Assembly: GCF_000008665.1 (NCBI RefSeq)
Contig: NC_000917.1
Span: forward strand, 1,140,001-1,172,000
Length of the DNA: 32,000 bases
Direction: 5' to 3'
DNA from: Archaeoglobus fulgidus DSM 4304
GTDB lineage: Archaea > Halobacteriota > Archaeoglobi > Archaeoglobales > Archaeoglobaceae
The position numbers were made by a program, and so were the translations under genes. A model generated the notes under the pieces. It saw nothing but the letters and a program-made list of their open reading frames with translations. It searched no databases and was not told where the DNA came from. Within the stretch, counting starts at the first letter, position 1. Each line of letters starts with the position of its first letter. This document shows, in pieces, positions 1 to 32,000 of this stretch.

Positions 1-951
1 CTCAGGAAGCGGGCCGTCATCTCTTATTGAGCCTGCAAGGATGAAGGGAACATTGTTCTTAACGCACTCGTACATTATGCCGTCCTTGATTATCCCCTTC
101 TCTATGGCCTTCTTTATGCCCCCAGCAGCGATAACCTTGCTTATGGTGTAGAGGTGGTGTCTGTTTCCTCCTGGCACTGGCCTGCCCTTGCAGATGTCCA
201 TTCCAAGGGAGGTGCCGAAGATTGAGATTTCGATGTCGTGCACGGCTAAAGCATTCCCTGAAAGGAGCAAATCAACGTAACCGTCCCTTATCAGGGCGGC
301 CAAGGCATTTCTGGCTGAGGTGTGGTCAACTGCCGGACCAGCGACGACCGCAATCTTCCCGCCCTTGAGCTTCAGCTCGTAAATCTCCCTTGCAATTGCC
401 TCAATCATCCTCTCGGTCGGCCTTTCCGAGGAAACTCTGCCCCCCATGAACTCAAAAACGGTCGATTTTCTCGGCCTCTCTGGAGGGACGACCCTCACAC
501 CCTTCTCGCCCACCACAACCCTGTCGCCCCTGACGACCTCATCGATTGGTATGCAGTAAGCCCTCCCATCCCTGATAACTATCACTCTGTCCATGCTGAT
601 GTCCTCAACTGGCAGCCACTCTCCGCCGTATCTAACGAATGTGGGGTGGTTTGTAGTCACATAAAAGCCGTCGGGGAGAACCTTGTCAGCAGGAGCTTCG
701 GCTAGCTCAACCTCCTCTATATCGGGAATCCTCGCCCCTATTTTGTGAAGCTCCTTCAGAATCTGCTCAAGGTGAGCGTCATCCCTCCCAAAGACTATCA
801 TCCTTGCATAGCTCGGGTCATCTTTCTTTTTACCTACTCTGAACTCCAGAATCTCGAACTCGCCATCAAGGTCGAGTATAATGTCCAGTGCCTTCGTAAA
901 AATCATGGAGTCAATCAGATGCCCCTCAAACTCAACCTCTCTTGCCTTCAT
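1..951 (-). CDS. LOR/SDH conserved-region protein (TIGR00300-like, archaeal-type ornithine cyclodeaminase-like); N-terminal 317 codons, 3' end runs off the window
   Basis: Absent from the supplied ORF track because it is open to the window edge. My own minus-strand translation from ATG 951..949 reads MKAREVEFEGHLIDSMIFTKALDIILDLDGEFEILEFRVGKKKDDPSYARMIVFG...GGKIAVVAGPAVDHTSARNALAALIRDGYVDLLLSGNALAVHDIEISIFGTSLG...NNVPFILAGSIRDDGPLPE, with no stop down to nt 1. The start overlaps the upstream gene's stop (ATGA at 948-951). The family call is from memory. Confidence 0.7.
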   Translation of the reverse strand, partial: MKAREVEFEGHLIDSMIFTKALDIILDLDGEFEILEFRVGKKKDDPSYARMIVFGRDDAHLEQILKELHKIGARIPDIEEVELAEAPADKVLPDGFYVTTNHPTFVRYGGEWLPVEDISMDRVIVIRDGRAYCIPIDEVVRGDRVVVGEKGVRVVPPERPRKSTVFEFMGGRVSSERPTERMIEAIAREIYELKLKGGKIAVVAGPAVDHTSARNALAALIRDGYVDLLLSGNALAVHDIEISIFGTSLGMDICKGRPVPGGNRHHLYTISKVIAAGGIKKAIEKGIIKDGIMYECVKNNVPFILAGSIRDDGPLPE

Positions 952-1718
952 ACAATCACCCTCATCAGGTAATCCCTGCTTTCAATTATGGATTTTTCCT
1001 CTCTTGTCTCAATGGTTAAAAAACCTGTGTATCTGTTCAGGTTGAATTTACTCAAATCAACAGTTCCGCGGCCGAGAGCTAAATGCTGGTCTGCGGTGCC
1101 GTCGTTGTCGTGCAGGTGCATGTTAACAACTCTGTCGAAGTTTTTGAGGAAGAAGGGGTTTTCCCGTATGTTGTAGTGCCCTACGTCTATCGTGAGCCCG
1201 AGTGTGGTTTTGCCCATTATCTCATTCAAAGCCCTCTCCAGACCGTCTTCTATCATGATAGTGTTTTCGAGAGCGAGCTGAACTGGGCAGGTTTTTACGA
1301 AGGGCAGGAACTCATTCAACAGAACGCTCTCGTTGTGCCTGTCGAAAAGGGATTTGTTGAAGTAGAAATTGCCGTTGTTTATGAAGGCCGGATTCCAGCC
1401 TATGTGGAACGTCACCACCTCCGCCCCGCACTTCTCGGCAAAGTAGCAGACCTTGCTCATCTCCTTGTAGCTGGCCTTTCTCATCTCATTGCTTATCGAA
1501 ATGAAGTTCGTGCTCGTTGCCGGGGCGTGGATGAGCAAGTCCAGATCATAGCTCCACTTCAACTCAATTACCTCAGCAAAGCTCAGATTTTCAAGAGAGT
1601 AGAGGGGGTGGTCCATCAGAATCTCGACATGGGTGAAACCGTTGTTTGCGGCGAACTCAAAGGCCTCTTTCGGAGAGTGCCTCACATCGGGCTGCATTCC
1701 GAGCTTCGCCGATATCAC
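948..1718 (-). CDS. sugar phosphate isomerase/epimerase (xylose isomerase-like TIM barrel / AP endonuclease 2 family)
   Basis: 256-aa ORF. It has family-typical metal-ligand strings (FTHVEIL, HAP, VTFHIG, ALEN, DVGH, HLHDNDG..DQHLALGRG). Both ends overlap the neighbouring genes by 4 nt. Confidence 0.8.
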   Translation of the reverse strand: MISAKLGMQPDVRHSPKEAFEFAANNGFTHVEILMDHPLYSLENLSFAEVIELKWSYDLDLLIHAPATSTNFISISNEMRKASYKEMSKVCYFAEKCGAEVVTFHIGWNPAFINNGNFYFNKSLFDRHNESVLLNEFLPFVKTCPVQLALENTIMIEDGLERALNEIMGKTTLGLTIDVGHYNIRENPFFLKNFDRVVNMHLHDNDGTADQHLALGRGTVDLSKFNLNRYTGFLTIETREEKSIIESRDYLMRVIV

Positions 1719-2587
1719 GGTTCCACCATCGTCCCGATTCCCTCTTTAGTGAAAAGCTCTATCAGTATGGAATGGGGACGTGAGCCGTCGATTATGTGGG
1801 CCCTCTCAACTCCGCTTTTCAGAGCCTTAATGACGGCATCGACCTTGGGTATCATGCCTCCCCTTATGACTCCCTTGCTTCTCATGTTCTCGAGCTCTGA
1901 CAGCCGGATTCTGGAAATCAGCGTTGATTTGTCATCCGGATTCTCGAGTATTCCCGGAACGTCGGTTAGCATGATGAGCTTCTTCGCCTTCAAAGCTGCA
2001 GCAATGTCTCCCGCAACAACATCGGCATTCAGGTTGTAGGTGTTTCCCGCAAGGTCGGTTGCCACGGGGGACACGACTGGAATGAACCCGTTATCAAGCA
2101 GAATTCTGATAATTTCGGGATTTACAAATTCGGTCTCCCCAACAAAGCCGAGGTCGATTATTACCTCCTCTTCACCCTTCTTCATCCTCATTTCCTTTTT
2201 TCTGGCCACAATCAGCAAACCGTCCTTCCCGCTAAGGCCAACGGCCTTGCCGCCGTTTCTTATAAAGGTCGTAACAATCTTAGAGTTGACCTTTCCGTCC
2301 AGAACCATCTCCACAACTTCCATTGTCTCTTTATCAGTCACCCTCAGTCCTTCAACAAATTTGGGCTTCAGTCCGAATTTCTCCATTTTTTCGGAAATCT
2401 CGGGCCCACCGCCGTGCACCACCACCGGCTTTATACCGACGAAGTAAAGAAGCACTATATCCTTGATGGTGTCCTCAAGAATCCTGTCGTTGACCATCGC
2501 ATGACCGCCAATCTTGATAACCATCGTGGTGGAGTGAAAATCCTTTATATATGGAAGAGCCTCGATCAGCAGTTCCACGTTTTCCAT
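1715..2587 (-). CDS. argB: acetylglutamate kinase
   Basis: 290-aa ORF with amino-acid-kinase motifs (VIKIGGHAM, VVVHGGGPEI, YNLNADVVAGDIAAAL). Confidence 0.9.
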   Translation of the reverse strand: MENVELLIEALPYIKDFHSTTMVIKIGGHAMVNDRILEDTIKDIVLLYFVGIKPVVVHGGGPEISEKMEKFGLKPKFVEGLRVTDKETMEVVEMVLDGKVNSKIVTTFIRNGGKAVGLSGKDGLLIVARKKEMRMKKGEEEVIIDLGFVGETEFVNPEIIRILLDNGFIPVVSPVATDLAGNTYNLNADVVAGDIAAALKAKKLIMLTDVPGILENPDDKSTLISRIRLSELENMRSKGVIRGGMIPKVDAVIKALKSGVERAHIIDGSRPHSILIELFTKEGIGTMVEP

Positions 2588-2755
2588 GTGTCCAGATTCA
2601 GGTTGGGATACTTAAGGATTATCAGACCGCATTGCTGGAGGCAAGTGTTAAAAACTGCCTGGATTCCCAAAATCGGCGTGGATGGCTCAGGCAATCTGCT
2701 GAGCAATTGTAAAGCTGCTGAATGGTAGTAGCCTTGAAAAATCTTTAGATTGGAG

Positions 2756-2830
2756 CGGACCCGGCGGGATTTGAACCCGCGATCTACGGCTTAGAAGGCC
2801 GTCGCTCTATCCATGCTGAGCCACGGGCCC
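2756..2830 (-). tRNA. tRNA-Arg (anticodon UCU)
   Basis: Hand-folded cloverleaf: GGGCCCG UG GCUC AGCAUGGAUA GAGC G ACGGC CUUCUAA GCCGU AGAUC GCGGG UUCAAAU CCCGC CGGGUCC G. All four stems pair. U33 and A37 are present. CCA is not encoded directly after the discriminator. Confidence 0.9.
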
Positions 2831-2853
2831 TTAAGGGTAGGGGGGCATTGGTG

Positions 2854-2861
2854 TTTATATC
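2854..2861 (-). promoter_or_regulatory. putative TATA box for tRNA-Arg
   Basis: The minus strand reads TGATATAAAC about 23 nt upstream of the tRNA 5' end. It overlaps the pfpI stop codon. Confidence 0.4.
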
Positions 2862-3366
2862 AGTATCGCTTAAGGATTTTGATAAGCTCCCCGCAGAAGT
2901 ACGGCAAGTCGTCGGGCATACGGGAGGTTATTACGTTCCCGTCAACAACAACCGGCCTGTCTTCGTAAAGGGCTCCCGCTGCAATCAAATCGTCTCTTAT
3001 TCCAATCCAGGACGTCATTCTTCTTCCCTTAACGGCCATCGCCGATATCAAAAGCTGAGGTCCGTGGCAGATGGCTGCAACTGGCTTTCCAAGCTCCAAA
3101 AAGTCCTTGACTATCTCAACAGCCCTCTCGTTTATTCTGACCCTTTCAGGGGACTTTCCGCCAGGGATGACCAGCCCGGCGTAATCCTCAACCTTCACAT
3201 CCTCGTAGGTTAAATCCGGCCTCACCTGATAGCCTTTCTTCCCCACCCTGACTTCGAGAGACGATGAGGCGACCTTCACCTCTAACCCCTCTTCCCGGAG
3301 CCTGTAGAGCGGGTAGAAAAGCTCGAGGTCCTCAAATTCATTCTCAGCCAGAATCAGCACCCTCAT
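2860..3366 (-). CDS. pfpI: DJ-1/PfpI family intracellular protease
   Basis: 168-aa ORF with the nucleophile elbow AAICHGPQLL and overall PfpI-like length and sequence. Confidence 0.9.
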   Translation of the reverse strand: MRVLILAENEFEDLELFYPLYRLREEGLEVKVASSSLEVRVGKKGYQVRPDLTYEDVKVEDYAGLVIPGGKSPERVRINERAVEIVKDFLELGKPVAAICHGPQLLISAMAVKGRRMTSWIGIRDDLIAAGALYEDRPVVVDGNVITSRMPDDLPYFCGELIKILKRY

Positions 3367-3384
3367 GATAACAGCTCAAAAACC

Positions 3385-3393
3385 TAATATTTA
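3385..3393. promoter_or_regulatory. near-symmetric TATA element (TAATATTTA) between the divergent pfpI and hypothetical genes
   Basis: It is centred about 23 nt from the pfpI ATG (3366) and about 24 nt from the in-frame GTG at 3413. This spacing fits leaderless transcripts in both directions. Confidence 0.45.
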
Positions 3394-3412
3394 CCTTTTC
3401 CCAATCTTACTT

Positions 3413-4003
3413 GTGGAGAGAAAACTTAGAAACCTTCAGCTTGCCGAGAAGGTAGAAAAAATAGCGGAAAAAGACGTTAATCTCGCTGAAAAGGTTGTCA
3501 GAAGCTTTGAAGACAGGGAAGCAAAGATTTTCGGCTTCTTAACCCTCTTCAAACTAACGAGAAACCCCGAATACCTCAAAGATGCCGTTGAGATGGCTGA
3601 AACTGACGAAGACTATCTCATGATAGTGGAGCGCTCCGAAGAGGCTTTGCCTGAAATTGCCGAGATGATTGAAAGCAGCTACCGCAAAAATCTGGCGTAC
3701 TGTGTGCTTCTCGAAAAAACTGGTGATCTTAATTTAACCACGAAGATTTCGGACGTCAGACTTCTCTCAGCTTCACTGAAAAGGGTTGCCATGAAGAGGC
3801 ATTACCCTGAGAGTCTAAGGGTTGCGAGAATGATTCCAGACCCCTACTACAGGGCTTTGGCTCTCATGGAGCTTGGTGAGAAGGAGAGAATCGACTTGAA
3901 AGATGAGATTGCTGAAGCGGTGAAGCAGGTGGACAATGCAGCAATGAGGAGGAGGCTTGAGGAGAAAATGAAGAAAAATATTAATTCTCCGAAGCAACTC
4001 TGA
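3413..4003 (+). CDS. hypothetical protein (helical, charged); ORF is open from 3365, GTG 3413 preferred as start
   Basis: The ORF 3365..4003 is in the track. The ATG at 3365 shares the CATG with the pfpI start codon, which leaves no promoter space. The GTG at 3413 is correctly spaced from the TATA at 3385-3393. I recognise no family. Confidence 0.5.
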   Translation: MERKLRNLQLAEKVEKIAEKDVNLAEKVVRSFEDREAKIFGFLTLFKLTRNPEYLKDAVEMAETDEDYLMIVERSEEALPEIAEMIESSYRKNLAYCVLLEKTGDLNLTTKISDVRLLSASLKRVAMKRHYPESLRVARMIPDPYYRALALMELGEKERIDLKDEIAEAVKQVDNAAMRRRLEEKMKKNINSPKQL

Positions 4004-4005
4004 TT

Positions 4006-4308
4006 ATGGGCGAGACGAGCGTAACACTAATTGGCTTAATTGTAGGGCTCCTTTTCGGTCTCAGCGGTATAGCAACTCTCCTAAGCCTGATGAGTGACGT
4101 CGTCAGCGACGCGCAGGCTCAGCTTTCTCAGCTTGGCGTTGCTTCAACGCTTGTAATGCTGGTTATCGCGCTGATTCTGATAATTAAAGTCAGAGTGCTT
4201 TCCGCCCTTATTGTGGGTGCTGTGATTGGAGCAGTGCTGAATTTGGTCCTACAGGCCAACGGTGTGAACATTCTGGAGATGCTGAGGGCAGCAGTGTTCG
4301 GAACATGA
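4006..4308 (+). CDS. small hypothetical membrane protein (about 3 predicted TM segments)
   Basis: 100-aa ORF that starts 2 nt after the upstream stop. It has hydrophobic stretches (LIGLIVGLLFGLSGIATLL, LVMLVIALILII, ALIVGAVIGAVLNLVL). Confidence 0.55.
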   Translation: MGETSVTLIGLIVGLLFGLSGIATLLSLMSDVVSDAQAQLSQLGVASTLVMLVIALILIIKVRVLSALIVGAVIGAVLNLVLQANGVNILEMLRAAVFGT

Positions 4309-4369
4309 GTTTGACCGGTTTGGTCAAAACTGCGAAAGTGATTTAACAAGAAATCAAAAAGCCTAAATC

Positions 4370-4774
4370 ATGGACGAGTTAGAGCTAATCAGACAGAAAA
4401 AACTCAAGGAGATGATGCAGAAAATGAGTGGTGAGGAGAAGGCTAGAAAGGTTTTGGATTCTCCGGTAAAGCTGAACTCATCGAATTTCGACGAGACGCT
4501 GAAAAACAACGAGAACGTGGTAGTGGACTTCTGGGCGGAGTGGTGCATGCCGTGCAAAATGATTGCTCCGGTTATTGAGGAGCTGGCAAAGGAGTACGCG
4601 GGAAAGGTGGTGTTCGGAAAGCTGAACACAGACGAGAATCCAACCATCGCGGCAAGGTACGGAATTTCAGCCATTCCAACGCTGATATTTTTCAAAAAAG
4701 GAAAGCCGGTGGACCAGCTTGTGGGAGCAATGCCGAAAAGCGAGCTGAAGAGATGGGTTCAGAGGAATCTCTAA
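4370..4774 (+). CDS. trxA: thioredoxin (CMPC active site, N-terminal helical extension)
   Basis: 134-aa ORF with WAEWCMPCK, and PTLIFFKKGK giving the cis-Pro region. Confidence 0.9.
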   Translation: MDELELIRQKKLKEMMQKMSGEEKARKVLDSPVKLNSSNFDETLKNNENVVVDFWAEWCMPCKMIAPVIEELAKEYAGKVVFGKLNTDENPTIAARYGISAIPTLIFFKKGKPVDQLVGAMPKSELKRWVQRNL

Positions 4775-5829
4775 ACGAACATTTGCTTGGGCGGCTGTCT
4801 TGAGGGCATCTTGACCTTCTCGGCAGCCGTGAGCAAATCTTCGGTTTCTATTTTATCTTTTCCCTCCGCAATCGCCTTGTGCAGAGAGGCTTTTATCACC
4901 TTCTCAACCAGGTCTCTGCCGCTGAATCCCTCCGATGCAGCAGCAACAAGCTCAAGCCTGGCCTTAACAGGAACTGGGAATTCTTCAAGGTTTCTCCTTA
5001 GGATTTCAAGTCTCTCCTCATAGCTGGGCAGCCTGAACTCTATCTCCTCCTCGAATCTGCTCCTTATCGATGCGTCAAGCAGCTCAACTCTGTTTGTTGC
5101 AGCAATCGTGCATATCCCCTCGTTGCTGTTCGTCCCGTCAAGCTCTGTCAGCAGGGCATTCACAATTTCCGAAACATCGCCCCTGATTTCCTGATAGCCT
5201 CGGTCAAGGGCTATTGCATCGAACTCGTCCAGAAAGACTATACAGGGAGCAAGCTGCCTTGCCCTCTCGTAGAGCTCGTGAACTCTTCTCGCTCCGTCAC
5301 CAACATGCTCTCCGATAAGCTTCGTTGACTTCACCGACAAAAAGGGTGTTTTTGCCTCGTTGGACAGGGCTTTGGCCATCATCGTCTTACCTGTGCCGGG
5401 TGGGCCGTAGAAGAGCACGTTCTTCGGAGCCCACTTGCCGAACTTTTCTGGATTCCTGAGATACTCAAGAATGACCTTTGCCTTCCTCTTTGCCTCTTCC
5501 TGCCCAACCACATCGTCCAGCGTGATGTCTCTGACAATTTCGGTCTCGATAACTCTGGGGTCGCTTTCCACGAGGATTATCGTGGAGTCCGAAATGTACC
5601 CCGATGGCGGGTCGCAGTCGATTACCTCAAAGGCAAAGTCGGGAAACATCCTCATATCGAAAATTAGCTTGTTCTTGTGCACAAACTCCCCCTTCCACTG
5701 GTCTTTAGCGTAAACATCAAAGACCTTCGGATTATCCACCTGGGGATATTCGTGATAGCTCGCCTTGAGGGGGTAGCCCAAAGGACGAACTATCAGGTAT
5801 CTCAACTCAGCCGTTTCCCTCTTTGCCAT
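4771..5829 (-). CDS. single-module AAA+ ATPase, AMA-type (AAA protein of Archaeoglobus and methanogens)
   Basis: 352-aa ORF with Walker A GPPGTGKT, Walker B IVFLDEFD and the second region of homology ATNRVELLDASIRSRF. The N-domain of about 110 aa is non-AAA. The AMA assignment is from memory. Confidence 0.85.
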   Translation of the reverse strand: MAKRETAELRYLIVRPLGYPLKASYHEYPQVDNPKVFDVYAKDQWKGEFVHKNKLIFDMRMFPDFAFEVIDCDPPSGYISDSTIILVESDPRVIETEIVRDITLDDVVGQEEAKRKAKVILEYLRNPEKFGKWAPKNVLFYGPPGTGKTMMAKALSNEAKTPFLSVKSTKLIGEHVGDGARRVHELYERARQLAPCIVFLDEFDAIALDRGYQEIRGDVSEIVNALLTELDGTNSNEGICTIAATNRVELLDASIRSRFEEEIEFRLPSYEERLEILRRNLEEFPVPVKARLELVAAASEGFSGRDLVEKVIKASLHKAIAEGKDKIETEDLLTAAEKVKMPSRQPPKQMFV

Positions 5830-5871
5830 TCACACAATATTTGCTCCTCTGCTTAATATGTCTTTTTATCG

Positions 5872-6692
5872 TCACTCCAGCAAGACGCGTATAACCGTCA
5901 GCGTTGAACTTCTGGCTATCTCCGGAATGCTTCCACCCCCGAGAACCACAACAAGCTTTCCGTTGCAAATCTCTTCTGCCAGCTGTTTAATCTTTACTGC
6001 TATCTCCCTGTAGTCCCTAACTTTCAGACCGATATCTCCGTAATCCCCGACGTGCGTGTCATGGCCGAAGTACCAGAAAAGGATGTCCGGATTGAAGTTC
6101 TTAGCCTGATCGCAGAACATTTCAACAGCATCTCTGTAAGAGTGGGTAAAGTAGCTGACGTCGATTTTTAGCCCGTCTTCCGATACGTAATCTCTGTCGC
6201 AAATGCAGAAGTGCAGCGCTTTGAAATCATTGAGCTCAATAAGCTCTCTCGTTCCATCGCCATGATGCGCGTCGGTGTCTATGATGGCAACCCTGAGCTC
6301 ACCAAACTTGTCGTAGAGGTTTTGAATCGCCAGAACCACGTCGTTGAAGCAGCAGTATCCCCAAAAGTAATCTCTGCCTGCATGATGCCCCCCAGCTCCG
6401 ATGTAGCAGAAGGCGTTTTTCAGCTCTTCGCAGTAAACCATCTCCGCTGCCCTAACAACTCCCCTGCGGAGTGCCAGGCTGTCGAGCAGAGAGGGTCCTT
6501 TTTCACCCCTTCAAGGTGCTCTTTGGTGTGTATTTTCAAAATCAGCTCCTCATCGACTGCTGGCGATTCGATAATCTTCAATTTTGGGCTCTCAATTTCT
6601 GCAAAAGCTTCGGGAAAGTCTCTCAGCCTTGTTCCCAGTGTGAGATAGCTTCTTCTGCTGAAAGAAGGGTGATAAAAAACACCAGTAAACAT
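5872..6692 (-). pseudogene. histone deacetylase/AcuC/AphA-family deacetylase, split by a 1-nt frameshift
   Basis: Two overlapping ORFs, 6420..6692 and 5872..6441, lie in different frames. Joined, they read ...STAWHSAG|GVVRAAEMVYCEEL...IGAGGHHAGRD...DTDAHHGDG...FGHDTHVGD. The frame break is at the C4 run 6461-6464 (G4 on the coding strand), where one more G would restore the frame. Confidence 0.8.
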
Positions 6693-6698
6693 AAAAAT

Positions 6699-8459
6699 TT
6701 AGGAAGACTTGAGTTCAGGGAAGTCGTCGTAGAAGTACTCGTGCTCCCCCTTCTCTCCCTTCTTCCTCTTCTCCTCCTCAATCTGCCTCAGCTCAACTCT
6801 CCTTATTTTACCGCTGATGGTCTTGGGCAGCTCGGGAACAAACTCGATTATCCTGGGTATCTTGTACCTCGCAAGAATATTCTTGCAGTGCATGAACAGC
6901 TCAAGAGCAAGCTCCCTTGATGGCTCGTAGCCCGGAGCAAGTATGACGAAGGCCTTGACGAGCTGATACCTTATGGGATGCGGGCTTCCAACAACAGCAG
7001 CCTCAGCAACTGCAGGGTGCTCAATAAGGGCGCTCTCAACCTCAAATGGTCCGACACGGTAATCAGAAGTTTTTATGACATCATCAGCCCTGCCAACAAA
7101 CCACCAGTACCCCTTCTCGTCGAAGAACGCCTTATCTCCCGTGTAGTAGTACTTTCCAACGAAAACTTTGGCCGTTTTCTCAGGGTCGCCCATGTACTCC
7201 TTGAACAGCCCAATCGGCCTCCAGCGATCAAGCCTGACGACGATGTGGCCAACCTCATTGGGCTTCGTTATTTCATTGCCCTCATCATCAACGAGAGTAA
7301 CGTCGTACATGAAGGTGGGCCTGCCGAAAGAGCCGGGAATGATTTTGCCTCCCTTGAACCACGGCGGGTTGCCTATCATTGCGGTGCTCTCCGTCTGGCC
7401 GTAGAAGTCCCTGATTTCCGTGTCGGTGTACTTCTTCCACTGCTCGTAGAGTTCGGGGTTGAGTGGTTCTCCAGCGCTAACGACATCCCTCAATGCCGAG
7501 TAGTCGTACTTTCCTATGTCTGCGAACATGAACAGCCTCCATGCTGTTGGCGGGGCGCAAAAGGTGTTGACCTTGAACTCGGACACAGCCTGAAGGTAAA
7601 GGTCACCGTTCAGCCTCGTGTAGTAGAAACCGGTCGCAGTGGCTCCGACGTTAAGAGGGGCAAAGAAGGAGCTCCACGCGTACTTCGCCCATCCCGGAGC
7701 GCTCAGGTTGTGGTGAATATCTCCCGGTTGCACATTGATTATGCATGCTGTCATGAGGTGGCCCACTGGGTAGGATGTAGCGGTGTGGGCAACTCTCTTC
7801 GGCAATCCCGTCGTTCCCGAGGTGAAGAAGCTGAAGATTATGTCGTCCCACTTCGTCTTTGCAGCCTCAGCTTCCGACGACTCCTTGCTAAGGGAATCGT
7901 AGCTCTCCCATCCGCTCCTGTCTCCGATAACAATTTTGACTTTTGGCTCCGCACCAACGTTGCTTAAAGCCTCATCAATTGTTTTGGCTGAAGCTTCGTC
8001 GGCCATAATTGCAACCGGCGGGTAAACTTTGAACCTGTATTCAAGGTCTCTGACCGTCATCGTTGTAGCGGTGGGAACTCCTATGAACCCTCCCTTGACA
8101 GTTGCAAAGGTTGCGAACCATATTGGGGGCAGGAGGGGAATCATCATGTAGAAGCTGTCCCCCTTCTCCACGCCGTGTCCCCTCAGGAAGTTAACAATCC
8201 TGTTTCCTTCAGCAGCAAACTGCTCGTAGGTGTATTCCTTCTTTTCTCCCGTCTCAATGTTCGACCATATCAGGGCCTTCTGATTCCCCCTATCCTTCAC
8301 GTGAACTCCCTCAAAGATTTCTTCCGCCCAGTTGAAGTACTCAGGCAGCTGCATCGTGTTCAGCTTTCTGAAAAACTCTTCCATGGCCTTTTCCTTCGTC
8401 TCATTGTCTGGCAACTTCGTCAATTCGATAAATTCCCTATATATCTCCTCCATCTTCAT
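6699..8459 (-). CDS. AMP-forming acyl-CoA synthetase (medium/short-chain acyl-CoA ligase family)
   Basis: 586-aa ORF with the motifs FTSGTTGLPKRV, YGQTES, YYTGD, GRADDVIK and PKTISGKIRR. Confidence 0.9.
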   Translation of the reverse strand: MKMEEIYREFIELTKLPDNETKEKAMEEFFRKLNTMQLPEYFNWAEEIFEGVHVKDRGNQKALIWSNIETGEKKEYTYEQFAAEGNRIVNFLRGHGVEKGDSFYMMIPLLPPIWFATFATVKGGFIGVPTATTMTVRDLEYRFKVYPPVAIMADEASAKTIDEALSNVGAEPKVKIVIGDRSGWESYDSLSKESSEAEAAKTKWDDIIFSFFTSGTTGLPKRVAHTATSYPVGHLMTACIINVQPGDIHHNLSAPGWAKYAWSSFFAPLNVGATATGFYYTRLNGDLYLQAVSEFKVNTFCAPPTAWRLFMFADIGKYDYSALRDVVSAGEPLNPELYEQWKKYTDTEIRDFYGQTESTAMIGNPPWFKGGKIIPGSFGRPTFMYDVTLVDDEGNEITKPNEVGHIVVRLDRWRPIGLFKEYMGDPEKTAKVFVGKYYYTGDKAFFDEKGYWWFVGRADDVIKTSDYRVGPFEVESALIEHPAVAEAAVVGSPHPIRYQLVKAFVILAPGYEPSRELALELFMHCKNILARYKIPRIIEFVPELPKTISGKIRRVELRQIEEEKRKKGEKGEHEYFYDDFPELKSS

Positions 8460-8505
8460 AACAACCTCCCTTACCTACATTTTTAATCACACATCTTTTA
8501 CATAG

Positions 8506-8513
8506 TATTTAAG
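8506..8513 (+). promoter_or_regulatory. putative TATA box (TATTTAAG) of the mutase operon
   Basis: AT-rich divergent intergenic region. The element is centred about 27 nt upstream of the ATG at 8537, which is the first mini-ORF. Confidence 0.35.
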
Positions 8514-8576
8514 AATTTTGATTCGAATTGAATTAAATGAAAAGTTTTAAGTTTTCAGAACAATGACATATGAACA

Positions 8577-10256
8577 ATGACGAATATAAATGAGAAAAGG
8601 AAAGAATGGGAAGAGAAATGTCTCAAACCGTGGTTGCAAAAAGCTGGGCAGAGAGAAGAAAAGTTCGAGACACTATCCGGCATTGAAGTTAATACAGTTT
8701 ATGATCCAACGGACATTGAACACATAGACTTTGTGAGAGACATCGGCTATCCGGGAGAGTTTCCCTTCACGAGGGGAGTTTATCCGAACATGTACCGCGG
8801 AAGGCTGTGGACTATGAGGCAGTTCTCGGGCTTTGGCACCGCAGAGGACACCAACAGAAGATGGAAGATGCTGCTCGAAGAGGGTGAGACGGGCTTGAGC
8901 ACAGCCTTCGACTTTCCAACTCTGATGGGCGTGGACAGCGATGACCCGCTTGCAGACGGAGAGGTGGGCAAAGTAGGAGTTGCCGTTGACACGCTTAAGG
9001 ACTTTGAGATTCTCTTCGACGGCATCCCGCTTGATAAGGTCTCGACGTCTTTCACCATCAACCCTCCTGCGGGTATCATACTGGCAATGTACGTTGCCAT
9101 CGCAGAAAAGCAGGGAGTTCCAAAGGAGAAAATCAGAGGGACAATTCAGAACGACATGCTGAAGGAATTCCACGCCCAGAACACTCTCGTTTTGCCTCCC
9201 GAGCCATCTCTCAAGATAATTGTTGACATCTTCGAGTGGGGAATTGAAAACGTGCCTAAATTCAACTTAATCAGCATCTCTGGCTATCACATCAGAGAGG
9301 CTGGCTCAACAGCAGTTCAGGAGCTTGCTTTCACAATTGCTGACGGAATGGCCTACGTTGAGGCTGCGATGGAGAGAGGGATAGACATTGACCGCCTTGC
9401 CCCACAGCTCAGCTTCTTCTTCAACTCCCACAACGACTTCTTTGAGGAGATTGCGAAGTTCAGGGCTGCAAGGAGGATGTGGGCCAAGATTATGAGGGAT
9501 GAATATGGAGCCAAGAATCCCCGCTCATGGTGGCTGAAGTTCCACACCCAGACAGCAGGCTGCTCTTTGACGGCTCAACAGCCCCTGAACAACATCGTGA
9601 GGACAACGATTCAGGCTATGGCTGCGGTGCTTGGCGGGACTCAATCATTGCACACCAACAGCTTTGATGAGGCTTGGGCTTTGCCGAGCGAGGAGGCCGT
9701 GAGAGTTGCACTGAGAACGCAACAGATTATCGCTTACGAGAGCGGAATTCCCAACGTTGTCGATCCGCTTGCAGGAAGCTACTACGTTGAGTGGCTTACT
9801 GACAAGATGGAGAAGCTCGCATGGAAGTACATCGAGGACATAAGGAAGATGGGTGAGGGCAGCATGCTCAGAGGTGTGCTTAAGGGCATAGAGAACGGGT
9901 TCTTTGTGAGAGAGATTTCAGATGCAGCTGCGAGATACCAGAGGGAGATTGAGGAGGGCAAAAGGATAGTTGTTGGCGTGAACAAGTTCACCATTGAGGA
10001 GGAGCTTAAGATTCCCATTCTGAAGGTTGACCCAGAAGTTCAGAGAAGGCAGATTGAAAGGCTGAGGAAGGTCAAGGCCGAGAGGGACAATGAGGCGGTG
10101 AAGGAGGCTTTGGAGTGGTTGAGAAACGCTGCCGAAAACGATGAAAATGTCATGCCTCCGATAATGGAGGCTGTTAAGGCCTATGCGACGATTGGAGAAA
10201 TAATGGGTGTGCTTAAGGAGGTTTACGGCACCTACAAGAAGCCGATAATCATCTGA
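8577..10256 (+). CDS. coenzyme-B12 acyl-CoA mutase large (catalytic) subunit; methylmalonyl-CoA mutase family with an isobutyryl-CoA-mutase-like Phe/Gln signature
   Basis: 559-aa ORF with FTRGVYPNMYRGRLWTMRQFSGFGT, GLSTAFDFPTLMG, GTIQNDMLKEFHAQNT, SISGYHIREAG and QSLHTNSFDEA. Confidence 0.9.
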   Translation: MTNINEKRKEWEEKCLKPWLQKAGQREEKFETLSGIEVNTVYDPTDIEHIDFVRDIGYPGEFPFTRGVYPNMYRGRLWTMRQFSGFGTAEDTNRRWKMLLEEGETGLSTAFDFPTLMGVDSDDPLADGEVGKVGVAVDTLKDFEILFDGIPLDKVSTSFTINPPAGIILAMYVAIAEKQGVPKEKIRGTIQNDMLKEFHAQNTLVLPPEPSLKIIVDIFEWGIENVPKFNLISISGYHIREAGSTAVQELAFTIADGMAYVEAAMERGIDIDRLAPQLSFFFNSHNDFFEEIAKFRAARRMWAKIMRDEYGAKNPRSWWLKFHTQTAGCSLTAQQPLNNIVRTTIQAMAAVLGGTQSLHTNSFDEAWALPSEEAVRVALRTQQIIAYESGIPNVVDPLAGSYYVEWLTDKMEKLAWKYIEDIRKMGEGSMLRGVLKGIENGFFVREISDAAARYQREIEEGKRIVVGVNKFTIEEELKIPILKVDPEVQRRQIERLRKVKAERDNEAVKEALEWLRNAAENDENVMPPIMEAVKAYATIGEIMGVLKEVYGTYKKPIII

Positions 10257-10265
10257 GGTGGTGAA

Positions 10266-10682
10266 ATGGAGAAAAAAATCAGAGTGCTCGTTGCGAAGGT
10301 AGGGCTTGATGGGCACGACAGGGGGGCGAAGGTTCTGGCGAGATTTCTGAGAGATGCTGGCTTTGAGGTCATCTACACTGGCCTTCACCGCACACCGCAG
10401 GAGGTGGCGATGGCTGCAGTGGATGAAGACGTGGATGTTGTGGGCATAAGTCTTCACAGCGGTGCTCATCTTGCTTTAGTGCCGAAGGTCATAAACTACA
10501 TAAGGGAATACGGGGGCAATCCAGATGAGATGCTGATCCTCGTTGGTGGAGTTATTCCGACAGACGATATTGTCGAGCTGAAAAAGATGGGGGTTGATGA
10601 AGTGTTTATTCCCGGCACCCCCATTTCGGAAATTGTTGAGTTTATCAAAACCAAGCTGCCAGAAAAGAGGAAGAAAGAATGA
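10266..10682 (+). CDS. acyl-CoA mutase small subunit (B12-binding domain)
   Basis: 138-aa ORF with the DxHxxG motif ([10 protein letters not shown]), SxL ([10 protein letters not shown]) and GG (LVGGVIP). The SD sequence GAGGTGGTGA lies upstream. Confidence 0.9.
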
Positions 10683-11719
10683 AACCTGAGGAAATTGTTG
10701 AGGGATTGCTTTCGGGCAACAGAAGGGCTTTGGCCAGAGCAATAACCTACGTTGAGAACGAGTATCCAGAGTCGAAGGAGATAATGAGACAAATTTTTGC
10801 CAAAACGGGCAGGGCTCACGTTGTCGGTTTGACAGGCTTTCCCGGCGTGGGAAAAAGCACTCTGGTGAGCAAGCTGACGGAGGAGTTCAGGAGAAGGGGA
10901 AAGAAGGTTGGTATCATCGCCATCGACCCCGGCTCGCCATTCACGGGAGGAGCGCTGCTGGGAGACAGACTGAGGCTGGACGGGATGGACTCAAGAAAAC
11001 AGCTTTGGACAGATCCGGGCATTTTCTTCAGAAGCATGAGCTCTCGCGGCAGGGCTGGAGGTTTGGCAGCCAAAACAGGAGATGTTGTAAGGCTGCTGGA
11101 TGCCTTCGGCTTCGACGTCATTCTCGTCGAAACTGTTGGGGCAGGGCAGAGCGAGGTGGACATCATTGAGGTTGCAGACACCTCGGTTGTCGTGATGATG
11201 CCTGAAACGGGGGATGAGATTCAGGTGAACAAGGCCGGAATCCTTGAGATTGGAGATATTTACGTTGTAAACAAGGCTGACTTGGGAGGGGCGGAGAAGG
11301 TGGAGCGCTGGCTGAGATACATGCTCTCCCTCGATGAGGAGAGCGTGCAGATGCTTTCTCAGATGACCCACGCTGATGAGGCGAGAGTGCAGAGTGGAGA
11401 GTTCTTTGAGCGTAGAAAGGGATGGAATCCACCCGTCATTAAGACCGTCGCCGACAGAGGAGAGGGGATAAAGGAGCTTGCGGATGCCATTGAGGAGCAT
11501 TTTGACTACATGAAGAAGACAGGGCTGATAGAGAAGAGGAGAAGGGAGAGGGTGAAGAGGGAGCTCTTTGAAATCGTGATGAACGACGTAATCAAGCTCG
11601 TCAAGGAGAAAACAAACTACAGGGATTTGTTGGTGAAGCTGCTGAAAGGTGAGACCGACCCCTACACCGCTGCAGAACAAATTGTCGAGGAGGTAATTCA
11701 CAATGCTGGCAAAGGATAG
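10679..11719 (+). CDS. meaB: MeaB/ArgK-type G-protein chaperone of B12 mutases
   Basis: 346-aa ORF with the P-loop [26 protein letters not shown] and NKAD. It overlaps the small subunit gene by ATGA. Confidence 0.9.
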
Positions 11720-12191
11720 CTCCCTCACGAGAACAGGGAAAGGGGAGATAGTAGACAAGGACTCCAGCTTCACATGGTATGTCGGGACAATTGATGAGGC
11801 AAACGCCTTCATCGGCCTTGCGAGAGTTTTCTCAAAGGACGAGAAGGTGAGGGAGACGCTTCTGGAGATTCAGAAAATGCTTTTCCTTGTGGGAGCTGAG
11901 CCCTCCCTTCAAAAGCTGAGCGAGAAGGATTTGGAGTGGATGCTTGAGAGAGTTGAGGAGTTTGAAAGGTCTGTGAAAAAGCCCCACTGCTTCATTATTC
12001 TTGAGAAGGATGAGAGCACCGCCTTTCTCAGTGTTGCAAGAGCAGTGGTGAGGAGGGCTGAAAGGCAGGCGGTGAGGCTCTACAGAGAGGGAAAAGCAAG
12101 GCTTCTGGTGGTTGAGTGGCTGAACAAGCTCAGCTACCTGCTTTACCTCATGATTCTGAAGGAAGGTGGAGGAGATTTTGAGGAAATTTAG
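11703..12191 (+). CDS. PduO-type ATP:cob(I)alamin adenosyltransferase (divergent N-terminus)
   Basis: 162-aa ORF with TRTGKGEI...[17 protein letters not shown]...[10 protein letters not shown]...LNKLSYLLY, as in PduO/MMAB-type enzymes. An SD sequence GAGGAGGT lies 8 nt upstream, inside the 3' end of meaB. Confidence 0.75.
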
Positions 12192-12202
12192 GAGGTGTTA
12201 GT

Positions 12203-13390
12203 TTGAGAGATGTGGCGGTTTTGGGAGTTGGAATGACGAAGTTCGGGAAGCATCCCGATAAATCTCTCGTCGATTTGTTTGCAGAGGCCTTTTATGAGGC
12301 CTTTGAGGAGTCCAACATCGAGCTGAAGGACATTCAGGCCTTATACTACGGTAACTTTGTTGGTGAGATGACGGACGGCTCAGGCAATCTTTCGGGCTTC
12401 ATGGCGGACGAGATAGGGCTGAGGGGTATACCAGCTATAAGATACGAGGGGGCGTGCGCTTCATCCAGCGTTGCTTTCAGGGAAGCTGTGAGGGCCGTTG
12501 CTGCAGGCTACTACGACATTGTTGCGGTTGGAGGGAGCGAGAGGCTCTACACCGCTGGAACGGAAATAGGAACGAGGGCTTTAGCGACTGCGGTAGATGG
12601 CGTTTACGAGATTACCGCAGGGCTGACGTTCCCCGGAGTTTTCGCCCTCGCAGCGAGGCTTTACTCCAAGAAGTATGAGATACCGCTTGAGGAGCTCAGA
12701 GAGATGATGGCGATGGTCTCCGTAAAGAACCACAGGTATGGGGCGATAAACCCCAAGGCGCAGTTCTACGGGAAGCTTGGTGATTTGAAGGTTGAGGATG
12801 TTCTGAACTCAAGGATGATAAGCTCGCCCCTAACGCTGCTGGACTGCTGCCCGATGACCGACGGTGGAAGCGCTGCAATCATTGCAGCTGCCGACTTGGC
12901 AGAGGAGCTCGTTGACACGCCCGTTTACGTAAGGGGAACAGGGCAATCGTCAGCGGGAGGGCTTTTCAGGCAGAAGGAGGATATCATCAGAGCGATACCG
13001 AGAAGGAAAGCTTCAGAGATGGCCTTTAAGGAGGCAAATATGACTCCCAAGGACATCGACTTTGTGGAGGTTCATGACTGCTTCACCATCGCCGAAATTA
13101 TCGCCTTAGAGGCCATGGGATTCTTCGAGTACGGGCAGGGATGCTATGCGGTGAAGGAGGGTGTAACGAGTATTGATGGTGACCTGCCAGTCAATCCAGA
13201 CGGCGGGCTGATTGGCAAGGGGCATCCTGTGGGTGCGACGGGAGTTTCGCAGGTTTACTCGGTGGTTAAGCAGCTAAGGGGAGAGTTCAAGGAGAATCCG
13301 GTGAAGGATGCGGAGACGGGAATGACCGACACGCTTGGCGGGGACTTCGGAACGCTGGTGAACATAATTTTGAGCGTTCACAGGAGGTGA
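12203..13390 (+). CDS. thiolase (archaeal SCP-x-type acetyl-CoA C-acyltransferase)
   Basis: 395-aa ORF with a TTG start preceded by GGAGGTG. It has the active-site Cys context EGACASSSVAF and C-terminal HDCF and GHPVGATG motifs. Confidence 0.85.
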   Translation: MRDVAVLGVGMTKFGKHPDKSLVDLFAEAFYEAFEESNIELKDIQALYYGNFVGEMTDGSGNLSGFMADEIGLRGIPAIRYEGACASSSVAFREAVRAVAAGYYDIVAVGGSERLYTAGTEIGTRALATAVDGVYEITAGLTFPGVFALAARLYSKKYEIPLEELREMMAMVSVKNHRYGAINPKAQFYGKLGDLKVEDVLNSRMISSPLTLLDCCPMTDGGSAAIIAAADLAEELVDTPVYVRGTGQSSAGGLFRQKEDIIRAIPRRKASEMAFKEANMTPKDIDFVEVHDCFTIAEIIALEAMGFFEYGQGCYAVKEGVTSIDGDLPVNPDGGLIGKGHPVGATGVSQVYSVVKQLRGEFKENPVKDAETGMTDTLGGDFGTLVNIILSVHRR

Positions 13391-13394
13391 AGGG

Positions 13395-13805
13395 ATGAGG
13401 TTCGTGGACTTCTTCAACGCCCTGCTGGAGGGGAAAGTCATAGGCCAGAAGTGCGGTGACTGCGGGAGCTACACCTGCCCGCCGAAGGCTACATGCGATA
13501 ACTGCGGAAGCAGGAATCTTGAGGCTGTTGAGCTGAGCGGTAAGGGTGTTATAAGGACCTTCACAACAACCTACGTGGCCCCCTCAGGCTACACAAATGA
13601 AGCTCCCTACACAGTTGCCATGGTCGAGCTCGATGAGGGGCCGTGGATTGTTGGGAGGATTGACTTGCCCAACGAGGAGATAGAGAAGTTCGGGCAGGAT
13701 TTAATCGGCGCAAGAGTTTCCGTTTACGGCAAGGAGTTCCCCACTGAGCCCTTCTATCCAGACAAGAAGAGAAGGGTTGTGCCGATGTTCAGGTTAGAGG
13801 GGTGA
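13395..13805 (+). CDS. DUF35 OB-fold/zinc-ribbon protein (thiolase partner)
   Basis: 136-aa ORF with the CGDCGSYTCPPKATCDNCGS ribbon followed by an OB-fold-like C-terminus. It lies immediately downstream of the thiolase. Confidence 0.85.
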   Translation: MRFVDFFNALLEGKVIGQKCGDCGSYTCPPKATCDNCGSRNLEAVELSGKGVIRTFTTTYVAPSGYTNEAPYTVAMVELDEGPWIVGRIDLPNEEIEKFGQDLIGARVSVYGKEFPTEPFYPDKKRRVVPMFRLEG

Positions 13806-14956
13806 AGATGAACTTCGAGCTTGATGAGGACCACAGAATGCTCCAGAATGCAGTGAGGGAGTTTGCAGAGAAGGAGATAATGCCCTACGGCAAGGAGTAT
13901 GACGAGAAGAGGGAGTATCCGATGGAGATTTTCAGAAAGGCTGCGAAGCTTGGCTATGTAGGGGCGAGCGTTCCTGAGGAGTACGGTGGAGCGGGGCTGG
14001 ATTACCTCGGAGAGGCTATCATCAGCGAAGAGCTTACAAGAGCTGACAGCAGCATTGGGACTGCAGTTGATCTGGCAATTCTCGGAGTTCCAATGGTTCT
14101 GAGATATGGAAGTGAGGAGCAGAAGGAGAAATACATCCCACCCGTCGTTCAGGGTAAAGCTCCTTCGGCAATAGCCATCACAGAGCCCGACTGCGGTACT
14201 GATGTCGCTGCCATGAGAACAAAGGCCGTTAAGGAGGGAGAGGAGTGGGTGATAAACGGCTCCAAGACCTTCATCACCAATGGAAGCGTTGCTGGGCACA
14301 CCATCGTCCTCGCAAAGACCGCTGAAGTCGAGCCTCCCCACAGAGGGATTTCAGCCTTTATCGTTGAGCCAGCATGGGAGGGGTACGAGGCGAGGAGAAT
14401 AGAGAAGATGGGGCTGAACTGCCACGATACGGCTGAGATAACGCTGAAAAATGTAAGAGTTCCCGCTGAAAACCTCCTCGGGGAGGAGAACAGGGGATTC
14501 TACCAGCTGATGGAGTTCTTCAACGAGAGCAGGGTTAAGATTGCAGCTCTCCACTTGGGAATGGCTGTTGGAGCTTACGAGAGAGCCTTGGAGTACGCGA
14601 AGCAGAGAAAGGCGTTCGGGAAAGCTTTGATAGAGCATCAGGCGATTCAGTTCAAGCTCGCCGACATGTGGAAGGATATCGAAGCTGCAAGGCTGCTGGT
14701 TTACAAGGCTGCGTGGCTTATTGACCAGGGTAAGCCCGTACCCGCCATAAGCTCAGCAGCGAAGCTCTTCGCCAGCGAGGCTGCTGTAAAGGTTACCTAT
14801 GAGGCTCTGCAGGTTTTTGGCGGCTACGGCTACAGCAAGGAGTACGACATCGAGCGCTACTACAGAGATGCAAGAGTCGGGACGATTTACGAGGGAACGA
14901 GCGAGGCCCAGAGGATTGTGATTGCGAGGAGTCTGATGGGGAGGGTTAAGCGGTAA
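13802..14956 (+). CDS. acyl-CoA dehydrogenase
   Basis: 384-aa ORF with ITEPDCGTDVA, FITNG and IYEGTSEAQRIVIAR. It overlaps the DUF35 gene by ATGA. Confidence 0.9.
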   Translation: MKMNFELDEDHRMLQNAVREFAEKEIMPYGKEYDEKREYPMEIFRKAAKLGYVGASVPEEYGGAGLDYLGEAIISEELTRADSSIGTAVDLAILGVPMVLRYGSEEQKEKYIPPVVQGKAPSAIAITEPDCGTDVAAMRTKAVKEGEEWVINGSKTFITNGSVAGHTIVLAKTAEVEPPHRGISAFIVEPAWEGYEARRIEKMGLNCHDTAEITLKNVRVPAENLLGEENRGFYQLMEFFNESRVKIAALHLGMAVGAYERALEYAKQRKAFGKALIEHQAIQFKLADMWKDIEAARLLVYKAAWLIDQGKPVPAISSAAKLFASEAAVKVTYEALQVFGGYGYSKEYDIERYYRDARVGTIYEGTSEAQRIVIARSLMGRVKR

Positions 14957-14970
14957 TTTTTGTCTTTTTT
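14957..14970 (+). terminator. oligo-T terminator of the mutase operon
   Basis: TTTTTGTCTTTTTT follows the stop codon directly, which matches the archaeal T-run termination signal. Confidence 0.45.
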
Positions 14971-14997
14971 CCCACTCTCTCCGCACAAGCTCTGAGG

Positions 14998-15549
14998 TTA
15001 CTTCATAAGAAAATGGACGCCTCTCTCAATGGCTATTGAGAACAGAGCCACTACCAAACCCATAACAACCATTTTTGCGGACGAAATTAAAAGATGCTCT
15101 CTTGAAATTCTGCCGTATATTATGCCGATCAAAGCCAAAGAGAGTGCCGTCAGAGAGACCGACCAGATAATGGCTGACTGAACGGAAAAACCCACGAAGA
15201 AGGCAATGACGAATGGCAAGACCGGCACAACACTACCCAGAATAGTGGATAGCCCGTCAATCATTCCGCTCATAATAACTCTCTTTCTAACTTCTTTGTA
15301 CAGCCTGGTATCCCTCAGCTCAACCAGCATAGATTTTTCAAGCTCGCGGAATTCCTTCTCCTCCTCAACTCTTTCAGCCGTGAGCGCACCAAACACATTT
15401 GAAATGCCGTTAGCCACCCCTCCTCCAATCCCGGCGGAAATTATAACATCCAGCTGTCCCCCTGAAGCCCCGAGCACAACTCCGAGCACCGAAAGGGCTC
15501 CGTCAATAAACCCTCTCACAAACTGCCTTTCCACGAAAAGAGTTGGCAA
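14998..15549 (-). CDS. VIT1/CCC1-family (DUF125) membrane protein, putative Fe/Mn transporter
   Basis: 183-aa ORF with a TTG start (an in-frame GTG 15 nt downstream is also possible). It reads RGFIDGALSVLGVVLG...GGGVANGISNVFG, then a charged loop and C-terminal TM helices. Confidence 0.75.
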   Translation of the reverse strand: MPTLFVERQFVRGFIDGALSVLGVVLGASGGQLDVIISAGIGGGVANGISNVFGALTAERVEEEKEFRELEKSMLVELRDTRLYKEVRKRVIMSGMIDGLSTILGSVVPVLPFVIAFFVGFSVQSAIIWSVSLTALSLALIGIIYGRISREHLLISSAKMVVMGLVVALFSIAIERGVHFLMK

Positions 15550-15737
15550 ATGCCTTAAGAATTTTGCCGTTCAAAACGAAGATGAATGGGTTTTCAAGAG
15601 CTAACTTTGTAGCTTAAAGATTTAGATAGTGCAAAATCTTTGTAGTCGGCATTAATCAAAGCAATCGGAAGTTTGTGGCAGGAGTTTTTAGATGAAACAC
15701 AACTTCACCCTGACGAAACTACGACAAATAAAAAGCA

Positions 15738-15813
<76 letters not shown>

Positions 15814-15835
15814 TTATCTCTGCTTGGCCAATGTG

Positions 15836-15843
15836 TTTATAAA
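15836..15843 (-). promoter_or_regulatory. TATA box (TTTATAAA) for tRNA-Glu
   Basis: A perfectly palindromic TATA 23 nt upstream of the tRNA 5' end, preceded on the minus strand by GAAAG. Confidence 0.5.
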
Positions 15844-15871
15844 CTTTCTGTGCTCAATTAAATGTGACATC

Positions 15872-16285
15872 TCAATCACAGCATGAAGTTTCTGAGCAGC
15901 AACTTGTTTTTAGCTCCGCAACCGCCATCAGAGCGGCCTTTACAACCAGATCCGCCTTTACGACTTCTTGCAGCTGTTGGTCAACTTCCAAAGCCCTGCA
16001 TTCCTGATCTCCGCAGACATCACAACAGGGAGTTTGCGTTACTTTTGCTCCAATCCAGTCTTCCAGTAGCCTGCCATTTATCCAGACCTCATTCGACTTG
16101 AAGGGGTCACGAGAGAAGTCCTCAGGAGTTAATTCGACTTCTTCGAAAACAACTTCAAAGCCAAGCGGAGATAAAAACTCTTTCAAAGTATTAACCGCCT
16201 TTAAAAGCTCTTTTCCTGTTTCAGAGCACCTTGGACAGGTTTCTCCGTCAACAGAAAGATGTAGCCACTTTATTGTCAGTTGCAT
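15872..16285 (-). CDS. Cys-rich DUF2703-like protein
   Basis: 137-aa ORF with N-terminal GETCPRCSETGKEL, an internal TPCCDVCGDQEC and a C-terminal tail TSCCSETSCCD. The family call is from memory. Confidence 0.6.
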   Translation of the reverse strand: MQLTIKWLHLSVDGETCPRCSETGKELLKAVNTLKEFLSPLGFEVVFEEVELTPEDFSRDPFKSNEVWINGRLLEDWIGAKVTQTPCCDVCGDQECRALEVDQQLQEVVKADLVVKAALMAVAELKTSCCSETSCCD

Positions 16286-16340
16286 AAAAACGCTATGCTA
16301 AAGCGGTTATAAACTCTTCTGTCGTTCTGAGTGTTCCGGT

Positions 16341-16356
16341 TTATAAATAAAAAATA
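16341..16356 (-). terminator. oligo-T terminator after hsp20
   Basis: The minus strand reads CTATTTTTTATTTATAA immediately downstream of the hsp20 stop. Confidence 0.4.
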
Positions 16357-16363
16357 GGGAAAG

Positions 16364-16888
16364 TCACTCGATCTTGATTTTCTTTCCGCTCGTCTTAGGC
16401 GTCTTCTTCTTCAGGATTACTTCAAGCACACCGTTGTTGTATCTCGCCTTCGCTGAGTCCGGATCGACCTCAGCGGGCAGTTCAACGGTCTCATAGTACT
16501 TCCTGTTCTCTCCCTCTGCCCTGATTTCTAGAGTTGTCTCGGTAGCGTTGAGCTCAATGTCGTCCTTGTTCACTCCTGGCATCTCGGCAATAACCTGAAT
16601 CTCGTTGTCAGTCTCTATGACGTCAACCAGCGGTCTCCTCTCTTCAATTCCAGTCTCCTTGATCGTGGGCTTGGTTCCGAACTCCCTTATTTCAGGCTTC
16701 CCGTCAGGCCCAATCCTGATTGAGAATCCCCTGACTATCGGTTTTATCTCTCCCGACTCAGCCTTTCTGAAGATTTCCTCGATGTCCCTCATCATCCTCT
16801 CGAATATGTCGTCTATGCCGAATCTGAAGAACTCATCGAAGATGTCCCATTCCTCATCCCAGTCCCTTCTCCTTCTCCTCCAAACCAT
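16364..16888 (-). CDS. hsp20: small heat shock protein, Hsp20/alpha-crystallin family
   Basis: 174-aa ORF with an alpha-crystallin domain (VDVIETDNEIQVIAEMPGVNKDDIEL...YNNGVLEVILKK). The SD sequence GGAGGTGA lies upstream. Confidence 0.9.
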   Translation of the reverse strand: MVWRRRRRDWDEEWDIFDEFFRFGIDDIFERMMRDIEEIFRKAESGEIKPIVRGFSIRIGPDGKPEIREFGTKPTIKETGIEERRPLVDVIETDNEIQVIAEMPGVNKDDIELNATETTLEIRAEGENRKYYETVELPAEVDPDSAKARYNNGVLEVILKKKTPKTSGKKIKIE

Positions 16889-16903
16889 ACAACCTCACCT
16901 CCT

Positions 16904-19108
<2,205 letters not shown>

Positions 19109-19119
19109 CTACCACCTCC

Positions 19120-19791
19120 TTACTTTATCATCCAAACAACTTCACCATTCTTTTCCTCTTTCTCAACCAACCCCTTTTCGTGAAGGGAGTTTAGGGCTCT
19201 TTCAACCTCCCTGTAAGGGAGCCTGAAGGTCTCGGCAATTTCCGCTGCCGTCCTAAGACCCTTTGCGAGGCCGAGCATGACGAGCCTTTCCAGGTCGTCG
19301 CTGACGACCCTCTCAATCTCGTTGAGCATCCTCTCAACGAACTGGTTGAATCTCATTGATAGGGTGCTCTGGACTCTTGAAAACCTCCTCTGGAGGTCTT
19401 CAGCCACTTTTAGGGCTCTGTAAATCTCCGAAATGGATTCGGCCTTCAGCCTCTCTATCATGTTGAACTCGTTCCGAATCTCCTTCATCAGGGATGGCAG
19501 GTCGTAATTTTCACTGTCCCTGATCTCAGCCCCGAACTTGTGGGGGGAAATGACAACCTCGAGGCGGAGACTTCTTGGAATGTAGTAGTACCTCTTCCTT
19601 CCCTCCTCGAAGCTCGACACTATTCCCGCCTTAACGAGCTTGTCGAGGTGCTCAAGCACGGCCTTCGGAGCCATGCCGAGATAGTACGAAATCTCGCTGA
19701 CGTAGCAGGGTTTTCTTGATAGCAACTGCAGTATCCTCCTCCTGCTCTCGTTTCCGAGAACGTCCATTATCGTCTCCGCCTCTATGTCCAT
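19120..19791 (-). CDS. hsr1: HSR1/Phr-family heat-shock transcriptional regulator (winged helix)
   Basis: The ORF is open from GTG 19821. ATG 19791 is preferred because GGTGGTGAG lies directly upstream. It has the wHTH LGNESRRRILQLLSRKPCYVSEISYYLGMAPKAVLEHLDKLVKAGIV and is the first gene of the regulator-cdc48-hsp20 operon. Confidence 0.85.
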   Translation of the reverse strand: MDIEAETIMDVLGNESRRRILQLLSRKPCYVSEISYYLGMAPKAVLEHLDKLVKAGIVSSFEEGRKRYYYIPRSLRLEVVISPHKFGAEIRDSENYDLPSLMKEIRNEFNMIERLKAESISEIYRALKVAEDLQRRFSRVQSTLSMRFNQFVERMLNEIERVVSDDLERLVMLGLAKGLRTAAEIAETFRLPYREVERALNSLHEKGLVEKEEKNGEVVWMIK

Positions 19792-19836
19792 CTCACCACC
19801 TCGGGGCACTAACCCCTTCACTCTTAATGTCGGTTA

Positions 19837-19851
19837 CTAACTTTATGTTAG
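19837..19851. promoter_or_regulatory. palindromic operator CTAAC-TTTAT-GTTAG (HSR1-type site)
   Basis: A perfect inverted repeat lies between the TATA box (19860-19867) and the regulator's start codon. It matches the CTAAC-N5-GTTAG motif that I recall being reported for A. fulgidus HSR1. Confidence 0.7.
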
Positions 19852-19859
19852 GTTTATGG

Positions 19860-19875
19860 TATATAAAGTTTTCGG
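19860..19875 (-). promoter_or_regulatory. BRE/TATA of the heat-shock operon (minus strand CCGAAAACTTTATATA)
   Basis: A consensus-like archaeal BRE plus TATA, located upstream of the operator and the start codon. Confidence 0.6.
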
Positions 19876-19889
19876 TTATTTTGTGTGGC

Positions 19890-20220
19890 TGTGCATCCCA
19901 ATTATTTTCTCTTCAATCTGGAGGAAGCTTGTACCAGAACGCATTGCAGAGTTCATCCCACTCCAAACTTCTATGAGGCTTAATCTCATTATGCCATCCA
20001 ACAACTGCTTCAACTGAGCCAAACTTTCCAGTCCCTCTCTCAACCTTTACTCTCGCAAGAATGTGCTTAACCTTCTCTCTGCTTTTCGCAGCAACGAATT
20101 GGGTTCGTGTTCGGTAAGAATCTCGTCAGAATGCCATACTCAGCAATCTCTCTCAGAACCTTGAGTATGTCCTTGTTCGTCAGCTTCCTCACGTGGCTAC
20201 CGAAAAGTTTAAATACTCTG
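19890..20220 (-). mobile_element. degenerate, internally deleted relic of an ISA0963-related IS
   Basis: Minus-strand fragments resemble both ends of the transposase at 28304..29203. V-RKLTNKDILKVLR... matches MRKLTNKKIRWIIR.... KHILARV...GK...WHNEIKPHRSLEWDEL...KLPPD* matches RHVLARI..NGK..WYNYVKPHMSLNFDEL...KLPAE. The terminus TGTGCATCCCAATTATTTT (19890-) resembles the IS terminal repeat TGTGATATCCCGAATTAATTTCAC. The upper boundary is uncertain. Confidence 0.5.
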
Positions 20221-20236
20221 CCGAAAACCTTATATA
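20200..20236 (+). promoter_or_regulatory. two tandem BRE/TATA-like elements upstream of gar1 (CCGAAAAGTTTAAATA and CCGAAAACCTTATATA)
   Basis: The first TATA is centred about 27-30 nt before ATG 20241, which fits a leaderless gar1. The second is a 15/16 inverted copy of the heat-shock promoter at 19860-19875. Confidence 0.4.
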
Positions 20237-20240
20237 CTGC

Positions 20241-20558
20241 ATGAGCAGGTTGCGGACACTTGGTAGAGTAAAGCATATGTCAAAAACTGGAATGCTTGTG
20301 GTGACTCTAAATCCTGCGTACATCCCCAAAATAGGGGATAAGGTTGTTACAAGGAGGATGGAGCACATTGGATTTGTTGCTGACGTTATCGGGCCAGTAT
20401 CTTCCCCCTACGCTTTAGTTAAGCCGAAAAATCTGGATAAGATAATATTTGAAGAATTATATGTGGTGAAGGAGTATGGCGGAGGTAGAAAAGGTAAGGG
20501 AAAAGGAAGTAGAGAAGGAAGTAGAAAGAAAGGAAATAGAAAGGGAAGAGGACGTTGA
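20241..20558 (+). CDS. gar1: H/ACA ribonucleoprotein complex subunit Gar1
   Basis: The ORF is open from 20193. ATG 20241 gives [62 protein letters not shown], a typical archaeal Gar1 core. The tail is basic and Gly/Lys/Arg-rich. Confidence 0.85.
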
Positions 20559-21456
20559 AGTCTGTCCTGAGTGTGGAAGTCCCCGCCTCATTCGCGATTA
20601 CCGCAGAGGAGAGTTCATCTGTCAGGATTGCGGTCTGGTAATCGAGGACACGTACATCGACGCAGGGCCTGAGTGGAGGGCTTTTGACAGTGAGCAGAGA
20701 GACAAGAGGAGCAGAGTTGGTGCGCCTGTAACCTACACAATCCACGATAAGGGCCTGTCAACAATAATCGACTGGAGCAACAAGGACTACTACGGCAAGG
20801 CAATTTCCGTGAGAAACAGGGCTCAGCTTTTCAGACTGAGGAAATGGCAGAGAAGAATCAGAATCAGCAACGCTACGGAGAGAAACCTCGCCTTTGCCCT
20901 CAGCGAGCTTGACAGGATGGCCTCAGCCCTTGGCCTGCCGAAGAGCGTTAGGGAGACTGCTGCTGTAATCTACAGGAAGGCCGTAGAGAAGAACCTCATA
21001 AGGGGCAGGAGCATTGAGGGTGTGGTTGCCGCTGCTCTCTACGCAGCCTGCAGGCAGGCTGGAGTACCGAGAACGCTGGACGAAATAGCCACATACTCAA
21101 GAGTGGACAGAAAGGAGATTGGCAGAACCTACAGGTTTATCACGAGGGAGCTTGGGCTGAAGCTGATGCCCACAAGCCCTGCAGACTACATTCCGCGCTT
21201 CTGCGCTGCCCTTGGACTGAGCGGAGAGGTTCAGAAGAAGGCCATTGAAATCATCAAGAAGGCGGAGGAGAGGGAGCTTACAAGCGGAAGGGGTCCGACA
21301 GGAGTTGCAGCGGCTGCACTTTACGTTGCATCAATACTGCTTGGAGAAAGAAGAACGCAGAGGGAAGTTGCCGAGGTAGCGGGAGTTACGGAGGTAACGA
21401 TAAGAAACCGCTACAAGGAGCTTGCCGAGAAGCTGGGTATAGAAATAATCCTCTAA
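20476..21456 (+). CDS. tfb: transcription initiation factor IIB (TFB)
   Basis: 326-aa ORF with the Zn ribbon [24 protein letters not shown], a B-finger/linker and two cyclin repeats. ATG 20476 is the only possible in-frame start, because a stop lies 9 nt upstream. Confidence 0.95.
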
Positions 21457-21471
21457 CTTTCTCTCTTTTTT
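21457..21471 (+). terminator. pyrimidine/oligo-T terminator after tfb
   Basis: CTTTCTCTCTTTTTT follows the stop codon directly. Confidence 0.4.
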
Positions 21472-21538
21472 AGCGAACCTCAAGCTTTCTTTTGGCATTC
21501 CGCACCGAAGTCATAAAAAGCCTGAAGTCCAATCTGCC

Positions 21539-22453
21539 TTGGTGAGGGCAGTAGAGTGCAGAGACGTCTGGATGGTTTACAGGACTTTCATGGAGAGGGG
21601 TATTGTGGCATTGAGGGGAATCGACCTCGACATTGAGGACGGAGTTATTTTCGGATTGCTCGGTCCCAACGGGGCAGGAAAAACGACCCTGATTTCCATT
21701 CTGTCCACGATCCTGATTCCGACAAAGGGCGAGGTGAGGATTCTCGGAATGGACGCCTTCAAGAACACCAGGAAGGTGAGGGAGAGAATTAACATCTCAA
21801 GCGGAGTCAGAATGCCGTGGGGGATGAAAGTCTACGAGTGCCTCCGCTTCTACGCAATGTGCTACGGAATTACCGATAGAAGAGTAGTCGATAGGGTAAT
21901 CTCGGAATTCGAGCTTGAGGAGCACAGAAACAAGAGGTTCGATGACCTCTCAACCGGAAACAAGCAGAAGGCCAATCTGGCAAGAGCCTTTCTGAACGAT
22001 CCTGAGGTTGTTTTTCTCGACGAGCCAACGGCAAATCTGGATCCAGATATGGCAAAAAAGATACGCCAGATGATTTTGAGGATAAAGGAGGAGAAGGACG
22101 TAACCATTGTTTTAACCACCCACAACATGAGGGAGGCCGAGATGCTTTGCGACAGAATAGCCTTCATCAAGGAAGGAAAAATTGTTGCCGAAGGAACTTC
22201 TGAAGAGCTTAAGAAATACACGAAAATGAGCGAAAGGGTGATTTTAAAGCTGAAAGGTAATGCCAAAAAACTGCACATCCCTTATCCTTACAGGATGGAT
22301 GGAAACACGCTTATTGCCTTCGTTGAAGATGCGGAAAAAGCACTTCCCTCAATCGTGGTAAGGCTGGCGGAGCAGGGTGTGTTTGTCGAATCGGCAAAGA
22401 TGGAGGAGATAACTCTTGAAGACGTCTTTATCGAGCTTGCAGAGGGGTCTTAG
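21539..22453 (+). CDS. ABC transporter ATP-binding protein (ABC-2/DrrA-like)
   Basis: 304-aa ORF with Walker A GPNGAGKTT, signature LSTGNKQK and Walker B VVFLDEPT. The start is TTG 21539 or GTG 21542. The TATA-like CATAAAAA at 21512-21519 fits a leaderless GTG. Confidence 0.9.
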   Translation: MVRAVECRDVWMVYRTFMERGIVALRGIDLDIEDGVIFGLLGPNGAGKTTLISILSTILIPTKGEVRILGMDAFKNTRKVRERINISSGVRMPWGMKVYECLRFYAMCYGITDRRVVDRVISEFELEEHRNKRFDDLSTGNKQKANLARAFLNDPEVVFLDEPTANLDPDMAKKIRQMILRIKEEKDVTIVLTTHNMREAEMLCDRIAFIKEGKIVAEGTSEELKKYTKMSERVILKLKGNAKKLHIPYPYRMDGNTLIAFVEDAEKALPSIVVRLAEQGVFVESAKMEEITLEDVFIELAEGS

Positions 22454-23221
22454 CGAAATTTTTGCCTTTGCCTACAGGAACTACGCTCTGACGAAAAACG
22501 AATTTTACGCGATATTCGAGATGCTCTTCTGGCCGCTGGTAAGCCTGATCTCGGTCGGGCTGTTAGGGGAGTTCCTCTACCTGGATAGGGAGGCGGTAGC
22601 TTCATACTGATCGGTGTCATTACGCTAAGCGTTGTCCAGATAGCCCAAATCGACGTGACATACGTGATGCTCCTCGACATGTGGAGCATGAGCCTGAAGT
22701 ACACCATAGTCACTCCTGCACCCTTCTACCGGATGGTGACTGGAGCGTGGCTTTTCGGCTCGCTGAGAGGTGTTATTTCTCTCGCACTTCTTATTCTGCT
22801 GAGCGCATGGCTCTTCGGTTTCACGCTCACCCTCCCTGCAACGGCAATGGCAGCGTTTGTTCTGGGAATACTGCTCAGCGCAATGCTCATCGGAATTTTC
22901 AACTGCATACTGATTTTGGTTTTTGGCAGGAGGGCTGAGATATTCGCCTGGACCCTCAGCGCTATAGTGATGATTTTCTGCGGCATTTACTATCCAGTAA
23001 CAATTCTGCCGGAACCTTTCAGGGCTATAGGCCTTATGATTCCAATAACGCACTATCTCGAGTTTTTCAGGTCCTTCTACGGATTTCAGAGCATTTTTCC
23101 AGACCCTCTGCTCATTGCCTTTGCCGAAACGCTTGTTTACCTCGCCTTACTGCTTGTTGTTGCGGAAATCAGCATGCTGAGGGCGAGGAGGACAGGGCTT
23201 GTGCTGAAGCTCTCGGATTAG
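22416..23221 (+). pseudogene. ABC-2 type transporter permease, interrupted by a 1-nt frameshift
   Basis: ORF 22416..22610 ends ...YLDREAVASY*. The downstream frame is open from 22589 and reads (F)ILIGVITLSVVQIAQIDVTYVMLLDMW..., continuous with ORF 22655..23221. One extra T at 22601-22602 (GCTTC to GCTTTC) would fuse them into a permease of about 268 aa. Confidence 0.75.
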
Positions 23222-23272
23222 TCTCTCGGAAAGATTATATACTTGAAAGGCAAAATACCATCAGATTCGGAT

Positions 23273-23422
23273 ATGAAGCGGGCGAAAAAGTTTAAGGACT
23301 ACTTCGAGGACATAAAGCCTGTTACGGATGAGGAGCTTGAGGAGCTTTTGAACGAGCCTCCGAGAAGGAGGAACAGAGGAAACTTCAAAAAGGCTAAAAA
23401 GGAATTTTACAGGGACTTCTAA
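23273..23422 (+). CDS. candidate small basic protein (49 aa), below the ORF-track cutoff
   Basis: ATG 23273 to TAA 23420-23422 encodes MKRAKKFKDYFEDIKPVTDEELEELLNEPPRRRNRGNFKKAKKEFYRDF. The TATA-like ATTATATA (about 23234-23241) is positioned upstream with a short leader. The codon usage looks native. Confidence 0.35.
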   Translation: MKRAKKFKDYFEDIKPVTDEELEELLNEPPRRRNRGNFKKAKKEFYRDF

Positions 23423-24081
23423 AGAAGCCCTACGAGCTCCTCAAGTGCCCTCTTCTGGTCTTCGGCCTTAACAACCCCACTCGCGAGTAGCACACCCTCT
23501 GCTCCGAGCTCCAATGCTTTTACGTAGTCCTCATGGGTGGTTATGCCCGCCCCACAAAGAACTCTAACGCTCTTGTTGACTTCCTTTGCAGCCTTAACTG
23601 AGTTCTCCACAACCTCGGGTTCGGCCTTGCTTACCGGAATTCCGCTACCTATCAGCTCAGGTGGCTCCACCGCGACAAAGTCCGGATTCAACGCTGCCGC
23701 CGCGGCTGTTGTTGGGACGTTGTTCGTGCAGACAACCGAAGTGAGACCAAGCTCCCTCAGCCTGCTCACGTTGAACTCAATATCGGCGAGCTTCAGCCTT
23801 CTCTCAGAATGATTGACCAAGCTTCCCTTTGCCCCGTATTCCGCGATCATATCGGCGTTTATTCTGCCTGTGTGGCTCCCGAAGCCAACGGCATCAACAT
23901 GCTGCGCGTAAACGTCGATGCTGACCTCCCTTGCGATTACGGGGAGGTCGAGGAAGGAGACGGCTATGCCAACATACTCATCGCATCTCGACGCCACGTT
24001 TTCGGCAATCTTCGCCAGCTCAAGCGCCCTTTTTCCAAATCCCTCCTTATACGCCTTGAAGTTTATTATCACAACCCCCAT
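23419..24081 (-). CDS. tpiA: triosephosphate isomerase (archaeal type)
   Basis: The ORF is open from GTG 24090. ATG 24081 is preferred because the SD sequence GAGGTGA overlaps the fae-hps stop. Motifs are INFKAY, LVNHSERR and VEPPELIG. Confidence 0.9.
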   Translation of the reverse strand: MGVVIINFKAYKEGFGKRALELAKIAENVASRCDEYVGIAVSFLDLPVIAREVSIDVYAQHVDAVGFGSHTGRINADMIAEYGAKGSLVNHSERRLKLADIEFNVSRLRELGLTSVVCTNNVPTTAAAAALNPDFVAVEPPELIGSGIPVSKAEPEVVENSVKAAKEVNKSVRVLCGAGITTHEDYVKALELGAEGVLLASGVVKAEDQKRALEELVGLL

Positions 24082-24091
24082 TTTTCTCACC

Positions 24092-25276
24092 TCAAAAGTC
24101 CGTCATAATGCGGAACTGGTCTGTGTCGGGCTTCATGTGGCTCATGAATTTCCTTACAGCTCCCTCAACGTCTCTGGCCTTCGTTACAGCTCTGCCGACA
24201 ACTATGATGTCCGCTCCAGCGGCAATTACCTCCTCAACGTTTTCTGGCCTTATCCCACCTGCAACGGCGACGAGGACGCTGAACTTCTCCTTTATCTTTC
24301 CGGCAAGCATCCACGGAGGCTCTTTGTCCTCGCTGTCTATCGCTCTGTGAAGCTCAACGACGTTTGGTAAAACTCCAGCCTTCTGAATCTCTTCAAGCCT
24401 TTTAATCGGATCATCGACGTTCATCATGTCCACGTAGCTCAAAATTCCTGTTTTCTCCGCTTCCCTTATCCCCTTAACGATTGTGCTTGTGGGCGCGAGT
24501 CCCGAAATCACAACCGCGTTTGCGGTAGCGTCTGCAGCCATTCTCGCTTCGAGATTGCCAACATCGAGCGTCTTCAGGTCGAGGATGTAAAACGCATCGG
24601 GCTTCACCTCTCTGAGCTTCAGGATTACCTCACAGCCGTATCTCTTTGCCAAAGGCGTTCCAACCTCGAAAACGATGTGGTCGCTGTCAGGAATCTGCTC
24701 AAGAACCTTCAGCACCTCACCCAGATCTGGAATGTCGATGGCAATCTGCAGATATGGCGGGTCCCAGAGCTTCGTGAGCTTTCTTCCAACAAACGGGTGG
24801 AAACTGCGGTCCTTCTCGTAAAGCACGGTATCAACATCCGGGAAGTTCTGCATCGCCCTCTTTATTGCGAGCTTTGTGGCGCCATAGTTGTAGTAGTAAA
24901 TCTTGTGCTTGTTTTTGGCGTTTGGGTGGATGAAAACGCTTGCAACAACAACGTACTCGTCCGCCCTCTCCCTTGGGATTATTCCCTCCTCAACCGCATC
25001 CGCAACAGCCTTCGCCACTGCAGCTTGAGCCGGACCGAAAATAAGCTCAGCCTGATGCATGTCCTTGACCGTTACCTTTGGGACTATCACAGCAGGCGGC
25101 TTGGTTATCAGGTTTGGTCTGAGAACCGCGAGAAGCGGTGTGTGGCCTGCAGAAAGGTTGGCAAGAGCGTTGGCGAAGGCAATTCCGGCGGGGCTGTCCT
25201 TCGTGCCAATTATCAAATCAACGTGAGCCACTTCAAAACCCTCTCCGATAAGAGCCTCACCTATTCTGAACTCCAT
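24092..25276 (-). CDS. fae-hps: bifunctional formaldehyde-activating enzyme / 3-hexulose-6-phosphate synthase (Fae-Hps)
   Basis: 394-aa ORF. The N-terminal Fae domain reads MEFRIGEALIGEGFEVAHVDLIIGTKDSPAGIAFANALA. The C-terminal half is an OMPDC-fold HPS domain (LQIAIDIPD...ILDLKTLDVGN...VAVAGGI). Confidence 0.9.
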   Translation of the reverse strand: MEFRIGEALIGEGFEVAHVDLIIGTKDSPAGIAFANALANLSAGHTPLLAVLRPNLITKPPAVIVPKVTVKDMHQAELIFGPAQAAVAKAVADAVEEGIIPRERADEYVVVASVFIHPNAKNKHKIYYYNYGATKLAIKRAMQNFPDVDTVLYEKDRSFHPFVGRKLTKLWDPPYLQIAIDIPDLGEVLKVLEQIPDSDHIVFEVGTPLAKRYGCEVILKLREVKPDAFYILDLKTLDVGNLEARMAADATANAVVISGLAPTSTIVKGIREAEKTGILSYVDMMNVDDPIKRLEEIQKAGVLPNVVELHRAIDSEDKEPPWMLAGKIKEKFSVLVAVAGGIRPENVEEVIAAGADIIVVGRAVTKARDVEGAVRKFMSHMKPDTDQFRIMTDF

Positions 25277-25348
25277 GGCCTTACGTCTCCGGATATGTAA
25301 TAAATTTTTTGGAGTTCGCCGAATTGATTTGCCAAACTCAATTTTCCT

Positions 25349-26176
25349 TTAAATTCCGAGCCTTCCCAAGAACTTGCTGCCCAGTGAGAGCCTGTAGTCA
25401 CTTCTCACAAGCCTCTCTATCCCCGGATTGCTCAAAACCTCTATGTCCTCCTCTCTCACACCAAACCTCTCCATCGCATTTCTTATGTGCTCCACCTCAT
25501 TCAAGTTGAAGCCCATGAGCCTTGCTGCGATCAAGTCAACAGCAACTACGTTGTCGCCCGCAACAAGAACTCCGTGTTTGACGGGCTTTGGCCTCATTTC
25601 CGAGTTCGTCCCGCCAATAATGCCATCGACGATGGTTAAAGATGGCTGCATGAATCCAAGCAAGTCAACGAGCTTTCTGTGGATTTTCGGATGCATGTAA
25701 ACAGCGGGTTTCTTCAGAAATCCCATGTTGTTCTTTATCCCAAGCGTGACCTTGGTGAGATGATGAACCTTCATCTTCGGAATTGAAATGTATCCTTCCT
25801 TCTTCGCATCCAGCGCCGTTTCGGCAACCTTGACCCTCTCAAGAACCTCTCCGCCAATATCTACCTCAACAAACTCCTCCCGGTTTAGATTTCTGCACTC
25901 AACCAAATCTTTCAGCCCAAAATCCACGAAGCACTTTGAGGCGGAGTTTTTGTAAAATCCCCCCTCTATCACGACCGGCTCAACTCCATGCTCTCTCGCA
26001 ACCCCCACCACAGCTTTCACAAGCTCAGGATGCGTGATACAGCCATTCTCTGGACTGTCATGCTTGAGAAAATTTGGCTTGATGTACCTGAATTTTGGAT
26101 TGAAGACCTCAAAAACCCTCTCAACAAACTTGCGGGCATCTTTGTAGCTCTCAACCCTCTCAACAATAACTCTCAT
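25349..26176 (-). CDS. DUF362 domain protein
   Basis: 275-aa ORF with IKPNFLKHDSPENGCITHPELVKAVVGVAREHG, typical of DUF362 as I remember it. A palindromic TATA ATTTTAAAAT (26195-26204) lies 23 nt upstream of the ATG. Confidence 0.65.
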   Translation of the reverse strand: MRVIVERVESYKDARKFVERVFEVFNPKFRYIKPNFLKHDSPENGCITHPELVKAVVGVAREHGVEPVVIEGGFYKNSASKCFVDFGLKDLVECRNLNREEFVEVDIGGEVLERVKVAETALDAKKEGYISIPKMKVHHLTKVTLGIKNNMGFLKKPAVYMHPKIHRKLVDLLGFMQPSLTIVDGIIGGTNSEMRPKPVKHGVLVAGDNVVAVDLIAARLMGFNLNEVEHIRNAMERFGVREEDIEVLSNPGIERLVRSDYRLSLGSKFLGRLGI

Positions 26177-26253
26177 GCAGCCCTTACAACCGCCATTTTA
26201 AAATTTTTTTTCGTTAAGCAAAACAGATATTAGCGTAAATCAAAAAGTCCTTC

Positions 26254-27048
26254 GTGGAGCTGGGAATAATTTACAGCGGCGAATTCGGGAAGAGATTTGT
26301 AAGCAATCTCGCCTACCCTTACCTCTGCCCGACTTTTGGGGCCTGCGGGATAAACGGATGCGACTACTGCAAGAGATACGATTTCTCATCCAGCATCGTT
26401 TACGCCAAGGAGCTTGCAGAGCCTCAGGAAATAGGCCTCTACGTGGAGGAGCCGGAAAGCTACCTGGAGCCGTTCGAGTGCGATATTGCGGTTGCGATAA
26501 ACGTGCATCCGGACATTCTGGTATCATTGCCTGAAATTGGTGAGTTTAAAGCCTTAATCGTCCCCGCTTGCAACCAGAACTGGTGCCTTCCCGGATTGAG
26601 GAAGCAGCTTGCTGAGAAATGCGGCGAGCTCGGCATCGAGTTTGCCTCTCCCAAGCCCTTCTGCTCCCTTACCGGCAACTCAGGCTGGATTTCCAGATTC
26701 ATTGATGAATTTAAAATTGGCAGACCAGAGTTCAGAGTTGAGAGGGGCGGGGATGCCATTAAGAAGGTAGAGGTCATAAAAAGCGACCCGTGCGGTTCCG
26801 CATACTTTGTTGCAAAGAGGATGACGGGTTACATAATAGAGAGCAAAGAGGATTTCTGGAAGGAGATACACCAGCACCAGTGCGCCTATCCGTGCATGGC
26901 GAGCATGGACAGAGATGTTGAGCTCAAGGAGGCCCCTTTCCACCTCGCGGGCTACATAATGGTCTACCAGTTCAGCACCGCCGCCGGAGTTGAGGCTGAG
27001 GAGTTCGTTCCAGAGCACTTCAGGGAAATCGTCTGTCGAGCTCGCTGA
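26254..27048 (+). CDS. Cys-rich DUF166-like protein (family historically labelled thymidylate-synthase-like)
   Basis: 264-aa ORF with a GTG start. It has CPTFGACGINGCDYC near the N-terminus and further Cys residues (PACNQNWC, PFCSL, DPCGS, HQCAYPC). The family call is from memory and only moderately confident. Confidence 0.55.
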   Translation: MELGIIYSGEFGKRFVSNLAYPYLCPTFGACGINGCDYCKRYDFSSSIVYAKELAEPQEIGLYVEEPESYLEPFECDIAVAINVHPDILVSLPEIGEFKALIVPACNQNWCLPGLRKQLAEKCGELGIEFASPKPFCSLTGNSGWISRFIDEFKIGRPEFRVERGGDAIKKVEVIKSDPCGSAYFVAKRMTGYIIESKEDFWKEIHQHQCAYPCMASMDRDVELKEAPFHLAGYIMVYQFSTAAGVEAEEFVPEHFREIVCRAR

Positions 27049-27586
27049 GAATTCTTTCAATCTCCCTTCTCGTCTCCTCTATCGGTCTGTTTGTGTTGAT
27101 GAACTTCCAGCCTTTCAGTATTCTGAACGCCCTCTCCCTGACCCTCCTGAAGTCCTCGATGTTCTCGAACATCTCGCTCTCGCTTCTTCTTGCCACCCTC
27201 TCCATGCAGACTTCCGGCTCAGCTTCGAGGTAGAACATGTAGGGAGAGGTCGGAAGAACGGAGCGGAAAAACCTGTAAAGCACCCTTGCGTACCTTTCCG
27301 GCAAGTAAAGCACTCCTCCGAGATACCTGACGAAAATCACGGTTTCAGCCCTTCCGTAGTATCTGAGCAGGGAGTAAATCACGTCGAAGAAGTAGAAAAT
27401 CGCCGCCATGAGGTGGAAGAATTTTCCCCTTCTGAGGAGGCTGGCCTTCGCAACTCTGCCGAACAGAGAGTCGGACGGATGCGTTCTCACAATAACGCTC
27501 CCCCTTTCGGCGTACCTGCGCCTAACGAACTCCGCGTGTGTGTCTTTCCCGGCACCATCCATCCCGTCGATAACTATGAACCTCAT
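27020..27586 (-). CDS. thymidylate-kinase-like P-loop nucleotide kinase (divergent)
   Basis: The ORF is open from 27751, but ATG 27586 gives the canonical N-terminus MRFIVIDGMDGAGKDTHAEF (P-loop). That ATG overlaps the upstream stop (ATGA). The expected DRY motif reads VRY. Confidence 0.75.
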   Translation of the reverse strand: MRFIVIDGMDGAGKDTHAEFVRRRYAERGSVIVRTHPSDSLFGRVAKASLLRRGKFFHLMAAIFYFFDVIYSLLRYYGRAETVIFVRYLGGVLYLPERYARVLYRFFRSVLPTSPYMFYLEAEPEVCMERVARRSESEMFENIEDFRRVRERAFRILKGWKFINTNRPIEETRREIERILSELDRRFP

Positions 27587-28224
27587 GCCATCCAGAAGTA
27601 TAGTATTGCGGTTAAAATTGAAACGCTCAGGTTGTCCAGCCCCTTGGGAGTTACAGCCTCCACAACCGTTGCGAAAGCTGCCAGAGGAAGCAGCAGTGGA
27701 CCTGCAGAGCCGTGATAGTAGAGTGAAACCACCGAGAAGGAGGCAACGCATCCCAGAAACATAGCAACGCTGCCCTCCAGGCTTTTCTCGTCTCCCAAAA
27801 TCCTGAACTTTCTCTTACCATACCTACCCCCAATCAGAGATGCGAGACCGTCGCCATACGACATTGCCATTATCCCAACAGCTATGACATCAGGACGGTC
27901 AAAGAAAGCGTAGGCGAGAACGGTCCATGCAATCGAGTAGTAAACCAGCCCCAATCCGTGGCCTGCGACGCTCGTCCTGCTCGACAGCTTTACGGGTGAG
28001 TGGGGGCTCATCAAGAAGGTGAGAACGACGAAGGGAAAGGCAGCGAGAAAGGCCATGACGAACCTCGACTCAAAGAAGGGGAGGATGAAGGCTATGTTGC
28101 CAACCATTATGTGGAGAAATTTTCTGCTCACCACTTCATTTTTCAACGTCTTTTCCGATATAAGCAGAAGGGCTGCCACGTAGCCGTAAACCGAAATCAG
28201 TGGAAGCAAATCGGACATCTGCAA
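27583..28224 (-). CDS. dolichol/polyprenol kinase-like integral membrane protein (COG0170 / CTP-dependent kinase family)
   Basis: 213-aa polytopic ORF with a TTG start and the motif MSYGDGLASLIGGRYGKRKF. Confidence 0.7.
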   Translation of the reverse strand: MQMSDLLPLISVYGYVAALLLISEKTLKNEVVSRKFLHIMVGNIAFILPFFESRFVMAFLAAFPFVVLTFLMSPHSPVKLSSRTSVAGHGLGLVYYSIAWTVLAYAFFDRPDVIAVGIMAMSYGDGLASLIGGRYGKRKFRILGDEKSLEGSVAMFLGCVASFSVVSLYYHGSAGPLLLPLAAFATVVEAVTPKGLDNLSVSILTAILYFWMA

Positions 28225-28244
28225 CCGATTATATTAAGTATTTA

Positions 28245-28260
28245 AAAACTTTCTGAAAAC
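28245..28260. repeat. left copy of the 16-bp direct repeat AAAACTTTCTGAAAAC flanking the IS
   Basis: Identical to 29224..29239 and directly abutting the left terminal inverted repeat. Confidence 0.8.
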
Positions 28261-29223
28261 TGTAGTATCCCTAAATTATTTCACTACTAAACACCCACTT
28301 CATGTGAGAAAACTAACGAACAAAAAGATCAGGTGGATAATCAGACAGCTTGACAAGGGAGCTCCAGTAAAGGAAATAGCCGCTGTGATGAGAGTTACAC
28401 CAAGAAGAATCTACCAGCTTAAAAAACAATATGAGGAAACTGGCCAGATTCCAGAACTAAAACAAGCAGGAAGAAAGCCCAAACCAATTGACGAGAAAAC
28501 AGAGCAAATCATCCTGCAAGCTTACAACAAATACAGACTCAGCCCAGTACCTCTTGAAAAGCTGATAGAAAGGGATTACGGCATCCACATCTCCCATAAT
28601 ACAATCTACAAAGTTTTACTCAAACACGGTTTGGTGGAGGAGAACATGAGCAAGAAGAAACGAAGGAAATGGGTTAGGTACGAAAGAACCCACTCAATGT
28701 CTTTATGGCAGGGAGACTGGAAGAGGCTTGGAGAGAAATGGATTATAGCCTTCATGGATGATGCTTCCCGCTTTATTACTTGTTACGGAGTCTTCGATTC
28801 AGCTACGACTGAGAACACGATTAGAGTCCTGAAAGTGGGATTCAGGGAGTATGGCATTCCGGATGAGATCCTCACAGATCACGGAACTCAGTTTGTTGCA
28901 GCTAAAAGCAGAGAGAAGGCCAAGCATAGATTCAGGGAGTTTTTGGCCGAGAATGGAGTAAGGCATGTTCTTGCCAGAATAAACCATCCACAAACGAATG
29001 GAAAGATAGAGAGGTTCTTTGGTTTGATGGAGCAGAAGATCCATCTGTTTGATTCTTTGGATGAGTTCATTTATTGGTACAATTACGTTAAGCCTCACAT
29101 GAGCCTGAATTTCGACGAATTGGAGACTCCCTATCAGGCCTTTTTGAGGAAGCTACCTGCTGAAAGGGTGTTTGAGTACGGGAGGTGGTTGTTTGAGGAG
29201 TGAAATTAATTCGGGATATCACA
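28261..29223 (+). mobile_element. intact 963-bp insertion sequence (ISA0963-like; rve/DDE transposase, IS481/IS3-like)
   Basis: Imperfect 24-bp terminal inverted repeats: TGTAGTATCCCTAAATTATTTCAC (28261-28284) and the reverse complement of 29200-29223, TGTGATATCCCGAATTAATTTCAC. It holds a single transposase ORF. The length matches the IS name recalled from the A. fulgidus genome. Confidence 0.9.
28304..29203 (+). CDS. IS transposase (N-terminal HTH plus rve integrase core, DDE)
   Basis: 299-aa ORF with a GTG start. The catalytic region reads WQGDW...TDHGTQF...HPQTNGKIERFF. Confidence 0.9.
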   Translation: MRKLTNKKIRWIIRQLDKGAPVKEIAAVMRVTPRRIYQLKKQYEETGQIPELKQAGRKPKPIDEKTEQIILQAYNKYRLSPVPLEKLIERDYGIHISHNTIYKVLLKHGLVEENMSKKKRRKWVRYERTHSMSLWQGDWKRLGEKWIIAFMDDASRFITCYGVFDSATTENTIRVLKVGFREYGIPDEILTDHGTQFVAAKSREKAKHRFREFLAENGVRHVLARINHPQTNGKIERFFGLMEQKIHLFDSLDEFIYWYNYVKPHMSLNFDELETPYQAFLRKLPAERVFEYGRWLFEE

Positions 29224-29239
29224 AAAACTTTCTGAAAAC
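29224..29239. repeat. right copy of the 16-bp direct repeat AAAACTTTCTGAAAAC
   Basis: Identical to 28245..28260 and directly abutting the right terminal inverted repeat. Confidence 0.8.
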
Positions 29240-29269
29240 AGTTAATAGCAGACCTTCAGAGTTGAAGCG

Positions 29270-30133
29270 ATGAGATACGAAGAGCCGGTGTTCAGACCGC
29301 CAAGTGAGGCTTTCAGCCTCATAGTTCAGGCCACAATTGGCTGCTCATGGAACAGGTGCACCTTCTGCGGAATGTACAAGATGAAGAAGTTCAGGGTTAG
29401 GGACATTGAGGAGGTTAAAGAGGATTTTCGACTGGCAAAGGAAATTTACGGAGACGTGAGGAGAGTTTTCCTGGCTGACGGTAACGCTCTTGCCGCTGAT
29501 ACGGATTACCTCCTCGAAATTGCCGATTACGCAAACAAGCTCTTCAACCTTGAAAGGATAAGCTGCTACGCCACACCGCAGGACATCCTCGAAAAAAGCA
29601 AAGAAGAATTGAAAGAAATCAGAAATGCTGGGATTAAGCTGCTCTACGTCGGAATAGAGAGCGGTGATGATGAAATACTCGAAAGAATAAGGAAAGGTGT
29701 CAGTTCTAATGAAATAGCGGAAGCCTGCATGAAAGCCCACGAGTGCGGCTTTGAGCTTTCCGTTACGGTTTTAACGGGCATTGGGGGAAAGGAGAGGAGC
29801 TACAAAAACGCCAGAAACACAGCAAGGCTGCTAAACCGCATTTCTCCCAAATATACCGGAGTACTAACGTACATCCCCGTTCCGAACACGCCTTTATACG
29901 TGAAAATCAAAAGAGGGGAGTTTCTTCTACCAAACCCTCTGGAAAACCTTCTCGAACTGCGCTGGATGGTTGAGAGAATTGAGGCCAGGACAATCTTCCG
30001 CTGCAACCACGCCTCCAACTATTTGCCACTGAAGGGAACGCTGCCTGAAGACAGAGAAAAGCTGCTCAAGGCCATCGACTACGCCATAGCCCATCCGGAA
30101 GTCCTTAAGCCTGAGTGGCTGAGGGGGCTTTAA
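29270..30133 (+). CDS. radical SAM domain protein (unassigned subfamily)
   Basis: 287-aa ORF with the cluster motif GCSWNRCTFCGMY, then ADGNAL, YVGIESGDDEIL and a TIM-barrel-like pattern. Confidence 0.85.
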   Translation: MRYEEPVFRPPSEAFSLIVQATIGCSWNRCTFCGMYKMKKFRVRDIEEVKEDFRLAKEIYGDVRRVFLADGNALAADTDYLLEIADYANKLFNLERISCYATPQDILEKSKEELKEIRNAGIKLLYVGIESGDDEILERIRKGVSSNEIAEACMKAHECGFELSVTVLTGIGGKERSYKNARNTARLLNRISPKYTGVLTYIPVPNTPLYVKIKRGEFLLPNPLENLLELRWMVERIEARTIFRCNHASNYLPLKGTLPEDREKLLKAIDYAIAHPEVLKPEWLRGL

Positions 30134-30142
30134 AAATAAAAA

Positions 30143-31120
30143 TTAGCTGAGCGACTCTGCAATCTTTATAAGTTCATCTTTCGGCAGCTCACCGCTAATG
30201 GACACCTGAACTCCATTTTTCTCGATGTAAAGGACTGATGCCCCAAATATCTCGCCGTAATAGGCCTTTTCACCGTTAATCTCCACTTCCTCAAAATCCT
30301 TGGGAACCTCTGACTTCTCGGTTGATTCCAAAATCGTTAAAGCCTTTTCTCCGTCTGAGTAAGTAAGAAATGCTGAGTCATTCGTTACGCTGACAGACTT
30401 TAGCTCGTATCCTGCGGTGTAGGATGGGACAAGGATTTTGAAGCTCGCTTCCTTCTGAGCCTCCTCAACGCTTTCATACGTCTTCGGGAGCTTGAAGTCA
30501 AATTTTTCAACTTCAGCACCCTCTGGAGGCTTGAACTCAAAGAAGCTGTCGTCAACGCCTGTGTTGAAGCTCAGATTCCTGTATTCGATGTACATTTTGA
30601 TACCTCCGAAGCTCGTTTCCACCCTTATGGGGAACCAGAACTCCTTGTCAACCCACATTTTGGTGGCGTTCTCCCTATCATTCTTCGGCTTTAAATTCAG
30701 AACGAAACAGTCCCTGCCTGAAACCTTCTCCTCTCCGAGAAGCTCAACATCGTAGTATTCGAGCATTTCCTTTATCAGTGTAGTGTAGTCGAACTTGAGC
30801 GGTGTGGATTCCTTAGTCATGTTCATCTCAAAAACCACCACCTTGTTGTTCTTCTTGTCGTAGCTCCACATAACGCTGCCGTTGGACACAGCAATGGAGT
30901 TCTCATCCTCCATGTATAATTTATAGGGCTTCTTGAAGATGTAGGTGTAGTTCATCTCCATCTTACCCATCGGGCCCTCAGACACCACATAAACCTCTGC
31001 CCTCAAATCCTGAATTTTCTCCTCCTTTTCCTGCATCTTCTTCGCTATCTCTTCGGCGCTCATCTGCACACAGCCAGCCAGAACGGAAACTACAAGGAGA
31101 GCAATCAGCAACCTCTTCAT
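30143..31120 (-). CDS. LolA-like / DUF4367-like secreted lipoprotein
   Basis: The ORF is open from 31159. ATG 31120 gives MKRLLIALLVVSVLAGC (signal peptide plus lipobox LAGC). This ATG lies 26-27 nt downstream of the centre of the TATA TTTATATA (31143-31150, minus strand). The body resembles lipoprotein-sorting (LolA-fold) proteins. Confidence 0.7.
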   Translation of the reverse strand: MKRLLIALLVVSVLAGCVQMSAEEIAKKMQEKEEKIQDLRAEVYVVSEGPMGKMEMNYTYIFKKPYKLYMEDENSIAVSNGSVMWSYDKKNNKVVVFEMNMTKESTPLKFDYTTLIKEMLEYYDVELLGEEKVSGRDCFVLNLKPKNDRENATKMWVDKEFWFPIRVETSFGGIKMYIEYRNLSFNTGVDDSFFEFKPPEGAEVEKFDFKLPKTYESVEEAQKEASFKILVPSYTAGYELKSVSVTNDSAFLTYSDGEKALTILESTEKSEVPKDFEEVEINGEKAYYGEIFGASVLYIEKNGVQVSISGELPKDELIKIAESLS

Positions 31121-31192
31121 GTGTGCTGTGTTTTGTTCTGGATATATAAAGTTTGCCACTTGCAGTCAAATGACTGAAAAACATATTAAATC

Positions 31193-31963
31193 ATGAAACT
31201 AAGGCGAAACATGAAGTGGAACGATGAGGGAAAGAGAATTGTTGAGATGCTGAAACTCCGCACACCACCAGTTGGTGTAAAATTCTTCCAGGAGAAGTAC
31301 GAGCCTGAAAGGGCCTTTAGGCCGTCAAAATACGGAATAAAGATGGCAGTCTGTCAGGCCATTGCCTTTGCCCGCTACATCGGCAGAACGGTTGTGCTTG
31401 AGGCTGAGGACTTTGGGTGCCCTCCTGCGATGCTCCTTTACGGCGTGGCGGAGTATGAAGGGAGCCTGAAGGATATTCTGGTTGGCGCGCAGTGGCTGAA
31501 GGATGAGAGCTGCGAGGTTGCGGAGCAGAAGCTTCCATTGGGGAAGTATAAGAGCTTCGTTTTTGGGGACATGACGAAAATGGCGGAGGAGCCTGAGGCT
31601 GTGATGATTTTTGGAACTCCTGCCCAGATTGGGAGGCTGATACAGGCAGCAACCTACTTCGGAGGGGCTGTGAAGGCAAATCTGACGGCAAAAACTGCAT
31701 CGTGTGCTGAAGCTCTTTTCCCGGCTTTAAGGGGAGAGGTGGCGATTGCAGTTCCCGGAGCTGGAGACAGAGTTTTTGCCGCGATTCAGGAGACGGAGAT
31801 GATTTTTGCCATGCCCTATGCTTGGACAGGCAAAATCTTGGAGGGGCTTGAGAATGCAGGCAGGGGGGCAAATATCAGCTACCCGCCCTCACCCTTCCTG
31901 ATGTTCACTCCACGCTTCCCCAAGCACTACAGAGAGACTGCGGAGAAGTTCAAGCTCGTTTGA
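31193..31963 (+). CDS. DUF169 (COG2043) protein
   Basis: 256-aa ORF with PPVGVKFF...MAVCQAIAFAR...GCPPA...ASCAEA. The in-frame ATG 31211 is an alternative leaderless start, because the TATA-like ATATTAAA at 31183-31190 is correctly spaced for it. Confidence 0.7.
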   Translation: MKLRRNMKWNDEGKRIVEMLKLRTPPVGVKFFQEKYEPERAFRPSKYGIKMAVCQAIAFARYIGRTVVLEAEDFGCPPAMLLYGVAEYEGSLKDILVGAQWLKDESCEVAEQKLPLGKYKSFVFGDMTKMAEEPEAVMIFGTPAQIGRLIQAATYFGGAVKANLTAKTASCAEALFPALRGEVAIAVPGAGDRVFAAIQETEMIFAMPYAWTGKILEGLENAGRGANISYPPSPFLMFTPRFPKHYRETAEKFKLV

Positions 31964-32000
31964 GGGCTGTAATCACACCATGACACCTGCAGGCGGTGGC

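Follow-up and report, generated by a model that had tools for sequence, protein, structure and literature searches.

A probable split mutase of the isobutyryl-CoA type, encoded with a dedicated chaperone and adenosyltransferase, in a beta-oxidation gene context in Archaeoglobus fulgidus

In published work on Archaeoglobus fulgidus, AF1288a/b are called "putative methylmalonyl mutases", and the name used in databases is 'methylmalonyl-CoA mutase family protein'. Which acyl-CoA does this adenosylcobalamin-dependent enzyme rearrange, and what pathway do its neighbours serve? The window analyzed here is a stretch of 32,000 nucleotides from A. fulgidus DSM 4304 that corresponds to the AF1287-AF1298 region. 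The counterpart of AF1288a/b in this window is best read as something other than a methylmalonyl-CoA mutase: 8577-12191 probably encodes a split (alpha/beta) isobutyryl-CoA-type mutase with its own MeaB protein and PduO-type adenosyltransferase, feeding beta-oxidation. The assignment rests on two residues and on gene context. The features concerned are as follows.

6699..8459, minus strand: AMP-forming short/medium-chain acyl-CoA synthetase, divergent from the mutase operon; AF1287 counterpart by synteny
8460..8576, no strand: divergent promoter region, 117 bp, AT-rich, in which two TTTAAG boxes, at 8508 and 8546, are conserved
8577..10256, plus strand: large, substrate-binding subunit of the acyl-CoA mutase (559 aa), putatively of isobutyryl-CoA-mutase type (TIGR00641, 809 bits)
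10266..10682, plus strand: small adenosylcobalamin-binding subunit, 138 aa (TIGR00640, 174 bits), with DxHxxG at nt 10308-10325
10679..11719, plus strand: MeaB-type G-protein chaperone (TIGR00750, 485 bits, cutoff 241), with the P-loop GFPGVGKS at residue 53
11703..12191, plus strand: PduO-type ATP:cob(I)alamin adenosyltransferase with a divergent N-terminus (TIGR00636, 97.6 bits, just below the cutoff of 108.45)
12203..13390, plus strand: thiolase of the SCP-x/archaeal type, with a TTG start and the nucleophile motif GACASS
13395..13805, plus strand: DUF35 protein, zinc ribbon and OB fold (Pfam zf-ChsH2 and OB_ChsH2_C; weak BbsA match)
13802..14956, plus strand: acyl-CoA dehydrogenase, of short/medium straight-chain type by its scores against solved relatives

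These family matches agree with the gene content given in the initial annotation, from the large and B12 subunits, MeaB and adenosyltransferase through the thiolase, DUF35 protein and dehydrogenase to the divergent synthetase. The stop codon of the small subunit overlaps the start of meaB (ATGA, 10679-10682), meaB and the adenosyltransferase gene share 17 nt, GGAGGTG lies upstream of both the thiolase and DUF35 genes, and a GTGA overlap is found at 13802-13805. The TTTAAG boxes are kept in three close relatives (L001, L009 and L022) and may be archaeal TATA boxes.

Methylmalonyl-CoA mutase binds the carboxylate of its substrate with the pair Tyr89/Arg207. Translation of 8577-10256 gives Phe83 (TTC, nt 8823-8825) and Gln201 (CAG, nt 9177-9179), which had been matched to this pair by eye against motifs of Propionibacterium shermanii MutB. 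These motifs were correct when compared with 1REQ, and the proposed homology was upheld by HMMER alignments to 1REQ and human MMUT (2XIJ), in which Phe83 aligned to Tyr89 (within WTIRQYAGF) and Gln201 to Arg207 (within a motif of ten residues) with no gaps around either site. In HcmA (4R3U) these sites are occupied by Ile and Gln, and Asp117 of that protein aligned to Ala110; the specificity positions of the large subunit are Phe83, Ala110 and Gln201. The catalytic Tyr237/His238 and Gln191 are kept, their counterparts being Tyr243/His244 and Gln197.

The 200 closest homologues examined (201 sequences including the large subunit itself) carry the Phe/Ala/Gln triplet without exception; they span Archaeoglobaceae, haloarchaea, Bathyarchaeia, Bipolaricaulota and Desulfobacterota, and this invariance confirms that the triplet is not due to chance. 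Streptomyces IcmA orthologues (566 aa), named 'isobutyryl-CoA mutase large subunit' by several sources, share these residues at the specificity columns in every one of 120 sequences, with 51-53% identity to the large subunit (P0304, 51%, with Phe and Gln conserved). Family-wide, with Archaeoglobaceae and Streptomyces IcmA excluded from the Phe/Gln set, 5 of 526 aligned positions (83, 113, 201, 205 and 429) split Phe/Gln from Tyr/Arg proteins. The Tyr/Arg protein P0123 and IcmA are comparably similar to the large subunit (56% and 53% identity), and in a distance phylogeny whose deep branches are not resolved a monophyletic group of Phe/Gln proteins appeared in just 1 of 100 bootstraps. According to a review, simple swaps of specificity residues have given no active enzymes, so further determinants of specificity exist.

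Six positions near the pocket are specific to the Archaeoglobaceae. Ser84, Phe113, His199, Asn202, Thr203 and Trp367 are invariant in 78 of 78 orthologues from this family, whereas Streptomyces IcmA (120/120) and 88 of the 136 remaining Phe/Gln proteins have Ala, Met, Ile, Lys, Glu and Leu there. There is co-variation between positions 113 and 203 (Met/Glu in 108 sequences, Phe/Thr in 11, Met/Thr in 5), and position 113 is three residues from Ala110, which stands in the alignment opposite HcmA Asp117, a substrate-contacting residue. The segment after Gln201 (NTLVLP) had been noted as different from bacterial isobutyryl-CoA mutase and possibly indicative of a new specificity; the difference is real and clade-specific, but nothing shows altered specificity and Thr at +2 after Gln201 is found in bacterial Phe/Gln enzymes too. 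Since this clade motif differs from that of the characterised IcmA, isobutyryl-CoA can be named only as the probable substrate.

The synthetase looks closer to broad short/medium-chain and 2-methylbutyrate-type enzymes than to an acetyl-CoA synthetase, which is what AF1287 is annotated as (acs-6). Its best solved relatives are 8BIQ ('4-hydroxybutyrate--CoA ligase 1', 666 bits) and then 3ETC (archaeal medium-chain acyl-CoA synthetase, 415 bits), its best NCBIfam family is acyl-CoA synthetase MbcS (449 bits, under cutoff), and acetyl-CoA synthetases reach only about 220 bits. In acetate-specific enzymes a Trp closes the acyl pocket; read by eye, the motif FYGQTE has Gly in its place. The catalytic Lys motif SGKIRR is present. 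The dehydrogenase appears closer to butyryl-/short-chain enzymes than to isobutyryl-CoA dehydrogenase: bacterial acyl-CoA/butyryl-CoA dehydrogenases and mammalian SCAD/MCAD score 284-327 bits as its best solved relatives, and ACAD8 only 239 bits. The thiolase scores below cutoff against NF004720 (414 bits) and against NF053570, a model for acetyl-CoA acetyltransferase (372 bits), and DUF35 proteins are the usual partners of archaeal thiolases. The B12 subunit has DGHDRG at residues 15-20, and among solved structures it is closest to 2YXB ('coenzyme B12-dependent mutase'), followed by the HcmB small subunit. MeaB-type chaperones load the cofactor of B12 mutases and also repair it. Among the solved relatives of the adenosyltransferase are ST1454, TA0546, PH0671 and PduO-type enzymes of bacterial and human origin; it evolves fast, with 51-85% identity among Archaeoglobaceae versus 85-97% for the large subunit.

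Two gene orders occur in the Archaeoglobaceae, and in both an acyl-CoA dehydrogenase adjoins the mutase-MeaB-adenosyltransferase block. Around 22 diverse Phe/Gln loci the families seen most often as neighbours were acyl-CoA dehydrogenase (10), AMP-binding ligase (7) and thiolase (5), with epimerase and carboxyltransferase absent among the 25 commonest. Pfam scans of the other sizeable ORFs in the window (29 of at least 100 aa) likewise turned up neither an epimerase (glyoxalase fold) nor a carboxyltransferase or biotin enzyme, in line with the initial annotation. The second, epimerase-linked mutase that it had envisaged elsewhere in the genome is annotated in the literature, in a separate cluster of AF2215 (mcmA1), AF2216 (mmdC), AF2217 (mmdA), AF2218 (glyoxalase-type, epimerase-like) and AF2219 (mcmA2). 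The residue alignment, the Phe/Gln pair of IcmA and the conserved context bear out the earlier view that this is not a propionate or succinate module but a putative isobutyryl-CoA-type system wired to activation, dehydrogenation and thiolysis.

From the observed residues, domain families and conserved gene order we infer a substrate, a direction of flux and links to the ligase, dehydrogenase and thiolase; the operon most likely converts branched four-carbon acids to straight ones. A short branched acid would be activated by the divergent ligase, valine breakdown being an alternative source of isobutyryl-CoA. The adenosyltransferase would produce adenosylcobalamin, with MeaB as the gate for loading it onto the small subunit. 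Homolytic cleavage of the Co-C bond would then set off a radical 1,2-shift in which the CoA-carbonyl group of an uncharged aliphatic acyl-CoA migrates, with Phe83/Gln201 in place of the carboxylate-holding Tyr/Arg pair of methylmalonyl-CoA mutase. Butyryl-CoA would be oxidised by the acyl-CoA dehydrogenase of the operon, the next two steps would fall to enzymes with genes elsewhere, a hydratase and a 3-hydroxyacyl-CoA dehydrogenase, and the thiolase/DUF35 pair would release two acetyl-CoA. Neither enoyl-CoA hydratase nor 3-hydroxyacyl-CoA dehydrogenase was found in the operon or window; contrary to the earlier description, the module is not self-contained. A literature search at title and abstract level found no report of Archaeoglobus growth on isobutyrate.

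The annotated function, a methylmalonyl-CoA mutase of propionate or odd-chain fatty-acid metabolism, agrees with the database names, the A. fulgidus papers on AF1288a/b, scores of 486-521 bits against solved methylmalonyl-CoA mutases, and Asn202-Thr203, the state found in those enzymes. It is nonetheless very improbable, as both carboxylate-binding residues are replaced, invariantly in the 200 homologues, the epimerase and carboxyltransferase are not nearby while the AF2215-AF2219 cluster has such genes, and the match to the NCBIfam methylmalonyl-CoA mutase equivalog model (654 bits) is below its cutoff of 876. A genuine IcmA orthologue is equally similar to methylmalonyl-CoA mutases and ranks PDB entries exactly as the large subunit does (HcmA first, methylmalonyl-CoA mutases second and IcmF a distant third), so high similarity to methylmalonyl-CoA mutases is no argument against the isobutyryl-CoA-type reading. 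A 2-hydroxyisobutyryl-CoA/3-hydroxybutyryl-CoA mutase (HCM or RCM type) is a candidate because HcmA is the best solved relative (4R3U, top PDB match, 596 bits, 52% identity) and HcmB the second-best for the small subunit. HcmA, however, is also the best PDB match of IcmA orthologues, and the HCM determinants are missing, with Phe83 for Ile90 and Ala110 for Asp117; in the RCM variant, residue 117 is Val. The family does include genuine Ile/Asp/Gln proteins (P0124), distinct from the large subunit, and a hydroxyacyl-CoA substrate is likewise very improbable.

A Phe/Gln mutase acting on another uncharged acyl-CoA (2-methylbutyryl-/n-valeryl-CoA, isovaleryl-/pivalyl-CoA or longer branched), its specificity set by the clade-specific pocket residues, is unlikely, though less so than the two preceding alternatives. 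The six invariant positions, the co-variation of 113 with 203 and the closeness of 113 to Ala110 favour it, as do the best family and one top solved relative of the ligase, both of them linked to 2-methylbutyrate; IcmF also turns over isovaleryl- and pivalyl-CoA. Yet both established determinants exactly match isobutyryl-CoA mutase, the six positions are not among such determinants, the neighbouring dehydrogenase looks straight short-chain, and the thiolase/DUF35 pair suits acetoacetyl-CoA cleavage.

Among known systems, Streptomyces IcmA/IcmB (EC 5.4.99.13) shares with the predicted isobutyryl-CoA-type mutase the division into a large subunit of about 560 aa and a small B12 subunit, Phe/Gln at both specificity positions, the catalytic Tyr/His, 51-53% full-length identity, and an insertion, G(S/P)..G(V/I)L(K/R)GIE(N/D)G(F/W)F, that is missing in HcmA and methylmalonyl-CoA mutases. 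The Archaeoglobus mutase differs in being archaeal and hyperthermophile-like, in having adjacent genes co-operonic with MeaB, adenosyltransferase and beta-oxidation genes, and in its invariant SFHNTW versus AMIKEL. Its role is probably catabolic, unlike the polyketide-precursor supply of IcmA/IcmB. IcmF (4XC6 and related entries) combines B12 domain, MeaB-like GTPase and substrate barrel in one polypeptide, which in Archaeoglobus are three genes, and similarity is much lower (303 bits to solved IcmF; 381 bits to the NCBIfam IcmF model, cutoff 1500). Its determinants Phe598/Gln742 are the same Phe/Gln pair; HMMER coordinates are consistent with Gln201 being IcmF chain residue 762 (742 plus a 20-residue tag). 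HcmA/HcmB is the closest solved structure, also split and with Gln at the Arg207 position, but has Ile and Asp where the Archaeoglobus protein has Phe83 and Ala110; the hydroxyl-binding Asp is missing from the latter. Methylmalonyl-CoA mutases (MutB, MMUT) share fold, cofactor, MeaB dependence and 48-49% identity, and archaeal ones such as AF2215/AF2219 also the large/small split; they differ in the Tyr89/Arg207 pair, replaced here, and in the epimerase/carboxyltransferase genes, which are unlinked here and in A. fulgidus lie with AF2215-AF2219.

Slip_0757-0760 of Syntrophothermus lipocalidus is a predicted isobutyryl-CoA mutase cluster (butyrate/isobutyrate isomerase) in an organism that does isomerise isobutyrate to butyrate (PMC5017805). 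Compared by described components, it has an adenosyltransferase, N-terminal-domain and C-terminal-domain subunits and a MeaB-like protein, with isobutyrate proposed to pass through butyrate to beta-oxidation (PMC5017805). That cluster is bacterial, and both are genomic predictions, with isomerisation observed in S. lipocalidus. The novelty claimed for a split system with its own chaperone and adenosyltransferase is therefore smaller, since the same four components have been proposed there and enzymes of the Phe/Gln type occur widely among archaea and bacteria; the Archaeoglobus operon would belong to a known kind of system. Rather than revealing a new kind of system, the analysis corrects an annotation, from methylmalonyl-CoA mutase to what is probably an isobutyryl-CoA-type enzyme.

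The large subunit of the operon annotated as a methylmalonyl-CoA mutase in Archaeoglobus fulgidus DSM 4304 (559 aa, translated from 8577-10256) has phenylalanine at residue 83 (codon TTC, nt 8823-8825) and glutamine at residue 201 (codon CAG, nt 9177-9179). In a phmmer search of all PDB sequences with this protein, the alignments were long and had no gaps around either residue. F83 was found opposite the tyrosine of WTIRQYAGF, and Q201 opposite the arginine of FMVRNTY, in both P. shermanii MutB (1REQ) and human MMUT (2XIJ), the sites known in MutB as Tyr89 and Arg207. The carboxylate-binding pair of methylmalonyl-CoA mutases is absent and replaced by Phe83 and Gln201. The initial annotation had equated these residues by eye with those of MutB motifs, and both the alignment and the motifs were right. 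Residues of radical catalysis are kept, Y237, H238, and Q191 being the equivalents of Tyr243, His244, and Gln197.

Family searches bore out every operon gene that the initial annotation had named, and with the alignments they confirm its core observation, the Phe83/Gln201 signature together with the operon content. The genes are closely packed; some overlap at ATGA or GTGA, and GGAGGTG sites are present. The operon and the ligase divergent from it comprise the following genes.

Genes of the mutase operon and the divergent ligase
6699-8459, minus strand: AMP-forming acyl-CoA synthetase, divergent from the mutase operon (best solved match 8BIQ, 666 bits)
8577-10256, plus strand: mutase large subunit (TIGR00641, 809 bits)
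10266-10682, plus strand: B12 subunit (TIGR00640, 174 bits), with DxHxxG present as DGHDRG at residues 15-20
10679-11719, plus strand: MeaB (TIGR00750, 484.8 bits, cutoff 240.75), with the P-loop GFPGVGKS
11703-12191, plus strand: PduO-type adenosyltransferase (TIGR00636, PduO N-terminal domain, 97.6 bits, slightly below the cutoff of 108.45)
12203-13390, plus strand: thiolase of the SCP-x/archaeal type (NF004720, 414 bits, below cutoff)
13395-13805, plus strand: DUF35 protein (Pfam zf-ChsH2 and OB_ChsH2_C)
13802-14956, plus strand: acyl-CoA dehydrogenase (acyl-CoA dehydrogenase models; solved relatives at 284-327 bits)

The adenosyltransferase has clear homology to solved PduO-type proteins. 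By eye, its N-terminal ATP-binding stretch (11703-11760) looks shorter than the usual motif, and among Archaeoglobaceae the protein diverges much faster (51-85% identity) than the mutase (85-97%). The 117-bp divergent intergenic region holds two TTTAAG boxes (8508-8513 and 8546-8551), kept in close relatives, and the ligase and mutase promoters probably use them as TATA boxes; the second box is overlapped by an inverted repeat of 9 nt (8538-8546 / 8549-8557). An Rfam search of the window found no cobalamin riboswitch and matched only two tRNA genes (2756-2830 and 15739-15813, minus strand).

Elsewhere in the window are a TFB gene, a fused Fae-Hps gene for formaldehyde-activating enzyme and hexulose-phosphate synthase (24092-25276, minus strand), and a minus-strand operon (16364-19821) encoding an ArsR/TrmB-type regulator, a Cdc48 AAA ATPase, and Hsp20, which we take to be the A. 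fulgidus heat-shock operon AF1298-AF1296. A transposase with rve integrase core and HTH domains (28304-29203) lies in the stretch of lowest GC content (0.446, 28001-30000) and probably marks an insertion sequence. None of the other sizeable ORFs in the window gave a Pfam match to an epimerase, a carboxyltransferase, or a biotin protein, in agreement with the earlier reading, which could identify no epimerase and no propionyl-CoA carboxylase or transcarboxylase in the window.

The residue signature is shared well beyond this genome. An alignment of 201 sequences was assembled from the 120 best database proteins, 80 genome loci, and the window protein, and all 201 carry Phe/Ala/Gln at positions 83, 110, and 201, down to 59% identity. 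The nearest matches, at 96-97% identity, belong to Archaeoglobus species and MAGs; carriers include Archaeoglobaceae (Archaeoglobus, Ferroglobus, and Geoglobus), many haloarchaea, Bathyarchaeia, Bipolaricaulota, Desulfobacterota, Chloroflexota, Aquificota, and Thermotogae. Among the best 150 representatives of 50%-identity clusters, Tyr/Ala/Arg is found in 69, Phe/Ala/Gln in 14, and Ile/Asp/Gln, the type of the solved 2-hydroxyisobutyryl-CoA mutase HcmA, in one. The Phe/Gln proteins thus form a large conserved class, and we rejected the idea that the pair is a local oddity or a sequencing error. Dozens of other representatives (P0125-P0267), 38-52% identical to the window protein, have none of these combinations (for example VVG, IVP, NVS, QTP, LVG, and IIE) and presumably act on uncharacterised substrates.

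In the Archaeoglobaceae an acyl-CoA dehydrogenase adjoins the mutase in both of the gene orders found. The order of the window has the divergent ligase followed by large subunit, small subunit, MeaB, adenosyltransferase, thiolase, DUF35, and dehydrogenase; in the second, the four genes from large subunit to adenosyltransferase are immediately preceded by another dehydrogenase paralogue (about 48% identical). For 22 diverse Phe/Gln loci, the six ORFs nearest to each were compared with Pfam. Acyl-CoA dehydrogenase led the count (10), followed by AMP-binding ligase (7), thiolase (5), and CobA-type adenosyltransferase (4), with enoyl-CoA hydratase and ETF at two each; neither epimerase nor carboxyltransferase was among the 25 commonest families. 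A Haloterrigena plasmid copy lies beside a B12 subunit, MeaB, acyl-CoA dehydrogenase, MaoC hydratase, AMP-binding protein, and 3-hydroxyacyl-CoA dehydrogenase.

The window's gene order recurs in a published A. fulgidus gene table as AF1287 (acs-6), AF1288a/b (proteins with the mutase N- and C-terminal domains), AF1289 (ArgK-type GTPase), and AF1291 (thiolase). In papers on this organism AF1288a/b appear as "putative methylmalonyl mutases" with a part in propionate or odd-chain metabolism. The table also holds a separate cluster of AF2215 (mutase large part), AF2216 (biotin carrier), AF2217 (carboxyltransferase), AF2218 (glyoxalase-type protein with the methylmalonyl-CoA epimerase fold), and AF2219 (mutase B12 part). 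Going by this annotation, AF2215-AF2219 is the second, epimerase-linked mutase for which the initial annotation had advised looking elsewhere in the genome. Neither a MeaB nor an adenosyltransferase gene is listed in it, so the chaperone and adenosyltransferase of the studied operon may serve both mutases of the cell.

Isobutyryl-CoA mutases follow a Phe/Gln rule at the two sites; the rule, like the residue numbers of IcmF and RCM, is in part background knowledge, and retrieved Streptomyces sequences showed it to be true for IcmA. The search query was an approximate Streptomyces IcmA sequence, and only the real proteins that it retrieved serve as evidence. These are 566-aa Streptomyces proteins, 93-96% identical to the query, several of which are named by their sources as isobutyryl-CoA mutase large subunit. 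In these orthologues F83 matches the phenylalanine of RQFAGFG and Q201 the glutamine of YIAQKEW, and both residues are present in 120/120. Over the full length, one of them (P0304) shares 51% identity with the window protein, and both proteins have Phe at the first site and Gln at the second. A plasmid mutase of S. canus, which is distinct from the chromosomal IcmA orthologue, was for that reason not taken as an anchor.

Methylmalonyl-CoA mutases are high in the PDB ranking of the window protein, after HcmA and far ahead of IcmF, which seven other PDB matches outrank; the ranking is alike for an IcmA orthologue, and such likeness is therefore no argument against isobutyryl-CoA mutase identity. 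Against the NCBIfam equivalog for methylmalonyl-CoA mutase (NF006944) the large subunit scored 654 bits, under the cutoff of 876. The most similar Tyr/Arg protein (P0123) sits in an unrelated metagenome context. Across the family, only five of 526 aligned positions (83, 113, 201, 205, and 429) divide Phe/Gln from Tyr/Arg proteins, in a comparison whose Phe/Gln set left out Archaeoglobaceae and Streptomyces IcmA. HcmA (4R3U), the first-ranked match, shares the glutamine opposite Q201 and has isoleucine opposite F83, while its hydroxyl-binding Asp117 faces Ala110 of the window protein. RCM carries valine at position 117. The determinants of both enzymes (Ile90, with Asp117 in HCM or Val117 in RCM) are absent from the window protein, which in the alignment to 4R3U has Phe83 and Ala110 at these positions. 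IcmF is a single chain of B12 domain, GTPase, and substrate domain, whereas the window has three separate genes, and the large subunit reached 381 bits against a cutoff of 1500 for the IcmF model NF045497. Three further proteins, P0172 (913 aa), P0192 (887 aa), and P0197 (683 aa), each join a Phe/Gln-type large subunit to a long C-terminal extension in one fused chain, with the substrate domain first, an order unlike that of IcmF.

The deep nodes of a neighbour-joining distance tree had less than 25% support (100 bootstraps), and the Phe/Gln proteins were monophyletic in 1/100 replicates. The only supported clade (79-100%) joins Archaeoglobaceae and haloarchaea with a Bipolaricaulota/Acetothermia/Fraserbacteria/Thermotogae group, all Phe/Gln. 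Overall, reassignment away from methylmalonyl-CoA mutase is well supported, and the specific substrate is probably of the isobutyryl-CoA type.

It had also been remarked earlier that the segment following Gln201 differs from that of bacterial enzymes, and residue counts agree. Six residues, S84, F113, H199, N202, T203, and W367 (SFHNTW; codons 8826-8828, 8913-8915, 9171-9173, 9180-9185 for 202 and 203, and 9675-9677), are present in 78/78 Archaeoglobaceae orthologues, and the same positions read AMIKEL in 120/120 Streptomyces IcmA and in 88 of the 136 other Phe/Gln proteins. Identity with IcmA at flanking residues, where the window protein differs, is an extra test of our own and not an established defining feature. 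Across the family, residues 113 and 203 change together (M/E 108, F/T 11, M/T 5), and Asn202-Thr203 is the methylmalonyl-CoA mutase state. One reading is that the Archaeoglobaceae enzymes form a distinct hyperthermophilic subtype of Phe/Gln acyl-CoA mutase, in which SFHNTW gives a substrate range undescribed for B12 mutases; we consider this unlikely. Its substrates would be, for example, 2-methylbutyryl-CoA/n-valeryl-CoA or longer branched acyl-CoAs, and if it were true, sulfate- and iron-reducing archaea could feed branched acids into complete oxidation.

The solved protein nearest to the ligase, 8BIQ, is a broad-range archaeal short-chain ligase, and the archaeal medium-chain synthetase 3ETC was also matched; acetyl-CoA synthetases reached about 220 bits, and by eye the ligase has glycine where acetate-specific enzymes carry tryptophan. 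For the operon's dehydrogenase, isobutyryl-CoA dehydrogenase (239 bits) is a more distant match than butyryl-/short- and medium-chain enzymes are. Directly downstream of the ligase is a gene of the histone-deacetylase family (AcuC-like; 5872-6692, minus strand), a neighbour that could mean lysine-deacetylase control of the ligase. In the window the gene is split between overlapping ORFs in two frames (6692-6420 and 6441-5872), for which a frameshift, a pseudogene, or a sequencing error could account; the match is in a single frame in the related loci L004 (7320-7970) and L007 (7288-7932). Archaeoglobaceae with the other gene order also have a member of this family close to the mutase cluster (L002 14846-15574, L003 14927-15655).

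In the proposed mechanism, the adenosyltransferase and MeaB would provide and police adenosylcobalamin on the small subunit, and the large subunit would bind an uncharged acyl-CoA in a pocket with Phe/Gln in place of the carboxylate clamp. Butyryl-CoA formed from isobutyryl-CoA would pass to the operon dehydrogenase and then to two enzymes encoded elsewhere, a hydratase and a 3-hydroxyacyl-CoA dehydrogenase, and the thiolase/DUF35 pair would release two acetyl-CoA. Substrate, flux direction, and coupling among the operon enzymes are predicted here; residues, domains, and gene order were observed directly.

Some precedent exists for such a system. S. lipocalidus isomerises isobutyrate to butyrate, and its cluster of adenosyltransferase, N- and C-terminal-domain subunits, and MeaB-like protein is a proposed isobutyryl-CoA mutase with homologous clusters in "other prokaryotes" (PMC5017805); the four components are those of the window's mutase-MeaB-adenosyltransferase block. 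A 2010 review knew isobutyryl-CoA mutase only from bacteria, the name "isobutyryl-CoA mutase subunit B" is already used in one archaeal genome annotation, and mislabelling of these enzymes as methylmalonyl-CoA mutase is a known, widespread problem. Among the papers searched, none reassigned AF1288a/b or assayed an archaeal enzyme of the Phe/Gln type. Given the S. lipocalidus precedent and the known mislabelling, the operon belongs to an already known kind of system, and its novelty is modest, being neither a new mechanism nor a new system class.

The reassignment corrects a long-standing annotation of AF1288a/b, which had entered Archaeoglobus metabolic models as genes of propionate or odd-chain metabolism. 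The mislabelling extends to hundreds of genes in archaea and bacteria, including those of most haloarchaea sampled here. A hyperthermophilic mutase of the isobutyryl-CoA type with its own chaperone and adenosyltransferase would be a robust candidate for carbon-skeleton isomerisation, and the predicted route would carry isobutyrate or valine carbon to butyryl-CoA and then to acetyl-CoA in hyperthermophilic archaea.
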